Origin: Enterobacteria phage phiC600P9 | Length of the DNA: 64,000 bases | Sequence record: MZ681930.1 | Direction: 5' to 3' (one strand) | Shown here: in pieces, positions 1-64,000 of the stretch | How positions within the stretch are numbered: position 1 is the first letter of the stretch | Layout of the letters: every line of letters starts with the position of its first letter | Made by a program: the position numbers and the translations under genes | Notes under the pieces: generated by a model | Databases searched by the model: none | What the model was told of the DNA's origin: nothing | The model's input: only the letters and a program-made list of their open reading frames with translations

Positions 1-2
1 CT

Positions 3-563
3 GAGCAAGCTTCTAAATTCATCGACCATCTTGCGAAAGAATGGCTCGCCGAAAATAAATTAGCAGTTGATAAAGGCATCAAAGCCGAACTGTTTGAATC
101 CATGCTTGGTGGATTAAAAGAGCTCTTTGTTGAACACAACGTTGTTGTTCCAGAAGAATCAGTTGATGTTGTGGCTGAAATGGAAGAAGAGCTGCAAGAA
201 CATAAAGAAGAATCAGCTCGTCTGTTCGAAGAACTCAATATGCGCGACGCATATATCAATTATGTGCAGCGTGAAGTGGCATTGAGCGAAAGTACTAAAG
301 ATCTGACTGAGTCTCAAAAAGAAAAAGTCTCTGCTCTGGTCGAAGGTATGGATTATTCAGATGCATTCTCAAGTAAATTGAGCGCAATCGTAGAAATGGT
401 GAAGAAATCTAATAAAGATGAAAGCACTATTACTGAGGGTATAAATACTCCTGATACTGAAGCAGCCGGACTGAATTTCGTCACTGAAGCTGTAGAAGAT
501 AAAGCTGCACAGGGTGCAGAAGATATTGTAAGTGTATATGCGAAAGTCGCATCTCGTTTCTAA
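3..563 (+). CDS. 22: Prohead core scaffold protein gp22, C-terminal part (5' end outside window)
   Basis: Open frame from window start to stop at 561-563; acidic coiled-coil-like sequence immediately upstream of gene 23, as in T4. Confidence 0.75.
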   Translation, partial: EQASKFIDHLAKEWLAENKLAVDKGIKAELFESMLGGLKELFVEHNVVVPEESVDVVAEMEEELQEHKEESARLFEELNMRDAYINYVQREVALSESTKDLTESQKEKVSALVEGMDYSDAFSSKLSAIVEMVKKSNKDESTITEGINTPDTEAAGLNFVTEAVEDKAAQGAEDIVSVYAKVASRF

Positions 564-581
564 TTTTAAAGGTTAACACAA

Positions 582-2147
582 ATGACTATCAAAACTAAAG
601 CTGAACTTTTGAACAAATGGAAGCCATTACTGGAAGGTGAAGGTTTACCGGAAATTGCTAATAGCAAACAAGCGATTATCGCTAAAATCTTTGAAAACCA
701 GGAAAAAGATTTCCAGACAGCTCCGGAATATAAAGACGAAAAAATTGCTCAGGCATTCGGTTCTTTCTTAACAGAAGCTGAAATCGGTGGTGACCACGGT
801 TACAATGCTACCAACATCGCTGCAGGTCAGACTTCTGGCGCAGTAACTCAGATTGGCCCAGCTGTTATGGGTATGGTACGTCGTGCTATTCCTAACCTGA
901 TTGCTTTCGATATTTGTGGTGTTCAGCCGATGAACAGCCCGACCGGTCAGGTATTCGCACTGCGCGCAGTATATGGTAAAGACCCAATTGCTTCCGGTGC
1001 TAAAGAAGCATTCCACCCAATGTATGGTCCAGATGCAATGTTCTCTGGTCAGGGTGCTGCTAAGAAATTCACAGCTCTGGCTGCTAGCACACAAACCGTT
1101 GTAGGTGATATCTATACTCACTTCTTCCAGGAAACTGGTACTGTGTATCTGCAAGCTTCCGCTGTAGTAACAATTAGTTCAAGCGCAACTGATGCAGATA
1201 AATTAGATGCTGAAATTAAGAAACAAATGGAAGCTGGTGCACTGGTAGAAATCGCTGAAGGTATGGCTACTTCTATCGCTGAACTCCAGGAAGGTTTCAA
1301 CGGTTCTACCGATAACCCATGGAATGAAATGGGCTTCCGTATCGATAAACAAGTTATCGAAGCTAAATCTCGCCAGCTGAAAGCTGCTTACTCTATTGAA
1401 TTAGCACAAGACCTCCGCGCTGTTCACGGTATGGATGCTGATGCTGAACTGTCTGGTATTCTGGCTACAGAAATCATGCTGGAAATCAACCGTGAAGTTG
1501 TTGATTGGATTAACTACTCAGCTCAGGTTGGTAAATCTGGTATGACCCTGACTCCAGGTTCTAAAGCTGGTGTATTTGACTTCCAGGATCCGATTGATAT
1601 TCGTGGTGCTCGCTGGGCGGGTGAATCCTTTAAAGCTCTGTTGTTCCAGATTGACAAAGAAGCAGTTGAAATTGCTCGTCAGACTGGTCGTGGTGAAGGT
1701 AACTTCATTATCGCTTCCCGTAACGTAGTTAACGTTCTGGCTTCAGTTGATACCGGCATTTCTTATGCTGCACAAGGTCTGGCTACCGGCTTTAACACTG
1801 ATACTACCAAGTCAGTATTTGCTGGCGTTCTGGGTGGTAAATACCGTGTATATATCGACCAGTATGCTAAACAGGATTATTTCACTGTAGGTTATAAAGG
1901 TCCGAACGAAATGGATGCTGGTATTTACTACGCTCCATATGTAGCTCTGACTCCGCTGCGTGGTTCCGATCCGAAGAACTTCCAACCAGTAATGGGATTC
2001 AAAACTCGTTACGGTATCGGTATCAACCCATTTGCAGAATCCGCTGCTCAGGCTCCGGCTTCTCGCATCCAGAGCGGTATGCCTTCTATTCTGAATAGCC
2101 TTGGTAAAAACGCTTACTTCCGCCGTGTATATGTTAAAGGTATCTAA
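582..2147 (+). CDS. 23: Major capsid protein gp23
   Basis: 521 aa ORF, N-terminus MTIKTKAELLNKWKPLLEGEG recognisable as T4 gp23; T4 length. Confidence 0.97.
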   Translation: MTIKTKAELLNKWKPLLEGEGLPEIANSKQAIIAKIFENQEKDFQTAPEYKDEKIAQAFGSFLTEAEIGGDHGYNATNIAAGQTSGAVTQIGPAVMGMVRRAIPNLIAFDICGVQPMNSPTGQVFALRAVYGKDPIASGAKEAFHPMYGPDAMFSGQGAAKKFTALAASTQTVVGDIYTHFFQETGTVYLQASAVVTISSSATDADKLDAEIKKQMEAGALVEIAEGMATSIAELQEGFNGSTDNPWNEMGFRIDKQVIEAKSRQLKAAYSIELAQDLRAVHGMDADAELSGILATEIMLEINREVVDWINYSAQVGKSGMTLTPGSKAGVFDFQDPIDIRGARWAGESFKALLFQIDKEAVEIARQTGRGEGNFIIASRNVVNVLASVDTGISYAAQGLATGFNTDTTKSVFAGVLGGKYRVYIDQYAKQDYFTVGYKGPNEMDAGIYYAPYVALTPLRGSDPKNFQPVMGFKTRYGIGINPFAESAAQAPASRIQSGMPSILNSLGKNAYFRRVYVKGI

Positions 2148-2161
2148 TCTTTGACGATTTA

Positions 2162-2190
2162 AGGGACCTTCGGGTCCCTTTAGTTGTTTT
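2162..2190 (+). terminator. Hairpin (GGGACC-UUCG-GGUCCC) plus T-run after gene 23
   Basis: Perfect GC stem with UUCG loop followed by tttagttgttttt. Confidence 0.7.
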
Positions 2191-2195
2191 TATGG

Positions 2196-2203
2196 TATAA
2201 ATA
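2196..2203 (+). promoter_or_regulatory. T4-type late promoter TATAAATA upstream of gene 24
   Basis: Exact TATAAATA about 28 nt upstream of the gene 24 ATG. Confidence 0.75.
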
Positions 2204-2230
2204 AATCATATAAACCAAAAGGAAAGCGCA

Positions 2231-3514
2231 ATGGCTAAAATCAACGAACTTCTGCGCGAATCAACCACAACGAATAGCAACTCAATCGGTCGCCCAAATC
2301 TCGTTGCTTTGACTCGCGCTACCACTAAATTAATATATTCTGACATTGTAGCAACGCAAAGAACTAATCAACCTGTTGCTGCTTTTTATGGTATCAAATA
2401 CCTTAACCCAGATAACGAATTTACATTTAAAACTGGTGCTACTTACGCTGGCGAAGCTGGGTACGTAGACCGAGAACAAATCACAGAATTAACAGAAGAG
2501 TCTAAATTAACTCTCAATAAAGGCGATTTATTCAAATATAATAATATCGTTTATAAAGTATTAGAAGATACACCATTTGCTGATATTGAAGAAAGCGATT
2601 TAGAATTAGCTCTTCAGATTGCAATTGTTCTTTTAAAGGTTCGTCTATTTTCTGATGCTGCAGTAACAAGCAAATTTGAAAGCTCTGATAGCGAAATTGC
2701 GGATGCTAGATTCCAGATTAATAAATGGCAAACCGCAGTTAAATCTCGTAAACTTAAAACTGGCATCACAGTTGAATTAGCGCAAGATTTAGAAGCAAAT
2801 GGATTCGATGCTCCTAATTTCTTGGAAGATTTGCTTGCAACTGAAATGGCAGATGAAATCAATAAAGATATTCTGCAATCTTTGATTACAGTATCAAAAC
2901 GCTATAAAGTTACAGGAATTACTGATACTGGATTCATTGATTTGAGTTATGCATCTGCACCTGAAGCTGGTCGTTCATTATACCGAATGGTATGTGAAAT
3001 GGTTTCGCATATCCAAAAAGAATCAACTTATACTGCAACGTTCTGTGTTGCTTCAGCTCGTGCCGCTGCGATTCTTGCTGCATCAGGTTGGTTAAAACAT
3101 AAACCAGAAGATGATAAATATCTTTCACAAAATGCCTACGGGTTCTTAGCTAATGGTTTACCGCTTTATTGCGATACTAACAGCCCATTAGATTATGTAA
3201 TCGTTGGTGTAGTAGAAAATATTGGCGAAAAAGAAATTGTTGGATCAATTTTCTATGCTCCGTATACAGAAGGTCTTGACTTAGATGACCCTGAACATGT
3301 AGGTGCATTTAAAGTTGTAGTTGATCCAGAAAGCTTACAACCATCTATCGGTTTATTGGTTAGATATGCTTTATCTGCAAATCCTTACACCGTAGCAAAA
3401 GATGAAAAAGAAGCAAGAATAATTGATGGTGGAGACATGGATAAAATGGCGGGTCGTTCAGATTTGTCTGTTTTATTAGGTGTTAAATTACCAAAAATTA
3501 TCGTTGATGAATAA
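2231..3514 (+). CDS. 24: Capsid vertex protein gp24
   Basis: 427 aa ORF, gp23 paralogue, position after gene 23. Confidence 0.95.
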   Translation: MAKINELLRESTTTNSNSIGRPNLVALTRATTKLIYSDIVATQRTNQPVAAFYGIKYLNPDNEFTFKTGATYAGEAGYVDREQITELTEESKLTLNKGDLFKYNNIVYKVLEDTPFADIEESDLELALQIAIVLLKVRLFSDAAVTSKFESSDSEIADARFQINKWQTAVKSRKLKTGITVELAQDLEANGFDAPNFLEDLLATEMADEINKDILQSLITVSKRYKVTGITDTGFIDLSYASAPEAGRSLYRMVCEMVSHIQKESTYTATFCVASARAAAILAASGWLKHKPEDDKYLSQNAYGFLANGLPLYCDTNSPLDYVIVGVVENIGEKEIVGSIFYAPYTEGLDLDDPEHVGAFKVVVDPESLQPSIGLLVRYALSANPYTVAKDEKEARIIDGGDMDKMAGRSDLSVLLGVKLPKIIVDE

Positions 3515-3516
3515 AA

Positions 3517-3545
3517 CAAAGGGACCGAAAGGTCCCTTTTTTATT
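3517..3545. terminator. Bidirectional hairpin terminator between gene 24 (+) and rnlB (-)
   Basis: GGGACC-GAAA-GGTCCC stem flanked by A-run upstream and T-run downstream. Confidence 0.7.
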
Positions 3546-4549
3546 TAACTTACCAATTCAATCCAAGCCGGACGAAGTACATCTTGTACCATTTTAACTA
3601 ATTCCTTTTTAATCAAAGAAGGATTATCCGCTTGAGTTAAAGTAATACCTTCACGAGAAGTTTCTTCCAAAATATCTTGAACAGTTAGTCCCATCACCTT
3701 TCCAAAATCCTTTGGACCAATTTCGCCAATTTTAGAAATAACGTTATTTACTCGGTTCAGTGTAACGTAGCAAGCTAAAATTCCCAGCAATTTATTATCA
3801 GCTTCTGACAGCTCAACTTTAGCTTTAATAGGCTTATCAGACTTTTTCTTTTCGCTAAATTTAGAGTTCTTGCATTTAATAGCTACACGATTGCCATTAG
3901 GCATCCAAGAAGGATAACAAGGTTTCAATACATAACCTTCAGCGGTAAATACTTCGCCTTTTGCTTCGGCATTCCAAACGCATTTATTTGCATCAACTAA
4001 TCCAGCATGGTCTACTGTAAAATTATAATCCTGGACGACAGAATCTAAATCGTTTGGCAATTTAATAAGCTCTTCAAATTTACCGCGACCTAAAAGTGGA
4101 GCCATTTTAAATTTAAATGTATTACAGAATGATTCCATCATATAATCATCGACATAAGTCACATCACCACTTTCGGTAGTAACAATAATGTCAAATACAT
4201 AAAAATCTTTATCGCCATAATCGACATTCTTCTGAATGCCAGGTCCAGCGAATTCGCCAAAGACTTGATAAGATACAACCGCTGAGGTTTCCATAATATC
4301 TTGTACTGCTTTAATGGAATCAGCGTAATTCTTTAGAATAATTTCATACCCAAAGAAATCTTCAGCAGGAAGAATAGGACCAGTACGTTTAGCGCAAGTT
4401 ACTTTATCGCGCTCAATAATCAATGAGAAATTTGTGCCGTGAATCTTTTCACGAGCTACCCACTCCCCACCAGTCAATCCCAAGCTATAAAGTTTTTCAA
4501 TAAATTTAGAGTTGTAATGATTTTCAAGACTGCTATACTTTTTAAACAT
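3545..4549 (-). CDS. rnlB: RNA ligase 2 (Rnl2)
   Basis: 334 aa ORF, N-terminus [19 protein letters not shown] and KIHGTN adenylation motif; T4 Rnl2 length. Confidence 0.93.
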
Positions 4550-4558
4550 AATTAATCC

Positions 4559-4837
4559 TCAAAATGTAATTTCTAACCAATCACCATCACGCTGATCACT
4601 ATTGACTTTAAAGCTGAATCCTTCTTTTCTCAGCCAATCACCAATTTCTTCAGTAATCAATTTATCACGAGCAATACAATAATAATTAAAATGTGTTTTA
4701 CCTTGTTCAGCTGCTTTATTAGCAAGTTCCGAAAAATCTTTAATAAAACACTCTAGTTTAAACTGTTTACTTTTAAGTGCTTTTTCGCGTAATTGACTAG
4801 CAAAAGATTCATTTTCATAAAGATCATACTGTTCCAT
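4559..4837 (-). CDS. Hypothetical protein (T4 24.2 position)
   Basis: 92 aa ORF in operon with rnlB; synteny only. Confidence 0.6.
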   Translation of the reverse strand: MEQYDLYENESFASQLREKALKSKQFKLECFIKDFSELANKAAEQGKTHFNYYCIARDKLITEEIGDWLRKEGFSFKVNSDQRDGDWLEITF

Positions 4838-5039
4838 TTTTCACCTTCTTATTAATATGTCTTTTTCTATAGACAACTTTTTCTCGAGTCTCAAATTTAT
4901 TCTTAGCAGTCATAGCTCGAGCCCATAATACAGCCACTTCTTTCGCCTGTAAGTTCAATTCACGAGCAATTTCAATGAATGACTTTCCAGACTCATGGAG
5001 TGTAAACACCACAACCTCAGTTCTCATAATCAATCTCAT
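4824..5039 (-). CDS. Small protein with HTH-like segment (T4 24.3 position)
   Basis: 71 aa ORF; segment SFIEIARELNLQAKEVAVLWARA resembles a sigma-region-4/LuxR-type helix-turn-helix. Confidence 0.5.
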   Translation of the reverse strand: MRLIMRTEVVVFTLHESGKSFIEIARELNLQAKEVAVLWARAMTAKNKFETREKVVYRKRHINKKVKNGTV

Positions 5040-5108
5040 GTTATCGAGTTGGTGCCATTATATACATCGTTTTCCGATTGTGTTTTGTGTGCTTTCAAAA
5101 TGAAGAAA

Positions 5109-5122
5109 GGGGCCGAAGCCCC
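5109..5122 (-). terminator. GGGGC-UUCG-GCCCC hairpin between hoc and 24.3
   Basis: Perfect GC hairpin; on the minus strand it is followed by a T-rich run. Confidence 0.6.
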
Positions 5123-5127
5123 TGAGA

Positions 5128-6258
5128 TTATGGATAGGTATAGATGATACCAGTTTCTAAAGCAGTTTTATGAATGATGTATCCATTACGTGATTCTTGA
5201 ACATCAACTTCTGGATAGTCTTTCATCATCTTCTGAAGAGTGTAACGATGCAAGTAGTATTTACTATCTGGATCTTCAGTTTTCCAATCTTTACCTTCTT
5301 CAGTCATTTTTTGGATTTCATCCATAACCCACCAACCGCACCAGATATAAGCTGAAGTACGATGTGGAAGAGGATGAACATAAGGTAATTCACCTTCTGG
5401 TTCCGGAGCAACTTTATCAGTTACCTGAACTTGACCTTCTGCTGTGATAGTTTTGCTATCATAGTCAGTTGCTGTAACGACAGCAGTAACTTCAATAGTT
5501 TGACTTCCAATAGATGATGTATCAACGGTGTATACATTAGTTGACCCTTCTACAGGAGAAGAATCTTTCTTCCATGAATACGTAATTTGCGCTTCTTCCG
5601 GGGCATCAGTGACATTAGCAGTAAATGTAGCCGAAGCATCTTGCTGAACATTAATAGAAGGAGGAGTCAATGTAACTTGTGGATTCATTGTCTTCTTATT
5701 AACAGTCAGTGATACTTCATTAGAAGTAACTTCCTTTGCATCATAATCTGTCGCTGTTACTTGGGCTACGCATTTAATTCTTTTTACTCCACTTGTAGTT
5801 GGAGTATAGCTAAATGTAGCGGAAGTTGCTTCACTAACAGGAGAATCATCTACATGCCACTGATACGTAGCAGATGCGCCTGGTGGTTGAGAAGCTAAAG
5901 CAGCAGTAAATTCAACAGGAGTTCCAATCACTCCAGCAGCAGGACTATCAGGAGTTACAGCTAAGGTAGTTGTCTGTGTCTTATTTTGAACTGTGATAGT
6001 TGTACTAATTTCAGCTGTTTCGGGACTACTATCGGCAACTTGATTGGTTGCAACTACTTTAATAGTCTTTTGACCAGCAGGTCCTTTTAGTACATAACTA
6101 AAAGTTGCTTCAGCTCCATCTTGTGGAACATCATCTACAGTCCAAACATATGTAATAGGTCCATCTCCAGTTTGACCACTGGGTGTAGCAGTAAACTGCT
6201 GAGTCTGATCTATAACTCCAGTAGGTGTTTTAGGAGTTATATCAACTGTAAAAGTCAT
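5128..6258 (-). CDS. hoc: Highly immunogenic outer capsid protein Hoc
   Basis: 376 aa ORF with Ig-like repeat architecture and the conserved capsid-binding C-terminus (YVHPLPHR...CGWWVMDEIQK). Confidence 0.93.
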   Translation of the reverse strand: MTFTVDITPKTPTGVIDQTQQFTATPSGQTGDGPITYVWTVDDVPQDGAEATFSYVLKGPAGQKTIKVVATNQVADSSPETAEISTTITVQNKTQTTTLAVTPDSPAAGVIGTPVEFTAALASQPPGASATYQWHVDDSPVSEATSATFSYTPTTSGVKRIKCVAQVTATDYDAKEVTSNEVSLTVNKKTMNPQVTLTPPSINVQQDASATFTANVTDAPEEAQITYSWKKDSSPVEGSTNVYTVDTSSIGSQTIEVTAVVTATDYDSKTITAEGQVQVTDKVAPEPEGELPYVHPLPHRTSAYIWCGWWVMDEIQKMTEEGKDWKTEDPDSKYYLHRYTLQKMMKDYPEVDVQESRNGYIIHKTALETGIIYTYP

Positions 6259-6267
6259 AAGTTATCC

Positions 6268-6948
6268 TTATTTTAATGTTACGAAAGAAGAATTGCGTGT
6301 TTCACGAATTAGAACTGATCCGTCACGATTAATGTAGTAAATTAAGCTAAATAAAGTTTGGTGTGCTGACGCATGCTCAAAACTGGTTGGGTGAGATTTC
6401 CAATCCGGAGTTTCAGCAATCCACTGGTAAATCCACCAAGGAACAGTGCAGAATCCTGGATTTTTTCCAATCAGCTGAAGATTCGGACTAAAGTTTTCCG
6501 GAAGAGTAAATACAGACGGCTTTTCAGATTCAATAATCTCAGCTATAGCCTGTTCGAATTTTTCTTCAACAAAAGGAGTATCTTCAATCAAAACATCGGT
6601 ATTTTCGGGAATTTTATCCGTTTCTACTACTTCAATTTTAATATCAGATTTAACCGGAGAATCAATTAGAAGTGCTGCTTCTGGATTGACTTCTTCATCG
6701 TCATATTTTAACCCCTCTGCGGCATCAGCAGCATTGATTAAGTCTTTAATAGATAACCCATCAGTCTCTGGCATAGGTTCACTAGCGAGCTTCTGGAGGG
6801 CTTCTTCAATATCAACAACGATATTATCAAAAGATTTATTCTTTTTGACCTTTATACCAAACTGTTCAGCATATTCAGCTAATTTAGCCTTAGCTTCTTT
6901 ATTATCATCAAGAGCCTTCAGCTCTGCAATATAATCTTTATCTATCAT
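6268..6948 (-). CDS. inh: Inhibitor of prohead protease (Inh)
   Basis: 226 aa ORF, position between hoc and segD, T4 Inh length. Confidence 0.8.
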   Translation of the reverse strand: MIDKDYIAELKALDDNKEAKAKLAEYAEQFGIKVKKNKSFDNIVVDIEEALQKLASEPMPETDGLSIKDLINAADAAEGLKYDDEEVNPEAALLIDSPVKSDIKIEVVETDKIPENTDVLIEDTPFVEEKFEQAIAEIIESEKPSVFTLPENFSPNLQLIGKNPGFCTVPWWIYQWIAETPDWKSHPTSFEHASAHQTLFSLIYYINRDGSVLIRETRNSSFVTLK

Positions 6949-6961
6949 AATATTTCCTCAG

Positions 6962-6969
6962 TATAAATA
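6962..6969 (+). promoter_or_regulatory. Late promoter TATAAATA upstream of segD
   Basis: Exact TATAAATA about 30 nt upstream of the segD ATG. Confidence 0.6.
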
Positions 6970-6997
6970 TAGATATATTTATTACTCGGAAAATAGT

Positions 6998-7615
6998 ATG
7001 TACCACTTTGTATATGAAACGACAAATCTAATAAATGGTAAAAAGTATATAGGAAAACACTCTACTGATGACTTGAATGATGGCTACCTTGGTTCCGGTA
7101 AGGCAATTCAGCAGGCTATAAAGAAATATGGTGAAAAGAATTTCTCTAGAACAATACTAAAAGAGTTTAAAACTTCCGAAGAAGCGTACATGTATGAAGA
7201 AGAAATTATAACTCCTGAACTAATAAAAAGCAAAAATTATTATAATATGAAACCTGGTGGAATTGGTGGAATTGTTATGACTGCAGAGGTTATAGCAAAG
7301 ATGAAAGAATCTTCCGCTAAGAGATTTGAAAACTCACCGGGCACGGTATTAGGTACAACTTGTTACACTAATGGAACTAAAAATATTTTTATTAAACCTG
7401 GAGAACTTGTTCCAGAAGGATTTGTAAAAGGGATGGTTCATCTTAATAGAAAGTCCAGAAAAGGATGTAAAGTCAAACCGACTACCACAGGAACTTTTTG
7501 GGTCAATAATGGAGCAATAAATAAATTAATACAACCGGACGGTATTATTCCCGACGGATTTATTAAAGGTCGTCTCATGAAAAGAGACTCTAAAGGCAAA
7601 TTTAGTAAGGCATAA
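6998..7615 (+). CDS. segD: GIY-YIG homing endonuclease SegD
   Basis: 205 aa ORF; N-terminal GIY-YIG motif (YHFVYETTNLINGKKYIGKH); C-terminal repeated NG..N..I.P....P.GF.KG DNA-binding-like modules. Confidence 0.85.
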   Translation: MYHFVYETTNLINGKKYIGKHSTDDLNDGYLGSGKAIQQAIKKYGEKNFSRTILKEFKTSEEAYMYEEEIITPELIKSKNYYNMKPGGIGGIVMTAEVIAKMKESSAKRFENSPGTVLGTTCYTNGTKNIFIKPGELVPEGFVKGMVHLNRKSRKGCKVKPTTTGTFWVNNGAINKLIQPDGIIPDGFIKGRLMKRDSKGKFSKA

Positions 7616-7617
7616 TT

Positions 7618-9126
7618 ATGGATATTAAAGTACATTTTCACGACTTCAGTCATGTACGCATCGATTGTGAAGAGAGCACGTTCCACGAATTAAGAGATTT
7701 CTTTTCGTTTGAGGCCGATGGATATAGGTTTAATCCTCGCTTCAGATATGGCAACTGGGATGGACGAATCCGTCTTTTAGATTATAATCGTCTTCTTCCA
7801 TTCGGCTTAGTCGGGCAAATTAAAAAGTTCTGTGATAATTTTGGCTATAAAGCCTGGATTGACCCGCAGATTAACGAAAAAGAAGAATTATCAAGAAAAG
7901 ATTTTGATGAATGGCTTTCTAAATTAGAAATCTATTCAGGAAATAAAAGAATTGAACCGCATTGGTATCAAAAAGATGCAGTGTTCGAAGGATTAGTTAA
8001 TCGTCGTAGAATTCTTAATCTTCCAACATCCGCTGGTAAATCGTTAATCCAAGCTTTGCTTGCGCGATATTATTTGGAAAATTATGAAGGTAAAATTCTT
8101 ATCATTGTTCCAACAACTGCTCTGACAACTCAGATGGCTGATGACTTTGTTGACTATCGTTTATTCAGTCATGCAATGATAAAGAAAATTGGTGGCGGAG
8201 CATCAAAAGATGATAAATATAAAAATGATGCACCAGTCGTCGTTGGTACATGGCAAACTGTAGTTAAACAACCGAAAGAATGGTTCTCACAGTTTGGAAT
8301 GATGATGAATGATGAATGCCATCTTGCTACAGGAAAAAGTATTTCATCCATCATATCAGGTTTAAATAACTGCATGTTCAAATTCGGTTTGTCTGGTTCA
8401 TTACGTGATGGCAAAGCCAATATCATGCAGTATGTTGGAATGTTTGGTGAAATATTTAAGCCAGTAACGACTTCTAAATTAATGGAAGATGGACAAGTAA
8501 CTGAGCTAAAAATTAATAGTATTTTTCTTCGCTATCCCGATGAGTTCACTACTAAATTAAAGGGAAAAACTTATCAAGAAGAAATAAAAATTATTACTGG
8601 GCTTAGTAAAAGAAATAAATGGATCGCTAAATTAGCTATTAAGCTTGCGCAAAAAGATGAAAACGCTTTTGTCATGTTTAAACATGTATCGCATGGTAAA
8701 GCTATTTTCGATTTAATTAAAAATGAATACGATAAAGTTTATTACGTATCAGGGGAAGTTGATACCGAAACCCGCAACGTAATGAAAACCTTAGCTGAAA
8801 ATGGTAAAGGAATAATTATAGTAGCGAGTTATGGTGTATTTTCTACTGGTATTTCAGTTAAAAATCTGCATCATGTTGTTTTAGCGCACGGCGTTAAATC
8901 AAAAATCATTGTATTACAAACAATCGGTCGTGTATTACGTAAGCATGGTTCTAAAACAGTCGCAACAGTCTGGGACCTCATAGATGATTGTGGTGTTAAG
9001 CCAAAATCTGCTAATACGAAAAAGAAATATGTTCATTTGAACTATCTTTTAAAACACGGCATTGATCGTATTCAGCGCTACGCAGATGAAAAATTTAATT
9101 ACGTAATGAAAACAGTTAATTTATAA
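7618..9126 (+). CDS. uvsW: UvsW DNA helicase
   Basis: 502 aa ORF; Walker A (LPTSAGKS) and DECH box. Confidence 0.93.
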   Translation: MDIKVHFHDFSHVRIDCEESTFHELRDFFSFEADGYRFNPRFRYGNWDGRIRLLDYNRLLPFGLVGQIKKFCDNFGYKAWIDPQINEKEELSRKDFDEWLSKLEIYSGNKRIEPHWYQKDAVFEGLVNRRRILNLPTSAGKSLIQALLARYYLENYEGKILIIVPTTALTTQMADDFVDYRLFSHAMIKKIGGGASKDDKYKNDAPVVVGTWQTVVKQPKEWFSQFGMMMNDECHLATGKSISSIISGLNNCMFKFGLSGSLRDGKANIMQYVGMFGEIFKPVTTSKLMEDGQVTELKINSIFLRYPDEFTTKLKGKTYQEEIKIITGLSKRNKWIAKLAIKLAQKDENAFVMFKHVSHGKAIFDLIKNEYDKVYYVSGEVDTETRNVMKTLAENGKGIIIVASYGVFSTGISVKNLHHVVLAHGVKSKIIVLQTIGRVLRKHGSKTVATVWDLIDDCGVKPKSANTKKKYVHLNYLLKHGIDRIQRYADEKFNYVMKTVNL

Positions 9127-9151
9127 GGGCTTCGGCCCTTTGGAGAAAAAG

Positions 9152-9382
9152 ATGTTACTAAAATTTAAACAATTTCTTTATGAAGCTTCTATTGATGAAT
9201 TTATGGGTAAAATTGCCTCTTGTCAAACATTAGAAGGTTTAGAAGAACTTGAAGCTTATTACAAGAAAAGAGTCAAAGAAACTGAATTAAAAGATACTGA
9301 TGACATCTCTGTAAGAGATGCTTTGGCAGGAAAAAGAGCTGAATTAGAAGATTCAGACGATGAAGTAGAAGAAAGCTTTTAA
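9152..9382 (+). CDS. uvsW.1: UvsW.1 small acidic protein
   Basis: ORF track gives 9140 (TTG) as start; ATG at 9152 preceded by GGAG gives 76 aa, the T4 UvsW.1 size. Confidence 0.75.
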   Translation: MLLKFKQFLYEASIDEFMGKIASCQTLEGLEELEAYYKKRVKETELKDTDDISVRDALAGKRAELEDSDDEVEESF

Positions 9383-9438
9383 ATTAAAAAAGGCCCAACC
9401 AAAAAGGAAGGGCCAAAACTATAGACTAAAGGTCACAC

Positions 9439-9606
9439 TATAGCAAAAGTTGTGTTTCATTTAATTGTTCTTCCGAACTTTCTGAAACTGGTAGTTCTTT
9501 AATGTAATTATAGCAAGGCCCAGGATGTACAGGACCTTTGTCTGTTTCAACAACCAATGCAGAATCGATTGGAGTTTTACAGACAACACAAATCTTATCT
9601 GACATG
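9439..9606 (-). CDS. Small Cys-containing protein (T4 uvsY.-1 position)
   Basis: 55 aa ORF below the track cutoff: MSDKICVVCKTPIDSALVVETDKGPVHPGPCYNY...; CxxC plus a distal Cys. Confidence 0.55.
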
Positions 9607-9633
9607 ATTGTCTCCTCTGAATTATATATCTAT

Positions 9634-9858
9634 TTATACAACTCTCATATGCATATCAATGCCCATATCTTTAGAATAAAAATATTCATCAAGATATCCG
9701 GCAAATTTTCCTTTAATATAAAGGACATCTTCACCACACGGGTGATCGGCCAGGATACGAATATCCTGACGCTTAAGATTATGCTTTTTCATTAAGAATT
9801 GAATTTCCGTTTCAAATTCTTCTTCATAATTAAAAGCATCATCAATGCTATATCTCAT
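9634..9858 (-). CDS. Hypothetical protein (T4 uvsY.-2 position)
   Basis: 74 aa ORF with ATGA-type overlap to the uvsY stop. Confidence 0.65.
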   Translation of the reverse strand: MRYSIDDAFNYEEEFETEIQFLMKKHNLKRQDIRILADHPCGEDVLYIKGKFAGYLDEYFYSKDMGIDMHMRVV

Positions 9859-10271
9859 TATTTTCCAGCCTCAAATGCCCGCATGTCTTGAATATGCTTA
9901 ATAGCAAATCCACGTGATTTGATAGCATCAAGAGCTCCGCTACAGAAATCCAATAAAATCCCCCAATACTGCAGCGAGGTATCAACCTTTAAAACATCCT
10001 TATCAGCTGATAGAACTGTCTTCATTTCTGATTTCTCGTAACGATCCATACTAAATTCATCACCATCTCCTCGTCCCGAGTAGTAGTCTAATCTAGCTTT
10101 AAGAGCAACTTTTTTCTGTGCGTCAATTCTAAGCATTTCCTTTTTAATACTTGAATGCTTATTAAGCCATTTACTATATAACATCACATTATTAGCTGCT
10201 TCATACTGTAATTTAGTCGAATCTATAAACACATCTTTCTTCAATTCTTCTTGAAGATCTTCTAATCTCAT
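9858..10271 (-). CDS. uvsY: Recombination mediator UvsY
   Basis: 137 aa ORF, T4 UvsY length and sequence (MRLEDLQEELKKDVFID...). Confidence 0.93.
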   Translation of the reverse strand: MRLEDLQEELKKDVFIDSTKLQYEAANNVMLYSKWLNKHSSIKKEMLRIDAQKKVALKARLDYYSGRGDGDEFSMDRYEKSEMKTVLSADKDVLKVDTSLQYWGILLDFCSGALDAIKSRGFAIKHIQDMRAFEAGK

Positions 10272-10304
10272 ATTGTTCTCTATTCAATTGTTATTGGATG
10301 GACT

Positions 10305-10340
10305 TAGATTCATTATACCACGTTTTAACGTGAAGCATTA
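10305..10340 (-). promoter_or_regulatory. MotA-dependent middle promoter for uvsY
   Basis: Minus-strand TAATGCTTCA (MotA box) followed 13 nt later by TATAAT, upstream of uvsY. Confidence 0.75.
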
Positions 10341-10736
10341 TACTCTATTACTGGAAGCCAGTTGCAGTTTTATCTGCTCAATATCATCGGGGTTATCGAT
10401 GACCGAAAAGCGTATTTCTACTATCAGAGTATAATCATCATAAACTGGTATTACATTAACTGATAATTTATCAATACGTGGCTCATAGTTTCTTACTGCG
10501 CTTTCGATATTGCGCTCAACTGTGTCAGCAGTAAGAGGAGTCATATTTTCAAAAAGCTGGTCGGACAAATCACATCCAAATTCAGGGTCAAACGGTCTTG
10601 AACCTTTTCTTGTTGTAATAATTCCCAAAAGACTGTTTTTAATTGACCTTAATCCAAGTGATCTGGAAACATCTTTGTTCCAATCCATTTTCATTTCCGG
10701 GTCAATATCAGAATAAAGCTTATTAATATTTGCCAT
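10338..10736 (-). CDS. 25: Baseplate wedge protein gp25
   Basis: 132 aa ORF, T4 gp25 length and position. Confidence 0.93.
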   Translation of the reverse strand: MANINKLYSDIDPEMKMDWNKDVSRSLGLRSIKNSLLGIITTRKGSRPFDPEFGCDLSDQLFENMTPLTADTVERNIESAVRNYEPRIDKLSVNVIPVYDDYTLIVEIRFSVIDNPDDIEQIKLQLASSNRV

Positions 10737-11362
10737 TATAGTAACTCAAAGAACTCTTTGAGGCCTCTTATTACGTGAGCATGGGTTTTTCCACACTCTG
10801 GACACTTAATTGGAACAGCCAAATAAACGGTAGGTTTTAAAAGCATATCTTTTATAGCTACAATATCTGACTCTGTGATGATAGAATATAAATCTTCTAG
10901 TTCCTTTTCATTTAAGTCTTCAACTGGAATGCTTTCCCCGTTAGCATGAATCGTTTCTATGCATGATACTATCATGTGGGCTATATTTTTATCATCAAAA
11001 ATTTTAGGGTATCGGAATTTAATTTTAATGTCACCCAGTGTATACCAGAGGTCTTCTGGTGCATCTATTTGTGTATGTAATAGATTTATATGGGTTGGTA
11101 TTTCAGTTCCACAGGTGCACTTCCAGGAGTTTTCGTGATTAACTTCGCCGAGAGAATGTGCCCATAAATGAATCAATAATAGTTCTGATTCTTGGCGGTT
11201 TAAATCTTTTGCATTTGTGCAGTCTTTGATTAGCTTTTTAACAATTACTTCTACAGAACCATTATTTTTGGCAGTAATAAGTTCTAGATATTCTTTAAGC
11301 GTGAATGCGCGACAATTGATTATTTTAGAACCAACTCTCACATCAAATTTGTATTCATACAT
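10736..11362 (-). CDS. 26: Baseplate hub protein gp26
   Basis: 208 aa ORF, synteny. Confidence 0.88.
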
Positions 11363-11383
11363 ATTTAGCTCCTTTATTTATCA

Positions 11384-11395
11384 TATTTATAAATA
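11384..11395. promoter_or_regulatory. Overlapping divergent late promoters for gene 26 (-) and gene 51 (+)
   Basis: tatttataaata contains TATAAATA on both strands (plus 11388-11395, minus 11384-11391) between the divergent 26 and 51 starts. Confidence 0.7.
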
Positions 11396-11412
11396 GAATA
11401 AAAGGAGCATCT

Positions 11413-12162
11413 ATGGCAAACATTATTCGTTGTAAATTACCAGATAGTGTTCATCGTTTTAAACCATTTACGGTAGAAGATTATCGAGATTTTTTGTTAG
11501 TTCGAAACGATATAGAACATCGGTCACCACAAGAACAAAAAGAAATAATTACTGATTTAATTGATGATTATTTTGGAGACTATCCGAAGACTTGGCAACC
11601 ATTTATATTTTTGCAGGTATTTGTAGGGTCGATAGGTAAAACAAAAGTACCAGTCACATTCGTATGTCCAAAATGTAAAAAAGAAAAGACAGTTCCATTT
11701 GAAATATATCAAAAAGAATTAAAGGAACCTGTTTTTGATGTAGCTAATGTTAAAATTAAATTAAAGTTTCCTTCTGAGTTTTATGAAAATAAAGCAAAGA
11801 TGATTACTGAAAATATTCATTCTGTTCAAGTAGATGAAACATGGTATGATTGGAAGGAAATTAGCGAGTCCAGTCAAATAGAACTCGTTGACGCCATCGA
11901 GATAGAAACATTAGAAAAAATTCTCGATGCAATGAATCCTATTAATTTAACTCTACATATGTCATGCTGTAATAAGTACATTAAAAAATACACTGATATA
12001 GTAGATGTGTTTAAGCTATTAGTTAACCCAGATGAGATATTTACTTTTTATCAAATTAATCACACACTCGTAAAAAGTAATTATAGCTTAAATTCAATAA
12101 TGAAAATGATTCCTGCTGAGCGCGGATTCGTATTAAAACTGATTGAGAAGGATAAACAATAA
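11413..12162 (+). CDS. 51: Baseplate hub assembly protein gp51
   Basis: 249 aa ORF, T4 gp51 length and position. Confidence 0.9.
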
Positions 12163-13337
12163 TGAGTATGTTGCAACGCCCCGGATATCCAAATCTCAGC
12201 GTTAAATTATTTGATAGCTACGACGCTTGGAGTAATAATAGATTTGTTGAATTAGCTGCTACTATTACCACATTAACTATGCGGGATTCTCTTTATGGCC
12301 GAAATGAAGGAATGCTGCAGTTTTATGATTCTAAAAACATCCATACAAAAATGGATGGAAATGAAATAATTCAGATTTCTGTAGCTAATGCAAATGATAT
12401 TAATAATGTTAAAACACGAATTTATGGATGTAAGCATTTTTCCGTGTCAGTAGATTCAAAAGGTGATAACATCATTGCTATTGAATTGGGAACTATTCAT
12501 TCTATAGAAAATCTTAAATTCGGTAGACCATTTTTCCCTGATGCAGGTGAATCTATAAAAGAAATGCTTGGTGTCATTTATCAGGATCGCACATTATTAA
12601 CTCCAGCAATAAATGCTATAAATGCTTATGTTCCTGATATTCCATGGACTAGCACATTTGAAAACTATTTGTCATATGTAAGAGAAGTTGGTCTAGCTGT
12701 AGGAAGCGACAAATTTGTATTTGTATGGCAAGACATCATGGGAGTTAACATGATGGACTATGATATGATGATAAATCAAGAACCATATCCAATGATTGTC
12801 GGTGAGCCATCTTTAATAGGTCAATTCATCCAAGAATTAAAATATCCATTAGCATATGATTTCGTTTGGTTGACTAAATCGAATCCTCACAAACGTGACC
12901 CAATGAAAAATGCTACTATCTATGCGCATTCATTTTTAGATTCTTCATTGCCAATGATTACTACAGGAAAGGGCGAAAACTCTATTGTAGTGTCAAGGTC
13001 AGGTGCTTATTCTGAAATGACTTATAGGAATGGATATGAAGAAGCTATTCGTCTTCAAACTATGGCACAATATGACGGTTATGCTAAATGTTCTACTGTT
13101 GGTAATTTTAACTTGACTCCTGGTGTTAAAATTATTTTTAATGATAGTAAAAACCAATTTAAAACAGAATTTTACGTTGATGAAGTTATCCATGAATTAT
13201 CCAATAATAATTCAGTAACTCATCTATATATGTTCACTAATGCAACGAAACTGGAAACAATAGACCCAGTTAAGGTTAAAAATGAATTTAAATCTGATAC
13301 TACCACTGAAGAAAGTAGTTCTTCCAATAAGCAATAA
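12162..13337 (+). CDS. 27: Baseplate hub protein gp27
   Basis: 391 aa ORF, T4 gp27 length. Confidence 0.93.
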
Positions 13338-13815
13338 AGAAGTTTCTATTCCTAAAATGGGTCTTAAACATTATAACATTTTAAAGGATGTTAAAGGTCC
13401 TGATGAAAATTTAAAACTTCTTATTGATTCTATTTGTCCGAATTTATCACCGGCAGAAGTTGATTTCGTTTCTATTCATTTATTGGAATTTAATGGAAAG
13501 ATTAAATCTCGTAAAGAAATAGATGGTTATACTTATGACATTAATGATGTCTATGTATGCCAAAGATTAGAATTTCAATACCAAGGAAATACATTTTATT
13601 TTAGACCTCCTGGAAAATTTGAACAATTTTTAACGGTGAGCGATATGTTATCCAAATGCTTGCTTAAGGTCAATGATGAAGTTAAAGAAATTAATTTTCT
13701 TGAGATGCCAGCATTCGTTTTAAAATGGGCAAATGATATTTTTACAACTTTAGCAATTCCTGGCCCTAATGGTCCAATAACCGGAATTGGCAATATTATT
13801 GGATTATTTGAATGA
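13282..13815 (+). CDS. 28: Baseplate hub distal subunit gp28
   Basis: 177 aa ORF overlapping the 3' end of gene 27. Confidence 0.85.
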
Positions 13816-15584
13816 AAAAGCCACAAGAAATGCAAACGATGCGTAGAAAAGTTATTTCAGATAATAAACCAACACAGGAAGCGGCTAAATCCGCTTCTAA
13901 TACTTTATCTGGACTTAATGATATATCTACGAAATTGGATGATGCTCAAGCTGCCTCTGAATTAATAGCTCAAACTGTCGAAGAAAAATCGAATGAAATA
14001 ATTGGAGCAATTGATAACGTAGAAAGCGCAGTGAGTGATACTACTGCCGGTTCTGAGTTAATTGCTGAAACTGTCGAAATTGGCAATAATATCAATAAAG
14101 AAATAGGCGAATCACTCGGAAGCAAATTAGATAAATTAACGAGTTTATTAGAACAAAAAATTCAGACAGCTGGAATTCAACAGACTGGGACTAGTTTAGC
14201 CACAGTTGAAAGCGCTATTCCTGTTAAAGTCGTTGAGGATGATACTGCTGAATCTGTGGGTCCTTTATTACCGGCTCCCGAAGCAGTTAATAATGATCCT
14301 GACGCTGATTTTTTCCCTACCCCTCAACCAGTTGAACCCAAACAAGAATCGCCAGAAGAAAAACAGAAAAAAGAAGCATTTAACTTAAAATTATCTCAAG
14401 CTTTAGATAAATTAACAAAGACTGTTGATTTTGGATTTAAGAAATCCATTTCAATTACTGATAAAATATCAAGCATGTTATTTAAGTATACCGTCAGTGC
14501 TGCTATTGAAGCTGCTAAAATGACTGCAATGATATTGGCTGTTGTTGTTGGAATAGACCTGTTGATGGTTCACTTTAAATATTGGTCAGATAAATTTTCA
14601 AAAGCCTGGGATTTATATGATACTAACTTTAATAAATTCTCTACCGAAACCGGAACATGGGGTCCTTTATTACAGAGCATCTTTAGTTCTATTGATAAAA
14701 TTAGACAACTTTGGGAAGAGGGAGATTGGGGTGGATTGACAACAGCTATCATAGAAGGACTCGGAAGTGTTCTTTTTAATTTAGGTGAACTTATTCAATT
14801 AGGTATGGCTAAATTATCTGCTGCAATTCTTCGAGTCATTCCTGGCATGAAGGATACTGCTGATGAAGTAGAAGGAAGAGCACTAGAAAATTTCCAAAAT
14901 TCTACTGGAGCATCTCTCAATAAAGAAGACCAGGAAAAAGTTGCAAATTATCAAGATAAACGAATGAACGGAGACCTTGGTCCGATAGCAAAAGGATTAG
15001 ATAAAATTGCTAATTGGAAAACTCGTGCATCTAATTGGATTCGCGGTGTTGATAATAAAGAAGCACTAACTACCGACGAAGAACGTGCAGCAGAAGAAGA
15101 AAAATTAAAGCAGCTTTCACCTGAAGAAAGAAAAAATGCTTTAATGAAGGCTAATGAAGCACGTGCCGCGATGATTCGTTTTGAAAAATATGCTGATTCA
15201 GCTGATATGAGTAAAGACTCAACGGTTAAATCTGTTGAATCTGCCTATGAAGACCTTAAAAAACGGATGGATGACCCGGATTTAAACAATTCACCGGCAG
15301 TTAAAAAGGAACTTGCTGCTAGATTTTCTAAAATTGATGCTACTTATCAAGAGCTCAAGAAAAATCAGCCTAATGCCAAACCTGAAACTTCTGCTAAATC
15401 GCCAGAAGCGAAACAGGTCCAGGTTATTGAAAAGAACAAAGCACAGCAAGCTCCTGTTCAGCAAGCATCTCCTTCAATCAATAATACTAATAATGTTATT
15501 AAGAAAAATACTGTCGTTCATAATATGACACCTGTCACAAGCACAACTGCTCCTGGTGTATTTGATGCGACTGGAGTTAATTAA
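13812..15584 (+). CDS. 29: Baseplate hub / tail length determinator gp29
   Basis: 590 aa ORF, T4 gp29 length. Confidence 0.92.
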   Translation: MKKPQEMQTMRRKVISDNKPTQEAAKSASNTLSGLNDISTKLDDAQAASELIAQTVEEKSNEIIGAIDNVESAVSDTTAGSELIAETVEIGNNINKEIGESLGSKLDKLTSLLEQKIQTAGIQQTGTSLATVESAIPVKVVEDDTAESVGPLLPAPEAVNNDPDADFFPTPQPVEPKQESPEEKQKKEAFNLKLSQALDKLTKTVDFGFKKSISITDKISSMLFKYTVSAAIEAAKMTAMILAVVVGIDLLMVHFKYWSDKFSKAWDLYDTNFNKFSTETGTWGPLLQSIFSSIDKIRQLWEEGDWGGLTTAIIEGLGSVLFNLGELIQLGMAKLSAAILRVIPGMKDTADEVEGRALENFQNSTGASLNKEDQEKVANYQDKRMNGDLGPIAKGLDKIANWKTRASNWIRGVDNKEALTTDEERAAEEEKLKQLSPEERKNALMKANEARAAMIRFEKYADSADMSKDSTVKSVESAYEDLKKRMDDPDLNNSPAVKKELAARFSKIDATYQELKKNQPNAKPETSAKSPEAKQVQVIEKNKAQQAPVQQASPSINNTNNVIKKNTVVHNMTPVTSTTAPGVFDATGVN

Positions 15585-15592
15585 GGAATAAT

Positions 15593-16687
15593 ATGGCAAT
15601 TGTTAAAGAAATAACTACTGATTTAATTAAAAAGTCCGGTGAGAAAATTTCAGCCGGACAGAGCACTAAATCAGAAGTAGTAACTAAAACATACACTGCC
15701 CAGTTTCCAACTGGGCGTGCTAGTGGTAATGACACTACAGGGGACTTCCAGGTAACAGATCTATATAAGAATGGATTATTATTTACTGCATACAATATGT
15801 CATCTAGGGATTCTGGAAGTCTTAGATCGATGAGATCTAACTACTCTTCTTCATCTTCGAGTATTTTAAGTACAGCTAGAAACACTATTAGTAGTACAGT
15901 ATCAAAACTATCAAATGGATTAATATCAAATAATAATTCAGGAACAATAAGTAAAGCTCCTGTCGCAAACATTCTTTTACCGAGATCTAAATCTGATGTT
16001 GATACATCAACACATAGATTTAATGATGTTCAAGAAAGCCTTATCAGTAGAGGCGGAGGTACTGCTACTGGTGTGCTAAGTAATATTGCTTCAACCGCAG
16101 TATTTGGGGCACTGGAAAGTATAACACAAGGTATAATGGCTGATAATAATGAACAGATTTATACGACAGCCAGAAGTATGTATGGTGGTGCTGAAAATAG
16201 AACTAAAGTGTTTACATGGGATTTGACTCCACGTTCAACAGAAGATTTAATGGCTATTATTAATATCTATCAATATTTTAACTATCTTTCTTATGGTGAA
16301 ACAGGTAAATCTCAATACGCTGCTGAAATAAAGGGGTATTTAGATGATTGGTATCGTTCTACGTTAATTGAACCTTTATCTCCGGAAGACGCAGCTAAAA
16401 ATAAAACACTATTTGAGAAAATGACAGCAAGTTTAACGAACGTTCTTGTAGTTTCAAACCCGACAGTTTGGATGGTGAAAAACTTTGGTGCAACATCTAA
16501 GTTTGATGGAAAAACGGAAATATTTGGTCCATGCCAAATACAGAGCATTAGATTTGATAAAACACCTAATGGTAACTTTAACGGATTAGCTATTGCTCCA
16601 AACCTCCCTAGTACATTTACTCTCGAGATTACTATGAGAGAAATTATCACGTTAAACCGTGCTTCTTTATATGCGGGGACTTTTTAA
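15593..16687 (+). CDS. 48: Baseplate tail-tube junction protein gp48
   Basis: 364 aa ORF, T4 gp48 length. Confidence 0.92.
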   Translation: MAIVKEITTDLIKKSGEKISAGQSTKSEVVTKTYTAQFPTGRASGNDTTGDFQVTDLYKNGLLFTAYNMSSRDSGSLRSMRSNYSSSSSSILSTARNTISSTVSKLSNGLISNNNSGTISKAPVANILLPRSKSDVDTSTHRFNDVQESLISRGGGTATGVLSNIASTAVFGALESITQGIMADNNEQIYTTARSMYGGAENRTKVFTWDLTPRSTEDLMAIINIYQYFNYLSYGETGKSQYAAEIKGYLDDWYRSTLIEPLSPEDAAKNKTLFEKMTASLTNVLVVSNPTVWMVKNFGATSKFDGKTEIFGPCQIQSIRFDKTPNGNFNGLAIAPNLPSTFTLEITMREIITLNRASLYAGTF

Positions 16688-17652
16688 TGTATTCTTTAGA
16701 GGAATTTAATAATCAAGCAATAAACGCAGATTTCCAACGTAATAATATGTTTAGCTGCGTTTTTGCAACAACTCCATCAACTAAAAGCTCTTCGTTGATA
16801 AGTTCAATTAGCAACTTTTCTTATAATAACTTGGGCCTAAATTCAAATTGGTTAGGATTAACTCAAGGTGATATTAATCAGGGAATTACCACGCTAATTA
16901 CAGCTGGCACACAAAAACTGATAAGAAAATCAGGGGTTAGTAAATATCTTATTGGTGCCATGAGTCAACGTACAGTTCAAAGTTTATTAGGCTCATTTAC
17001 AGTTGGTACATATTTAATTGACTTCTTTAACATGGCATATAACTCATCTGGATTGATGATATATTCTGTAAAAATGCCAGAGAATAGATTATCCTATGAA
17101 ACTGACTGGAACTATAATTCTCCTAATATTCGTATAACTGGAAGAGAATTAGACCCTTTGGTTATTTCATTTAGAATGGATTCAGAAGCTTGTAACTATC
17201 GTGCAATGCAAGACTGGGTTAACTCTGTTCAAGACCCAGTAACTGGACTGCGTGCTTTGCCGCAAGATGTCGAGGCAGATATTCAGGTTAATCTTCATTC
17301 TCGCAATGGATTGCCTCATACTGCGGTGATGTTCACCGGATGCATTCCAATATCAGTGAGCGCTCCTGAGCTATCATATGATGGAGATAACCAAATAACT
17401 ACATTTGATGTTACTTTTGCGTATAGAGTCATGCAGGCTGGAGCAGTTGATAGACAAGCTGCGCTTGAGTGGCTTGAATCTGCTGCTATAAATGGCATTC
17501 AAAGCGTTCTCGGAAATAGTGGAGGTGTTACTGGACTATCTAATTCGCTTTCACGACTTAGTAGATTAGGAGGAACTGCTGGAAGCATTTCAAACATTAA
17601 TACTATGACAGGAATTGTCAATTCGCAAAGTAAAATATTAGGAGCAATATAA
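16687..17652 (+). CDS. 54: Baseplate tail-tube initiator gp54
   Basis: 321 aa ORF, synteny. Confidence 0.92.
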   Translation: MYSLEEFNNQAINADFQRNNMFSCVFATTPSTKSSSLISSISNFSYNNLGLNSNWLGLTQGDINQGITTLITAGTQKLIRKSGVSKYLIGAMSQRTVQSLLGSFTVGTYLIDFFNMAYNSSGLMIYSVKMPENRLSYETDWNYNSPNIRITGRELDPLVISFRMDSEACNYRAMQDWVNSVQDPVTGLRALPQDVEADIQVNLHSRNGLPHTAVMFTGCIPISVSAPELSYDGDNQITTFDVTFAYRVMQAGAVDRQAALEWLESAAINGIQSVLGNSGGVTGLSNSLSRLSRLGGTAGSISNINTMTGIVNSQSKILGAI

Positions 17653-17656
17653 CAAT

Positions 17657-17686
17657 GGGGACCTTTCGGTCCCCATATTTTTATTT
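17657..17686 (+). terminator. Hairpin terminator after gene 54
   Basis: GGGGACC-tttc-GGTCCCC followed by atatttttattt. Confidence 0.7.
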
Positions 17687-17971
17687 GCGGAATGAAATGA
17701 AAGCAGAAACTGAAGCAACTAAACTGTCTTCAATATAAACTTCAATTTTTACCGGAGCTTCTGACTCAAATTTACCTGTTACTACACCCTGAAAAATACT
17801 TTCAGTCTGTTCTGGCTTTGAAAAATTTTCAGAAGGAAAAATTCCGAACTTTTTATCTGTTCCAAAAATTTTAATAAATTCATCGTAAACCGCTTCGTTA
17901 AAAGCATTATCAGCAGGAATAACGCCTTCAACTACAAGTTCTTGACCTAAAAAGCGTAAAGAAGATTTCAT
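17681..17971 (-). CDS. Hypothetical protein (T4 alt.-3 position)
   Basis: 96 aa ORF with SD GAGGAA and its own early promoter. Confidence 0.65.
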   Translation of the reverse strand: MKSSLRFLGQELVVEGVIPADNAFNEAVYDEFIKIFGTDKKFGIFPSENFSKPEQTESIFQGVVTGKFESEAPVKIEVYIEDSLVASVSAFISFRK

Positions 17972-17977
17972 TTTGTG

Positions 17978-18033
17978 TTCCTCATGTTATGTCAGTAAGA
18001 CTATTATAACACAACATAAGGAACTTGTAAACT
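17978..18033 (-). promoter_or_regulatory. Early promoter (GTTTAC -35, TGnTATAAT extended -10) with 11-bp inverted repeat
   Basis: Minus strand GTTTACAAG-TTCCTTATGTT-gtgTTATAAT...AACATGAGGAA-cacaaaATG; the 3' arm covers the SD. Confidence 0.75.
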
Positions 18034-20089
18034 ACATTTTGAACTTTTTAGACATTCCGTTAATGTTAACCAAAGAAGCTAAGATTTGAGAAACTTCGTT
18101 TTCCTCTTCTTTTGATTCTTCTACAAGGAATTGATTAAATCCAGCCATTGGACGAACTTCACCAGTTTCCATTAAATGGTCTCCATCATATACTGATTCT
18201 TCTAATTGTTCAGAAGGAGGAACGATTGCACCTTCGATTAGATACTTGTTATAAGCAGTTTCTTTCATAAAGTACGTACTTACTTTATTAATCTTCAGTA
18301 AAATTCCACGCGGTAGAATAACTTCAGCTTCTGATGGAAATCCTGTTAAATGACCTGGAACGATAACTTTGATTCGCTCAGCTCCTTTAATTACCATACC
18401 CACTCTAGTTTCAGCATTTTCATTAGCGTATGTAGAATGACTACCCATATGCATCAAATCTTCTGCATCAACGGAACCTTCTCCTTCACCAGAAAATACT
18501 GCGCCGGAATCATCTAAAGCCATATAGTTTTTACCATGCTCGCCGAAGATATTTGGTTTAAGCGATGTAGATACGAAGTTCTTGAAATAGAACATTTTGT
18601 TTTCAATGTTATGACGCAAAGTTTTAAAGGTAACTTCTTGTCCACGGTAAAGTGTAGTTCCTGGAGGAAGAACTGAACCTTTAGCAAATGCAGAATCCAA
18701 CGTCTCGATGTGTTTAATAGCTCGTTCCATATATTCTTCGCGGGTAGAATCAGGTTTACCCAAAAGGAACGAGTTCATTTCAACATATGAATCTGCACAA
18801 TAATCTTCAATTACATCAGATTCAGCTTGAGTTAATCCTTTTGGAGTTACTTCGGTGCTTGCGTATTCATATGCCTGGGCAGCAGATTCATTAATCAATT
18901 TATAAATGCCATTCATTACAAATTGAATAATAGCTGTCTTTTCATCTGGCGTAGCTTTAGAACCTTTAACCAAATCATTGATAATTTTCTTAATAACATC
19001 AAAGCTATTAGAAATATTAATATCAGCAAGATCGCTTAAAATTTTATCAGTTTTATAATCAAAGAATTCTTTATTCTTTAAATATTCTTGAGAACCTTGA
19101 TATGTTATATCGCTCTGCAACTTGATGGATGGATCACGTAAACGTGCATGGGCTAATGCAATATGATTTCGGAAGTTTTCTAGTTCATAATCGCTAGATT
19201 TAAAACGAGAAGCACTTCTCATACCACCGATAGCTCCTTTGCTGAAGTTTGAACCAATCTGAATAACGCCAGAGTTCATTGGTCCTTCTGCTTTATATAC
19301 CGGAACTTTAGATTCAAACTCTTGATATTTCTTGGCAGCGAAGCTATCACCCTGAAGTGAAGCATCAACAGTAGAATATTGAGCTTGTGCTGCTAATCGA
19401 CGACTAATTTTAGTTTTCTGAATAACAGCTTGGTCCGTGCGCTTATCATTTTCTAAAGCAATAGAAGCAGCAACAGCGACAGCTTTAGGAACAGCATTAC
19501 CTGTTTTAACGTCTACATAAACATCACCAACCTTTGATTCAACTTTTGTGAATAACTCAGTTGAAATAGGAGGTACACCTGGAATGTCTTCTAAATTGGC
19601 ATTTTTACGGTAAACCATAATATATGCATACTTTTTATCATAGTCCCAGATTTCCTTTAAAAGAACATATCGACCTGCTCCTTTAGTACGTACTAAACGG
19701 TCAGCAATAACTTGCATTTGACGAGCAGCGCCATTTGTTTTACTCTTTAGTACACGGAATAAGCACGCGTCAATTTTATACTGTTTCATTGTTTGAAGAG
19801 CAGTATCAAAAACAGCATTAATGACGCCAATTGGATTTCCACCCAAGTTTCTAAGCTTAACCAGTGATAATTTCTCATTAACACCTATCATTACGATATG
19901 CATCATTTTATCGCCCGGCTTAACGTTTTTATTCGTATCACCGCCAGAGGTGTATGTACAAAATCTAAATCCAGGAAGCACGCTTTCTTCGCCGGCTTGA
20001 ATAGCAAAAATTTGTGGTATTTTATGCTTAGGATTTAAGTTAACAACCGGCGCCGAAGCGCCGTCAAATAATTCTGTAATAAGTTCCAT
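18032..20089 (-). CDS. Alt-family ADP-ribosyltransferase, second tandem paralogue
   Basis: 685 aa ORF; N-terminus MELITELFD and C-terminal ART motifs (YRGQ, FVSTSL, EAEVILPRG) shared with Alt; central region diverged. Confidence 0.85.
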   Translation of the reverse strand: MELITELFDGASAPVVNLNPKHKIPQIFAIQAGEESVLPGFRFCTYTSGGDTNKNVKPGDKMMHIVMIGVNEKLSLVKLRNLGGNPIGVINAVFDTALQTMKQYKIDACLFRVLKSKTNGAARQMQVIADRLVRTKGAGRYVLLKEIWDYDKKYAYIMVYRKNANLEDIPGVPPISTELFTKVESKVGDVYVDVKTGNAVPKAVAVAASIALENDKRTDQAVIQKTKISRRLAAQAQYSTVDASLQGDSFAAKKYQEFESKVPVYKAEGPMNSGVIQIGSNFSKGAIGGMRSASRFKSSDYELENFRNHIALAHARLRDPSIKLQSDITYQGSQEYLKNKEFFDYKTDKILSDLADINISNSFDVIKKIINDLVKGSKATPDEKTAIIQFVMNGIYKLINESAAQAYEYASTEVTPKGLTQAESDVIEDYCADSYVEMNSFLLGKPDSTREEYMERAIKHIETLDSAFAKGSVLPPGTTLYRGQEVTFKTLRHNIENKMFYFKNFVSTSLKPNIFGEHGKNYMALDDSGAVFSGEGEGSVDAEDLMHMGSHSTYANENAETRVGMVIKGAERIKVIVPGHLTGFPSEAEVILPRGILLKINKVSTYFMKETAYNKYLIEGAIVPPSEQLEESVYDGDHLMETGEVRPMAGFNQFLVEESKEEENEVSQILASLVNINGMSKKFKM

Positions 20090-20092
20090 GAT

Positions 20093-22144
20093 TTATCCTT
20101 GAACGAACTTGTAAGGCATGTTTGCAATATCTATGCAAGACGCAATAATTCCAAGAGATGATTCTACTTTCTGTTTAACATTTGATGAAACAAATGATGC
20201 AAAGTCAACTCTATCTTCTATATCACCTGTCATTGTAACCAATTCACCAGTTTCCATTAAATGGTCTCCGTCATAGATTACCGATTCGGTGAGCTCTTCC
20301 GTGGTCATAACTTCAGCTTGAATAAGCTTGTTGTTAGTTTTAACTGTTCCATCATTGTAAGATGCATCGGTTATTTTATTAACTTTGACCATTAATCCAC
20401 GTGGCAAAATGACTTCCATTTCATTTGAAGGCGCTAAACTTCCACCGGGTAAAACAACATTGACCTTATCAGCCCCAGTAATAACCCATCCAATTCCAAC
20501 TAAATTATCGCTAGAATTTACTAGTCCTTCATCAGTTTTATCAATAGAAACACTTAGACGCTTTTCGTCTGGTAAAACACCTATAGATGAATCAGTCATC
20601 CAAGTACCAAAAATATTTGGATATAATGATGTTGACACAAAGTTTCTAAAATAAAAAACTCGATTTTTTACCAATGCTTCATATATTGAAGGTAACATTC
20701 GCTGTGAACGATATAAAGTAATACCTTTTGGCAATCGATCGCCATTTTTAAAGGCTGAATCTAAATTATCGATGGCTTGTTCTATTTCGGGTGCTGTCAA
20801 AATACTTGTACGCTCATCTGGATTATATAATCCCAAAAGAGCATTATTCATGTCTACATATCCTGAACCCACATATTCACGAATTCCGCGTTTTTGAGCC
20901 GGTGTGTATTTAGATGAATCTTTATTTTCGACTATAGAATGCAATGACCATCCAACGGTAAGAGCATATCCACGTAATTCTCTTCGAATAATCTTTGTTT
21001 TTATTGCATTCCAAGAATTTTGCACTAACTCATTTGCAGCATCTTGATTTAAATGCGAATGCTTGTTAATATTTCTTTCTAACCAAGCACTTTTATATTT
21101 TTCTAAAGTATCATCGACTATAGAAGCAATAGTTTCTAAAGTTTTTATTGAAGTAATAGATTCTTTTCGTAATCTTTCTAAAGCTTTATTTTTTATTTCT
21201 GCATTAACATCAGATTCTTTATCTTCAGGAATTATAGAAGCTTCTCTGAATGCCATCCCAGCTGTAACACTATTAAGAGCATTCTCTAGTGCAAATCCTG
21301 AAGTAGAAATTACCGTTAATTCATTAGAATCAGAAATTAAAGGCGCGTCCGCTGGTTTATTTAATTCTGCCGCTGAAGCCTCAAATTTTTGAAACATCGG
21401 TGTTTCAAATCTAGAAGATTCCAATGACTGACTTTGTGCAATTGCTCTACGGGAAATTTTAACTTTAACGATTACAGCTTGGTCAGAACGTTTATCGTTT
21501 TCTTGCGCAATAGATGCTGCAATTGCCTCATTTTTAGTTACTTGAGCTCCAGTATCTTTATTGATATAAACATCACCGACCTTCGATTCAACTTTAGTAA
21601 AGAGCTCGGTACTAATTTCCGGAACTCCTGGAATGTCTTCTAGTGATACATTTTTGCGATGTATAAGAATATATGCATACTTTTTATCATAATCCCAGAG
21701 TTCCTTAAGAAGGACGTATCTGCCACCTGAACGACTACGGATAAGTCTATCAGCAATAACTTGAATTTGTCGAGCTTGACCAGCGGTTTTAGACTTAAGA
21801 ATACGAAGCATGCAGGCATCAATTTTATACTGGCGCATTGTTTGCATTGCAACAGTAAAAACTGAATTGATATAATTAATTGGGCTTGGACCAAGACCTT
21901 TCAATTTAGCAATTGAACCTTTAGCAGTTAATGTAAAAGGAACAATGTGCATCATTTTATCGCCCATCTTTAAATCACGATTAGTATCACCTCCAGATGT
22001 ATAGGTACATAAACGAAAGCCTGGTTGTTCAATTGCGTCATCAACATGAACTGAAAAAATTTGTGGTATTTTCTTCTTTGGATTTAAGTTTGTAATCGGA
22101 AGAGTAGTATCTTCGTCAAATAATTCTGTAATTAGTTCCATCAT
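20093..22144 (-). CDS. alt: ADP-ribosyltransferase Alt
   Basis: 683 aa ORF; matches T4 Alt along its length as recalled (MELITELFDEDTTLPITNL...; YRSQ, FVSTSL, EMEVILPRG). Confidence 0.9.
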   Translation of the reverse strand: MMELITELFDEDTTLPITNLNPKKKIPQIFSVHVDDAIEQPGFRLCTYTSGGDTNRDLKMGDKMMHIVPFTLTAKGSIAKLKGLGPSPINYINSVFTVAMQTMRQYKIDACMLRILKSKTAGQARQIQVIADRLIRSRSGGRYVLLKELWDYDKKYAYILIHRKNVSLEDIPGVPEISTELFTKVESKVGDVYINKDTGAQVTKNEAIAASIAQENDKRSDQAVIVKVKISRRAIAQSQSLESSRFETPMFQKFEASAAELNKPADAPLISDSNELTVISTSGFALENALNSVTAGMAFREASIIPEDKESDVNAEIKNKALERLRKESITSIKTLETIASIVDDTLEKYKSAWLERNINKHSHLNQDAANELVQNSWNAIKTKIIRRELRGYALTVGWSLHSIVENKDSSKYTPAQKRGIREYVGSGYVDMNNALLGLYNPDERTSILTAPEIEQAIDNLDSAFKNGDRLPKGITLYRSQRMLPSIYEALVKNRVFYFRNFVSTSLYPNIFGTWMTDSSIGVLPDEKRLSVSIDKTDEGLVNSSDNLVGIGWVITGADKVNVVLPGGSLAPSNEMEVILPRGLMVKVNKITDASYNDGTVKTNNKLIQAEVMTTEELTESVIYDGDHLMETGELVTMTGDIEDRVDFASFVSSNVKQKVESSLGIIASCIDIANMPYKFVQG

Positions 22145-22164
22145 ATCCTCTCTAGTGTTTATTC

Positions 22165-22172
22165 TATTTATA
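22165..22172 (-). promoter_or_regulatory. Late promoter TATAAATA upstream of alt
   Basis: Minus-strand TATAAATA about 20 nt upstream of the alt ATG; fits Alt being a late, head-packaged protein. Confidence 0.7.
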
Positions 22173-22178
22173 AAATTA

Positions 22179-22196
22179 AAGGCCCGAAGGCCTTTA
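22179..22196 (-). terminator. Hairpin after alt.1
   Basis: AAAGGCC-cgaa-GGCCTTT stem; on the minus strand it is followed by AATTTT. Confidence 0.6.
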
Positions 22197-22382
22197 ATAA
22201 TCTATAGGTAAGAGAGTACGATATATTTCAAACTTTGGACCTTTTTCATAAGCATCAAATGTTTCTGTAAATTTATTATAAGCGTATGCATCTACAAATT
22301 CGAGAATGACTTGTGATACAGAAGTAGAAACATCTCCACCTTCTTTTTGAGCCACGACAATTGTTTCTAAGTAAGCTTTCAT
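22194..22382 (-). CDS. Hypothetical protein (T4 alt.1 position)
   Basis: 62 aa ORF, overlapping stop/start with gene 30. Confidence 0.6.
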   Translation of the reverse strand: MKAYLETIVVAQKEGGDVSTSVSQVILEFVDAYAYNKFTETFDAYEKGPKFEIYRTLLPIDY

Positions 22383-23842
22383 AGACCAGTTACCTCATGA
22401 AAATCGCCAAATACATCTTCGAACGTATTAGCTTTAGTTTTATCTTCACGTAAACGAATCGCAATCGGAAGAAATAATTTAACGTAATCAGTGCGGCCAT
22501 CAGATTTTAACCAACCATTGCATTCGCACTCTAGAATTTTTCCAATATAATAATTTTGGTTTTCCATAATGCGAGTACGGTCAAGTTCATGCGATTTTAC
22601 ACCGGCTTTATCTTTTAAGCCTGAACCAGCATTTACCTTAATTTTTCCACACTCTGACTCAAGAATAAATCCACCTGCTTTAGTAGGGTCTTTACGGTGA
22701 GGATAAATTCCTACAATTTTTAAATCAACATCAATTACTTCTTTAAATTTATAGAGATTTTTTGAACGAGCATTTTCCCATAATCCATCGATATTTTTGA
22801 GAATAATACCTTCAAGACCTTGGTCAATATACTTTTTATAAATTACCTTAGCTTCATCTAGGTTATTTACTACCTGGTTTTCAATTAAAATTACTTTATC
22901 ATATCCTGATGTCATTTGTTCTAGTTTAGAAAAACGTACATCATATTTTAAACGAAACGCCGGAAGACCGTATATTTCTACCAACGGGACATAATCCCAG
23001 ACCTGAAACTTCATACATTGAGCTTCTTTTTCAGAAATGGTTCCTTTTAAGGATTTATTGGCGATTCCATTAGAAGTAGTACGAGATTCCGCTACTTCGG
23101 CGAATTCTTTAGCTTTACTAATTTCAGGATAAGCATCAAAAAGAAAATCTAGTCCTTCTGGTTCCTTTTTAACTTGCTCATGGTATACCAATTCGCCATC
23201 AATTAACACACCTTCTGGATGAATCTGGCGGGCTTCAGCAGTCATTTTGATTAATTCTTCCTTAAGAAGATCTAATCCTAGATATTCATTACCAGCTCGT
23301 GATAAAAGACGAACATCATCTAATTCATCACCTCGGACTTCAGCAAAACACCGAGCTCCATCTGCTTTTAACTGTGCAAAAGCTGGAAACTTGATATTCT
23401 TACTAATGCCTTTTTCATCATAAGAACTTGCCAGCATTTGAGGTTGTTCAGGAATTAAACCTGGCCAAACTTTGTTTGCAATAGATACTGAAGCACCGCA
23501 TTCAAGGTCTCGCATCATAACTCGACGCAAAACTTCAACATCATCCTTTTTACCATCGGTGATATATCCAGTCAATTCCTCAATTGCAGCATTTCCAGTC
23601 AATTTCCGAGTAGCTAACGTGAATTCAATGAAGTCAAGCATATCGGTAATGGTCAGCATTCCAAAACTCTGGGTAGCAATACCAGGTTTAGGCCATTTCT
23701 TGATATAATACTGCAACCCACGAGAATAAGTCAGACGATATACTCGTTTAAGCAATTCATTATCTTTATTCTTTTCAAGAATTGCTTGCTTCTGCTTAGT
23801 TGAACCAATAGATGCTATTTCATTCAGAATTTTAAGAATCAT
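22379..23842 (-). CDS. 30: ATP-dependent DNA ligase gp30
   Basis: 487 aa ORF; KxDG adenylation motif (LKADGARCF); T4 ligase length. Confidence 0.95.
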   Translation of the reverse strand: MILKILNEIASIGSTKQKQAILEKNKDNELLKRVYRLTYSRGLQYYIKKWPKPGIATQSFGMLTITDMLDFIEFTLATRKLTGNAAIEELTGYITDGKKDDVEVLRRVMMRDLECGASVSIANKVWPGLIPEQPQMLASSYDEKGISKNIKFPAFAQLKADGARCFAEVRGDELDDVRLLSRAGNEYLGLDLLKEELIKMTAEARQIHPEGVLIDGELVYHEQVKKEPEGLDFLFDAYPEISKAKEFAEVAESRTTSNGIANKSLKGTISEKEAQCMKFQVWDYVPLVEIYGLPAFRLKYDVRFSKLEQMTSGYDKVILIENQVVNNLDEAKVIYKKYIDQGLEGIILKNIDGLWENARSKNLYKFKEVIDVDLKIVGIYPHRKDPTKAGGFILESECGKIKVNAGSGLKDKAGVKSHELDRTRIMENQNYYIGKILECECNGWLKSDGRTDYVKLFLPIAIRLREDKTKANTFEDVFGDFHEVTGL

Positions 23843-24108
23843 TATTCATCCTTCAGAGTTTGGTTTACAGCTCTATTATAAATCAATTCATCATTAAGCT
23901 CAGGCAAAGACTTATGATATGTAGTTCTAACTTTATTTCCTTGCATCCAGTGCTTGACGTAAATGAAACCTTGCTCTACACATTTTTTAAAAATTCGTTC
24001 GTCTTTTTGAGCTCGGAATTCTGGATTGCATCTAAAAAATTGATTTACGTGACCGTAATCACGTGTAGTATTACCTTCATTTTCATAAATAGTGTGAACG
24101 ACAAACAT
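23842..24108 (-). CDS. Hypothetical protein (T4 30.1 position)
   Basis: 88 aa ORF, synteny. Confidence 0.6.
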   Translation of the reverse strand: MFVVHTIYENEGNTTRDYGHVNQFFRCNPEFRAQKDERIFKKCVEQGFIYVKHWMQGNKVRTTYHKSLPELNDELIYNRAVNQTLKDE

Positions 24109-24971
24109 TAGAATGCTCCTTGGAAAATATTATCACCACTAGTAAATCTATTAAAATACCCTGCATCGCCAGGCTTGGTATAACTCCACGTATGGAATGG
24201 ATTCATATGATACGGGTGTGTATAATATGGATTATATGGATGTGTATAATATGGATTATACGGATTAAATCCAGGAGTTCTCCAGGTAGTGTTCCAACGA
24301 AAAGAATCGTTTTTAACCATCTTCTCAATTACATCTTTTATAGCTTTTTCACTATCAAAACTTTCTTTATTTTCCTTTGGTGAAAAAAGCTTATTTTCTA
24401 CATCATTCCATGTATAAACTCGCTGCGCAGTTTTTGGAATATTGTCACGCTCTCCTCGAGCCATCCAATAAACCGGAACATTTAATATTTCACTCGCGTG
24501 GTCACAGTGGTGAGCGAGATCGTCAATATAACAAATTACGTTATATTTCTCTTTTGCCTTTTTAAACAACTCTTCTTTTGAAGAATCATGGCCACACATC
24601 ATTACTTCTGAGAAGGCACCAGGAAAAAGAGCATTCAAATTAAATTGACGATTCAACAGAGCGTCAATAGAATCACCCAATGCTGTAACAGCTACAAAAT
24701 TATAATCTTCTTTTAATTTGTTAATTACACACAGGGCATCTTTATACGGAGACAAGTAACGAATAAAATCTGAACGATTGTATTTTTCAATTAACTTGAC
24801 GCCAAGTTCTTCATCACAATTAAAGAGTTTACCTGGAGAAATAAATTTCTCATCTTGGATCATTTTTAAAATATGTTCTAACGGAAGATTATATTTCTGA
24901 GCAAAATAAGGAAGGCCTGATTGCCAGCTTAAACATACTCCATCAATATCAGTTAAAATAGTAGGCTTCAT
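24108..24971 (-). CDS. HAD-superfamily hydrolase-like protein with Pro/Tyr-rich repeat tail (T4 30.2 position)
   Basis: 287 aa ORF; N-terminal DxDGV motif (ILTDIDGV); C-terminal NPYNPYYTHPYNPYYTHPY repeats. Confidence 0.7.
   Translation of the reverse strand: MKPTILTDIDGVCLSWQSGLPYFAQKYNLPLEHILKMIQDEKFISPGKLFNCDEELGVKLIEKYNRSDFIRYLSPYKDALCVINKLKEDYNFVAVTALGDSIDALLNRQFNLNALFPGAFSEVMMCGHDSSKEELFKKAKEKYNVICYIDDLAHHCDHASEILNVPVYWMARGERDNIPKTAQRVYTWNDVENKLFSPKENKESFDSEKAIKDVIEKMVKNDSFRWNTTWRTPGFNPYNPYYTHPYNPYYTHPYHMNPFHTWSYTKPGDAGYFNRFTSGDNIFQGAF
24215..24262. repeat. Tandem 24-nt repeat x2 inside 30.2
   Basis: ggtgtgtataatatggattatatg / gatgtgtataatatggattatacg, two mismatches; encodes the repeated PYYTHPYN segment on the minus strand. 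Confidence 0.85.
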
Positions 24972-25432
24972 AGAGAGTCTCTTAATAGGTTTAACACATC
25001 AATAAATTCAGCTTCGGTTAGTATTGTATCATCTTTTGTTAGACCACTAGCCATGCTGTGCTTCAAAACTTTTCCTTTCGAGGCTTGTAATGCATCGCGA
25101 AAACCCTTGTTTTGGAACGCTGCTTCAAAATATGCATTTGTGTATAATTCTTTCCACGCCGGGGAATATCTTGAAAACGGAACTCCAAGCCAGAAGAGGG
25201 TCCCACGGTCCTGAGCTCTAGCATAAGACCTTCCAGCTTGTTGAGCGGCAAGCCCAGATAACCCAAATATACGACGTTGTTGTTCAACGTTTTTCACCTT
25301 GCATCCTTGGAGGAATCCTTCAAGACCTCCAAATTGAATACCATCCATAACGAAAGGCCATTGGGCGAAATTACTTAATGCACATGATGGCCACCTAAAA
25401 TTGCTTCTAATCTCTAACTCAGACATTTTCAA
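24968..25432 (-). CDS. NADAR (YbiA-like, DUF1768) family protein (T4 30.3 position)
   Basis: 154 aa ORF; LSNFAQWPFVMDGIQF matches the conserved SNFAxWP...DG block of E. coli YbiA / NADAR proteins. Confidence 0.7.
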   Translation of the reverse strand: MKMSELEIRSNFRWPSCALSNFAQWPFVMDGIQFGGLEGFLQGCKVKNVEQQRRIFGLSGLAAQQAGRSYARAQDRGTLFWLGVPFSRYSPAWKELYTNAYFEAAFQNKGFRDALQASKGKVLKHSMASGLTKDDTILTEAEFIDVLNLLRDSL

Positions 25433-25625
25433 TGCTTATAATTTCAACATCAGCCCAATGACCATAGCAAGGAAGACGAAATTCAACTGGCCAGTTAGGG
25501 TCCTTTTCTAATATAATAGACTCAACTCGTGGTTCTTCATGTTCATCAGTATATGGATTTTTATCTGTTACTTTATATGTGACCTTAATGTACTGAATTC
25601 CAAAAATCTTATTAATTATATTCAT
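25419..25625 (-). CDS. Hypothetical protein
   Basis: 68 aa ORF in operon. Confidence 0.5.
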   Translation of the reverse strand: MNIINKIFGIQYIKVTYKVTDKNPYTDEHEEPRVESIILEKDPNWPVEFRLPCYGHWADVEIISIENV

Positions 25626-25819
25626 ACTAATTCCTTTAATCCGTAGATAGGAGATAATTCATCACCCATACGAAGGTCTTCATTTCCATCTACCCAGGAA
25701 ACAATATAAGCCTCTTTTATTTGAATACCACTCCATTTAAATGGAGGTAGAACCTTAGAAATTAATCCAGGTATACCAACTCCCTTTAATTCAACAGTTT
25801 GACCTAAAAAGAATTTCAT
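25622..25819 (-). CDS. Hypothetical protein
   Basis: 65 aa ORF with overlapping stop/start to neighbours. Confidence 0.5.
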   Translation of the reverse strand: MKFFLGQTVELKGVGIPGLISKVLPPFKWSGIQIKEAYIVSWVDGNEDLRMGDELSPIYGLKELV

Positions 25820-26106
25820 TAGAACCTCATCTGAAAACCGTGCGATTTAACATTACCGCCACCAATATCAGAGATATTAATTTCGCGCGCAATTGAAGGG
25901 TCAATGTCAATTTCACGATTGAGTTTAGTGATAGCTAAAGTATCGCGCCCATTTACAGTACGGAACTCTAAAGGGCAGACTACATTAACATAGTTTTTAA
26001 TCGATTCACTAGTAGGCTGCAAATGAGCAGGAAGGTCTTTAGGCGCCTTAGAGAAAACAACTTCACAGAAATTTTTGCGGGTATCAAAATAAGTAGTCAT
26101 AAACAT
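25819..26106 (-). CDS. Hypothetical protein
   Basis: 95 aa ORF. Confidence 0.55.
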   Translation of the reverse strand: MFMTTYFDTRKNFCEVVFSKAPKDLPAHLQPTSESIKNYVNVVCPLEFRTVNGRDTLAITKLNREIDIDPSIAREINISDIGGGNVKSHGFQMRF

Positions 26107-26146
26107 AATATTTTCCTCAATAGGGGCCGAAGCCCCTCATTTTATT

Positions 26147-26512
26147 TTAAATATCAAATTCGTTAAGAACTACATCAAAGATCGCTTCAAGATGCTCAGG
26201 TTTAGCTCTGTTACTCAGAATATGACGAATCCAAGTTTTAACTAAGAGTTTACGATTAGCACCATTCCAGCAAGGATGAGTCCCTAAATCGCGTTGACGG
26301 AAATCATCATCTAATGCGATTTTAAAAGAAGAACCTTCTTTCGTGATTGAAACCGTGATGCCATTTTCAAATCGCATATAAACGTAGTTAGGAGTCATAT
26401 ACTGTTCAATTTCGCATACTGATCCATTTTGATGTTTCCAAAGGCAGATAGTATCAATAGAACCTGCAATACCGTTAGAAACATATTTACGTTCAAAGTT
26501 AATGTAGTTCAT
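26147..26512 (-). CDS. Hypothetical protein
   Basis: 121 aa ORF preceded by SD GGAGAA and an early promoter. Confidence 0.6.
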   Translation of the reverse strand: MNYINFERKYVSNGIAGSIDTICLWKHQNGSVCEIEQYMTPNYVYMRFENGITVSITKEGSSFKIALDDDFRQRDLGTHPCWNGANRKLLVKTWIRHILSNRAKPEHLEAIFDVVLNEFDI

Positions 26513-26538
26513 TTTTATTCTCCGAGATGTTTAATTGC

Positions 26539-26579
26539 GGTACAGGTATATAATATCATATCCTGTACCAAAGTAAACA
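26539..26579 (-). promoter_or_regulatory. Early promoter with 8-bp inverted repeat (GGTACAGG/CCTGTACC) around the -10
   Basis: Minus strand GTTTACTTT-GGTACAGG-atatgaTATTATata-CCTGTACC. Confidence 0.65.
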
Positions 26580-26580
26580 A

Positions 26581-26913
26581 TTATTTTACTACTTTCCAGT
26601 GCTGCATGTCAAGTTTACCAACTTTTTTCATCTTCTCAATTAAGCGTTCGGCACGTTGGCGAGCTGTAACATAATACCATTCACCCAACTCATTTTGTTC
26701 AATTTTTCCAACGATTACCGTATTCAGTTCATAAATCCAACCAGTAAAGAAATTATGAACTTGGATTGTAAAGGTGAAATCTGTTCCCATACCTTCTGTT
26801 GTTTCTACTTCAATAATATCACCTTCAACTGCCATTAAGAACCACATAGTTTCATCATATTTACCATTGAAGCATTTAGTTTTAACTGTGGCGTTCAGAT
26901 TAATCGTTTTCAT
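26581..26913 (-). CDS. Hypothetical protein
   Basis: 110 aa ORF with SD AAGGAG. Confidence 0.6.
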   Translation of the reverse strand: MKTINLNATVKTKCFNGKYDETMWFLMAVEGDIIEVETTEGMGTDFTFTIQVHNFFTGWIYELNTVIVGKIEQNELGEWYYVTARQRAERLIEKMKKVGKLDMQHWKVVK

Positions 26914-26920
26914 TTTATTC

Positions 26921-26971
26921 TCCTTTGTTTGTGTAAGATAATACTATCACAAAGGAACCATACTGTAAACA
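26921..26971 (-). promoter_or_regulatory. Early promoter with inverted repeat whose 3' arm overlaps the SD
   Basis: Minus strand GTTTACAGTATGG-TTCCTTTGTG-atagtattatcttacac-AAACAAAGGAG-aataaaATG. Confidence 0.65.
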
Positions 26972-26989
26972 ACTTTGTGCAATCTTTGG

Positions 26990-27018
26990 AAAATAAAAAA
27001 GGACTCCCGAAGGAGTCC
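26990..27018 (-). terminator. Hairpin terminator downstream of the 30.9-like gene
   Basis: GGACTCC-cgaa-GGAGTCC; on the minus strand it is followed by TTTTTTATTTT. Confidence 0.7.
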
Positions 27019-27023
27019 TTAAC

Positions 27024-27200
27024 TTATGCTTTCTGCTTACCAAAACGAGAAGCATCATCTCGAAGAACCGCACGTGCTCGGCGCATGATCTTCTCAACAG
27101 TTTGATTGATACGAGAGTTCGACCCACGCTTGTAACCAGCGCGTTTAGAATCACCAACTTTCTTTTCAACTGCTTTCTTTGCTTTAGCTTGTTTTGCCAT
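27024..27200 (-). CDS. Small basic protein (T4 30.9 position)
   Basis: ORF track 27024..27242; likely start MAKQAKAKKAVEKK at 27200 (58 aa, Lys/Arg-rich). Confidence 0.55.
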   Translation of the reverse strand: MAKQAKAKKAVEKKVGDSKRAGYKRGSNSRINQTVEKIMRRARAVLRDDASRFGKQKA

Positions 27201-27242
27201 TATAAATTCTCTTTTAAATGAAAATGCAGGACTTATTGGCAT

Positions 27243-27598
27243 TGCCTGCGCAAGCCCTCACGGGGAACATAGGTTTTTGAATATTTAACGACCAGGATAA
27301 CCATAAACCCGTCATCATACCTTATAGCTCTTATCTGTTGCACACCGTTAGCTTAAAGGTTCCGGGTTCGATTTCTCGAGGATAAGATATATACTGATGG
27401 ATATATAGGCCTTGAGGCGTACTCCCGATTGGCCATCACCTCGGGGTAGCATGCACTTGCCGCTATAAGAATAACATTCAAGAGGTACACCGTAAAACTG
27501 CCGGGGTCTTAAAACTATAATGATTCGCAAATCATTAATCAGACAGTTCGACGGCTCCTCGATTTTAGCTCACACTAAGGCAGTGAATCTCCAATAAA
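27243..27598 (-). other. GC-elevated non-coding island between the 30.9-like gene and rIII
   Basis: About 355 bp with no convincing ORF; several local stems (CCCGA...TCGGG; TAATGATT-cgca-AATCATTA). Confidence 0.4.
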
Positions 27599-27847
27599 TT
27601 ACTTCAGTGTTACCACAAAGTGACGAACTGCTTTTCGTGCAGCAGAAGCCAGAGGCTTAGCATATTTAAGTTCATCTTTTTCCTGGAGCTCAGCAGCTAA
27701 TGCAGTTTGAGCAGGATTCAGATGTTTGAAATAACGCAGGATTTCAAGAGCTTCGGCTTCAACATCAATAGATGCGCCATAGTTTTCGTGACCATTATTC
27801 CATGCGTTTCGTTGCAGTTCAAGAGCGTGTTGTAATTGTTTAATCAT
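27599..27847 (-). CDS. rIII: Lysis inhibition accessory protein rIII
   Basis: 82 aa ORF, T4 rIII size and position. Confidence 0.85.
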   Translation of the reverse strand: MIKQLQHALELQRNAWNNGHENYGASIDVEAEALEILRYFKHLNPAQTALAAELQEKDELKYAKPLASAARKAVRHFVVTLK

Positions 27848-27986
27848 TTAAAAATTCTCGTTAGAGATTAAAACTCGGTAGTCACGTTCTTCTGAATTTC
27901 ATCTTCTTTCGACAGATCTCTCAGTTGTAGACTACCACGTAGAATTGTTCGGTTAACTTATTATTCCGACACCCAATTCATATTAT

Positions 27987-27994
27987 TATTTATA
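27987..27994 (-). promoter_or_regulatory. Late promoter TATAAATA upstream of rIII
   Basis: Minus-strand TATAAATA (gatataaataataat) in the 31-rIII intergenic region. Confidence 0.55.
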
Positions 27995-28330
27995 TCACTT
28001 ATAAAGACACGGAATAGCTTTATAGTGACAGGTAACGAATTTTTGTTTAATTTCTTTTGGCTGCTTAAGACCCAGAGCTACAAAAGGATGCGGAACGTTT
28101 CGAATTTGACCAACTGGAAGAGAAGTCAAATCACCAACTTCGCAGAAACCTTCAGGAACATCAGGACCAACAGAGTGAACTACACACAGTTCAGGAACTT
28201 CACCTTGAACACGTTTACCGATAATGAGTCCTGATTCTGTAACTTCTTCATCACCAGCTTGCGCAGGTTCAGAAACTAAAATAACATATTCACCGACAGC
28301 ACGAATTGGTAGCTGTTGTACTTCAGACAT
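27995..28330 (-). CDS. 31: Co-chaperonin gp31 (GroES analogue)
   Basis: 111 aa ORF, T4 gp31 length and position. Confidence 0.9.
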
Positions 28331-28354
28331 CGTTTTTCCTTTTTGTTAACAGAT

Positions 28355-28390
28355 GAATTAATAATAACAAATAATTCTTAAAGCATTTAT
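28355..28390 (-). promoter_or_regulatory. MotA-dependent middle promoter for gene 31
   Basis: Minus strand AAATGCTTTAA (MotA box), about 12 nt spacer, then TATTAT, upstream of gene 31. Confidence 0.7.
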
Positions 28391-28695
28391 TTACCAATAA
28401 ATTGAAGCAAATGCTCAACTTTCATACCATTAACGGAAATCAATTTGTCAATAGAAAAACCTCGCCATGCACCAAGCTCAACATCAAATACTGGAATCAT
28501 ATCAGTAGATTCTTTCCGAGTAGATTCAGTCAATTTACCAGTTTGCATGGTTGGCATAAAGTCTGCATCACGAGTACCTTTCATAGTACGAATAGTACCA
28601 TCAGACTTTTCAAAAACTACATTTGAAATACCCATGGACAATTTAGTTTTCAAAATTTCACGAATTGCTACTTTTTGTTCAGTCGTCAGTTTCAT
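28387..28695 (-). CDS. Hypothetical protein (T4 31.1 position)
   Basis: 102 aa ORF. Confidence 0.6.
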   Translation of the reverse strand: MKLTTEQKVAIREILKTKLSMGISNVVFEKSDGTIRTMKGTRDADFMPTMQTGKLTESTRKESTDMIPVFDVELGAWRGFSIDKLISVNGMKVEHLLQFIGK

Positions 28696-28932
28696 TTATT
28701 TACCTATCACAGTTTTAATATGAGTTGTTCCACGTTCTTTAAGTGTGGAAAGCAGTTTTTGGCATTTTTCTAAATCAGATTTCCAACTATATGGATTATC
28801 AATACAAACCCAGTTTGACTTATAATACTGTTTCCATTTAGAGAAAAAATATTTCTTATACTCTACAGCAAATGAAATGTTCTCATTAGAATAAGAACTA
28901 ATTGCTGTGAGTTGTACCAAACGAAATTTCAT
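28696..28932 (-). CDS. Hypothetical protein (T4 31.2 position)
   Basis: 78 aa ORF. Confidence 0.55.
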   Translation of the reverse strand: MKFRLVQLTAISSYSNENISFAVEYKKYFFSKWKQYYKSNWVCIDNPYSWKSDLEKCQKLLSTLKERGTTHIKTVIGK

Positions 28933-29513
28933 TATTCACCGCAGAATTCGTTGATATTTTCCCAGTTTAACTTATTCAAGTTTTTCTTAGGAACATTAAA
29001 CACTTCAATACCTGCATTTCGCAGAATATCATCCCAGCCAGGTTTATTTTTATCGTATGTTTCGCAATAAACCAGCTTTTTAATACCAGATTGAGCTATC
29101 GCTTTTGCACAATCTGGGCAAGGAGAAAGTGTTACATACATAGTAGCACCTTCAATTGAAGAACCATTTCGTGCAGCAAACAAAATCGCATTTAGTTCAG
29201 CATGAATTTCATTTTTAGACGACCATTCAGAATGAGCGCTGCGGTGTTCTTTCGCCAAAACAAAACGATCAGTTGAACCAAACGATACGCATTCAGGCTT
29301 ATGACCTTGAATGATAGTATGTTTAGGCTTATTCAGCAACCAACCTTGCTCGGCAGCATAATCACAGCAATTCACACCACCTGCCGGAGAACCGTTATAT
29401 CCAGTAGAAATAATACGTCCATTCTTTTCAATTACTGCCCCTACCTTCCAGGAGCAACACTTTGATTCTTGTGATACTAAATATGCAATTTGAAGTACTG
29501 TACTCGCTTTCAT
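28932..29513 (-). CDS. cd: dCMP deaminase
   Basis: 193 aa ORF; zinc-binding deaminase motifs HAELNAI and PCPDCAKAI. Confidence 0.93.
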   Translation of the reverse strand: MKASTVLQIAYLVSQESKCCSWKVGAVIEKNGRIISTGYNGSPAGGVNCCDYAAEQGWLLNKPKHTIIQGHKPECVSFGSTDRFVLAKEHRSAHSEWSSKNEIHAELNAILFAARNGSSIEGATMYVTLSPCPDCAKAIAQSGIKKLVYCETYDKNKPGWDDILRNAGIEVFNVPKKNLNKLNWENINEFCGE

Positions 29514-29848
29514 TTCATAATCACCAGATAAGCAGATTTAGCAGTTTCAACACGATAAATTTCGTGACGAAGTTTAGTTATACTTTTAATAACAGAACTA
29601 ATTATATTCTGCCCATCTTTAAAGCGGTTTTTCTTATCAATAAAAATTGCACCAGCCATCTTTTTGTGAAGCTCAACTGGGTACTTCGTCACAATAATAG
29701 CATCATACACAGAAGGATGAATACTATTCACTAGAGTGTCATTCATTAAAGTTATTCTAATGAACTGTGATGTTTCAGAGTCAAGCGCTCTATGATCGCC
29801 AGTATCATTTTCAAGACAATTATCAATTATATCAGTTAAATTCATCAT
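29510..29848 (-). CDS. Hypothetical protein (cd.1 position)
   Basis: 112 aa ORF. Confidence 0.6.
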   Translation of the reverse strand: MMNLTDIIDNCLENDTGDHRALDSETSQFIRITLMNDTLVNSIHPSVYDAIIVTKYPVELHKKMAGAIFIDKKNRFKDGQNIISSVIKSITKLRHEIYRVETAKSAYLVIMK

Positions 29849-30081
29849 AGTACGCCATACACCCTTTGTGCTTCAACTAATCCATCAAAATCCAGTTTAA
29901 GATGTGTTATTTGGTCACCATCACCTGGATTCACAATTACTAATACTGAACGAGGAGTTTCGGTAATAACACGAACCGATGTTTCTGGAAATCGTTCAGA
30001 AACCTTATTTACCAATTCCTGAGCAAATAGTTTAACTTTTTCTTGGAATTCTTTAACAGTAATTGGTTTTTCACTTAGCAT
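29845..30081 (-). CDS. Hypothetical protein (cd.2 position)
   Basis: 78 aa ORF with SD GAGGAAA and an early promoter upstream. Confidence 0.6.
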   Translation of the reverse strand: MLSEKPITVKEFQEKVKLFAQELVNKVSERFPETSVRVITETPRSVLVIVNPGDGDQITHLKLDFDGLVEAQRVYGVL

Positions 30082-30094
30082 TTTGTTTTCCTCA

Positions 30095-30142
30095 TTTGTT
30101 TTGGTAGAGCTATAATATCACAACTCTACCATAAAGTAAACC
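30095..30142 (-). promoter_or_regulatory. Early promoter with 7-bp inverted repeat (GGTAGAG/CTCTACC) around the -10
   Basis: Minus strand GTTTACTTTAT-GGTAGAG-ttgtgaTATTATag-CTCTACC-aaaacaaatgaggaaaacaaaATG. Confidence 0.65.
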
Positions 30143-30143
30143 A

Positions 30144-30425
30144 TTAAATTGCTTTGAATTCTGATGTCTGTGATTCAAAGCGAATATCGCCTTTGATGAC
30201 TAGCTCAGCATCAAGACCAAATACGACAATGATATGCGCGGAACCCGGATACAGCGTAATTGCAATAGAATCCACCTGGTCTGGAAGCAAAGTGTTCAAT
30301 ACATGAGTCACTTGAGCATGAATTCGAAGCTCGGCTGCGTTATCAAGCTTTTCAAACATATTATTAGCGATAATTTGACTAAACACTACTTCTACGATTT
30401 TAGAATAAGTCGGAAACATATTCAC
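30144..30425 (-). CDS. Hypothetical protein (cd.3 position)
   Basis: 93 aa ORF. Confidence 0.6.
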   Translation of the reverse strand: MNMFPTYSKIVEVVFSQIIANNMFEKLDNAAELRIHAQVTHVLNTLLPDQVDSIAITLYPGSAHIIVVFGLDAELVIKGDIRFESQTSEFKAI

Positions 30426-30614
30426 CCCACATAATTTTCTTCAAGCCAATTAATAACATCCAACGCATTATCAAAAGTTGAACCATCTACTATGTCTTCT
30501 GTTTCATAATCAAGAATATCTAAGTCTATTCTTCCATCAACAATAGGCCATAAACAAAATAGATATTTCTTTTCTTTTTCAATTTTATCGCAAAGTTGAT
30601 AAATCTTTTCTATG

Positions 30615-30622
<8 letters not shown>
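30422..30622 (-). CDS. Hypothetical protein (cd.4 position)
   Basis: 66 aa ORF. Confidence 0.55.
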
Positions 30623-32033
<1,411 letters not shown>

Positions 32034-32037
<4 letters not shown>

Positions 32038-32264
32038 TTATTTTTCTCAACCAATGATTGAATATAATCATGCAGGTCTTTAGATGCTTTACCCCACTTA
32101 TTTTGATATTCATTTTTAAGATTAGCCCGAGATTGAGCTAATAAAACATCATTGGTTGGAGGTAAAGATTCTAATCGTTGAATCTGGCGTCCATAAATCA
32201 TTGCAGCCATCTCAGATTCATAAATCAATCCTTTGAGATGTTCAAATTGATGCCATGAAATCAT
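32034..32264 (-). CDS. Hypothetical protein (pseT.2 position)
   Basis: 76 aa ORF. Confidence 0.55.
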
Positions 32265-32560
32265 TTACATTTATCCTCTTTTAGCTCTTGACGATAATAA
32301 CATATCATAGTTTTTTGGTCATGCACATATCGTTTTACATCATTAAGCCAAATACGAAATTCCTGGGAGTCTTCAAATGGCATACCGACCCAAGCTTTAC
32401 CATCAATAACTTTAACTTGCCAAGATAGTTTAGCTTCGTCATATGACTTTATTTGCACAGGCCAATTAGGATGAACTGTTTCTTTCTTTACTTCTAGAGG
32501 CTTTGTCGAACAACCAACTAGAAGACCAATAGATAATATTACTGCTGATAGTTTAATCAT
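32261..32560 (-). CDS. Putative lipoprotein (pseT.3 position)
   Basis: 99 aa ORF; signal peptide with lipobox LLVGC. Confidence 0.6.
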   Translation of the reverse strand: MIKLSAVILSIGLLVGCSTKPLEVKKETVHPNWPVQIKSYDEAKLSWQVKVIDGKAWVGMPFEDSQEFRIWLNDVKRYVHDQKTMICYYRQELKEDKCK

Positions 32561-32910
32561 TTAGAAAGTTCCTGGATGTCTTCTGCGAACTTGTTGAAGG
32601 AGTTGTTGATTTGTTTTTCAACCAATCCTGGCTTATGAGCCACCACATCCGCCTTCTTTGCATCTTTGCGCAGTTTTTCATTTTCACGCTCAATAGCAGC
32701 AATTGCCTCACGATTTTTATTATTCATCGCATCAATATAATTATACTGAATTCGCAAATTATCTAATGCTAAAGCGTTTTCATTGGCCGTTTTTGTAATT
32801 TCAGTAACTGATGTTTCTAATCTTTCTACCTTATTTTTTAAAATAATAGATGTTCCGCCAAATGCTATTACAAGTAATAGCAATCCAGCTGTAAAATTAC
32901 TTACATGCAT
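32557..32910 (-). CDS. Putative membrane-anchored coiled-coil protein
   Basis: 117 aa ORF; N-terminal hydrophobic helix then charged helical region. Confidence 0.55.
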   Translation of the reverse strand: MHVSNFTAGLLLLVIAFGGTSIILKNKVERLETSVTEITKTANENALALDNLRIQYNYIDAMNNKNREAIAAIERENEKLRKDAKKADVVAHKPGLVEKQINNSFNKFAEDIQELSK

Positions 32911-33407
32911 AAAGTTTTAATAACCTCTACAATATCGTCTTGAGAAAGACCGTTAATTAAAATATGATGTTCAGCTGGAGATTTAGAAATTTTAAAGCAT
33001 GCCTCAACATCTTCTGCCATATCTGATGCACTACGATTTGGATTACTAATTCCAAGACGATGCTTTTCTGTCAAAGGATTAACGATGATGTAGCATTTAC
33101 AGTTATTGATATGAACATTAGGTTGAGTCTGATTAATGAACACTTCACAATCATATTTCGCAAGCTGATTTTCTAAAAAGACTTTCATCTCCTCGACTGC
33201 ATCAGGAAGCATATCACGGGCTTGCTCAAGACGACGATTTCGATATTCTTTAATGGTCGTTTTCCGCTTGACTTGCTTAGCTAAATCTTTCTTAAGATCA
33301 GTGATATATCCAACTCGACGATTTCCTTTGAATACAGAAATCCCATCTGTAGTATCACCGTATGCTTCAACGACCATTTCAGTAGTAATAAGCTGTAAAT
33401 CCATCAT
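32901..33407 (-). CDS. alc: Alc, inhibitor of host transcription
   Basis: 168 aa ORF; matches T4 Alc as recalled (MDLQLITTEMVVEAYGD...). Confidence 0.88.
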   Translation of the reverse strand: MMDLQLITTEMVVEAYGDTTDGISVFKGNRRVGYITDLKKDLAKQVKRKTTIKEYRNRRLEQARDMLPDAVEEMKVFLENQLAKYDCEVFINQTQPNVHINNCKCYIIVNPLTEKHRLGISNPNRSASDMAEDVEACFKISKSPAEHHILINGLSQDDIVEVIKTLCM

Positions 33408-33411
33408 AAAG

Positions 33412-33466
33412 TCCTCGTGTTATGTCAGTAAGACTACTGTAACACAACACGAGGGACTTGTAAACA
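33412..33466 (-). promoter_or_regulatory. Early promoter for alc with 9-bp inverted repeat covering the SD
   Basis: Minus strand GTTTACAAGTC-CCTCGTGTT-gtgttacagtagtcttactgacat-AACACGAGG-actttATG; near-duplicate of the 17978-18033 promoter. Confidence 0.7.
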
Positions 33467-33468
33467 GC

Positions 33469-35056
<1,588 letters not shown>

Positions 35057-35062
35057 AATAAA

Positions 35063-35078
35063 ATGGGCCTTGCGGCCC
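35063..35078 (-). other. Intercistronic hairpin between nrdB and denA
   Basis: TGGGCC-ttgc-GGCCCA perfect stem between the nrdB stop and the denA start. Confidence 0.6.
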
Positions 35079-35083
35079 ACTCC

Positions 35084-36262
35084 TTAAAAGTATTTTTTAA
35101 AACTCATCATAACTTTATCATCAACATCATTATCAATTTGTGCGACAAGATAAGAACTGATTTCAACTTCCTGAGGAGCTGCTTGAACTAAATCGGAGTT
35201 CAGATATTCACGAATCCAAGGATACGGATGCTTGGTCGGAGCATCAGTGATTGGGCATGGCAAACCACACTGTTTCATACGAGACACAGTCAAGTAATCA
35301 ACAAAAGCACACATACTCTGCGTATTGATACCTGGACATGTACCGTCTTTAAAGAGGTGTGCAGCCCATTCCTTCTCTTGTCTATTTACTTCCATAAAAA
35401 TGTTAACTGCTTCTTGTTCACATTCTTTAGCAATTTGAACCCACTCATCACCATCAGTACCAGATTGAAGTTGACGGATAATGTACTGAGTACCCTTGAG
35501 GTGGAGTTGTTCGTCACGAGCAATGAACTTCATAATCTTTGCATTGCCTTCCATAATTTCCATATTTTTATGGAAGTTAAAGGTACATGCAAATGATACG
35601 TAAAAACGAATAGCTTCCAAGGCGTTAATTACATGAAGGCAAAGATAAAGAGATTTCATTAGCTCACGCTTCCAATATGTCTCATGCTCAATAGCATCTT
35701 CAATAACGTCTTCGTCTGCATTAATTTCTTTTTGGTATTCGATATCAGCTTTAGCGTTTTCCCAATAACGAGTTTTAACCAGAACATCATCGTAATATTT
35801 ACCTATTGATTCAGCTCGTTTCATGATTGCTTCGTCTAATACAATCTCATCAAATACTTTGGATGGATCAGTATAAAGATTTCGCATAATATGAGTATAC
35901 GAACGAGAGTGAATAGTTTCACTGAATGTCCATGTTGCAACCCATGTATCTAATGAAGGGTCAGAAATCAGTGCCATAAGTACCGCAGACGGGGCCCTGC
36001 CTTGGATAGAATCTAATAATGATTGATACTTAAGATTGTTTGTAAAGATGTCCTGTTGGAACTGAGGAAGCTTATTGAACTGCGCAGAGTCCAACATCAA
36101 GTTTACCTCTTCTGGGCGCCAAAAAAATGATAATTGCTTTTCGGTCAAATCTTCAAAAACTTTATGGCGTTGAATATCATAACGCGCAATACCAAGACCA
36201 GAACCAAAGAACATCGGTTCATTCAAAACATCGACTTGTTGTGTGTTAAAAACTGTACTCAT
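35084..36262 (-). CDS. nrdB: Ribonucleotide reductase small subunit NrdB (no intron)
   Basis: 392 aa uninterrupted ORF with the RNR R2 ferritin-like fold signature region. Confidence 0.93.
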   Translation of the reverse strand: MSTVFNTQQVDVLNEPMFFGSGLGIARYDIQRHKVFEDLTEKQLSFFWRPEEVNLMLDSAQFNKLPQFQQDIFTNNLKYQSLLDSIQGRAPSAVLMALISDPSLDTWVATWTFSETIHSRSYTHIMRNLYTDPSKVFDEIVLDEAIMKRAESIGKYYDDVLVKTRYWENAKADIEYQKEINADEDVIEDAIEHETYWKRELMKSLYLCLHVINALEAIRFYVSFACTFNFHKNMEIMEGNAKIMKFIARDEQLHLKGTQYIIRQLQSGTDGDEWVQIAKECEQEAVNIFMEVNRQEKEWAAHLFKDGTCPGINTQSMCAFVDYLTVSRMKQCGLPCPITDAPTKHPYPWIREYLNSDLVQAAPQEVEISSYLVAQIDNDVDDKVMMSFKKYF

Positions 36263-36315
36263 TATATTTTCTCACTTAGTTTAACTCATCCATGAGTAAA
36301 TTATAATAAAAAGTC

Positions 36316-38571
36316 TTAAAGCTTACAAGCAGAACAATCTTCAGCTTTAGGTGTTTCTAATTCATAGTCATCTGTACCTGACCCATCACGAGTGTTATGA
36401 TAGTAGAGGTTTTTTCCGCCAAAGTACCAGAAGTAAAGTAGATCGTCAAGCATTACTGACATTGGCACTTTACCTTTCTCAAATACTGCAGGGTCATAGT
36501 AAGTATTAGCAGAAGCAGATTGGCACACCCATTTCAACATGATAGCAACTTGAGTCAAATAAGGTTTATTACCTTTCTTAGCAAGTTTCCACGCGTAGTC
36601 GTAAAGACTCATGTTATGTTCTATATTAGGAACAACCTGACGGAAGTTTCCTTCTTTAGATTCTTTAATACTTACCGGACCGCGCGGTGGCTCAATCCCG
36701 TTTGTAGAGTTTGATACTTGACTGCTTGACTCGCAAGGCATGAGTGCAGACAACGTTGAGTTACGAATTCCATGTTCTTTGAGTTCAGCTCGAAGTTCTT
36801 CCCAGTCACAGACGTAGTTCGGGGCTGCAATTTGGTCAATCTTTTTATTGTACCAGTCGATAGGTAATTCGCCTCTAGACCATTTAGTGTCTGAATAATA
36901 CTCACAAGGTCCTTTTTCTTTGGAGAGTTTGATTGAAGCTTTGATAAGGCCATATTGCAATCTCTCAAACAATTCATGAGTCAAATCGTTAGCGTCTTCA
37001 TATGAAGCAAAGTTAGAAGCTAACCATGCAGCATAGTTCGTAACACCAATACCCAAGTTACGACGCTTTTTAGCTTTTAAAGCTTCTGGAACCGGATAAT
37101 CTTGATAGTCTAACAGGTTATCAAGTGCACGTACTTGTACTTCAGCAAGTTCATTAATTTTATCTTGGTCTTGCCAATCAAATTTATCTAATACAAAAGC
37201 AGATAATGTGCATAAACCAATTTCAGCATCAGGACCATTCACGTCATTAGTCGGAATAGCGATTTCACAACATAAGTTACTCTGACGAATTGGAGCTTTT
37301 TCGCGAATAAACGGAGTGTAGTTATTCGTGTTATCAACGAATTGTGGATAAATTCGAGCAGTGCCAGAACGTTCAGTCATGAACAATTCAAAGAGTTCTA
37401 GTGCTTTGATTCTTTTCTTTCTGATTGTCGGGTCTTTTTCAGCTTTCTCATAAAGCTCACGGAATTTATCTTGATCTTCAAAGAACGAGTAGTATAGTTC
37501 GCCTGACATTTCGTGAGGGCTAAATAAAGTAATATAATCATTTTTACCAAGGCGTTCCATCATAAGGTCATTAATCTGAATTCCGTAGTCCATATGTCGA
37601 ATACGGTTTTCATCCACGCCTTTGTTATTTTTCAGAACTAATAGGTTCTCTACTTCTAAGTGCCACATCGGATAATACGCTGTAGCAGCACCACCACGAA
37701 TACCACCTTGAGAACAAGATTTTACTGCAGTTTGGAAATGTTTCCAGAATGGAATAACACCTGTATGTCGAACTTCACCCATACCGATCTTAGAACCTTC
37801 TGCACGAAGCATACCAACGTTGATACCGATACCAGCTCGTTTAGAAATATATTCAATAATTGATGCTGAAGTTTTGTTAATAGATTTTAACGAATCACCT
37901 GCTTCAATAACTACACAACTAGAGAACTGGCGAGTCGGAGTACGAGCACCTGCCATAATTGGGGTAGGCAATGAAACTTGATGAGTAGAAACGGCATCAT
38001 AAAAACGAATAATATGTTTCAAACGGTCATGAGTTTCGTCTTGATGTAAGGCCATGCCAATAGCCATGATAGCAAACTGGGGAGTTTCATAAATCTTCCC
38101 GGTTGTTTTATCTTTAACTAGATATTTTTCTTTAAGCTGCATAGCACCAGCATAAGTCAGGTCAAAGTCTCGTTCATGTTTAATCTGTGAATCGAGATAA
38201 ATGATTTCTTCTGCAGAATATCTAGACAACAACTCAGGGTCGTATTTGCCTTCATTAACACAATAAGAAATATGGTCGATAAAAGCAGGCGGTTCAAACT
38301 GTCCGTATACATCTTTACGGAGTGCAAACATTAGCCCTTTGGCGGCGACATACTGATAATCAGGTTCTTCGACAGAAATCGAGTTAGCTGCAACTTTAAT
38401 ACAAATCTTCTGGATATCTTTGGTGCTCATCCCATCGACAAGATGGGTCTTAATTTCTTCGTACAATTCATATGGGTCAATTTGTGTTCCTTCACATTGC
38501 CAAGTTAAGACTTGAATAATTTTCTGTGCATCAAAATTTTGGGATACACCACTGCTCTTAGTTACTTGCAT
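36316..38571 (-). CDS. nrdA: Ribonucleotide reductase large subunit NrdA
   Basis: 751 aa ORF; class I RNR catalytic subunit; C-terminal CxxC (DCSACKL). Confidence 0.95.
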   Translation of the reverse strand: MQVTKSSGVSQNFDAQKIIQVLTWQCEGTQIDPYELYEEIKTHLVDGMSTKDIQKICIKVAANSISVEEPDYQYVAAKGLMFALRKDVYGQFEPPAFIDHISYCVNEGKYDPELLSRYSAEEIIYLDSQIKHERDFDLTYAGAMQLKEKYLVKDKTTGKIYETPQFAIMAIGMALHQDETHDRLKHIIRFYDAVSTHQVSLPTPIMAGARTPTRQFSSCVVIEAGDSLKSINKTSASIIEYISKRAGIGINVGMLRAEGSKIGMGEVRHTGVIPFWKHFQTAVKSCSQGGIRGGAATAYYPMWHLEVENLLVLKNNKGVDENRIRHMDYGIQINDLMMERLGKNDYITLFSPHEMSGELYYSFFEDQDKFRELYEKAEKDPTIRKKRIKALELFELFMTERSGTARIYPQFVDNTNNYTPFIREKAPIRQSNLCCEIAIPTNDVNGPDAEIGLCTLSAFVLDKFDWQDQDKINELAEVQVRALDNLLDYQDYPVPEALKAKKRRNLGIGVTNYAAWLASNFASYEDANDLTHELFERLQYGLIKASIKLSKEKGPCEYYSDTKWSRGELPIDWYNKKIDQIAAPNYVCDWEELRAELKEHGIRNSTLSALMPCESSSQVSNSTNGIEPPRGPVSIKESKEGNFRQVVPNIEHNMSLYDYAWKLAKKGNKPYLTQVAIMLKWVCQSASANTYYDPAVFEKGKVPMSVMLDDLLYFWYFGGKNLYYHNTRDGSGTDDYELETPKAEDCSACKL

Positions 38572-38629
38572 ATAGTCCTCAGTATAGGTTGATAGACATT
38601 ACTCCAAACGGGATAGTATTTATCCCGTT

Positions 38630-38662
38630 AATTTATTATACACTTTTAAACTGAAGCGTTAA
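38630..38662 (-). promoter_or_regulatory. Middle promoter for nrdA (MotA-box-like plus TATAAT)
   Basis: Minus strand AACGCTTCAG, 12 nt, TATAAT; adjacent AACGGGA...TCCCGTT hairpin in the leader. Confidence 0.6.
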
Positions 38663-38913
38663 TTATCCTCAGCAATAATTTCTTCGTATTCTTTAGGTGT
38701 CAAGACTGTGATATCGAAATAAACCAATGGTTCTTTTTCTATACCGTAACCACCACAAAATTCACGATAGTCATAAATTCGTTCGTGTGAATAGCAAATA
38801 AATCGTTCACCTTTAACTGTGATTTCACTATTCGGTGAAGGGATATCCAGTTCGGTAGGATTTTTCATTTCAAAAATTGTGGTGCCATATGAATTAATAA
38901 AACGTAAAATCAT
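38659..38913 (-). CDS. Hypothetical protein (nrdA.1 position)
   Basis: 84 aa ORF between td and nrdA. Confidence 0.6.
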   Translation of the reverse strand: MILRFINSYGTTIFEMKNPTELDIPSPNSEITVKGERFICYSHERIYDYREFCGGYGIEKEPLVYFDITVLTPKEYEEIIAEDN

Positions 38914-38914
38914 T

Positions 38915-39775
38915 TTATACCGCCATTTTAGCTTTGATAGCTGGATGTGATTCGTAATTTTTAAGAATAAAGTCTTTAGGACGAAGTTTTAATACATATT
39001 CGATTTGTTCTTCGGTTGATAGATGTCTAAATTTGTATGGTAATCCGTTAATAACTAATTCACATAGTTCTTTAGGCTCACGACGTAAAATTTCTTTGCA
39101 TTGTTCTACATGATTGCTGTAGATATGCGTGTTGCCGCCTGAGAACACTAAATCACCTGGGATAAGGTTACACATCTTCGCTACAATATGCGTCAAGGCA
39201 GCGTACGAGGCAATGTTGAACGGCAGGCCCAAGAAAACATCTACACTGCGTTGATACCATTGTAAATCAAGATGACCATTACGCACATTGAACTGGTAGA
39301 ACATATGGCAAGGAGGAAGTGCCATTTGATTTATTTCAGCTGGATTCCAGGCAGAAACAATTTGACGACGATCAGTTGGTAATTTTTTAATACGGTCGAT
39401 TGTTTCAACTAATTGGTCTACACCGCCGAAATCACGCCATTGTTTACCATATATAGGACCAAGTTCACCGCTATGGTACCCAAGGTCTTTTGCCTGATTT
39501 TCGTAATTATCGTCCCAAATAGTTTTACCTTCAATTAGACTACCATGGGTACGAAGACGTAATTCGTTAACATTAGTAGAACCGGACATGAACCACAGTA
39601 GTTCGGCAATACAAGCTTTCCATGCAAGCTTCTTGGTTGTTACTGCAGGAAATCCTTTAGTAAGGTCCCATCGCAATTTAGTTCCGAACAGGGCAATAGT
39701 GCCGGTACCTGTACGGTCGTCTGTTTCGTAGCCATTTTCTAAGATATCTTTAATTAGGTATTGGTATTGTTTCAT
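38915..39775 (-). CDS. td: Thymidylate synthase (no intron)
   Basis: 286 aa uninterrupted ORF; ThyA catalytic region (PPCHMFYQF). Confidence 0.95.
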   Translation of the reverse strand: MKQYQYLIKDILENGYETDDRTGTGTIALFGTKLRWDLTKGFPAVTTKKLAWKACIAELLWFMSGSTNVNELRLRTHGSLIEGKTIWDDNYENQAKDLGYHSGELGPIYGKQWRDFGGVDQLVETIDRIKKLPTDRRQIVSAWNPAEINQMALPPCHMFYQFNVRNGHLDLQWYQRSVDVFLGLPFNIASYAALTHIVAKMCNLIPGDLVFSGGNTHIYSNHVEQCKEILRREPKELCELVINGLPYKFRHLSTEEQIEYVLKLRPKDFILKNYESHPAIKAKMAV

Positions 39776-39819
39776 TTAGTACCTTATATAAATTATAATA
39801 CATTTTATGAAGCTAATAA

Positions 39820-40167
39820 TTAATACGGTTTAGCATCAAATTTTCTCTCAATTTCAGGCGTGAAATATAATTCTTTACCGCGTTTGGAAAAGCGACCAAT
39901 AATATGATAATTATTCTCATCAAACGTGATATTACCAATATCCATAGCTTTCAACCAAATATCGATATTTCTATCCAGCTTTATGTCAAAATTCCAATAC
40001 GGAGAACTATTACCGAAAATACTGCAAGCGGATTCAGTGAAACAACTGCTATAAATCTTGTCTTTAGGAACTACTAATTGATAGACGCCTTTAATAAACT
40101 GAGGACCCTGCCACTTTGGCTGTTTCTCGTCTTTTTCTAATAGAATAGGGTAATAATTAAAATTCAT
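39820..40167 (-). CDS. Hypothetical protein inserted between frd and td
   Basis: 115 aa ORF with no recognisable motif. Confidence 0.6.
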   Translation of the reverse strand: MNFNYYPILLEKDEKQPKWQGPQFIKGVYQLVVPKDKIYSSCFTESACSIFGNSSPYWNFDIKLDRNIDIWLKAMDIGNITFDENNYHIIGRFSKRGKELYFTPEIERKFDAKPY

Positions 40168-40186
40168 ATTTCCGCCACGCGTTATT

Positions 40187-41013
<827 letters not shown>

Positions 41014-41023
41014 ATTATTTTCC

Positions 41024-41266
41024 TTAAACAGACTTTTTCACAATTTTCCAATCAGCTTTAAACTGTTCAACGTCAGAATGATAAATCCAGAATCCTGCGC
41101 TTTCTCCATCCTCATAAAGAGGGCATCCATCGCATTCATCTTCCCATCCCATATCACGCAAAAGATGTTCAGCTTTTTCAACAAGTTCAGAATCTTTACC
41201 GATGATATTAAAATACCATTTACCTCTAACTTCTGAATCTTTAATGCTCTGGCGTTGTAATCTCAT
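41024..41266 (-). CDS. Hypothetical protein (frd.2 position)
   Basis: 80 aa ORF with SD GAGGAG and its own early promoter. Confidence 0.6.
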   Translation of the reverse strand: MRLQRQSIKDSEVRGKWYFNIIGKDSELVEKAEHLLRDMGWEDECDGCPLYEDGESAGFWIYHSDVEQFKADWKIVKKSV

Positions 41267-41285
41267 TTTATTCTCCTCAGTTGAT

Positions 41286-41322
41286 AGGGTAATAGTATCA
41301 CACTACTACCCTGTTGTAAACT
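41286..41322 (-). promoter_or_regulatory. Early promoter with AGGGTA/TACCCT inverted repeat around the -10
   Basis: Minus strand GTTTACAAC-AGGGTA-gtagtgtgatactat-TACCCT-atcaactgaggagaataaaATG. Confidence 0.65.
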
Positions 41323-41701
41323 ACTTTTTGAAAGTTTTTCGCAAAAGTTCAATGATTTCATCTACATTGTTTTCGTCTACAATGCAGTGAATTTTTGTTA
41401 CGCCAGAAACCTTGTCTTCTATTTCATCTTCTTCAGAAGTCGGTTCTTTATACTCGCGGAAACAATGAAATTCGTCTTCGCAAATTTCTAAAAGTCTATC
41501 TTTGAGGTAAAAATGCTTTCCATTTGCGCATTCAATGTGTTTTACTGCTTTATATCCATTAGCGACGGAAACTTCTTTAACTTCAAACCATCCGCCATTA
41601 TCTCGAATAGCTTTAACTATTGATGAATTAGAACGTGGGCTATAATTAATAAATGTATCAATAAGTCTTGGAACAAGTTCATACTTTCTACCAGTATACA
41701 T
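41321..41701 (-). CDS. Hypothetical protein
   Basis: 126 aa ORF between frd.2 and the frd.3-like ORF. Confidence 0.6.
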   Translation of the reverse strand: MYTGRKYELVPRLIDTFINYSPRSNSSIVKAIRDNGGWFEVKEVSVANGYKAVKHIECANGKHFYLKDRLLEICEDEFHCFREYKEPTSEEDEIEDKVSGVTKIHCIVDENNVDEIIELLRKTFKK

Positions 41702-41745
41702 TGCGTTTTCCTCATTTTAATAGGGGCTTGATAGCCCCTTGATAA

Positions 41746-41973
41746 TTACTGCTCAATAAATCCTGTGTAAAATTCTACATCTTCAGCATCCATACCGTCA
41801 CAATATTCATTAACCATAAATTGTTTAAGACGATTTAAAGGACCTTCAATAACAACTGAAACATTGCAATTGGGGTCATTTAGTGCGCTTGTAATACGGA
41901 GTTCAGGATAACGATTACGAATAATTTCTTCAATATATTCAAAATCAACAACATCAATATCAATTTTAGCCAT
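41746..41973 (-). CDS. frd.3-like small protein (internal ATG of the extended gene 32 frame)
   Basis: 75 aa from MAKIDIDVV..., preceded by SD AAAGAGGAAAATAAC; in frame with gene 32 because the gene 32 stop is absent. Confidence 0.6.
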
Positions 41974-42924
41974 GTTATTTTCCTCTTTAATCATCATCAG
42001 CAGTATTGCCGATAGTTGTATAGTACCACAGTATGCTTTGAGGTCCGTGTCATCAGCACTAGATGAACTGCCAGAGCTTGAGCTCATAAAATCATCTTCA
42101 GTTTTTGTTTTGAAGTCATCAACATTGAATGCATCCAAATCATCAGCAACTTTATCGGCTTTCTTAGCAGCAGTTGCTGCGGCACCACCCATAGCAGCAG
42201 TTCCCATAACTTGACTGAACTTAGTGCTCAGTTCTTCAAACGATTTGAATTTATCTTTAGAAGTCATTTCAGAAAGGTCAACCATCTGTTCAAACAGTTC
42301 TTTCTGGAAAGATTCATCATCAATGTTTGGAATCGCAGATTGATTCAGGAATTTAGATTCGTCGTAGTTACTAAAACCAGAAACTTGTTTAACTTTCAGT
42401 ACAAAGTTAGCACCTTCCCACGGACAAGTTACATCAACCGGAGTTTCACCCATTTCAACATCAACTGCAATCATTGCATTGATTTTATCCCAGATTTTCT
42501 TACCAAAACGGTATTTAAATACTTTACCTTCATTTTCTGGAGCAGCTGGGTCTTTTACTACAAGAATGTTAGCCCAATAAGAAGTTTTGCGTTTAACAAG
42601 ACTGTACTCTTTATTGTCAGTGTTGTACAAATCATTTTTACTGATATACTGACATACTGGACAAGAATCGTAATCACCGTGGGTAGATGAACAGTTTTCA
42701 ATATACCATTTACCATTTTTCTTGAAACCGTGATTTACAAGAATTGCGAATGGTGCTTGTTCATCATTTTTAGACGGAAGAAAACGAATTACTGCTTGAC
42801 CGTTACCCGCATTGTCGAGTTTCAGTTTCCACTCGCCTTTATCTTCAGAAGAAAAACCACCTTTATTTCCAGCCAGTTTAGCCATTTGTGCAGCGAGTTC
42901 AGCAGTAGATTTACGTTTAAACAT
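41746..42924 (-). CDS. 32: ssDNA-binding protein gp32; ORF reads through into the frd.3-like ORF
   Basis: First ~295 aa recognisable as gp32 ([17 protein letters not shown]...[10 protein letters not shown]); frame then continues [31 protein letters not shown] to the stop at 41746 (392 aa). Confidence 0.8.
41985..42040 (-). promoter_or_regulatory. Promoter-like 36-nt cassette (extended -10 TGGTACTATAC) embedded in the gene 32 3' end
   Basis: AAAGCATACTGTGGTACTATACAACTATCGGCAAT is near-identical to the motA promoter core at 58172-58192; followed by GATGATGATTAA in another frame and the frd.3 SD. Confidence 0.55.
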
Positions 42925-42995
42925 TTTTATTTCCTTTTTAATTTAATTAACAGTTGGTGCTATGACGATGTATGACCTCATAGCTGGTCAGTGAG
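42925..42995 (-). promoter_or_regulatory. Gene 32 translational operator (pseudoknot plus UUAAA-rich leader)
   Basis: Minus strand GCTATGAGGTCatacatcgTCATAGC then AATTAAATTAAAAAGGAAATAAAA-ATG, the gp32 autoregulatory leader as recalled from T4. Confidence 0.75.
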
Positions 42996-43007
42996 ATAAT
43001 TATAATC

Positions 43008-43015
43008 TATTTATA
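43008..43015 (-). promoter_or_regulatory. Late promoter TATAAATA upstream of gene 32
   Basis: Minus-strand TATAAATA just after the gene 59 stop. Confidence 0.65.
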
Positions 43016-43023
43016 ATAAGCAA

Positions 43024-43677
43024 TTAATACTTGCAAGATTTCACAGTTTCAATGAAAACACTTTTAGCTTTCTGTGAATCAATATTTAAAATTTTTCTAT
43101 AAGCCTTTAACTTTATAGAATAATTATTCCAGACTAAATTATCAGTCTGTTCATCATGTTTATCAATTATATTTAAAAACGAATCAAGCAAGATAAACGT
43201 CTCAAACGAAATTATATTCGATTGAAGTAGTTTAAAAATATAACTTGATTGAACTTTTGGATTATACTCAAAGATTTCTTTAAAAGCAGAAACTTCAACT
43301 TTTTTACTAAAATAATAAATGTTGCGAATATCTTCTTCAAACTTAAATTTAATTTGCTTTAAGCGTCCGATATATTCACGATAAAACACAAGTGCATCAG
43401 CGTCAGAGATGTCACCAATCCAAGCATCCTGGTTAGCAACAAGATTGCTTATAAAGATTAAAGCAAGTTCCTTTAATTTATATTTTTCTGATAACTTCTG
43501 GAAAAAATACTTATCCCTTCGCTTTTGATAAGCGGCATCAGACACCCGCATGCACCAATTATACTTAATTACATCATACTTTCCATTCATATGTTGTTTT
43601 ATCATTAAGTATAATTTATAAACTGATTTACCATCAATATATCTTTCACCACCAGCAGGCATGCGGAGTTTAATCAT
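43024..43677 (-). CDS. 59: Helicase loader gp59
   Basis: 217 aa ORF, T4 gp59 length and position. Confidence 0.92.
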   Translation of the reverse strand: MIKLRMPAGGERYIDGKSVYKLYLMIKQHMNGKYDVIKYNWCMRVSDAAYQKRRDKYFFQKLSEKYKLKELALIFISNLVANQDAWIGDISDADALVFYREYIGRLKQIKFKFEEDIRNIYYFSKKVEVSAFKEIFEYNPKVQSSYIFKLLQSNIISFETFILLDSFLNIIDKHDEQTDNLVWNNYSIKLKAYRKILNIDSQKAKSVFIETVKSCKY

Positions 43678-44012
43678 AGTAGAAAATCTAATGTATTAGT
43701 TTTTTCACAACGAACAACAGAAGGACGTAAAAGATTTTCGTCAATAGCTTCTGACTGAATTTTTTCAATTATACCCGAAGGAATAAATTTAGCAAATTGA
43801 GTTTCAGGAATAGAATTTTCTTCCAAGAATGCTGTTGTAGCTTCAAGATAACTCATTCCAAACTCTTCTACCATTTTTTCAATAATAAATCCATTTTCTT
43901 GACGATCAAGCAGTTTTGCTATTTCATCCTTTTCTTTCTTAATTGAAAGTTCTTTTTCTGAAAGACCGGTCTCATCGACCGGACGAATATCATTTAGAGA
44001 AAACTGTGTCAT
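43674..44012 (-). CDS. 33: Late transcription co-activator gp33
   Basis: ORF track 43674..44021; start MTQFSLNDIRPV at 44012 gives 112 aa, the T4 gp33 size. Confidence 0.88.
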   Translation of the reverse strand: MTQFSLNDIRPVDETGLSEKELSIKKEKDEIAKLLDRQENGFIIEKMVEEFGMSYLEATTAFLEENSIPETQFAKFIPSGIIEKIQSEAIDENLLRPSVVRCEKTNTLDFLL

Positions 44013-44259
44013 AAAGTTCAACTACCTCTTCGGTTTCAGCTTCAAACACATCACGGTTATCTTTATGATACAAAGCTAAAAGACGATTAAACATCTTACC
44101 ATCAACACCAAGTTCATCTTTGGCGCGAATTCGAATATCTTTAATCAATTCATTATAACCAGAAATTTTCAGTTTATGATCAGATGCTTCTTTGATAAAT
44201 TTAGCCAAGTCTTCGCCATGGATAGCTTCATCAAATTCAACCATTTCTTTTTTAGCCAT
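43990..44259 (-). CDS. dsbA: dsDNA-binding protein DsbA
   Basis: 89 aa ORF, synteny with 33 and rnh. Confidence 0.85.
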   Translation of the reverse strand: MAKKEMVEFDEAIHGEDLAKFIKEASDHKLKISGYNELIKDIRIRAKDELGVDGKMFNRLLALYHKDNRDVFEAETEEVVELYDTVFSK

Positions 44260-44267
44260 TATTCACC

Positions 44268-45200
44268 TCAAAATTCATTAATGCTATTAGTTAATTTAGA
44301 AAGACCCGCTTTTACAAAATATGAATAAATTTTGCCACGCGGTGGTAATTTATATGAATTATAGTAATTCACAATGTTTGAAGCAATATTATCAGGAATA
44401 TAATCAAAATCAATTAGAACTAAATTTTCTTTATAACGATTATATTCAGATTCTGTGAGAAGCACCTTAGCTTGCTCACGATCATTAGCAATAGCTTCAA
44501 CGATTGAAGTTTTCATTGAAGGAGTTCGTTCACCTTCAACTTTGGTAAACCAAAAGTCAGATCGTACTTTAACTGAAGCAACGTTATCCTTTTTGTCGCC
44601 TTTAAGGATTTTAGTCATACAGTCAATTTCAGCAGAACCGCTTTTAATTTTAACCCATTTCTTGTGCATCGGTGACCATTGCTTAACATTTGGATATTTG
44701 TGAAGCTGTGTAAAGTCACCATCCGATGAAATGATTAAAATCTTGTGTCCTTCTAAAGAGAACTTTTTAACAAGAACAGCAATGTGGTCATCTGCTTCAT
44801 ACTTATCAATATCCATAACAATGTATGGCATATAAGCTTTCAATTCATCTATAACTTTATGGCTGGATTCAAAATAACCTTCCCAGTCCCAAGTAGATTC
44901 TTCTCGTGCTTTTCCGCGGTTTTTCTTATAGTAATAAGCGAAATCACGACGCCAGTATCCAGATTTCGCGTTATCAATACACAATACAATTTTAGTGTAT
45001 CCAAGAGTTTTTGCTTTTTTGACATTAAACTTAATTGAGTTCAATATCAAATGACGAACCATTGATAAATTAATTTTTTCTTTATCTGGGAAGTTTACCA
45101 GAGCAGTTGAAAGCGCAATTTGACTAAAGTCAATTAAGCAGATTCCTTCTTTGTAATCTTCATCCAACATCATTTCTAAATCCATATGAACCTCGTTCAA
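44268..45200 (-). CDS. rnh: RNase H / 5'-3' flap exonuclease
   Basis: 310 aa ORF; FEN-1-like acidic active-site clusters. Confidence 0.9.
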   Translation of the reverse strand: MNEVHMDLEMMLDEDYKEGICLIDFSQIALSTALVNFPDKEKINLSMVRHLILNSIKFNVKKAKTLGYTKIVLCIDNAKSGYWRRDFAYYYKKNRGKAREESTWDWEGYFESSHKVIDELKAYMPYIVMDIDKYEADDHIAVLVKKFSLEGHKILIISSDGDFTQLHKYPNVKQWSPMHKKWVKIKSGSAEIDCMTKILKGDKKDNVASVKVRSDFWFTKVEGERTPSMKTSIVEAIANDREQAKVLLTESEYNRYKENLVLIDFDYIPDNIASNIVNYYNSYKLPPRGKIYSYFVKAGLSKLTNSINEF

Positions 45201-45245
45201 TTAGTGAGATTTCTATTATATACCATCCAAATCTTAAAGTAAACA
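45201..45245 (-). promoter_or_regulatory. Early promoter for rnh with AGATTT/AAATCT inverted repeat around the -10
   Basis: Minus strand GTTTACTTTA-AGATTT-ggatggtaTATAATag-AAATCT-cactaattgaacgaggttcatATG. Confidence 0.7.
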
Positions 45246-45247
45246 AG

Positions 45248-45255
45248 TATAAATA
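45248..45255 (+). promoter_or_regulatory. Late promoter TATAAATA for gene 34
   Basis: Exact TATAAATA about 35 nt upstream of the gene 34 ATG. Confidence 0.75.
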
Positions 45256-45289
45256 CTTATTATTGAAAACACAATAGGAGCCCGGGAGA

Positions 45290-48200
45290 ATGGCCGAGAT
45301 TAAAAGAAAGTTCAGAGCAGAAGACGGTCTGGACGCAGGTGGCGATAAAATAATCAACGTAGCTTTAGCTGATCGTACCGTAGGAACTGACGGTGTTAAC
45401 GTTGATTACTTAATTCAAGAAAATACAGTTCAACAATATGATCCAACTCGTGGATATTTAAAAGATTTTGTAATCATTTATGATAACCGCTTTTGGGCTG
45501 CTATAAATGATATTCCAAAACCAGCAGGAGCTTTTAATAGCGGACGCTGGAGAGCATTACGTACCGATGCAAACTGGATTACGGTTTCATCTGGTTCATA
45601 TCAATTAAAATCTGGTGAAGCAATTTCGGTTAACACTGCAGCTGGAAATGACATTACGTTTACTTTACCGTCTTCTCCAATTGATGGTGATACTATCATT
45701 CTCCAAGATATTGGAGGAAAACCTGGAGTTAACCAAGTTTTAATTGTAGCTCCAGTGCAAAGTATTGTAAACTTTAGAGGTGAACAAGTACGTTCAGTAC
45801 TAATGACTCATCCAAAGTCACAGCTAGTTTTAATTTTTAGTAATCGTCTGTGGCAAATGTATGTTGCTGATTATAGTAGAGAAGCTATAGTTGTAACACC
45901 AGCGAATACTTATCAAGCGCAATCCAACGATTTTATCGTACGTAGATTTACTTCTGCTGCACCAATTAATGTTAAACTTCCAAGATTTGCTAATCATGGC
46001 GATATTATTAATTTCGTCGATTTAGATAAACTAAATCCGCTTTATCATACAATTGTTACTACATACGATGAAACGACTTCAATACAAGAAGTTGGAACTC
46101 ATTCCATTGAAGGCCGTACAACGATTGACGGTTTCTTGATGTTTGATGATAATGAGAAATTGTGGAGATTGTTTGACGGGGATAATAAAGCGCGTTTACG
46201 CATTATAACGACTAATTCTAATATTCGTCCAAATGAAGAAGTTATGGTATTTGGTGCGAATAACGGAACAGCTCAGACAATTGAACTTCAGCTTCCGACT
46301 GATATTTCTGTTGGTGATACTGTTAAAATTTCCATGAATTACATAAGAAAAGGACAAACAGTTAAAATCAAAGCTGCCGGTGAAGATAAAATTGCTTCTT
46401 CAGTTCAATTGCTGCAATTCCCAAAACGTTCAGAGTATCCGCCTGAAACTAAATGGGTGACTGTTCAAGAATTAGTTTTTAACGGTGAAACTAATTATGT
46501 TCCAGTTTTACAACTTGCTTATATAGAAGATTCTGATGGAAAATACTGGGTAGTACAGCAAAACGTTCCAACTGTAGAAAGAGTAGACTCTTTAAATGAT
46601 TCTACTAGAGCAAGATTAGGCGTAATTGCTTTAGCTACACAAGCTCAAGCTAATGTCGATTTAGAAAATTCTCCACAAAAAGAATTAGCAATTACTCCAG
46701 AAACATTAGCTAACCGTACTGCTACTGAAACTCGCAGAGGTATTGCAAGAATAGCAACTACTGCTCAAGTGAATCAGAACACCACATTCTCTTTTGCTGA
46801 TGATCTTATCATTACTCCTAAAAAGCTGAATGAAAGAACTGCTACAGAAACTCGTAGAGGTGTTGCTGAAATTGCTACGCAGCAGGAAACTAATGCAGGT
46901 ACTGATGATACTACAATCATCACTCCTAAAAAGCTTCAAGCTCGTCAAGGTTCTGAATCATTATCTGGTATTGTAACCTTTGTATCTACTGCAGGAGCTA
47001 CTCCAGCTTCTAGTCGTGAATTAAATGGTACAAACGTTTATAATAAAAACACTAATAATTTAGTTGTTTCGCCTAAAGCTTTGGATCAGTATAAAGCTAC
47101 TCCAACGCAACAAGGTGCAGTAATTTTAGCAGTTGAAAGTGAAGTAATTGCTGGACAAAGCCAAGAAGGATGGGCAAATGCGGTTGTAACGCCAGAAACG
47201 TTACATAAAAAGACATCAACTGATGCAAGAATTGGTTTAATTGAAATTGCTACGCAAAGTGAAGTTAATACAGGAACTGATTATACTCGTGCAGTCACTC
47301 CTAAAACTTTAAATGACCGTAGAGCAACTGAAAGTTTAAGTGGTATAGCTGAAATTGCTACACAAGTTGAATTCGACGCAGGCGTCGACGATACTCGTAT
47401 CTCTACACCATTAAAAATTAAAACTAGATTTAATAGTACTGATCGTACTTCTGTTGTTGCTCTATCTGGATTAGTTGAATCAGGAACTCTCTGGGACCAT
47501 TATACACTTAATATTCTTGAAGCAAATGAGACACAGCGTGGTACACTTCGTGTAGCTACACAGGTTGAAGCTGCTGCAGGAAAATTAGATAATGTTTTAA
47601 TAACTCCTAAAAAGCTTTTAGGTACTAAATCTACTGAAGCACAAGAAGGTGTTATTAAAGTTGCAACTCAGTCTGAAACTGTAACTGGAACGTCAGCAAA
47701 TACTGCTGTATCTCCAAAAAATTTAAAATGGATTGCGCAGAGTGAACCTACTTGGGCAGCTACTACTGCGATAAGAGGTTTTGTTAAAACTTCATCTGGT
47801 TCAATTACATTCGTTGGTAATGATACGGTAGGTTCAACACAGCCATTAGAATCATATGAGAAAAATAGCTATGCGGTATCACCATATGAATTAAACCGTG
47901 TATTAGCAAATTATTTGCCGTTAAAAGCAAAAGCTGCTGATACAAATTTATTGGATGGTCTAGATTCATCTCAGTTCATTCGTAGGGATATTGCACAGAC
48001 GGTTAATGGTTCACTAACCTTAACCCAACAAATGAATCTGAGTGCCCCTCTTGTATCATCTAGTACTGCTACGTTTGGTGGATCAGTTTCGGCAAATAGT
48101 ACATTAACTATTTCTAATACTGGAACGGCAACTCGTCTGATTTTTGAGAAAGGACCTCAGACTGGAACTAACCCAGCGCAGACGATGGCTATCAAAGTTT

Positions 48201-49159
48201 GGGGAAATCAGTTTGGTGGCGGATCAGATACAGCACGTTCTACTGTATTTGAAGTTGGTGATGAAACATCTTATCACTTTTATTCTCAACGTAATAAAGA
48301 CGGGAATATAGCGTTTAGCATTAATGGTACTGTAATGCCAATAAATATTAATGCTTCCGGTTTGATGAATGTGAATGGCGTTGCAACATTCGGTCGTTCA
48401 GTTACTGCTAATGGCGAATTCACCAGTAAATCAGCAAATGCCTTTAGAGCAATAAATGGTAATTATGGATTCTTTATCAGGAATGATGGCGTTAGCACAT
48501 ATTTTATGCTCACTGCATCTGGTGATCAGACTGGCGGATTTAATGGATTACGTCCTTTAGCTATTAACAATGCATCTGGTCAAGTAACGATTGGTGAAGG
48601 CTTAATCGTTGCCAAAGGTGTTACTATAAACTCAGGTGGCTTAACTGTTAACTCGAGAATTCGTTCTCAGGGTAATAAAACATCTGATTTATATACCCGT
48701 GCGCCAACATCTGATACAGTAGGATTCTGGTCAATCGATATTAATGATTCAGCTACTTATAACCAATTCCCGGGTTATTTTAAAATGGTTGAAAAAACTA
48801 ATGAAGTGACTGGGCTTCCATACTTAGAACGTGGCGAAGAAGTTAAATCTCCTGGTACACTGACTCAGTTTGGTAACACACTTGATTCGCTTTACCAAGA
48901 TTGGATTACTTATCCAACAACTCCAGAAGCACGTACAACCCGTTGGACACGTACATGGCAGAAAACCAAAAACTCTTGGTCGAGTTTTGTTCAGGTATTT
49001 GATGGAGGTAACCCTCCTCAACCATCTGATATCGGTGCTTTACCATCTGATAATGCTACAATGGGGAATCTTACTATTCGTGATTTCTTACGAATTGGTA
49101 ATGTTCGCATTGTTCCTGACCCAGTGAATAAATCTGTTAAATTTGAATGGGTTGAATAA
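45290..49159 (+). CDS. 34: Long tail fibre proximal subunit gp34
   Basis: 1289 aa ORF (T4 gp34 length); repeated ~25-aa E(T/S)xRG(I/V)AxIATQ motifs. Confidence 0.95.
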   Translation: MAEIKRKFRAEDGLDAGGDKIINVALADRTVGTDGVNVDYLIQENTVQQYDPTRGYLKDFVIIYDNRFWAAINDIPKPAGAFNSGRWRALRTDANWITVSSGSYQLKSGEAISVNTAAGNDITFTLPSSPIDGDTIILQDIGGKPGVNQVLIVAPVQSIVNFRGEQVRSVLMTHPKSQLVLIFSNRLWQMYVADYSREAIVVTPANTYQAQSNDFIVRRFTSAAPINVKLPRFANHGDIINFVDLDKLNPLYHTIVTTYDETTSIQEVGTHSIEGRTTIDGFLMFDDNEKLWRLFDGDNKARLRIITTNSNIRPNEEVMVFGANNGTAQTIELQLPTDISVGDTVKISMNYIRKGQTVKIKAAGEDKIASSVQLLQFPKRSEYPPETKWVTVQELVFNGETNYVPVLQLAYIEDSDGKYWVVQQNVPTVERVDSLNDSTRARLGVIALATQAQANVDLENSPQKELAITPETLANRTATETRRGIARIATTAQVNQNTTFSFADDLIITPKKLNERTATETRRGVAEIATQQETNAGTDDTTIITPKKLQARQGSESLSGIVTFVSTAGATPASSRELNGTNVYNKNTNNLVVSPKALDQYKATPTQQGAVILAVESEVIAGQSQEGWANAVVTPETLHKKTSTDARIGLIEIATQSEVNTGTDYTRAVTPKTLNDRRATESLSGIAEIATQVEFDAGVDDTRISTPLKIKTRFNSTDRTSVVALSGLVESGTLWDHYTLNILEANETQRGTLRVATQVEAAAGKLDNVLITPKKLLGTKSTEAQEGVIKVATQSETVTGTSANTAVSPKNLKWIAQSEPTWAATTAIRGFVKTSSGSITFVGNDTVGSTQPLESYEKNSYAVSPYELNRVLANYLPLKAKAADTNLLDGLDSSQFIRRDIAQTVNGSLTLTQQMNLSAPLVSSSTATFGGSVSANSTLTISNTGTATRLIFEKGPQTGTNPAQTMAIKVWGNQFGGGSDTARSTVFEVGDETSYHFYSQRNKDGNIAFSINGTVMPININASGLMNVNGVATFGRSVTANGEFTSKSANAFRAINGNYGFFIRNDGVSTYFMLTASGDQTGGFNGLRPLAINNASGQVTIGEGLIVAKGVTINSGGLTVNSRIRSQGNKTSDLYTRAPTSDTVGFWSIDINDSATYNQFPGYFKMVEKTNEVTGLPYLERGEEVKSPGTLTQFGNTLDSLYQDWITYPTTPEARTTRWTRTWQKTKNSWSSFVQVFDGGNPPQPSDIGALPSDNATMGNLTIRDFLRIGNVRIVPDPVNKSVKFEWVE

Positions 49160-49167
49160 GAGGTATT

Positions 49168-50283
49168 ATGGAAAAATTTATGGCAGAGTTTGGACAAGGA
49201 TATGTCCAAACGCCATTTTTATCGGAAAGCAATTCAGTAAGATACAAAATAAGCATAGCGGGTTCTTGCCCGCTTTCTACAGCAGGACCATACGTTAAAT
49301 TTCAGGATAATCCTATCGGAAATCAAACATTTAGCGCAGGCCTTCATTTAAGAGTTTTTGACCCTTCTACAGGAGCATTAGTTGATAGTAAGTCATATGC
49401 TTTTTCTACTTCAAATGATACTACATCAGCGGCTTTTGTTAGCTTCATGAATTCTATTTCAAGCAATAGACTTGTTGCTATATTAACTAACGGAAAGGTT
49501 AATTTTCCTCCTGAAGTGGTGTCTTGGTTAAGAACCGCAGGAACGTCTGCTTTTCCATCTGATTCTATATTGTCAAGATTCGACGTATCATATGCTGCTT
49601 TTTACACTTCTTCTAAAAGAGCTATTGCATTAGAGCATGTTAAACTAAGTAATAGAAAAAGCACAGATGATTATCAAACTATTTTAGATGTTGTATTTGA
49701 CAGTTTAGAAGACGTTGGAGCTACCGGATTTCCAAGAAGAACGTATGAAAGCGTTGATCAATTTATGTCGGCAGTTGGCGGAACTAATAATGAAATTGCG
49801 CGATTGCCAACTTCAGCTGCCATAAGTAAATTATCTGACTATAATTTAATTCCTGGCGATGTTCTTTATCTTAAAGCTCAGTTATATGCTGATGCCGATT
49901 TACTTGCGCTTGGAACTACAAATATATCTATCCGTTTTTATAATGCATCAAATGGATATATTTCTTCAACACAAGCTGAGTTCACCGGACAAGCTGGGTC
50001 TTGGGAATTAAAGGAAGATTATGTAGTTGTTCCAGAAAACGCTGTGGGATTTACGATATACGCGCAAAGAACTGCACAAGCCGGTCAAGGTGGCATGAGA
50101 AATTTAAGCTTTTCTGAAGTGTCAAGAAATGGAGGTATTTCGAAACCCGCTGAATTTGGCGTCAATGGCATTCGTGTTAATTATATCTGTGAATCTGCTT
50201 CACCTCCGGATATAATGGTACTTCCTACACAAGCATCGTCTAAAACTGGTAAAGTGTTTGGGCAAGAATTTAGAGAAGTATAA
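49168..50283 (+). CDS. 35: Long tail fibre hinge connector gp35
   Basis: 371 aa ORF, synteny. Confidence 0.9.
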   Translation: MEKFMAEFGQGYVQTPFLSESNSVRYKISIAGSCPLSTAGPYVKFQDNPIGNQTFSAGLHLRVFDPSTGALVDSKSYAFSTSNDTTSAAFVSFMNSISSNRLVAILTNGKVNFPPEVVSWLRTAGTSAFPSDSILSRFDVSYAAFYTSSKRAIALEHVKLSNRKSTDDYQTILDVVFDSLEDVGATGFPRRTYESVDQFMSAVGGTNNEIARLPTSAAISKLSDYNLIPGDVLYLKAQLYADADLLALGTTNISIRFYNASNGYISSTQAEFTGQAGSWELKEDYVVVPENAVGFTIYAQRTAQAGQGGMRNLSFSEVSRNGGISKPAEFGVNGIRVNYICESASPPDIMVLPTQASSKTGKVFGQEFREV

Positions 50284-50288
50284 ATTGA

Positions 50289-50314
50289 GGGAGCCTTCGG
50301 GTTCCCTTTTTCTT
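50289..50314 (+). terminator. Hairpin terminator after gene 35
   Basis: GGGAGCC-ttcg-GGTTCCC followed by tttttcttt. Confidence 0.65.
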
Positions 50315-50322
50315 TATAAATA
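50315..50322 (+). promoter_or_regulatory. Late promoter TATAAATA for gene 36
   Basis: Exact TATAAATA about 24 nt upstream of the gene 36 ATG. Confidence 0.75.
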
Positions 50323-50345
50323 CTATTAAAATAAAGGGGCATACA

Positions 50346-51011
50346 ATGGCTGATTTAAAAGTAGGTTCAACAACCGGAGGCTCTGTCATTTGGCATCAAG
50401 GAAATTTTCCATTGAATCCAGCCGGTGACGATGTACTCTATAAATCATTTAAAATATATTCAGAATATAATAAACCACAAGCTGCTGATAACGATTTCGT
50501 TTCTAAAGCTAATGGTGGTACTTATGCATCAAAGGTAACATTTAACGGTGGCGTACAAGTTCCGTATGCTATAAACAACACAAACCAATGTGGTATTTAT
50601 CCAGGTAACGGTGATAATGCTACTTTTGCTGTAGCAAATATTGATATTGTTTCGTGGAATGGTATTGGTTTTAAATCATCACAAGGTTCAGCGGAACGAA
50701 ATGTTGTAATTAATGCACGTAATGGTGATATTAGTACAAAAGGCGTTGTGACAGCAGTAGGTCAAATAAGAAGTAATGCAGTTTCTCCTGTATCAGCAAA
50801 TGACCTTACTAGAAAGGACTATGTTGATGGAGCAATAAATACTGTTACAGCAAATGCGAACTCTAGAGTGTTGCGTTCTGGCGACACTATGACAGGTAAT
50901 TTAACCGCGCCAAACTTTTTCTCGCAGAATCCCGCATCTCAACCTTCACATGTTCCACGATTTGACCAAATCGTAATTAAGGATTCTGTTCAAGATTTCG
51001 GCTATTATTAA
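50346..51011 (+). CDS. 36: Long tail fibre distal connector gp36
   Basis: 221 aa ORF, T4 gp36 length. Confidence 0.92.
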
Positions 51012-51019
51012 GAGGACTT

Positions 51020-54000
51020 ATGGCTACTTTAAAACAAATACAATTTAAAAGAAGCAAAACCGCAGGTGCACGTCCTGCTGCTTCAGTATTAGCCGAAGGT
51101 GAATTGGCTATAAACTTAAAAGATAGAACAATTTTTACTAAAGATGATTCAGGAAATATCATTGATTTAAGTATTTCCGCTGGCGGTAATATCAGTGGAA
51201 ATATCACTCAAACTGGTGATTATTTACAAAATGGAACATATAATCTTAATGGAAACCAGTTTGTTTATGCTGGTAAATATATTGAATTCCTGCCTAAAAC
51301 CGCGGGTAATGGTGCTTGGGCAAACCAACATAAAAATAAAGCTCCTATCTTTACCGATTTGAGTTCAACTACTTCTACTTCAGAATACCATCCGCTAATT
51401 AAACAACGCTATAAAGATGGAACTTTTTCTGTTGGTACGTTAGTAAATGAAGGAAGTTTTAAAATTCAATATATCAATGAATCTGGTGATTCGAAATATT
51501 GGACTTTTAATCGAAACGGTAGTTTTATTGTAGATAATGGCAATATTGAAGCTCGTGCTGGTAATATTTCGGCTTCAGGTAATATTAACTCGGCAACTGG
51601 ATTTGTTTCTGCTCCACAGATTAATACAAAAACCATAGTTTTTGATACAAAAGCATTCGGACAATACGATTCACAGTCATTAGTTCAATATGTTTATCCT
51701 GGAACCGGTGAAACAAACGGAATCAATTACCTTCGTAAAGTTCGAGCTAAATCAGGCGGAACCATTTACCATGAAATCGCTTCTGCGCAGACCGGAAAAA
51801 GTGATGAAATTTCTTGGTGGACTGGAAATACAGCCGTTAATAAACAAATGGGTCTTCGTAATGATGGGGCTTTAGTATTACGACGCTCACTCGCAATTGG
51901 TACAATTACAACAGATGAAAACATTAATAACTACGGCTCCGCTGGAGCAATGGGCGAATGTTATATAGTTATCGGTGATGCATCAACAGGTTTATCATAC
52001 AAAAAAACTGGAGTATATGATTTAGTTGCTAGCGGTCTTTCTTTAGCATCTATTACTCCTGATAGTTTCCGTAGTACTCGTAAAGGTATATTTGGCCGCT
52101 CAGAAGATCAAGGCGCAACTTGGATAATGCCTGGTACAAATGCTGCTCTCTTGTCTGTTCAAACACAAGCTGATAATAACAATGCTGGAGACGGACAAAC
52201 TCATATTGGATACAATGCTGGCGGTAAAATGAGTCATTATTTCCGCGGTAAAGGCAAAACTAATATTAATACTCAGGAAGGTGTAGACGTTAACCCTGGT
52301 ATATTGAAGTTAACCACCGGCGGTGAAAGTATTAGCTTTAATGCCGCAACTGGAAGTATTAATTCTACATTAGCTTTTCGTCTTAATAAAGGCATAATTA
52401 TTGATGGACCTGATAATCAGGGATTCCAGTTTAACGCCCCGACGGCTGCAGATGGTACTAGAAGTATATACTGGAATAGTGGTACTCTCGCAGGTCAAAA
52501 CAAAAACCCTGTTACAGTTAAAGTGTGGGGTAATTCATTTAACGCATCTGGTGATCGTAATCGTGAAACCGTTTTTGAAGTAGCTGATGGGCAAGGTTAT
52601 TATTTTTACGCTCAACGTACTAATCCTGCATCAGGTCAAACAGTAGGTCCGGTTAACTTTAAATTTAACGGAACTGTCGAAACAGGCCATATCGTAGGCC
52701 TTGGTAATATAAGTGCCTCCGGTACAGGTTCTTTTGGTGGTAATGTTACCATGTCTAATGGTTTGTTTGTCCAAGGTGGTTCTTCTATTACAGGCCAAGT
52801 AAAAATTGGTGGAACAGCTGATGCATTAAGAATTTGGAACGCTGAATACGGTGCAATTTTCCGTCGTTCTGAAGATAAGCTTTATATTATTCCAACTCCG
52901 CAGAATGCTGGTGAAACAGGTGGCATTTCTAATTTACGTCCGTTCTATATTACATTAAGTAATGGTAAAGTTTCTATGGATCATGACGTAGATATCGGCG
53001 GCGGTAGATTTAAAGTAGAAACTAGTGGAACAACATCAGGGCAACGTATTACAGTTAATACTGCCTCCGATGCTATTAGAATAAATGCTCCAACACAAGA
53101 ATCTTCTAACTTCATCCAAGGACGTAAAGCAGATGTTCCGAAATGGTATTTAGGTATTGGTGATGGCGGCAACGTCGTTCGTATGCACAGTTACACCTAC
53201 TCCCATGGTATTGCATTAAACTCTGATACGGTTGATATAGCTAAACCTCTTAGAATAGGTTCAGCCCAATTAGGTACTGATGGTAATATTACTGGTGGTT
53301 CTGGTAATTTTGCTAACTTGAATACCACAATAAATAACCTTAAGACGGATATTGTCTCGAGTTACCCAATTGGTGCTCCGATTCCTTGGCCTACTGATAC
53401 ACCTCCTGAAGGTTATGCCATAATGGAAGGTCAAACATTTGATGCTGGCTTGTATCCTAAGTTAGCTGCAGTGTATCCTTCCGGCACTCTGCCTGATATG
53501 CGTGGTCAAACTATCAAGGGTAAACCATCTGGGCGTGCTGTATTAAGTACAGAAGCAGACGGTGTTAAGTCACATAGCCATAGTGCAAGTGCATCAAACA
53601 CAGATTTGGGTACTAAGACCACTTCTAGTTTTGATTACGGTAGCAAAACGACTTCAAGCTTTGATTATGGTACTAAGACAAGTAGTACCACTGGCAACCA
53701 TAACCATACAGTGAGTGGTAATACTAGTTCCGCTGGTGCTCACCAACACGCGCGTTCAGGCCCTCAGATGCAAGGCGGCATACCCACTAGCATATTCTAT
53801 GATGGATACAATAGTGCGGGTCCAAACGGCAACGCTAAAATCACTGGAACCGTGAGCGGTGCTACTGCATCGTCGAATATGGCCAAAACTTCTTCAGACG
53901 GTGCCCACACCCATAGTTGGTCAGGAACTACTAGCGCTACTGGTAACCATGCTCATACTGTGGGTATTGGTGCTCATACACACACTGTAGGCATTGGTGC

Positions 54001-54118
54001 TCATTCTCATACTGTTGCAATTGGTTCCCATGGACATACAATAACTGTAAATGCCACAGGAAATACAGAAAACACAGTTAAAAACGTTGCTTTTAACTAT
54101 ATCGTTCGTTTAGCATAA
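51020..54118 (+). CDS. 37: Long tail fibre distal subunit / receptor-binding protein gp37
   Basis: 1032 aa ORF; C-terminal His-box array ([51 protein letters not shown]). Confidence 0.95.
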
Positions 54119-54123
54119 GGAGA

Positions 54124-54145
54124 AGGGACTTCTGTCCCTTTTTAT
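54124..54145 (+). terminator. Hairpin after gene 37
   Basis: AGGGAC-ttct-GTCCCT followed by TTTTT. Confidence 0.6.
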
Positions 54146-54148
54146 AAT

Positions 54149-54700
54149 ATGAAACTCTATCACTATTATTTTGACACTAAAGAATTTTACAAAGAAGAAA
54201 ATTATAAACCATTAAAAGGCGTAGGATTTCCGGCTCATTCGACACCAAAAAAACCTTTAGACCCTAAAGAAGGCTATGCTGTTGTATTTGATGAACGCGA
54301 ACAAGAATGGGTATATGTTGAAGACCATCGTGGAAAAACAGTATGGACTTATGATAAGCAAAAAATTGTTATTGACACTCCAGGTGCTCTTCAAAATGTT
54401 ACTACAGAAGAACCTGGTGAATTTGACGTTTGGACCGGCGACGGGTGGAAGGAAGATGAAGCATATAAACGCGTAGTTCAACGTGATAAGAAAATTCATG
54501 AACTCTATAAATTATTCAGTGTTTTAAGTTCTCTTATTGACGCAGAGGTTGCTAATAGAGAAGAAAAACGAAAATTTAAAGAGCTCAAAAAATTCTTTGC
54601 CCTTTTAGAAAAACACGAACATCTTGGCGGTGAATTCCCTAAATTCCCTGACCTTGAAAACAAATCTATTGTCAAAGCGATTATAAATATCTTTAAGTAA
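54149..54700 (+). CDS. 38: Tail fibre assembly chaperone gp38 (T4-type)
   Basis: 183 aa ORF, T4 gp38 size, directly after gene 37. Confidence 0.88.
   Translation: MKLYHYYFDTKEFYKEENYKPLKGVGFPAHSTPKKPLDPKEGYAVVFDEREQEWVYVEDHRGKTVWTYDKQKIVIDTPGALQNVTTEEPGEFDVWTGDGWKEDEAYKRVVQRDKKIHELYKLFSVLSSLIDAEVANREEKRKFKELKKFFALLEKHEHLGGEFPKFPDLENKSIVKAIINIFK
54682..54689 (+). promoter_or_regulatory. Late promoter TATAAATA for holin gene t
   Basis: Exact TATAAATA inside the 3' end of gene 38, about 20 nt upstream of the t ATG. Confidence 0.7.
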
Positions 54701-54709
54701 GGAGGTATT

Positions 54710-55369
54710 ATGGCAACACCAAAAGTATCATTTTCACTTAGTGATATTCTATTTGGGTTGCTAGATCGTATTTTCAAAGATAACGCTACTGGAAAGGTTT
54801 TAATGTCCCGAGTAGCGGTAATTATTCTTTTGTTCCTAATGGCACTAATATGGTACAAAGGAAGTATTTTGCTGGATTATTATGTAAGAGCTAAGTATGA
54901 TACTTATACTGAAATAATCCAAAAAGAACGAGCTTTACGTTTTGAATCTGCGGCTCTAGAACAACTGCAAATAGTTCATATCTCATCTGGTGCAGATTTT
55001 AGTGCTGTGTATTCTTTCAGACCTAAAAACTTAAATTATTTCGTCGACCTTATAGCTTATGAAGGCAAACTACCTAGCACAATTTCTGAAAAGTCCCTTG
55101 GCGGATTCCCGGTGGATAAAACGGCTAATGAATATATGGTTCATTTAAGTGGCCGTCATTTCTCATCTAAATCAGAATTTGCATTTTTGCCTACAAAATC
55201 TAAGACTGCCGAACTTTCTTATATGTATAGTTGTCCATACTTTAATTTGGATAACATCTATGCTGGAACTGTGACGATGTATTGGTATAAGGGGAGTAAT
55301 ATACTTGAGGAAGATCGCTTAGCGGCTATATGCAACCAAGCGATCCGAATACTAGGAAGGGCTAAATAA
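54710..55369 (+). CDS. t: Holin T
   Basis: 219 aa ORF; N-terminal transmembrane segment then large periplasmic domain; T4 T size. Confidence 0.92.
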   Translation: MATPKVSFSLSDILFGLLDRIFKDNATGKVLMSRVAVIILLFLMALIWYKGSILLDYYVRAKYDTYTEIIQKERALRFESAALEQLQIVHISSGADFSAVYSFRPKNLNYFVDLIAYEGKLPSTISEKSLGGFPVDKTANEYMVHLSGRHFSSKSEFAFLPTKSKTAELSYMYSCPYFNLDNIYAGTVTMYWYKGSNILEEDRLAAICNQAIRILGRAK

Positions 55370-55642
55370 TTAGTTGTTAGAATACATCGCTAAATGACGA
55401 TAAATATTTTCAAAACCTTCATTGAATTCACTAATCAGTGTTTTCTTTTCTTCGGCAGTTAAATTTGTAATTAGTTTTCTGAACGAATTCTGATTTAGCT
55501 GCCGACCATCTTTTTTAATTCCAATCTCATTCAAGAATCCGATGAAACTTGCTCGGTCTTCAACAATATCTTCCCTAGAGAATTTAATCAAAATAGAAGC
55601 AATAGTAATAATTTCACGTACGATTTCAATGTCTTTATTCAT
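55370..55642 (-). CDS. asiA: Anti-sigma70 factor AsiA
   Basis: 90 aa ORF; matches T4 AsiA as recalled (REIIT.ASILIKFSREDIVE...LNEIG). Confidence 0.93.
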   Translation of the reverse strand: MNKDIEIVREIITIASILIKFSREDIVEDRASFIGFLNEIGIKKDGRQLNQNSFRKLITNLTAEEKKTLISEFNEGFENIYRHLAMYSNN

Positions 55643-55688
55643 AACGTTTTATTCATTCCATTTAGTTGATATGGATATAGTACCAATA

Positions 55689-55904
55689 TTAGTGTTGATT
55701 GTAAACGGCCTTTTCTACGCTTTTAACGTAATTGGTATAGTCTTCCTGTTCATACGAGTGTAAGGCCAAGAACGGAACTAATAGTTCATTATAGACTAAA
55801 GCCTCACGCTCACGTTCGGCCTCTACTACGTTCTGAAGATTATGACTCATATCGTTCCTTATAACTATCAATGTAGTCCTGTATGTCGAAGAATGACATT
55901 TCAT
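55689..55904 (-). CDS. Hypothetical small protein
   Basis: 71 aa ORF overlapping the next ORF; the true start may be the internal Met. Confidence 0.4.
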   Translation of the reverse strand: MKCHSSTYRTTLIVIRNDMSHNLQNVVEAEREREALVYNELLVPFLALHSYEQEDYTNYVKSVEKAVYNQH

Positions 55905-56139
55905 ATTCTAGGGCATTAAGAGCCCGTTCTTCAGTATAGTCAGAACCAAAGACGATAGTGATTTCACCAGGCTTCATGTGATTGAAATCAACACTAAAAG
56001 GAATACGAGAACATACTTCGTCTGCCATATCTGCAACAACACTACGATATACTTCTCGGTTAACCTGATAAAGCTCTGCAAGTTCTTCGCATCGAATAAC
56101 AAGTTCAGTGGCAGGATTTTCTTTGATTTTAGTAAGCAT
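55840..56139 (-). CDS. Acidic small protein, possibly Arn-like anti-restriction DNA mimic
   Basis: 99 aa ORF, net strongly acidic; position between asiA and motA where T4 carries arn. Confidence 0.45.
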   Translation of the reverse strand: MLTKIKENPATELVIRCEELAELYQVNREVYRSVVADMADEVCSRIPFSVDFNHMKPGEITIVFGSDYTEERALNALEYEMSFFDIQDYIDSYKERYES

Positions 56140-56213
56140 AGTCTTTACCCTTATGTTTTTGTTTACGTTTAGATTGAAGTTCTGATTTCTTCTTGTCCTT
56201 ATGAACAGAAGCC

Positions 56214-56441
56214 TTATTGAAATCGTGTTTTGCTACAAGATTGTTCATAATGATTTATAACCTCATTTAAACATTTATCGGTAAAAGAAAACTTTTTAGC
56301 CACAGAACATTCGATAATGTGCTCTTTCAAATCTTTAGAGTCAGTATATCCCATCTCAGTAATAAAGTGGCGAATTAAAGCTTTATTCTTATCATTAACA
56401 GAATTAAAATAATCTACTTTAGAATCAATTATTCTCATCAT
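56214..56441 (-). CDS. Hypothetical protein
   Basis: 75 aa ORF. Confidence 0.5.
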   Translation of the reverse strand: MMRIIDSKVDYFNSVNDKNKALIRHFITEMGYTDSKDLKEHIIECSVAKKFSFTDKCLNEVINHYEQSCSKTRFQ

Positions 56442-56706
56442 CTAATTTCCTTAATTGATATTGCAACGAGCTAATAATTTCTTCGTTCATTTTAATATAC
56501 ATGTCACGCAAGAAAGATTTTAACCCGTCACGAATAATTGCTAACGTATCACCTTTACATAAATTGACCAAATAAGGGTGGTCTAAAGCGTCCCAACCAG
56601 GCTGATTAGCATACATACCATAGTTTTCTTCCATCATATGATTAAGACGTTTGATATCTTGGATACGTGATTCAATAGCATCTTTCTGGAGTTGTTTAAT
56701 ATTCAT
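56425..56706 (-). CDS. Hypothetical protein
   Basis: 93 aa ORF. Confidence 0.55.
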   Translation of the reverse strand: MNIKQLQKDAIESRIQDIKRLNHMMEENYGMYANQPGWDALDHPYLVNLCKGDTLAIIRDGLKSFLRDMYIKMNEEIISSLQYQLRKLDDENN

Positions 56707-57167
56707 TAATAAAGGTCCTCAGAGTAAAGTTCTTTTTCACTACCACCACGTTCAATACGTACTTGTCCAGCGTAAGTTGCAATAATCATTGCTTCTTCAC
56801 GTGTCCAATAATTACTATATTGGTCAATAAACCCTTGGTCATCATCACAAACTTGTTGAGTAACTAATTGTGGTTTAACTACATCTAAAACTGCTGCCAT
56901 ATCTTTAGAATAATGACGAGCACCTGGAATAACAAGAGTTCGTCCATCTTTTAATTTAAAACGGTTGGCTGCACAAACAATTCGTCGTTGATACTTTTGG
57001 TTTTCATCCCAGTATGCAGACTGCCAACAGATTTCAGGAACTTCTTTTAGAATATCTTCTTCTGTGCATTTATAACCATGCGCTTTAAATTTTTCAACAA
57101 GACTTTCTGGAGTTTCACGAGATAAAGGAACATTCAGCATTTTTAAACGATTAATAAATGGGTTCAT
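56706..57167 (-). CDS. Hypothetical protein
   Basis: 153 aa ORF. Confidence 0.6.
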
Positions 57168-57493
57168 TTAAACCATCCTTTAATACGTTGCCACAAAGTT
57201 TTCTGTTGAGCTTTGTTAACACCAATTGAGCGAATAACCGGTTGAGATTCCTGGAATTCTTTATAATCAGCAAGGTAAATTTCGTAAGCTGAATCTGTAA
57301 AGGAACTTATCGCTGCCATGAAATTATTGCGAATACCTACTGGAGCATCTTTACTTTCACGAATAATCATGTATTTACCAGTCTTAATCTTTACGATAGT
57401 TCCAAGATAAGCTCCATGGTACCAGATGTCCCACCCCTCTTGAGTGGGTTCTGCACAACGACGAAGTTCATTAACAATTTCTAACTTGTTCAT
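57164..57493 (-). CDS. Hypothetical protein (motA.1 position)
   Basis: 109 aa ORF. Confidence 0.6.
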
Positions 57494-57503
57494 TATTTAT
57501 TCC

Positions 57504-58139
57504 TCACAGTTCAGATGCTACAGTAATTACAGCTTCAATGTTTTCTGCTGAGCGTTTAATGTCAAGATACACATTACCATTTTTAGCGATTTTACATGAC
57601 ATTCCGATATCAGTAAATTTCTGAATATGATGTTCCATCATTTTGTATCCAAAAATTCGCATATTTCCATTGTTGTTAATTTCAAAATTACGAATTCCGT
57701 GAGTGCGTTTTTCTAAAATAGCGAGATAGTTACTACGATAAGTTTCAACCTTTTTAAGAACAAATCCATTTTCATCTAAAAGTTTTAACATGAAGTCTTT
57801 ATCTTCTTCCATATCAGAAGTAATCTCGCGAGCTTTACGAGTTGCTCGTTTTTTCAGCAGTTCCGGAGCGTTTTCCTGTGCGTATAAAGTTGCTGCATTT
57901 GAAATAATATCCTGAGCTTCACCAGTAATGATTAATCCATCACCAGATTTCTCCACCAGGCCTTTTTTAATCAATACCCCAATATTACTATTAACTACTG
58001 CATTACCTAAATCTGGATGCACCTCACGAACTTCTGCAGCTGTAATGAAATCTTTCTTAGCAATGGTAATTAAAATCGCAGCAGTTTTTTCATTCAGAAC
58101 ATCGTTAGAAGCTTTGATGATGTAAGTTACTTTAGACAT
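57504..58139 (-). CDS. motA: Middle transcription activator MotA
   Basis: 211 aa ORF, T4 MotA length and sequence character. Confidence 0.92.
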   Translation of the reverse strand: MSKVTYIIKASNDVLNEKTAAILITIAKKDFITAAEVREVHPDLGNAVVNSNIGVLIKKGLVEKSGDGLIITGEAQDIISNAATLYAQENAPELLKKRATRKAREITSDMEEDKDFMLKLLDENGFVLKKVETYRSNYLAILEKRTHGIRNFEINNNGNMRIFGYKMMEHHIQKFTDIGMSCKIAKNGNVYLDIKRSAENIEAVITVASEL

Positions 58140-58161
58140 TTTCTAATCTCCGTAATTCTGT

Positions 58162-58200
58162 ATCAGTAGTTGATAGTTGTATAGTACCACAGAATGCTTT
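58162..58200 (-). promoter_or_regulatory. Extended -10 early promoter for motA with ATTCTGT/ACAGAAT inverted repeat
   Basis: Minus strand AAAGCATTCTGTGGTACTATACAACTATCAACTACTGATACAGAAT; same 21-nt core as the element inside gene 32. Confidence 0.65.
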
Positions 58201-58201
58201 G

Positions 58202-58219
58202 GAGAGCCGAGGCTCTCCC
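58202..58219 (-). terminator. GGAGAGCC-UCGG-GCUCUCC hairpin
   Basis: Perfect 7-bp GC-rich stem between the small membrane ORF and the motA promoter. Confidence 0.55.
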
Positions 58220-58224
58220 TAAAA

Positions 58225-58374
58225 TTACTGCATGACTGTGATAACTGTCATGATAACGCGTTGAATGCCGAACGCAAGAAGACCTCCTGCTACGGCTGGA
58301 ACAACACCTAAACCCGCTAGTAAAATGCCGCCAGATACTAACGCCGCGCTTGTAATACCAATGAATGGACTCAT
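58225..58374 (-). CDS. Small hydrophobic membrane protein, translationally coupled to gene 52
   Basis: 49 aa ORF below the track cutoff: MSPFIGITSAALVSGGILLAGLGVVPAVAGGLLAFGIQRVIMTVITVMQ; ATGA overlap with the gene 52 stop. Confidence 0.6.
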   Translation of the reverse strand: MSPFIGITSAALVSGGILLAGLGVVPAVAGGLLAFGIQRVIMTVITVMQ

Positions 58375-59699
58375 TTGATTTCCTCTAAATCTTTGGTGTA
58401 TTCGGTAACTACATCAGTAGTTTTCCAATATTCGTTTTCTTCTTTCTTAGCTTTAGCTTCTTCAGCAAGTTTCTTTGCTTCATCAGAAGTCATATGAAAA
58501 ATATTCATACCGACTAGTTTATCAACATAAGAAGAATACATCTCAATTTTAGAAAGTTCTTCGGTCAGTTCTTTACGAGTTTTACCCTGTACAACAATTT
58601 CACCTGAAATTACTTTCTTAATGAAATGTGCCTTGGCAAAGGCTAAACGAAAAGCTGACTCAGTTTCTTTGATTTTGTTATCAATTCGTTTTTGGACATA
58701 AGTTTTACGAACTTCAACGAAGTCTTTGATTAAATCAACTACGTTATCGTAAACTTGTAGCTTTCCTTTCTCATTAATAACGGTAATATTCTGGGAACGA
58801 CGCTCAATCAACCCGAAGTCTTTCATAATTTTTGCATGGCGTTCTTCTTCATTATCGCTCAAAGAATATTCTTTACGGAATTTAACTTTAAAGCCAAAAC
58901 CATGCTCACCACAAGCATCATCCCATGTAATGAAGCCTTTATCTTCAAGTGGGTCTAAGATTTTACTCACATAAGTTTCACGATCATACTTATACGGAAT
59001 CTCAGTGATATGCATTTGAGTTCGTGAAGTAAACTTATATGTTCCACGAATTTCATATTGTCCATCAATTTCAACGACTTCACCACGAAATTCTGGGAAT
59101 TCTACCTTCGGTTTAGTTACTTTCTTTCCTTGAAGAGCTTGCAATACAGCTTTCTTGACAGAAGAAACACTATGAGGAAGAATGTAAGTTGCATAACCAG
59201 TTGCAATACCGGAAACACCATTAAGAAGAACAGTAGGAATAACAGGCAAATAGAAAGCAGGCGGAATGTGTTCTTTATCTTGATGTACCGGAGCATATTC
59301 AGTATCTTTATATACGTTATAGAAATTTTTACTTACACGAGCAAAAATATAACGACTTGCTGCTGCTTTTTGGACAGTACGAGAACCAAAGTTTCCTTGA
59401 CCATCTAACAGAGGAAAGTTATTATTCCAAGTGTTAGCCATCAAAGCACCTGCGTCTTGCGCAGAGTTTTCACCATGATGATATCCAAGGTCCGCTACAC
59501 CACCTGCAATAGAAGCGAGTTTGTGAAACTTATCTTTATTTCCTCGTGCCAAATCAAGAGCTCGAGCAATAACAAATCGTTGAACTGGCTTAAATCCATC
59601 AATCATATTTGGAATAGCACGATTTTCAACCGTGTACATAGCATAAGCCAATGCTTCATTATCAATGATACTTTTTAAATCGCGATTATTCAGTTGCAT
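58371..59699 (-). CDS. 52: DNA topoisomerase II medium subunit gp52
   Basis: 442 aa ORF, GyrA-like N-terminal domain, synteny. Confidence 0.92.
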   Translation of the reverse strand: MQLNNRDLKSIIDNEALAYAMYTVENRAIPNMIDGFKPVQRFVIARALDLARGNKDKFHKLASIAGGVADLGYHHGENSAQDAGALMANTWNNNFPLLDGQGNFGSRTVQKAAASRYIFARVSKNFYNVYKDTEYAPVHQDKEHIPPAFYLPVIPTVLLNGVSGIATGYATYILPHSVSSVKKAVLQALQGKKVTKPKVEFPEFRGEVVEIDGQYEIRGTYKFTSRTQMHITEIPYKYDRETYVSKILDPLEDKGFITWDDACGEHGFGFKVKFRKEYSLSDNEEERHAKIMKDFGLIERRSQNITVINEKGKLQVYDNVVDLIKDFVEVRKTYVQKRIDNKIKETESAFRLAFAKAHFIKKVISGEIVVQGKTRKELTEELSKIEMYSSYVDKLVGMNIFHMTSDEAKKLAEEAKAKKEENEYWKTTDVVTEYTKDLEEIK

Positions 59700-59836
59700 A
59701 AATTTACCATACTAGTGAATGTAGTGCCATAATAACATCAGAAATGAAAAGCACGACTTGAATTAATCCGAACATTATTCCGTAATATAATGCTACCAAT
59801 AAAGTAGCAAGGGCTAATGAATAGCCCAAGATTTTC

Positions 59837-59995
59837 TTAATCATTAGTAGATAACAACACAAATGTTAAATATGCACACATACCCTGAGCTAAAGCTTGC
59901 GAAAACACACTGCTGGCATCAATACAGATAGTTAAAACACATGCTACTATCCAACAAATAAATGAAATAACTCCTAATAATTTTGCGATATTCAT
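59837..59995 (-). CDS. ac: Small membrane protein Ac (acridine sensitivity)
   Basis: ORF track 59837..60025; start MNIAKLLG at 59995 with SD GAGGAG gives 52 aa with one transmembrane helix. Confidence 0.65.
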   Translation of the reverse strand: MNIAKLLGVISFICWIVACVLTICIDASSVFSQALAQGMCAYLTFVLLSTND

Positions 59996-60005
59996 AATAT
60001 TCTCC

Positions 60006-60161
60006 TCAACTATTTTTAGAACCAATGTACGCGAATAATGATAAAATCGCTAATACGCCCTGAGCTGATGCTTGCAAAAATACTGAAGTTTCTCCAGTTA
60101 TTACTGTTCCGATACATAAAAAGAACCAACAGAAAAAGGCTATACCGTGAACAAATTTCAT
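60006..60161 (-). CDS. Ac paralogue, small membrane protein
   Basis: 51 aa ORF below the track cutoff: MKFVHGIAFFCWFFLCIGTVITGETSVFLQASAQGV...; shares the SVF.QA.AQG block with Ac; SD GAGGAAA. Confidence 0.6.
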   Translation of the reverse strand: MKFVHGIAFFCWFFLCIGTVITGETSVFLQASAQGVLAILSLFAYIGSKNS

Positions 60162-60168
60162 ATTTTCC

Positions 60169-60249
60169 TCACTGGCGTCCGAAGACGCCTTTGGTTTTAA
60201 GATTGTTACGATAGAACTGCATCACGTGTTCGTTGTGGAAATTACTCAT
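60169..60249 (-). CDS. stp: Stp peptide (suppressor of three-prime phosphatase)
   Basis: 26 aa [29 protein letters not shown], matching T4 Stp as recalled; start overlaps the ndd stop (TAATG). Confidence 0.85.
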
Positions 60250-60707
60250 TAATATGCCTGCAAAACAAATTTAAAGTTATCAGCCAACATACGATTCATT
60301 TCTTCAAGCGTTTGATACTCAGAATGATGGTTACGAGTAAACGCCAAAGCTAACTGACCTTTTCCAAATCCTGTCGTCAGAGGTTTCATCTTAGAAGCAG
60401 GCAGATAAAACACTGTGTATGGAACATTGTTATTTGCAATAGTACGCGCAAGTTGAGACCGACGTTGACGAATATGACTTAGAACTGCACTGAATCCTTG
60501 CTTAGAACGCTGATTACCTACATAAAATCGTGCAGACACACATGGATTACTAAATGGACGACCATCTAATTTACTTACTAAAAAGTAAAATCCAGGTTTA
60601 GATAAAATATCTTTATGCGGAGTTCCTAAAAACCATTCACCACCCTTGATTGTACCAATAACAGTTGCGCCTGCATTATTCAGATCAGTAACAGTCATAT
60701 ATTTCAT
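60249..60707 (-). CDS. ndd: Nucleoid disruption protein Ndd
   Basis: 152 aa ORF, T4 Ndd length and position. Confidence 0.88.
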
Positions 60708-60766
60708 TTTAATTTCCTCTAATTATTTTCTACTCCAAGGCCGCATGAATACATACGGCCGATAAA

Positions 60767-60982
60767 TTAATCGTCGCAGTCGACGCTCAATTCCCAAAAC
60801 TCTTCTACGGTATAAGTTTCAGTATCATTTTCAATACAGAAACGTTCATTACTGTTATTTGCTAAAGTAGCGTTAACTGTCATTTTCTCGCTAGTGCTTT
60901 TAAGAGGTGAAATACGAATTAACTGATCACCATTATCTAAACAGAAAATTTCACCAACTTTTACATCTTTAAAGATTTTCAT
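60767..60982 (-). CDS. Hypothetical protein
   Basis: 71 aa ORF. Confidence 0.55.
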   Translation of the reverse strand: MKIFKDVKVGEIFCLDNGDQLIRISPLKSTSEKMTVNATLANNSNERFCIENDTETYTVEEFWELSVDCDD

Positions 60983-61097
60983 AATTCACCTCAAGGAGTA
61001 TAAAATCCAAATGCAGTTGTTGACCATCCCATCCAATATGGGAAATTTGCACCAATGTAAAACATAAGAATATAAAACCAACCACTCAGCAAATTCA

Positions 61098-61316
61098 TCA
61101 TTTTACGCCATTCCAAATTGTTTCAACCACAGATTTCAAACCATTTTGGTGAATATCCATTCCGACAACTGCCATCAAATAGATTCCAACTACAACTGAA
61201 CCTAAGGCGAAAATCAGCATGAAAATGAATAAAGCTGGAAAAATATTATCGAAAAACCATTCCATAAATGTAAAAGCACTACGTTTACGCTTCATATTTT
61301 CCTCACATAAATCCAA
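61098..61316 (-). CDS. Small membrane protein
   Basis: 72 aa ORF with a long hydrophobic segment. Confidence 0.55.
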   Translation of the reverse strand: MDLCEENMKRKRSAFTFMEWFFDNIFPALFIFMLIFALGSVVVGIYLMAVVGMDIHQNGLKSVVETIWNGVK

Positions 61317-61415
61317 AGTAAGCGTTTAATACATCAATCATTAAAACGATTGGGAATATACTCAAAACTACTAGTATTATAACTACATTCCATATAGCTT
61401 TAACAATCTTTTTCA
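61303..61415 (-). CDS. Small hydrophobic peptide
   Basis: 37 aa (MKKIVKAIWNVVIILVVLSIFPIVLMIDVLNAYFGFM) with SD GGAGGA and an early promoter directly upstream; the 82-aa track ORF is a longer frame extension. Confidence 0.55.
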
Positions 61416-61419
61416 TTTT

Positions 61420-61475
61420 CTGTTCCTCCGTAGTTGATAGGGTAATAATACCACAGAGGAACAGTCTTGTAAACA
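61420..61475 (-). promoter_or_regulatory. Early promoter with 9-bp inverted repeat covering the SD
   Basis: Minus strand GTTTACAAGA-CTGTTCCTC-tgtggtattattaccctatcaactacg-GAGGAACAG-aaaATG. Confidence 0.7.
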
Positions 61476-61576
61476 ACTTTTTTAAAAATATTCGTAATAA
61501 ATGTGAATACCAACTACTACCGCTGAAACCTGTGCAACCCACCACGCACAAGCAATAAGTACAGAATTAAAAATTT

Positions 61577-61663
61577 TCATAATAACCTCATCACAAAAGT
61601 AAATGTTAAACAAATTGCTGGAATACTAATTAACCAAACAAAACACCACCACAGTGAACTCAT
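61577..61663 (-). CDS. Small hydrophobic peptide, translationally coupled
   Basis: 28 aa (MSSLWWCFVWLISIPAICLTFTFVMRLL); ATGA overlap with the upstream 87-aa ORF stop. Confidence 0.45.
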   Translation of the reverse strand: MSSLWWCFVWLISIPAICLTFTFVMRLL

Positions 61664-61923
61664 AGTTCAATCTCAACGATTTCCAGGTGTTTTTGTTTTA
61701 TTGCCTTTTTAACACAATCATGGACTAAATATGACCATGAATCATTATATTCTCCATTAACTAATCGTTGGAGATCTTCACGCGATGATAAGTAAGGTTG
61801 ATCTGATTCCCATTTTGATAAAAATACTGCAGTAAAAATATCTCCTTCACCTGTAGTTGAAGTCGTAAATGCAATAAATTCACCGGTAATTTTATGTTTA
61901 GCGTAATAAAATTTAAATTTCAT
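61660..61923 (-). CDS. Hypothetical protein
   Basis: 87 aa ORF with SD GGAGGAG and an early promoter. Confidence 0.6.
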   Translation of the reverse strand: MKFKFYYAKHKITGEFIAFTTSTTGEGDIFTAVFLSKWESDQPYLSSREDLQRLVNGEYNDSWSYLVHDCVKKAIKQKHLEIVEIEL

Positions 61924-61939
61924 TTTTACTCCTCCGTAG

Positions 61940-61981
61940 CTGATAGTTGTATAGTACCACGGTCCTTGTGGTATGTAAACC
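61940..61981 (-). promoter_or_regulatory. Early promoter (GTTTACAT + TGGTACTATAC extended -10)
   Basis: Minus strand GTTTACATACCACAAGGACCGTGGTACTATACAACTATCAGCTACGGAGGAG. Confidence 0.7.
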
Positions 61982-61996
61982 GTTTTGTGAAAATTT

Positions 61997-62554
61997 TTAA
62001 ATGGAAAGATACCATCCGTTGTAGTTGCTTTTTCTTACAACCTTACGAAGGTCTTCTCTGTCACCGATGAACTTCGGAGTGTACTGGATGACACCTGGAT
62101 GAATTTCTTTAGTGTTGAATATAATTATACAGTCAGCGACTTGATGATTTAGAATGGGCCCTAGATTTATTCCAGAACCATATGGATACTCTCCGCTGCA
62201 TCCGGTTGTTACCGAAATCCAACGTGAGTCAGTTTGATGTGTCTTAACTTCTACACGAAGCCCACAGTATTTTGGATGCGCCAATACATCCCATGCATAT
62301 GTGTACGGATCATCAACATCTTCTTGACCTTTGTTAACATACCCGCTCAGCCAATCTGCTACAAAAAACTCTGCGTACACAGCGATACGGCATCTTTCGA
62401 TAACTTCTGCCTTATCCTGATTCGGATTTTGTTTTAAAGAGTATCTTGCTGTATCAGAAATTTTGACCTTCATTTCACTAGTCAAGTCACTGTTCGATAG
62501 GGTAAATGTCGGAATCTGAAATAGTCTCTGTAAACCCGGATTCGTTTTCTGCAT
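61997..62554 (-). CDS. denB: Endonuclease IV (DenB)
   Basis: 185 aa ORF, T4 DenB size, position between ndd and rIIB. Confidence 0.85.
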   Translation of the reverse strand: MQKTNPGLQRLFQIPTFTLSNSDLTSEMKVKISDTARYSLKQNPNQDKAEVIERCRIAVYAEFFVADWLSGYVNKGQEDVDDPYTYAWDVLAHPKYCGLRVEVKTHQTDSRWISVTTGCSGEYPYGSGINLGPILNHQVADCIIIFNTKEIHPGVIQYTPKFIGDREDLRKVVRKSNYNGWYLSI

Positions 62555-62816
62555 TTAGACTTTCCTTTTTACCACTGAGATAAGCGTTATATACTTTAAG
62601 AGTGCCGTAATAAATTCGGTCATTTTCATCTAAAGACTCGCGGTCAAGTTCATCGAGCTCCTTTTTATCCATGACTATAACATCATTACAGTAAAGAAAC
62701 CCAAGTTTTTCGTGACCAAACTCAAATTTATTACAGTACACAATATTAGCGTGATGATTTCCGTGCAGTTTAATCTCTTTTATGTCGGAATCACCGATAT
62801 TCATACAATAAATCAT
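62487..62816 (-). CDS. Hypothetical protein (denB.1 position)
   Basis: 109 aa ORF overlapping the denB 5' end. Confidence 0.5.
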   Translation of the reverse strand: MIYCMNIGDSDIKEIKLHGNHHANIVYCNKFEFGHEKLGFLYCNDVIVMDKKELDELDRESLDENDRIYYGTLKVYNAYLSGKKESLNAENESGFTETISDSDIYPIEQ

Positions 62817-62834
62817 AATTTTTCCTTAAAACAA

Positions 62835-62852
62835 AAGGGCCGAAGCCCTTTA
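62835..62852 (-). terminator. AAGGGC-UUCG-GCCCUU hairpin, copy 1
   Basis: Perfect hairpin; on the minus strand followed by TTTTGTTTT; identical 16-mer recurs at 63063-63080. Confidence 0.6.
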
Positions 62853-62854
62853 TT

Positions 62855-63049
62855 TTACTTGAATTGTGCAATTCTTTTTTCTAAACAATCTGCATAAGAT
62901 TTCATTGAGATGAGCTGCGAAAGCAGCAGTTCTTGCTCAACTTCATTAATCGTTAGAAACTTTGTGCTTTCTAAAAATTTGCTCAGTGCATTAATTTTGA
63001 GCATTAATTGATCGTATTCTTCTTTTACTCGTGCTTGATAACCTAACAT
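62855..63049 (-). CDS. Hypothetical protein (rIIB.1 position)
   Basis: 64 aa ORF flanked by the two identical hairpins. Confidence 0.55.
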   Translation of the reverse strand: MLGYQARVKEEYDQLMLKINALSKFLESTKFLTINEVEQELLLSQLISMKSYADCLEKRIAQFK

Positions 63050-63062
63050 AATTTTCCTCAGT

Positions 63063-63080
63063 TAAGGGCCGAAGCCCTTA
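63063..63080 (-). repeat. AAGGGC-UUCG-GCCCUU hairpin, copy 2 (direct repeat of 62835-62852)
   Basis: Same 16-mer AAGGGCCGAAGCCCTT immediately after the rIIB stop. Confidence 0.6.
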
Positions 63081-64000
63081 TTTAAATTGTTCAGTAACGT
63101 CTTCAACTACTTCGTATTGGCAGGTACGCATTTTAGCATCGTTGTAATCAATCGGAATTGATACTACATCGCGAGGATGTACTTTAACTTTTACAACTCG
63201 ACTGGTTGAACTGCCAAAGTGACGAATATAAGATTTAGAACACACATGCAGACCACGAGAACAAGTTTGTGTATCATCGTCATTCACACGAGTACGTGGC
63301 ATTTTAACTACTTTACCGGGACTGTTATCGAAAGTATTTGAATGACAGTCAAAGTAATTACTACGAACTACTTTCCAAGCATAGAAGTAGCCGTCTTCCG
63401 TAATTTCAATATCGTTTGCTACCAAGAAATCAAAGAGCCGAGATACCGCTTTTTGGCTCGGGTTTTCCAACAGATTTTCCAAAAACGGAAAATAAAATTC
63501 AAAGTTTTCGCCTTTTTCCATCGAGTCAAGAATACGATCAACTAAACCAGACCGCAATTCAATATTTTGATAGAACAGGCTTCCACCTTCAATTCGAACA
63601 TCACCGGAAATATATTTTTCAACAGCGCGACGAACATTAATTTTTTGTGCCGCTTCTTCTAATTTATCTGCAACAAGCAGATTAAGAATTTCCTGGAAGT
63701 TTGAATGAGTATTAGGAGTTGCGTTATAAGTTACACCGTCAACAGTAATTGAAATGAATTTTTTAGATGCATTCCAAATAATGTCAGATTTAGCAACCGG
63801 AGCAATAACTGCATCGCTATTAACTTTAACTGTAATATCACCGCTAATAGTAACTTTAGGGCGTTTAGCTTCTTCAGCATTTTTCAAAACACGACGGATT
63901 GTGTCAACCGATACATCCTTCCAATAAGCCAATTCCTGTTGGGTGTAATTACCGCTTGAATACAGTTTAACAATTTCAGCTTGTTCGTTTTTGGTCAGGC
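63078..64000 (-). CDS. rIIB: rIIB protein, 3' portion (5' end outside window)
   Basis: Frame open to the window edge; C-terminal 284 aa recognisable as rIIB. Confidence 0.85.
   Translation of the reverse strand, partial: LTKNEQAEIVKLYSSGNYTQQELAYWKDVSVDTIRRVLKNAEEAKRPKVTISGDITVKVNSDAVIAPVAKSDIIWNASKKFISITVDGVTYNATPNTHSNFQEILNLLVADKLEEAAQKINVRRAVEKYISGDVRIEGGSLFYQNIELRSGLVDRILDSMEKGENFEFYFPFLENLLENPSQKAVSRLFDFLVANDIEITEDGYFYAWKVVRSNYFDCHSNTFDNSPGKVVKMPRTRVNDDDTQTCSRGLHVCSKSYIRHFGSSTSRVVKVKVHPRDVVSIPIDYNDAKMRTCQYEVVEDVTEQFK

Follow-up and report, generated by a model that had tools for sequence, protein, structure and literature searches.

The window, a 64,000-nt stretch of the deposited sequence of the Tequatrovirus phiC600P9, carries on its minus strand an open reading frame (ORF) of 392 aa at 41746..42924. 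In a Pfam search, residues 40 to 240 of its translation matched PF08804 (gp32; E=1.3e-66) and residues 318 to 392 matched PF05798 (Phage_FRD3), with all 75 profile positions covered. The preliminary description had noted that gene 32 reads in frame into frd.3, and the deposited sequence indeed places both domains in one polypeptide. T4 gp32 is a 301-aa protein with a disordered acidic C-terminal domain. The ORF shares with it the KRKST motif involved in cooperativity (the N terminus reads MFKRKST), the core and the Dda-binding helix (T4 gp32 residues 248 to 270). However, the ORF lacks the last seven residues of T4 gp32, DDLLNDL, and continues into Frd.3 instead; the gp32 tip motif (D/G)L(D/N)x(L/I)Lxx(L/M) is absent from it.

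The features along this ORF, all on the minus strand, were delimited as follows. Codons 1 to 294 of gene 32 and the first base of codon 295 occupy 42042..42924, according to the ORF, the PF08804 match and the alignment to KIT06, T4 and pSs-1. The junction codon CTC, which we regard as an excision scar, lies at 42040..42042, and its base 42041 differs from that in another record, MT630408.1 (see below). By comparison with KIT06, 42011..42040 is what remains of the early promoter of frd.3, namely its 3' half, consisting of the spacer CAAAGCATACTGTGG and the start region, with the TG of the extended -10 element at 42027-42028 and the -10 hexamer TACTAT at 42020-42025. The frd.3 5' leader (41974..42010) is identical in canonical phages. 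It contains the Shine-Dalgarno sequence GAGG (41982-41985) and a TAA (41987-41989) that is out of frame with the fusion and ends gp32 in the records lacking 105 nt described below. The frd.3 coding sequence (41746..41973; PF05798) has its own ribosome-binding site and ATG, and it is a separate gene of 75 aa in T4 and KIT06. When the junction was read by eye for programmed frameshift or bypass signals, neither an X XXY YYZ heptamer nor matched take-off and landing codons were found.

A single-sequence AlphaFold model of the 75-aa Frd.3 showed a beta-alpha-beta-beta-alpha arrangement with a disordered acidic tail (pLDDT 74.5). A weak sequence match to a BolA family protein was obtained (E=0.12), and a Foldseek search of the PDB gave no fold relatives below E=0.01. 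A metagenome contig in the ENA (ERZ27280761 k141_90854, 4288-5257) carries two Phage_FRD3 genes, of 82 and 75 aa, flanking frd.2; there, this variable region has undergone a natural duplication or insertion.

Exact copies of the 21-mer CTGTGGTACTATACAACTATC lie at 42011-42031 and at 58172-58192, and a copy with one mismatch lies at 61942-61962; no occurrence is expected by chance. The tail of gene 32 and the motA promoter therefore do share an extended -10 core, as had been proposed from the sequence. The out-of-frame string ACT GCT GAT GAT GAT TAA was likewise found where it had been reported after the 36-nt promoter-like segment, at 41987-42004. It had been taken for the remnant of an acidic C terminus, a reading that we abandon: the string belongs to the ordinary leader of frd.3 and reads the same in phages whose gene 32 is normal.

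Next, a 601-nt query spanning the gene 32/frd.3 junction was searched for, and it matched 550 phage records. In most of these, the query aligned as two pieces, about 106 bp further apart than in the window, and the bases missing from the window are present in about 98% of the related T4-like (Tequatrovirus) genomes. Alignment to KIT06, T4 and pSs-1, in which gene 32 ends in ...DTDL DDLLNDL followed by a stop, showed that the absent 106 bp comprise the last seven codons (DDLLNDL) and TAA of gene 32, the terminator GGGGACCCTAGAGGTCCCC-T6, an AT-rich block and the -35 element TTTACA. A promoter and terminator scan of KIT06 recovered TTTACA-17-TACTAT, the upstream TG and the terminator, and the same scan of the window found neither the terminator nor the TTTACA-17-TACTAT promoter at gene 32/frd.3. 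The gene 32 terminator itself exists in two reverse-complement forms, GGGGACCCTAGAGGTCCCC and GGGGACCTCTAGGGTCCCC, and the hairpin is flipped between otherwise similar phages (Kelasse, JLBYU22, L037 and L038 versus T4 and KIT06), metagenome contigs from the ENA included.

The 36-nt "cassette" of the preliminary description is thus, judging from these alignments, the spacer, the extended -10 element and the start region of the normal frd.3 early promoter. It was correctly recognized as promoter sequence but was not built into the last codons of gene 32: half of an intergenic promoter is butted onto a truncated gene 32, with nothing inserted in the gene. In T4, the frd.3 RNA is an abundant NAD-capped primary transcript. 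Terminator/early-promoter cassettes of this kind are known in T4-like phages as PeSLs (Arbiol et al. 2010; Comeau et al. 2014, PMC4122927), and the canonical relatives carry the stem-loop, the AT-rich block, TTTACW-N17-TAYWAT, the Shine-Dalgarno sequence and the ATG before both frd.3 and motA. At 42011-42040, only the spacer, the TG and TACTAT remain, whereas KIT06 and T4 have all the elements. Degraded "half" PeSLs have been described near natural indels (PMC4122927), but in the window the extent of the halving is set by how far the similarity to a vector sequence reaches (see below) and not by a recombination signature.

The lost tip of gp32 is deeply conserved. The motif (D/G)L(D/N)x(L/I)Lxx(L/M) was found in 102 of 115 cluster representatives of 280 to 320 aa, down to about 59% identity, and its carriers include T4-like phages of Escherichia, Enterobacter, Serratia, Acinetobacter and Proteus. 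We attribute its absence from the ORF in the window to excision. In a 2024 study of the interaction between Dda and gp32, the first peptide screen excluded gp32 residues 281 to 301.

The gap was not confined to the window. Tequatrovirus genomes with a gap at gene 32 came from at least 12 phages, isolated by many laboratories in many countries. The same 392-aa ORF, with 106 nt gone, was found in MT630408.1 (phiC600P9), vB_Eco-B1.1, GEP001 and CrRp10. Five phages (TB004, Sfk20, SP21535, EO1 and 11B_SA_NWU) lack 105 nt, and their gp32 stops at the TAA inside the frd.3 ribosome-binding site. The one-base relation between the two frames that had been noted earlier is therefore arithmetically correct, since gp32 ends at the leader TAA in records without 105 rather than 106 nt. 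Other junctions were found in IME537 (a 402-aa fusion), ZCEC15 (a 277-aa gp32, with the left end of the gap 120 nt further upstream) and ZN18 (301 aa, ending in LFQKIFS, with the junction GGACC/TATTCC, where the slash marks the join). In TB004, the junction at gene 32 retains one A more than in the fusion records, and gp32 ends in ...NTADD and a stop.

The 105-nt gap was observed in one register in three promoter-spacer backgrounds, and every one of these spacers also occurs in canonical phages. Single-nucleotide polymorphisms and indels were found within 50 to 100 nt of identical junctions, and the right flanks, 71 to 98% identical, clustered with canonical phages instead. Since the haplotypes differ so close to identical junctions, the junctions do not come from common descent. 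An ordinary lineage variant was one outcome foreseen in the preliminary description; the same ORF does recur in other records, but the differing haplotypes beside the identical junctions rule out a variant shared by descent.

The window comes from a second GenBank record of phiC600P9, and its fusion protein, QYW08368.1, has the counterpart QNI20321.1 in the first record, MT630408.1. Over the 64,000 nt, the two records differ at a single position, 42041, which is the junction base. On the plus strand, it is A in the window and G in MT630408.1, so that the junction codon specifies Leu in the window and Pro in the other record. On the minus strand, the T of the window is the next canonical base of the left flank, and the C of MT630408.1 is the last canonical base of the right flank. 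The join therefore lies between 42041 and 42040 in the window and between 42042 and 42041 in MT630408.1. This difference fits a shift of +1 in the removed interval between the two phiC600P9 submissions.

A second region with missing bases was found upstream of motA (ATG at 58139, minus strand). Compared with T2, SH7 and RB68, the window lacks 42 nt there, comprising a T-run, an AT-rich block and the -35 element. As a result, at 58181..58219 (minus strand; T2 alignment), the hairpin GGGAGAGCCTCGGCTCT(CC) is joined straight to CCAAAGCATTCTGTGG-TACTAT, with the join at about 58203/58202. We conclude that 58181..58219 is a second scar of the same artefact and that motA only appears to lack a -35 element and a terminator. 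A junction-specific search recovered the motA scar from nine phages only, each of which has a gap at gene 32 too. IME537 has a variant form of the scar, and EO1 and 11B have kept the motA segment. TB004 has one extra A at the motA scar as well as at gene 32; therefore, the extra A reflects a coordinate offset and not a mutation. At motA, the +1 shift between the two phiC600P9 records leaves no trace, since the two bases concerned are both C.

A relative of the promoter cassette is intact in the window. It lies at 61942..62010 (minus strand) before an 87-aa ORF, consists of AAAAATTTTCACAAAACGGTTTACA, a 17-nt spacer and TACTAT, and has not been removed. In a complete relative, the 30-mer core of the cassette occurs in exactly two copies. 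Two further extended -10 sites on the minus strand, at 34625 and 10317, have the MotA-box-like sequences TGATGCTTCCA and TAATGCTTCAC at about -30 and, from the sequence, look like middle rather than early promoters.

The T4 region was then compared with plasmids. A 117-nt segment 100% identical to T4 (AF158101, 146,857-146,973) was found twice per record in three plasmids, pCoo, AJ297913.2 and NZ_CP017779.1. Its left end, TGGATGACC, coincides with the first base missing in the window, 8 codons before the gene 32 stop, and its right end, AAGCTT, is the HindIII site in the spacer of the T4 frd.3 promoter, just past the end of the gap. In pCoo, the two copies form inverted repeats around aph(3')-IIIa, and each is bordered by HindIII, the stop linker TGATTGATTGA and BamHI; the cassette was therefore engineered. 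We take it to have the layout of the Omega interposon, with terminators from T4 gene 32. The Omega interposon, part of many cloning vectors, was reportedly constructed by Prentki and Krisch in 1984, with terminator fragments of T4 gene 32 placed as an inverted repeat on either side of a resistance gene. No statement on the origin of the Omega terminator was found in the open-access literature searched. The 117-nt fragment thus begins exactly where the gap in the window starts. The window itself does not carry this element; what it lacks are the homologous, genuine bases of the phage, which gave rise to the vector part and did not receive it.

In PLSDB, about 111 nt of an Omega arm are called by RGI as a "qacE efflux pump" (pCoo NC_007635.1, 1014-1124; AJ297913.2). 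In pCoo, the last bases of the terminator fragment from T4 gene 32 (912-1028) fall within this span, and the prediction in both plasmids looks like a false positive for a resistance gene.

Canonical loci were aligned to the 117-nt fragment by blastn with the scoring of NCBI VecScreen (reward 1, penalty -5, gap costs 3 and 3). For an internal match, VecScreen rates scores of at least 30 as strong and scores of 23 to 24 as weak. For KIT06 (OQ349392), which has an a-type spacer, the predicted match was 106 nt long with a score of 100; its removal leaves GGACC/CCAAAGC, the junction observed in MT630408.1, EcoB1.1, GEP001 and CrRp10. For c-type and d-type spacers, 105 nt were predicted, and the junctions GGACC/TACAAC.. 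and GGACC/TCCCTG.. were both predicted and observed, the former in Sfk20 and the latter in 11B, SP21535 and EO1. The difference between 105 and 106 nt arises because the T4 spacer begins with A, as the a-type spacer does. At the motA locus of T2, the predicted match was 42 nt long with a score of 36, leaving GGCTCT/CCAAAGC, which is the motA junction of the window. The motA locus gave no match to the fragment in EO1 and a score of 23 in 11B, and both phages keep the segment.

The missing segment is therefore the maximal alignment of the canonical locus to a vector-borne sequence under VecScreen scoring. Within the same record, copies above the threshold are missing and copies below it are kept. 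Record-specific offsets are common to both scars, both in TB004 and between the window and MT630408.1. Altogether, bases are missing, a vector-borne fragment matches them, and the predicted and observed end points agree at two loci in many records. The prediction was matched exactly in 9 of the 12 gapped genomes. ZN18, IME537 and ZCEC15 are probable cases; their junctions are not reproduced base for base by the simple model.

The fusion was also looked for in independent assemblies. When 11 variant proteins were looked up by exact sequence, seven were in the collection, both phiC600P9 versions among them, and all seven came only from NCBI submissions. Canonical gp32 sequences were also found in Logan, ENA and JGI assemblies. 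The 10 junction-spanning contigs from ENA and Logan that were inspected were all canonical, a number that is too small on its own to exclude a real allele at 2%. No scarred junction was seen in IMG/VR and JGI contigs, where the denominators were only one and three canonical loci. In the literature searched, no published description of a gp32-Frd.3 fusion or of vector trimming in T4-like phages was found.

We consider it very probable that the gp32::Frd.3 ORF is a curation artefact and not biology. The 117-nt piece of T4 would have been built into the Omega interposon decades ago as a transcription terminator. Because this element of cloning vectors derives from T4, a screen for vector contamination would flag the homologous stretch of any T4-like genome. 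The flagged span would then have been cut from the phiC600P9 record and the ends joined, and likewise a second copy of the cassette, upstream of motA, that matches less well. The agent may have been a search of the NCBI VecScreen/UniVec type or a trimming step that drew on the same library; that a vector screen acted at all, and who applied it, we infer. Such a history belongs to the general class of false-positive contamination trimming, in which an internal span matching a library is removed, the flanks are joined and chimeric ORFs result. Once 106 nt are gone, gene 32 reads into frd.3 by way of the frd.3 leader, which contains no stop in that frame. The true phiC600P9 locus would hold DDLLNDL-TAA, GGGGACCCTAGAGGTCCCC-T6 and GGTTTACA. 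Gene 32 of phiC600P9 almost certainly ends in ...DTDLDDLLNDL-TAA, followed by the intrinsic terminator, a complete early promoter and frd.3.

Could a minority of Tequatrovirus phages really have lost the gp32 tip, the terminator and the -35 element, perhaps at a hotspot, and make a gp32-Frd.3 fusion or a new gp32 tail? The records come from 12 phages of many laboratories and countries, all viable isolates; in T4, deletions at short homologies can arise repeatedly (PMC8262927), and since phage single-stranded DNA-binding proteins can trigger defence systems, escape could have been selected. The end points, however, are the alignment limits to the vector-borne T4 fragment, down to the dependence of 105 or 106 nt on the first spacer base. 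The second locus is hit in the same records and only where the score passes the vector-screen threshold, and the off-by-one offsets of individual records recur at both loci. Neither microhomology in the junction alignments nor a structure juxtaposing the ends was found, and DNA folding of the locus gave no support for hairpin-mediated slippage. Such a deletion would also discard a deeply conserved motif, and its sole support comes from GenBank submissions. A real fusion protein, as envisaged in the preliminary description, is thus unsupported, the independent assemblies inspected being all canonical, and we regard a real deletion as very improbable. It is equally improbable that the 106 bp and 42 bp are truly absent from phiC600P9 and about 10 other isolates, which would then replicate using a gp32 deprived of the conserved tip and fused to Frd.3, with the limits of the Omega fragment a coincidence or the sign of some other biological link. 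A natural deletion hotspot, considered in view of the three spacer backgrounds, the fixed right end and the recurring GGACC left end, leaves the end points unaccounted for. Selection for immune escape, whether it acted on the tip of gp32 or on a target present in two copies, found no more than context in the literature and was superseded by the vector result.

The terminator-promoter cassette might instead have broken short-k assemblies, its two copies leaving contigs that were joined without the repeat. The 30-mer core does occur exactly twice in a complete relative, six of the Logan contigs inspected (k=31) end inside the cassette, and one Logan contig starts at CAAAGCATACTG, at the same base as the right flank in the window. 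The left-hand Logan contigs, however, stop within the cassette and not at GGACC in gene 32, their overlap being the usual k-1, and an A/T spacer mismatch in phiC600P9 shifts the k-mer boundary elsewhere. Repeat boundaries explain neither the 105/106 rule nor the score-dependent retention of the motA segment, and we consider a mis-join of this kind very unlikely. The remaining proposal, that a one-base error or indel on top of a true 105-nt deletion moved gp32 out of the ...NTADDD-TAA frame, can draw on TB004, which has one extra A relative to the fusion records. That A recurs at the motA scar, however; the 106-nt version is common to four unrelated genomes; and the artefact accounts for the 105-nt state as well, so that this proposal is scarcely tenable. 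The earlier suspicion that an indel had removed the stop was right in blaming an error and not biology, but a 106-bp block is gone and no homopolymer in an A-run is involved. A reference-guided consensus that inherited a deletion was rejected because there are too many junction types.

Three of the 12 gapped genomes are in RefSeq, namely CrRp10 (NC_054899.1), IME537 (NC_054921.1) and ZN18 (NC_054945.1), and excised versions therefore serve as references. A UniRef entry (n=38) also names the CrRp10 fusion protein as its representative (RepID). In the canonical phages Kelasse (MW749001; 1272-1628 of the locus) and JLBYU22 (OK272484; 1377-1628), Frd.3 is annotated as a "putative ssDNA binding protein". 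The gp32 coding sequence of EcNP1 (MK886800; 344-1384 of the locus) is annotated as a two-piece join skipping 105 nt, in a sequence that is canonical and has its own stop. The false fusion and the 311-aa proteins are the probable source from which these Frd.3 names and the EcNP1 model spread.

With the trimming of genuine phage sequence as the preferred explanation, the databases hold false gp32 variants of 277, 301, 310-311, 392 and 402 aa, and regulatory elements have been lost from the records. Database studies of C-terminal variation in gp32, of T4 early promoters and of gene fusions would be misled by them. For the biology of the phage, the finding means nothing new: phiC600P9 almost certainly has an ordinary gene 32, an ordinary terminator and ordinary frd.3 and motA promoters.

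Follow-up and report, generated by a model that had tools for sequence, protein, structure and literature searches.

Between ndd and gene 52, Enterobacteria phage phiC600P9 encodes two small predicted membrane peptides of the Ac family where phage T4 encodes one. The presence of the second gene raises the question of whether ac was duplicated recently in the lineage of this phage, or whether the pair is old and T4 represents another state of the same locus. This question is addressed here in a stretch of 64,000 nucleotides of phiC600P9 DNA (sequence record MZ681930.1), referred to below as the window. A first-pass annotation of the window, made from the sequence alone, had described a 26-aa ORF as Stp and two ac-like peptides beside it, and had suggested that the ac duplication may be lineage-specific.

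The ndd-52 gene block

All genes of the block lie on the minus strand, as reading of both strands established, and are transcribed in the order ndd, stp, acA, acB, 52.1, and 52, where acA and acB are our own labels. The features of the block are the following.

60249..60707, minus strand: ndd, 152 aa, nucleoid disruption protein (Pfam PF06591 Phage_T4_Ndd, E 1.4e-95); annotated as Ndd in phiC600P9 and T4
60169..60249, minus strand: stp, 26 aa (PF08133, 75.3 bits; phrog_6763, E 4.4e-21)
60174..60189, minus strand: hairpin GGCGUC-UUCG-GACGCC with a tetraloop of the C(UUCG)G type, within Stp codons 20-25
60006..60161, minus strand: acA, 51-aa Ac-family membrane peptide without a T4 counterpart (phrog_2501, E 4.9e-26)
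59997..60162, minus strand: 166-bp segment comprising a Shine-Dalgarno sequence and acA, missing from T4 as a single clean gap in the DNA alignment with NC_000866
59837..59995, minus strand: acB, 52 aa, T4 Ac orthologue (phrog_2501, E 3.7e-25)
59704..59844, minus strand: 52.1, 46 aa, predicted membrane peptide (Pfam DUF7396, E 1.3e-22); gene and overlap as in T4
58371..59699, minus strand: gene 52, DNA topoisomerase II medium subunit, which bounds the block downstream (ORF list; phiC600P9 and T4 annotation)

The three small ORFs of the first-pass annotation were recovered with the same sequences and positions, all on the minus strand, and a fourth small gene that it did not mention, 52.1, belongs to the same block. 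The two ac peptides had been placed upstream of stp, which is correct only when positions are counted along the plus strand; along the transcript, both ac genes are downstream of stp. The TAA stop codon of ndd and the ATG of stp share 1 nt at 60249 (TAATG), and the ATG of 52.1 overlaps the acB stop codon by 8 nt (ATGATTAA). Each ac gene has its own Shine-Dalgarno sequence, as had been noted before: GAGG lies 5 nt ahead of the acA ATG and overlaps the stp stop codon, and GAGGAG lies 6 nt ahead of the acB ATG. In T4 (NC_000866), the corresponding genes run 52, 52.1, ac, stp, ndd and overlap in the same way.

A megablast search with positions 59650-60760 matched 545 phage records, nearly all of them from Tequatrovirus. 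Over this interval, the window is 100% identical to the phiC600P9 record MT630408, whose annotation lists two "acridine resistance" genes along with ndd and the topoisomerase, but neither stp nor 52.1. A promoter scan of the region found sites no more frequently than in shuffled sequence, and no promoter was assigned. Taken together, we consider it very probable that the region is a standard Tequatrovirus early-gene block, ndd-stp-ac-52.1-52, which is organized through overlapping stop and start codons and carries an extra ac copy relative to T4. Much of this organization is familiar: stp with its ndd overlap and ac belong to the textbook description of T4, and dozens of GenBank records already carry annotations of both ac genes.

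The interval varies further among related phages. An extra 57-aa predicted membrane ORF lies between ndd and stp/ac in UFV-AREG1, JS98, and a Klebsiella Jiaodavirus (loci L003, 947-1120; L013, 947-1120; and L012, 1037-1210). This ORF follows the pattern M(K/R)(A/T)(L/F)FVMGY...FERLCKMCG(V/I)YE, overlaps both of its neighbors, and is missing from T4 and the window. In JS98, a membrane ORF of 53 aa is additionally inserted between the ac-like gene and 52.1. The ndd-52 interval is accordingly a hotspot at which tiny membrane-protein genes are gained and lost.

Stp and its relatives

The identification of the 26-aa ORF as Stp is secure. Its translation is identical to T4 Stp (NP_049878; PF08133 Nuclease_act) at 26 of 26 residues, including all of the N-terminal 18, the region that bears the activity, and the DNA differs at only two synonymous sites. 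The PF08133 match covers residues 1-26 of 26 and compares with a gathering score of 25 bits. The gene also occupies the position of T4 stp directly downstream of ndd, with the same TAATG overlap; the start of the ORF on the ndd stop codon had been noted in the first-pass annotation. Both loci share the 3' hairpin and the downstream ribosome-binding site. The possibility that the small ORFs are chance ORFs was rejected on the basis of the PF08133 and phrog_2501 profile scores.

In T4, Stp inhibits the type IC enzyme EcoprrI, which leads to activation of the tRNA-Lys anticodon nuclease PrrC; the cleaved tRNA is subsequently healed and sealed by the phage enzymes Pnk and Rnl1 (PMC3014915; PMC12707154). 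The activity of Stp is carried by its N-terminal 18 residues (PMC3014915). The biology quoted in the first-pass annotation agrees with this account (PMC3014915), and the genes for both repair enzymes, pseT (30812-31720) and rnlA (33469-34629), do lie within the window as it had indicated. By the published mechanism, Stp of this phage would inhibit EcoprrI in the host and unmask PrrC, after which Pnk and Rnl1 would repair the cut tRNA. Because the peptide is identical to T4 Stp, inhibition of restriction by EcoprrI and EcoR124I and activation of PrrC are expected of it. Elsewhere in the window, a 337-codon open frame near position 4447 on the minus strand carries the ligase motif KIHGTN, which would fit T4 RNA ligase 2 (rnlB).

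Upstream of the stp ATG there is only a weak AGG, at 7 nt. In UFV-AREG1 and JS98, stp overlaps by 8 nt the end of the extra 57-aa ORF and not ndd; in every arrangement, then, stp directly adjoins the ORF that precedes it, be it ndd or this extra ORF. The conserved overlap makes translational coupling of stp to ndd plausible.

The hairpin within stp is formed by Stp codons 20-25 (GVFGR), and folding places its end 3 nt before the acA Shine-Dalgarno sequence. Read on the plus strand, the hairpin is a terminator-like hit of the scan, followed by TTTGGTTTT. The structure is kept in JS98, where a C-to-U change preserves pairing as G-U, and in pEC-M719-6WT.2, where the loop is UUUG. Selection on RNA structure may partly account for the conservation of the otherwise dispensable C-terminus of Stp.

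Relatives of Stp also occur outside T-even phages. A tblastn search with Stp matched 798 phage records. In Kagunavirus MH051334, an unannotated 25-aa ORF at 3452-3526 (L014, 1494-1571) is identical to Stp at 23 of 25 residues and lies behind a terminator and a promoter-like TTGACT-17-TATATT. Further Stp-like ORFs of 25-30 aa (L015-L019) were found in Drexlerviridae (Braunvirinae, Nouzillyvirus, Tlsvirus), in Segzyvirus, and in a Klebsiella siphovirus; one siphovirus peptide, for example, reads MSNWHNEHIMQWYRRRIKAITSSYEV. These micro-ORFs, most of which are unannotated, have in common an ATG start and the core HNEH(V/I)MQ(F/W/L)YR, and all of the non-T-even examples pass the PF08133 gathering score, with 35-66 bits. 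A literature search found no paper that ties Stp to Kagunavirus, Drexlerviridae, Segzyvirus, or the siphovirus groups.

One database protein of 81 aa (P0019) joins the first 18 residues of Stp to full-length Ac through a frameshift, and represents a natural or laboratory stp frameshift mutant. Mutations of this kind in stp are selected on prr+ hosts.

Two diverged ac genes

The two peptides of about 51 aa encoded between stp and 52.1 share the motif SVF.QA.AQG, and their description as a related pair in the first-pass annotation can be made more specific: they are paralogues within the family of T4 Ac. Both cover positions 1-50 of 50 of the same PHROG, phrog_2501, and they are 41-43% identical to each other (43% over 40 residues, BLASTP E 6e-10). 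The shared PHROG, the BLASTP score, and the common motif also led us to reject the possibility that acA encodes an unrelated membrane peptide. In the local Pfam search, no model matched either peptide, a lone sub-threshold DUF1846_C line being taken as noise; PF26944 is precomputed for relatives.

Comparison with T4 determines which of the two genes corresponds to T4 ac. acB is collinear with it, and the two differ by five nucleotide changes, all synonymous, and a 3-nt indel. At the protein level, all 51 aligned residues are identical to T4 Ac (NP_049877; phrog_2501, PF26944), the only difference being one extra Thr near the C-terminus of acB, and the gene has the same slot and the same overlap with 52.1. 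Collinearity with T4 ac identifies acB as the orthologue of T4 Ac, and the position of acA inside the gap marks it as the additional gene. At both edges of the 166-bp gap, TATGAA occurs as a direct repeat, together with the ribosome-binding motif GAGGA. The acA peptide resembles T4 Ac in belonging to the same family, in length, in carrying both C-W and SVF.Q..QG, and in being predicted to form two helices. However, it is only about 40% identical, and a TGETSV turn replaces the IDASSV of T4 Ac. An irregular member of the family is T6 Ac (P0021), which has a frameshifted C-terminus (…AQGMWCIFNICVVI).

Across 17 family members, the invariant columns are C11, W12, T19, V27, F28, Q30, Q34, G35, A38, L40, and F43. 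Both peptides of the window show the family traits, namely a length of about 50 aa and two hydrophobic helices linked through a short polar turn, the first helix with an invariant C-W and the second with V-F-x-Q-x3-Q-G. The first-pass annotation had described them as single-helix peptides, a description that the structural predictions do not support. Hydropathy gives two hydrophobic stretches in each peptide, and AlphaFold2 places helices at residues 2-22 and 25-50 of acA (mean pLDDT 77.6); by both approaches, the helices meet at the conserved T-G-E-T turn. For T4 Ac, ESMfold also predicts a pair of helices, which meet at D26-A27 (bioRxiv 10.1101/2025.06.30.662393). acA and acB are thus predicted to be small two-helix proteins of the inner membrane. 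A Foldseek search of the acA model against the PDB returned zero matches, and for this reason no structural analogue such as AcrZ is claimed for it.

Substitution patterns show purifying selection. The dN/dS ratio is 0.16-0.41 among acA-type genes and 0.36-0.41 between acA and single-copy acA-type alleles, and dS between acA and acB is about 1. Both acA and acB look like maintained coding genes.

The ribosome-binding sites of the two genes differ in one further respect. The acB site GAGGAG (60002-60007) contains GGAG, whereas the acA site GAGGAAAA does not. GGAG is the motif cut by the T4 endoribonuclease RegB in early mRNAs; a review of this enzyme is given in PMC3014915. Because, of the two genes, only acB has this motif in its site, the paralogues might be inactivated differently during infection.

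Ancestry and meaning of the ac pair

The distribution of locus states bears directly on the age of the pair. The region at 59837-60249 was matched in 593 phage records, and 50 of these cover at least 80% of it, which corresponds to the tandem state. Most matching records show 64% coverage in two pieces, corresponding to the T4 state of stp and acB, and others, such as RB68, AUBRB02, and UFV-AREG1, have stp and an acA-type gene alone. In tblastn searches, acB matched 459 records at 80% identity or more and none at 60-80%, with two places in 50 records. The same search with acA matched 47 records at 95% or more, nine at 80-90%, and 39 at 60-80%, with other genera below. No acB-like gene was found outside Tequatrovirus by tblastn with acB. 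The type strains of ecml134, pss1, pst, and slur07 are tandem carriers, so that the state extends over at least four Tequatrovirus species recognized by ICTV. A scan of IMG/VR with Ndd yielded five loci, all of the T4 type, with acB directly after stp. In a search of a large protein database with the Ac alignment, 22 cluster representatives were found among 8000 scored word-sharing candidates, a figure that reflects allele diversity and not counts.

Single-copy genes of the acA type are not confined to Tequatrovirus. RB68, RB33, and UFV-AREG1 within the genus, as well as RB69 and JK36 (Mosigvirus), JS98 (Dhakavirus), and Klebsiella Jiaodavirus, have a single ac with the TGET(S/T)V turn and an overall sequence like that of acA; the turn is also present in the single ac of Mosigvirus F2 and of pEC-M719-6WT.2. 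acA is 39-88% identical to these single-copy genes. Its identity to the ac genes of Mosigvirus, Jiaodavirus, and Dhakavirus is 49, 47, and 39%, respectively, compared with 33, 33, and 23% for acB. The single-copy genes occupy the same locus as the ac pair of the window, between ndd/stp and 52.1. They are the only ac present and end in an ND/stop overlap with 52.1, whereas acA of the window ends in KNS-stop, with another ac gene behind it.

In neighbor-joining bootstraps, the acA-type genes and Mosigvirus ac formed a group that excludes acB in 76% of replicates, and acA and acB were sisters in 17.5%; the alignment comprises about 50 columns and acB has a long branch, and the placement of acA as ancestral could be a rate artefact. 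A few traits of acB are common to outgroups, namely SQALAQG, found in Jiaodavirus ac, and the N-terminal MNI, found in JS98 ac. The pair is old, being neither unique to this phage nor recent. There is moderate but not firm support for acA as the ancestral form, with T4 Ac in a tight, long-branched clade restricted to Tequatrovirus; the support is only moderate because the alignment is short and acB shares these few features with outgroups. The lack of acA in T4 is more likely to reflect loss, or an alternative allele state, than a new duplicate gained in the lineage of the window. On this account, the locus would have at least three interchangeable states: stp-acB, as in T4 and most Tequatroviruses; stp-acA-acB; and stp with an acA-type gene only, as in RB68 and UFV-AREG1. 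Deletions, or unequal recombination, at the ribosome-binding-site and start sequences that are repeated there (GAGGA...TATGAA) may convert one state into another, and T4 may have lost acA through a deletion between TATGAA/GAGGA repeats.

A recent tandem duplication of ac specific to this lineage, along the lines suggested in the first-pass annotation, would account for several features of the locus: the genes lie side by side, agree in length and family, and have a ribosome-binding site each; both occur together in only about 8% of matching records; and the stp/ac junction (AGTGAGGAAAATATGAA) has a similar counterpart ahead of acB (AGTTGAGGAGAATATTATGAA), which would follow from an in-place duplication of a unit made up of a ribosome-binding site and ac. 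The acA/acB spacer aligns about equally well with the stp/ac junction and with the ac/52.1 junction. However, copies that are merely 41-43% identical, with a dS of about 1, are difficult to reconcile with a recent event, and the tandem is present in about 50 records from at least four ICTV species. Moreover, other Tequatroviruses and three further genera have the acA type as their only ac; acA therefore predates the lineage, which makes a recent origin of the pair improbable. What stands of the earlier suggestion is that the tandem is confined to a minority of Tequatrovirus records (50 of 593); its spread over at least four species and its dS speak against lineage specificity in a narrower sense, and the occurrence of acA-type genes as the sole ac of other genera argues against the notion of a duplicate newly gained here.

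The tandem could instead have been stacked by illegitimate or unequal recombination between co-infecting T-even phages, one with an acA-type and one with an acB-type gene, in which case T4 would have lost nothing. T-even genomes are mosaic, and acA-type and acB-type genes alternate in the same stp-52.1 slot across Tequatroviruses, with the TATGAA repeat and GAGGA motif at the indel edges offering a crossover site. The tandem haplotype is also uniform, as seen in the 47 records that match acA at 95% or more, which is compatible with a single origin. Yet recombination leaves the source of the strongly divergent acB unexplained: because no acB-like gene was found outside Tequatrovirus, a step of duplication and divergence, or of rapid divergence, is still needed. 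The present data fit an old duplication followed by differential loss as well as they fit stacking by recombination, and we regard the latter origin as possible but doubtful. A different kind of objection is that acA may be a decaying, non-functional relic and that only acB matters, given that T4 and most Tequatroviruses manage without acA and that its reading frame is disrupted in one tandem record. In the latter, Tequatrovirus BCH953P4 (OZ035784), a 1-nt deletion in the T5 run of acA, aligned near 60078, would shift the frame; the cause is either a sequencing error in the homopolymer or a real loss, which would signal that acA is dispensable. Against decay stand the 47 records, with 95% amino-acid identity or more, in which the ORF is intact and has a ribosome-binding site, the dN/dS of 0.16-0.41, the retained C-W, SVF-Q, and QG motifs, and the many phages in which an acA-type gene is the only ac; a relic is accordingly the least probable of these explanations and very hard to sustain. 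The preferred reading remains an old pair of maintained genes, of which T4 has only acB.

The functional side of the family is known from its acB type. Loss of ac function renders T4 resistant to acriflavine, expression of T4 ac sensitizes E. coli, and a block of AcrAB-TolC efflux by T4 Ac is a proposal only (bioRxiv 10.1101/2025.06.30.662393; PMC13250531). The acridine phenotype is known only for T4 and T2 Ac, both of the acB type (bioRxiv 10.1101/2025.06.30.662393; PMC13250531). A recent preprint surveyed BLASTN homologues at 93-100% identity and mentions no paralogue (bioRxiv 10.1101/2025.06.30.662393); because of this limit, the survey covered the acB type only. Our literature search found no discussion of an acA paralogue and no acridine phenotype reported for acA-type genes. 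T4 Ac makes infected cells accumulate acridines. By extension, acA and acB may both be two-helix inner-membrane peptides made early and directed at one kind of host target, in which case they would be redundant or would have diverged in specificity.

Functional analogy can be drawn with AcrZ, a small AcrB-binding protein, and with other small inner-membrane regulators of transporters, which like Ac are hydrophobic and about 50 aa long. The analogy is functional only: AcrZ has a single helix, and neither Pfam nor Foldseek against the PDB gave a sequence or fold match to Ac. An action on AcrB/AcrAB-TolC has been proposed for T4 Ac (bioRxiv 10.1101/2025.06.30.662393).

We tentatively propose that T4 Ac, a subject of study for 60 years, is a derived paralogue restricted to Tequatrovirus, that the acA type is ancestral across T-even genera, and that two-copy phages may deploy two diverged inner-membrane effectors, for example against RND efflux pumps; as part of the same tentative view, the Stp family would not be T-even-specific and would constitute a general micro-peptide against type IC restriction. 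About 1 in 10 Tequatroviruses have two diverged ac copies and others have the acA type alone, whereas the use of ac as a counter-selectable marker, in forward-mutation assays and in engineering, assumes one copy. If the proposal is correct, knocking out a single ac gene would not confer acridine resistance in two-copy phages, and acA and acB would perhaps differ in specificity or form a heteromer. Comparison of the two natural paralogues would also provide a sharper test of the proposal that Ac blocks AcrAB-TolC.

Follow-up and report, generated by a model that had tools for sequence, protein, structure and literature searches.

Small hydrophobic early genes between gene 52 and denB of Enterobacteria phage phiC600P9: orthologues of T4 ndd.x and motA.1 and probable accessory inner-membrane micro-proteins

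Gene content and organization of the locus

The analysed DNA, here called the window, is the whole stretch of 64,000 nucleotides from Enterobacteria phage phiC600P9 (record MZ681930.1). Its segment 60700-62000 is 100% identical to the phiC600P9 record MT630408.1 (Tequatrovirus) and is also matched, at 80-99% identity, by 498 further records of T4-like phages. Nine small hydrophobic early genes, ac, an ac paralogue and 52.1 included, are closely packed between gene 52 and denB; eight of them have a clear predicted membrane helix, and ndd.2 has a weaker one. These genes, their soluble neighbours and the promoters are as follows:

58225-58374, minus strand: motA.1 orthologue, 49 aa, hydrophobic, Gly/Ala/Leu-rich (phrog_3487, E 7e-31)
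59704-59844, minus strand: 52.1, 46 aa, small hydrophobic
59837-59995, minus strand: ac paralogue, 52 aa, small hydrophobic
60006-60161, minus strand: ac, 51 aa, small hydrophobic
60767-60982, minus strand: ndd.1 orthologue, 71 aa, soluble, acidic (phrog_2183), the last array gene before ndd
60991-61101, minus strand: ndd.2 orthologue, 36 aa, aromatic-rich, uncharged (phrog_4135), ATGA-coupled to the 65-aa gene
61098-61295, minus strand: 65-aa gene equivalent to T4 'ndd.3' plus 'ndd.2a' (Pfam DUF7248, PF23906; phrog_2401, T4 Ndd.2a)
61303-61416, minus strand: ndd.4 orthologue, 37 aa from ATG (phrog_3098)
61445-61474, minus strand: T4-type early promoter before ndd.4, perfect match to GTTTACA-N14-TGGTATTAT
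61482-61580, minus strand: ndd.5 orthologue, 32 aa, single hydrophobic helix (phrog_5011, E 9e-26)
61577-61663, minus strand: ndd.6 orthologue, 28 aa, single hydrophobic helix (phrog_8851)
61660-61923, minus strand: 87-aa ORF (ORF87), soluble (phrog_2390), its stop overlapping the ndd.6 start (ATGA)
61951-61980, minus strand: T4-type early promoter before ORF87, ndd.6 and ndd.5, perfect match to GTTTACW-N14-KGKTAYWAT

An earlier note on this DNA had described a cluster of three strongly hydrophobic minus-strand ORFs, with a similar fourth one at 58225-58374, as unannotated. The frames themselves are all present (61098-61316 with 72 aa from a TTG, 61303-61416, 61577-61663 and 58225-58374), although the start given for the 37-aa ORF was one base off and two array members, ndd.5 (61482-61580) and ndd.2 (60991-61101), had been omitted from the list. 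The word "unannotated" does not stand, since the genes have T4 names, PHROG families and, in one case, a Pfam family (DUF7248), and MT630408 annotates all the ORFs except ndd.6, as hypothetical proteins. The rIIB gene was considered as possibly truncated in phiC600P9, a reading that was rejected because rIIB is merely cut by the end of the window.

The 72-aa frame is indeed open from TTG 61316, but this codon has no ribosome-binding site and falls inside the end of ndd.4, whereas ATG 61295, chosen as the start in the source record and in most relatives, has a GAGGA before it; the gene most likely starts at ATG 61295 and encodes a product of 65 aa. Four ATGA overlaps connect ORF87 with ndd.6, ndd.6 with ndd.5, the 65-aa gene with ndd.2, and gene 52 with motA.1, among which the first and the last bear out the coupling previously proposed for the 28-aa and 49-aa ORFs. 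Ribosome sites are strong at ORF87 (GGAGGAG) and present at ndd.4 (GGAGGA, 7 nt before ATG 61416), ndd.5 (GAGG) and motA.1 (GAGGA), while ndd.6 and ndd.2 have no good site and rely on coupling.

The early promoter that had been assigned to the 37-aa ORF along with its GGAGGA is found at 61445-61474; it appears in a sigma-70 scan as TTTACA-17-TATTAT with a TG, and both the promoter and the leader are conserved in T4. The element at 61951-61980 is likewise recovered by the sigma-70 scan, with TG preceding the -10, and its motif suggests that it would function as a promoter. The GTTTACW-N14-KGKTAYWAT motif occurs 11 times in the window against 1.78 expected, all 11 matches lying on the minus strand, and corresponds to the PST/T4 early-promoter consensus TTTACW-N17-TAYWAT (PMC4122927). 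The generic sigma-70 scan showed no enrichment (22 matches vs 25.1 in shuffles) and thus carries no weight on its own. A clear stem-loop partner was not found for either the 61445-61474 or the 61951-61980 promoter.

Correspondence with the T4 genes

Along the T4 reference, in the direction from denB to ndd, the genes are ndd.6, ndd.5, ndd.4, ndd.3, ndd.2a, ndd.2 and ndd.1, and when the window is aligned directly to T4 each ORF falls on its counterpart (ndd.1-ndd.6); T4 motA.1 overlaps the end of gene 52, and the 49-aa ORF occupies the same place. On this alignment, the 28-aa ORF is ndd.6, the 37-aa ORF is ndd.4, the 72-aa ORF is ndd.3 plus ndd.2a, and the 49-aa ORF is motA.1. Every peptide matches a PHROG family, and the largest also matches Pfam DUF7248. 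Specifically, ndd.6 matches phrog_8851 over its full length (E 7.1e-17, residues 1-28 of 28) and lies upstream of ndd.5, to which it is ATGA-coupled, ndd.4 matches phrog_3098 over its full length (E 3.1e-21, residues 1-37 of 37) and is 97% identical to T4 ndd.4 in nucleotides, and the 65-aa protein matches phrog_2401 (E 6e-30) and, over residues 5-63, DUF7248 (E 1.4e-20, 73.4 bits against a Pfam gathering cut-off of 27 bits). ORF87 is missing from the T4 reference, which retains only its last eight codons before ndd.6. In the neighbouring part of the block, ac and its paralogue are 43% identical (E 6e-10). The hydrophobic ORFs between ndd and denB are long-catalogued T4 genes, already known and not new, so their discovery value is little: T4 gene lists have included them for decades, and PHROGs and Pfam contain them as well.

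The split of the 65-aa gene into ndd.3 and ndd.2a in T4 comes from one missing G at codon 2. Its absence is confined to X75802, AF158101 and NC_000866, and the base is present in all resequenced T4 genomes (T4T, KJ477684/5, OZ209023, OZ209057) and in about 325 relatives, a distribution across records according to which the missing G is almost certainly an error of the original 1990s T4 sequence. The error has propagated into the gene lists of recent omics and CRISPRi screens.

Searches for homologues of known function were negative within their reach. The matches in Pfam and NCBIfam were limited to DUF7248 and two sub-threshold ones, none of them informative, and across Pfam, PHROG and NCBIfam the peptides match only their own families. 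For the 65-aa protein, phmmer against 1.84 billion representatives returned 5 hits, all close relatives or spurious, and a word-indexed search only 7 close relatives. The AlphaFold2 model of ORF87 (pLDDT 88.8) had no match at E<=0.001 in a Foldseek search of the PDB. As no homologue of known function was found at the available sensitivity, function is argued here from form and context. An Rfam scan of 57000-64000 gave nothing in the array, which removes known RNA elements from the alternatives.

Conservation and selection

The reading frames are intact in the 14-15 Tequatrovirus genomes sampled, ndd.6 in 14 of 15 relatives, with a frameshift at the ndd.6 3' end in relative L007. Pooled over the five hydrophobic ORFs, 50 variants are synonymous and 30 non-synonymous; omega is 0.15 in the annotated frame (p=1.6e-16) against 0.66 (p 0.064) and 1.11 (p 0.67) in off-frames 1 and 2. 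Gene by gene, omega is 0.09 for the 65-aa gene (p=2.5e-10), 0.10 for ndd.5 (p=4e-4), 0.21 for ndd.2 (p=3e-4), 0.22 for ndd.6 and 0.11 for ndd.1. With only 5 variants within the genus, ndd.4 alone gives no clear signal of selection there; across genera its pN is 0.23-0.26 against a pS of 0.65-0.77. The cross-genus pN is well under pS for ndd.6 and the 65-aa gene too.

The array extends beyond Tequatrovirus: other genera of the Tevenvirinae also have ndd.4, the 65-aa gene and ndd.6, and the synteny ORF87-ndd.6-ndd.4-(65 aa)-ndd.1-ndd is kept in Gaprivervirus and Dhakavirus. The counts rest on GenBank phage records, an IMG/VR scan having given only 5 loci. By tblastn, ndd.4 is found in 595 of these records, including about 100 from other genera, where identity is 55-61%. 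Nearly all of 494 records have an undisrupted 65-aa gene, and motA.1 is present in 458 Tequatrovirus records at 94-100% identity. As the first gene past an early promoter of the denB-ndd interval, ndd.4 holds the same position in VR26, QL01 and MY742. In Gaprivervirus VR26 and Dhakavirus QL01, the homologue of ORF87 is followed by one of ndd.6 that lacks annotation, with a TTG start that overlaps the upstream stop and with the motif WC..W...IP.IC..F kept. The 65-aa gene recurs in VR26 and as a 76-aa relative; its helix diverges, and the tail NGLKSV..T.WNG.K is invariant. For ndd.2, a possible homologue exists in Enterobacter phage MY742.

These data bear on the most sceptical reading of the locus, namely that AT-rich DNA has produced these ORFs by chance, or that their translation serves only to regulate genes downstream. 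In its favour, the frames are very short, T-rich codons favour hydrophobic residues, the ribosome sites of ndd.6 and ndd.2 are poor, and mass spectrometry failed to detect the peptides. On the other hand, the synonymous excess is frame-specific, amino-acid motifs are kept between genera while synonymous sites are near saturation, and equally hydrophobic ORFs are rare elsewhere in the window, so that a non-functional origin is extremely improbable. The pattern of substitutions indicates that the tiny frames are real genes under purifying selection and not annotation noise; conservation in related phages, whose lack the earlier note had named as one refutation of its proposal, is what was found.

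Hydrophobicity and predicted topology

The strong hydrophobicity previously noticed is confirmed by the best 19-residue Kyte-Doolittle means, which are 2.17-3.05 for ndd.6, ndd.5, ndd.4, the 65-aa protein and motA.1. Single-pass inner-membrane proteins are expected to have a stretch of some 19 residues or longer over the customary threshold of 1.6, as all five do, and the highest value, 3.05, belongs to ndd.4, which is also the peptide of the array with the widest conservation. The mean of ndd.2 is only 1.17, under the 1.6 threshold, which leaves its membrane helix uncertain. All six frames together contain 283 ATG-initiated ORFs of 25-80 aa across the window, of which about 6% reach 2.1; on the minus strand, 8 of the 13 that do so are within 58225-61663, and the remaining ones are mostly out-of-frame inside large genes. 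Small hydrophobic ORFs cluster non-randomly.

Basic N-termini are present in ndd.4 (MKKIVK...), ndd.5 (MK...) and the 65-aa protein (MKRKRS...) and, under the positive-inside rule, predict an N-in, C-out orientation for these three. The 65-aa protein consists of a basic N-terminus, one long helix and the C-terminal tail NGLKSV..T.WNG.K, and AlphaFold2 models it as a short N-terminal helix (4-17) and one long helix (19-64); given the N-in/C-out orientation, its amphipathic, invariant 20-residue tail is predicted to be periplasmic. Hydrophobicity and charge distribution support the earlier view of small membrane peptides, and the products are probably micro-proteins of 28-65 aa that insert into the host inner membrane by one hydrophobic helix each.

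Other localizations have been attached to these genes. T4 Ndd.2, Ndd.5 and Ndd.6, as well as their PHROGs, carry an outer-membrane or lipoprotein label, which was rejected, as the features of a lipobox or a barrel are not found. The cysteine of a lipobox is expected at about position 15-35, after a cleavable signal peptide (PROSITE PS51257 rule). Ndd.5 does contain LIAC, but its Cys is residue 11 and the remaining peptide is the hydrophobic helix, and Ndd.6 and Ndd.2 have no lipobox; an outer-membrane barrel is excluded because peptides of 28-36 aa are too short to form one. The labels "outer membrane protein" and "periplasmic protein" are old predictions, for which the sequences of the 28-36 aa peptides give no support.

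Expression and dispensability

Small hydrophobic peptides are poor targets for mass spectrometry. In T4, the hydrophobic peptides went undetected by this technique (Class_P = NA), while Ndd and Ndd.1 were detected, the latter as early (PMC9697503). The transcripts of T4 ndd.2-ndd.6, motA.1, 52.1 and ac belong to the early class (PMC9697503 Table S2) and the promoters of the window are of the early type, in agreement with the early expression that had been proposed. Selection on the frames suggests that the hydrophobic peptides are translated. The literature search retrieved no ribosome profiling study of T4 and no functional study of the ndd.x peptides, name searches being obscured by papers on 'NDD' (neurodevelopmental disorder).

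Knockdown of T4 ndd.1-ndd.6 and motA.1 by CRISPRi-ART scored 'Not Fit' (PMC11879866). The deletion saΔ9, which removes 52.1, ac, stp, ndd, ndd.1-ndd.6 and denB, is viable with about 50% of the wild-type yield (PMC6071114), and the genome-reduced T4_583L, whose deletion runs from mid-ndd.5 to mid-ndd.2a, has a burst of 109 vs 120 (PMC9825161). Early transcription and dispensability on laboratory hosts hold for the T4 orthologues.

The same observations weigh on the possibility that the peptides are membrane-active toxins or timers of lysis, similar to holins, antiholins or type I toxins, and depolarise the membrane or make it permeable. In size and hydrophobicity they are similar to type I toxins and pinholins, the Gly/Ala-rich helix of motA.1 is of the glycine-zipper kind, and a paralogous neighbour, Ac, is annotated as affecting acridine permeability. 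However, an early depolarising toxin would harm the phage, the T4 lysis genes (t, rI, rIII) are located elsewhere, the Pfam holin and toxin families give no match, and knockdown leaves fitness unchanged in both directions (PMC11879866), making a toxin or lysis role very unlikely.

Proposed role and alternatives

The reading that best accommodates form, timing and context is that the orthologues of ndd.6, ndd.5, ndd.4, the 65-aa protein, ndd.2 and motA.1 are accessory inner-membrane micro-proteins that retune host envelope proteins, which is considered probable. In this model, the host RNA polymerase would transcribe the genes from the two T4-type early promoters in the first minutes of infection, translation would proceed via their own Shine-Dalgarno sites or ATGA stop-start coupling, and the single hydrophobic helix of each peptide would insert in the host inner membrane. 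There, the peptides would serve as accessory factors, dispensable on laboratory hosts, and would most likely, in the manner of MgrB, SafA, AcrZ and KdpF, bind larger proteins of the host envelope and adjust their activity. Translation, insertion, topology and target are the predicted elements of this scheme.

The earlier note had suggested superinfection exclusion, membrane-potential control or defence modulation, all of them generic candidate roles. The first of these would have the peptides contribute to superinfection exclusion or envelope sealing, blocking the entry of DNA from a secondary phage or the penetration of the wall, as Imm and Sp do. Like Imm and Sp, the peptides are early and have a predicted envelope location (inner membrane, and periplasm for the tail of the 65-aa protein), but the Pfam, PHROG and NCBIfam scans give no similarity to families of known function. 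Against an exclusion role for the peptides also stands the fact that imm and sp account for most of T4 exclusion. Moreover, an exclusion phenotype of saΔ9 is not reported in the literature found (PMC6071114). A role in exclusion is accordingly quite unlikely.

Counter-defence is a further alternative, in which the peptides neutralise, or are sensed by, membrane-associated abortive-infection systems of the host or of prophages, such as those with which the neighbours rIIA/rIIB and Stp interact. The locus has the appropriate surroundings: it belongs to a hyperplastic accessory region, next to stp, ac and rIIB, and its gene content differs between genera; PeSL-type shuffling has been described at exactly the same locus (PMC4122927), and RIIB is reported to be sensed by a membrane defence system (PMC13001434). 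Dispensability on laboratory K-12 and B is also what host-specific factors would show. Yet the sequences are very uniform within Tequatrovirus (93-100% amino-acid identity), unlike those of many arms-race genes, and a role in defence or its triggering is judged unlikely overall.

Returning to the preferred reading of accessory envelope micro-proteins, a candidate process is offered by the phospholipids of the infected cell. The stimulation of phospholipid synthesis that follows infection is abolished in saΔ9, several genes of the deleted region are predicted membrane proteins according to the authors, and rIIΔDD2, which partly overlaps saΔ9, also loses the specific stimulation of phosphatidylglycerol (PMC6071114). 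The lipid loss of saΔ9 is the only phenotype mapped to the interval without an assigned gene, and the nine-gene block coincides with the only mapped determinant of host-phospholipid stimulation by T4. That at least one peptide underlies the saΔ9 loss of T4-induced phospholipid and phosphatidylglycerol synthesis is a tentative proposal that may well be wrong. Because denB, ndd, stp, ac and 52.1 are likewise missing from saΔ9, the loss of lipid stimulation may be due to one of them or be indirect. Equally doubtful, if conceivable, is the narrower proposal that one of the micro-proteins is encoded by the phage to regulate specifically an enzyme or a sensor of the host inner membrane. Such a regulator may best be sought in the 65-aa DUF7248 protein, with its invariant and predicted periplasmic tail, and in the widely conserved Ndd.4. 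If this were true, a target in phospholipid synthesis would account for the loss of phosphatidylglycerol stimulation in saΔ9, and a membrane-bound defence system would be the other possible target.

Comparison with known systems

The closest system is that of T4 itself, in which ndd.2, ndd.2a/ndd.3, ndd.4-ndd.6 and motA.1 (NC_000866, T4p263 and T4p270-T4p275) have the same position, order and strand, with 93-100% amino-acid identity, identical ATGA couplings, and a common early promoter and PHROG families. The differences are that the 65-aa gene is whole in phiC600P9 and split by the single missing base in the T4 reference, that phiC600P9 has the 87-aa gene upstream of ndd.6 and T4 does not, and that T4 ndd.4 is annotated from an upstream ATG that is missing in phiC600P9. 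Within the same interval, T4 Ac and 52.1 belong to the same class of hydrophobic early peptides (46-52 aa), but their families differ from those of ndd.x, and Ac has a genetic phenotype (acridine response) whereas the ndd.x peptides have none. T4 Imm and Sp are early, small, envelope-located and non-essential, like the ndd.x peptides. They differ in that Imm contains two helices and Sp is secreted into the periplasm; the family scans gave the peptides no family but their own, and the ndd.x genes have no exclusion phenotype linked to them.

At the level of genome organization, the locus resembles the PeSL cassettes, made of an early promoter and a stem-loop (PMC2839356, PMC4122927), whose promoter consensus is the one found here; the ndd.4/ndd.5 locus is a published example of cassette exchange (PMC4122927), and the gain or loss of ORF87 adjoins a PeSL-type promoter. 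PeSLs explain the shuffling of small genes, not their function. For function, the closest parallels in form are the bacterial micro-proteins MgrB (47 aa), SafA (65 aa), AcrZ (49 aa) and KdpF (29 aa), which bind larger membrane proteins (PMC12648545). Although the phiC600P9 peptides are phage-encoded and have no sequence similarity to these, so that the resemblance is one of form only, they are of the same size class and are likewise predicted to cross the membrane once, with short tails on either side of the helix. The 65-aa protein in particular is laid out like SafA and MgrB, its basic N-terminus being followed by one helix and by a short conserved tail that is predicted to lie outside.

A single gene behind ndd.3 and ndd.2a

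The T4 reference lists a 26-aa 'ndd.3' and a 40-aa 'ndd.2a', which together constitute a single 65-aa gene (DUF7248; window 61098-61295, minus strand) interrupted by one absent G at codon 2.

Window 61288-61295, corresponding to T4 NC_000866 166626-166628: site of the missing G

The deletion is confined to X75802, AF158101, and NC_000866, and T4 strains sequenced anew carry the base, as do about 325 relatives; therefore, its absence from the T4 reference is most likely a sequencing error. The resulting split has been carried into the gene lists behind recent omics and CRISPRi studies.

Separately, two independent in-frame fusions, in Shigella phage Sf25 and in the genome-reduced T4_583L, join members of the array of small early genes that runs from ndd.6 to ndd.1 between denB and ndd.

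Sf25 gp120: N-terminus from Ndd.4, C-terminus from the 65-aa protein
T4_583L 2064-2195: N-terminus from Ndd.5, C-terminus from the 65-aa protein

In both fusions, the junction lies at short 'VVG' repeats within the helices.

As for nomenclature, orthologues of Ndd.4 and Ndd.2, two members of the array, are often wrongly named in GenBank/RefSeq (T6, AR1, PST, ime09, and other phage records) as 'naphthalene 1,2-dioxygenase', 'chaperone for long tail fiber formation', or 'sugar ABC transporter permease', and motA.1 often appears in phage records as 'transcriptional regulator'; these names are annotation errors spread by propagation.

Elements flanking the array

Window 59704-59844: 52.1, without annotation in the source record MT630408
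Window 59837-59995: ac (acridine) paralogue, 52 aa, like that of AR1
Window 60006-60161: ac, T4 type, 51 aa
Window 60169-60249: stp, without annotation in MT630408
Window 60720-60790: a pair of GC-rich hairpins between ndd.1 and ndd, CGTCGACTGCGACG and GGCCGTATGTATTCATGCGGCC
Window 62487-62816: 109-aa ORF between denB.1 and denB, overlapping the long denB frame at its 5' end

The two tandem ac paralogues of phiC600P9 are 43% identical to each other. The hairpins are kept in T4 and may function as an RNA-processing or attenuation element dividing the peptide array from ndd. On the denB side, the 109-aa ORF is found in phiC600P9 and IME537, not in T4, and MT630408 places the denB start later (158 aa).

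Coupling of ORF87 to ndd.6

Window 61660-61923: ORF87, an 87-aa soluble gene (phrog_2390), overlapping ndd.6 by ATGA

ORF87 falls into two allele groups, about 32% apart in nucleotides, and the adjoining ndd.6, likewise without annotation in MT630408, is about 95% identical despite this split, which marks a recombination boundary between them. The AlphaFold2 model of ORF87 is confident; a search of PDB folds found no match to it. T4 lacks ORF87, and only its final 8 codons (MKIAEIEL*) remain upstream of T4 ndd.6. In other genera, unannotated ndd.6 homologues of 27-29 aa are present.

VR26 (Gaprivervirus) 2395-2478: ndd.6 homologue
QL01 (Dhakavirus) 2387-2476: ndd.6 homologue

In both phages, the ndd.6 homologue starts at a TTG that overlaps the ORF87 homologue's stop, and the coupling of ORF87 to ndd.6 is thus kept across genera.
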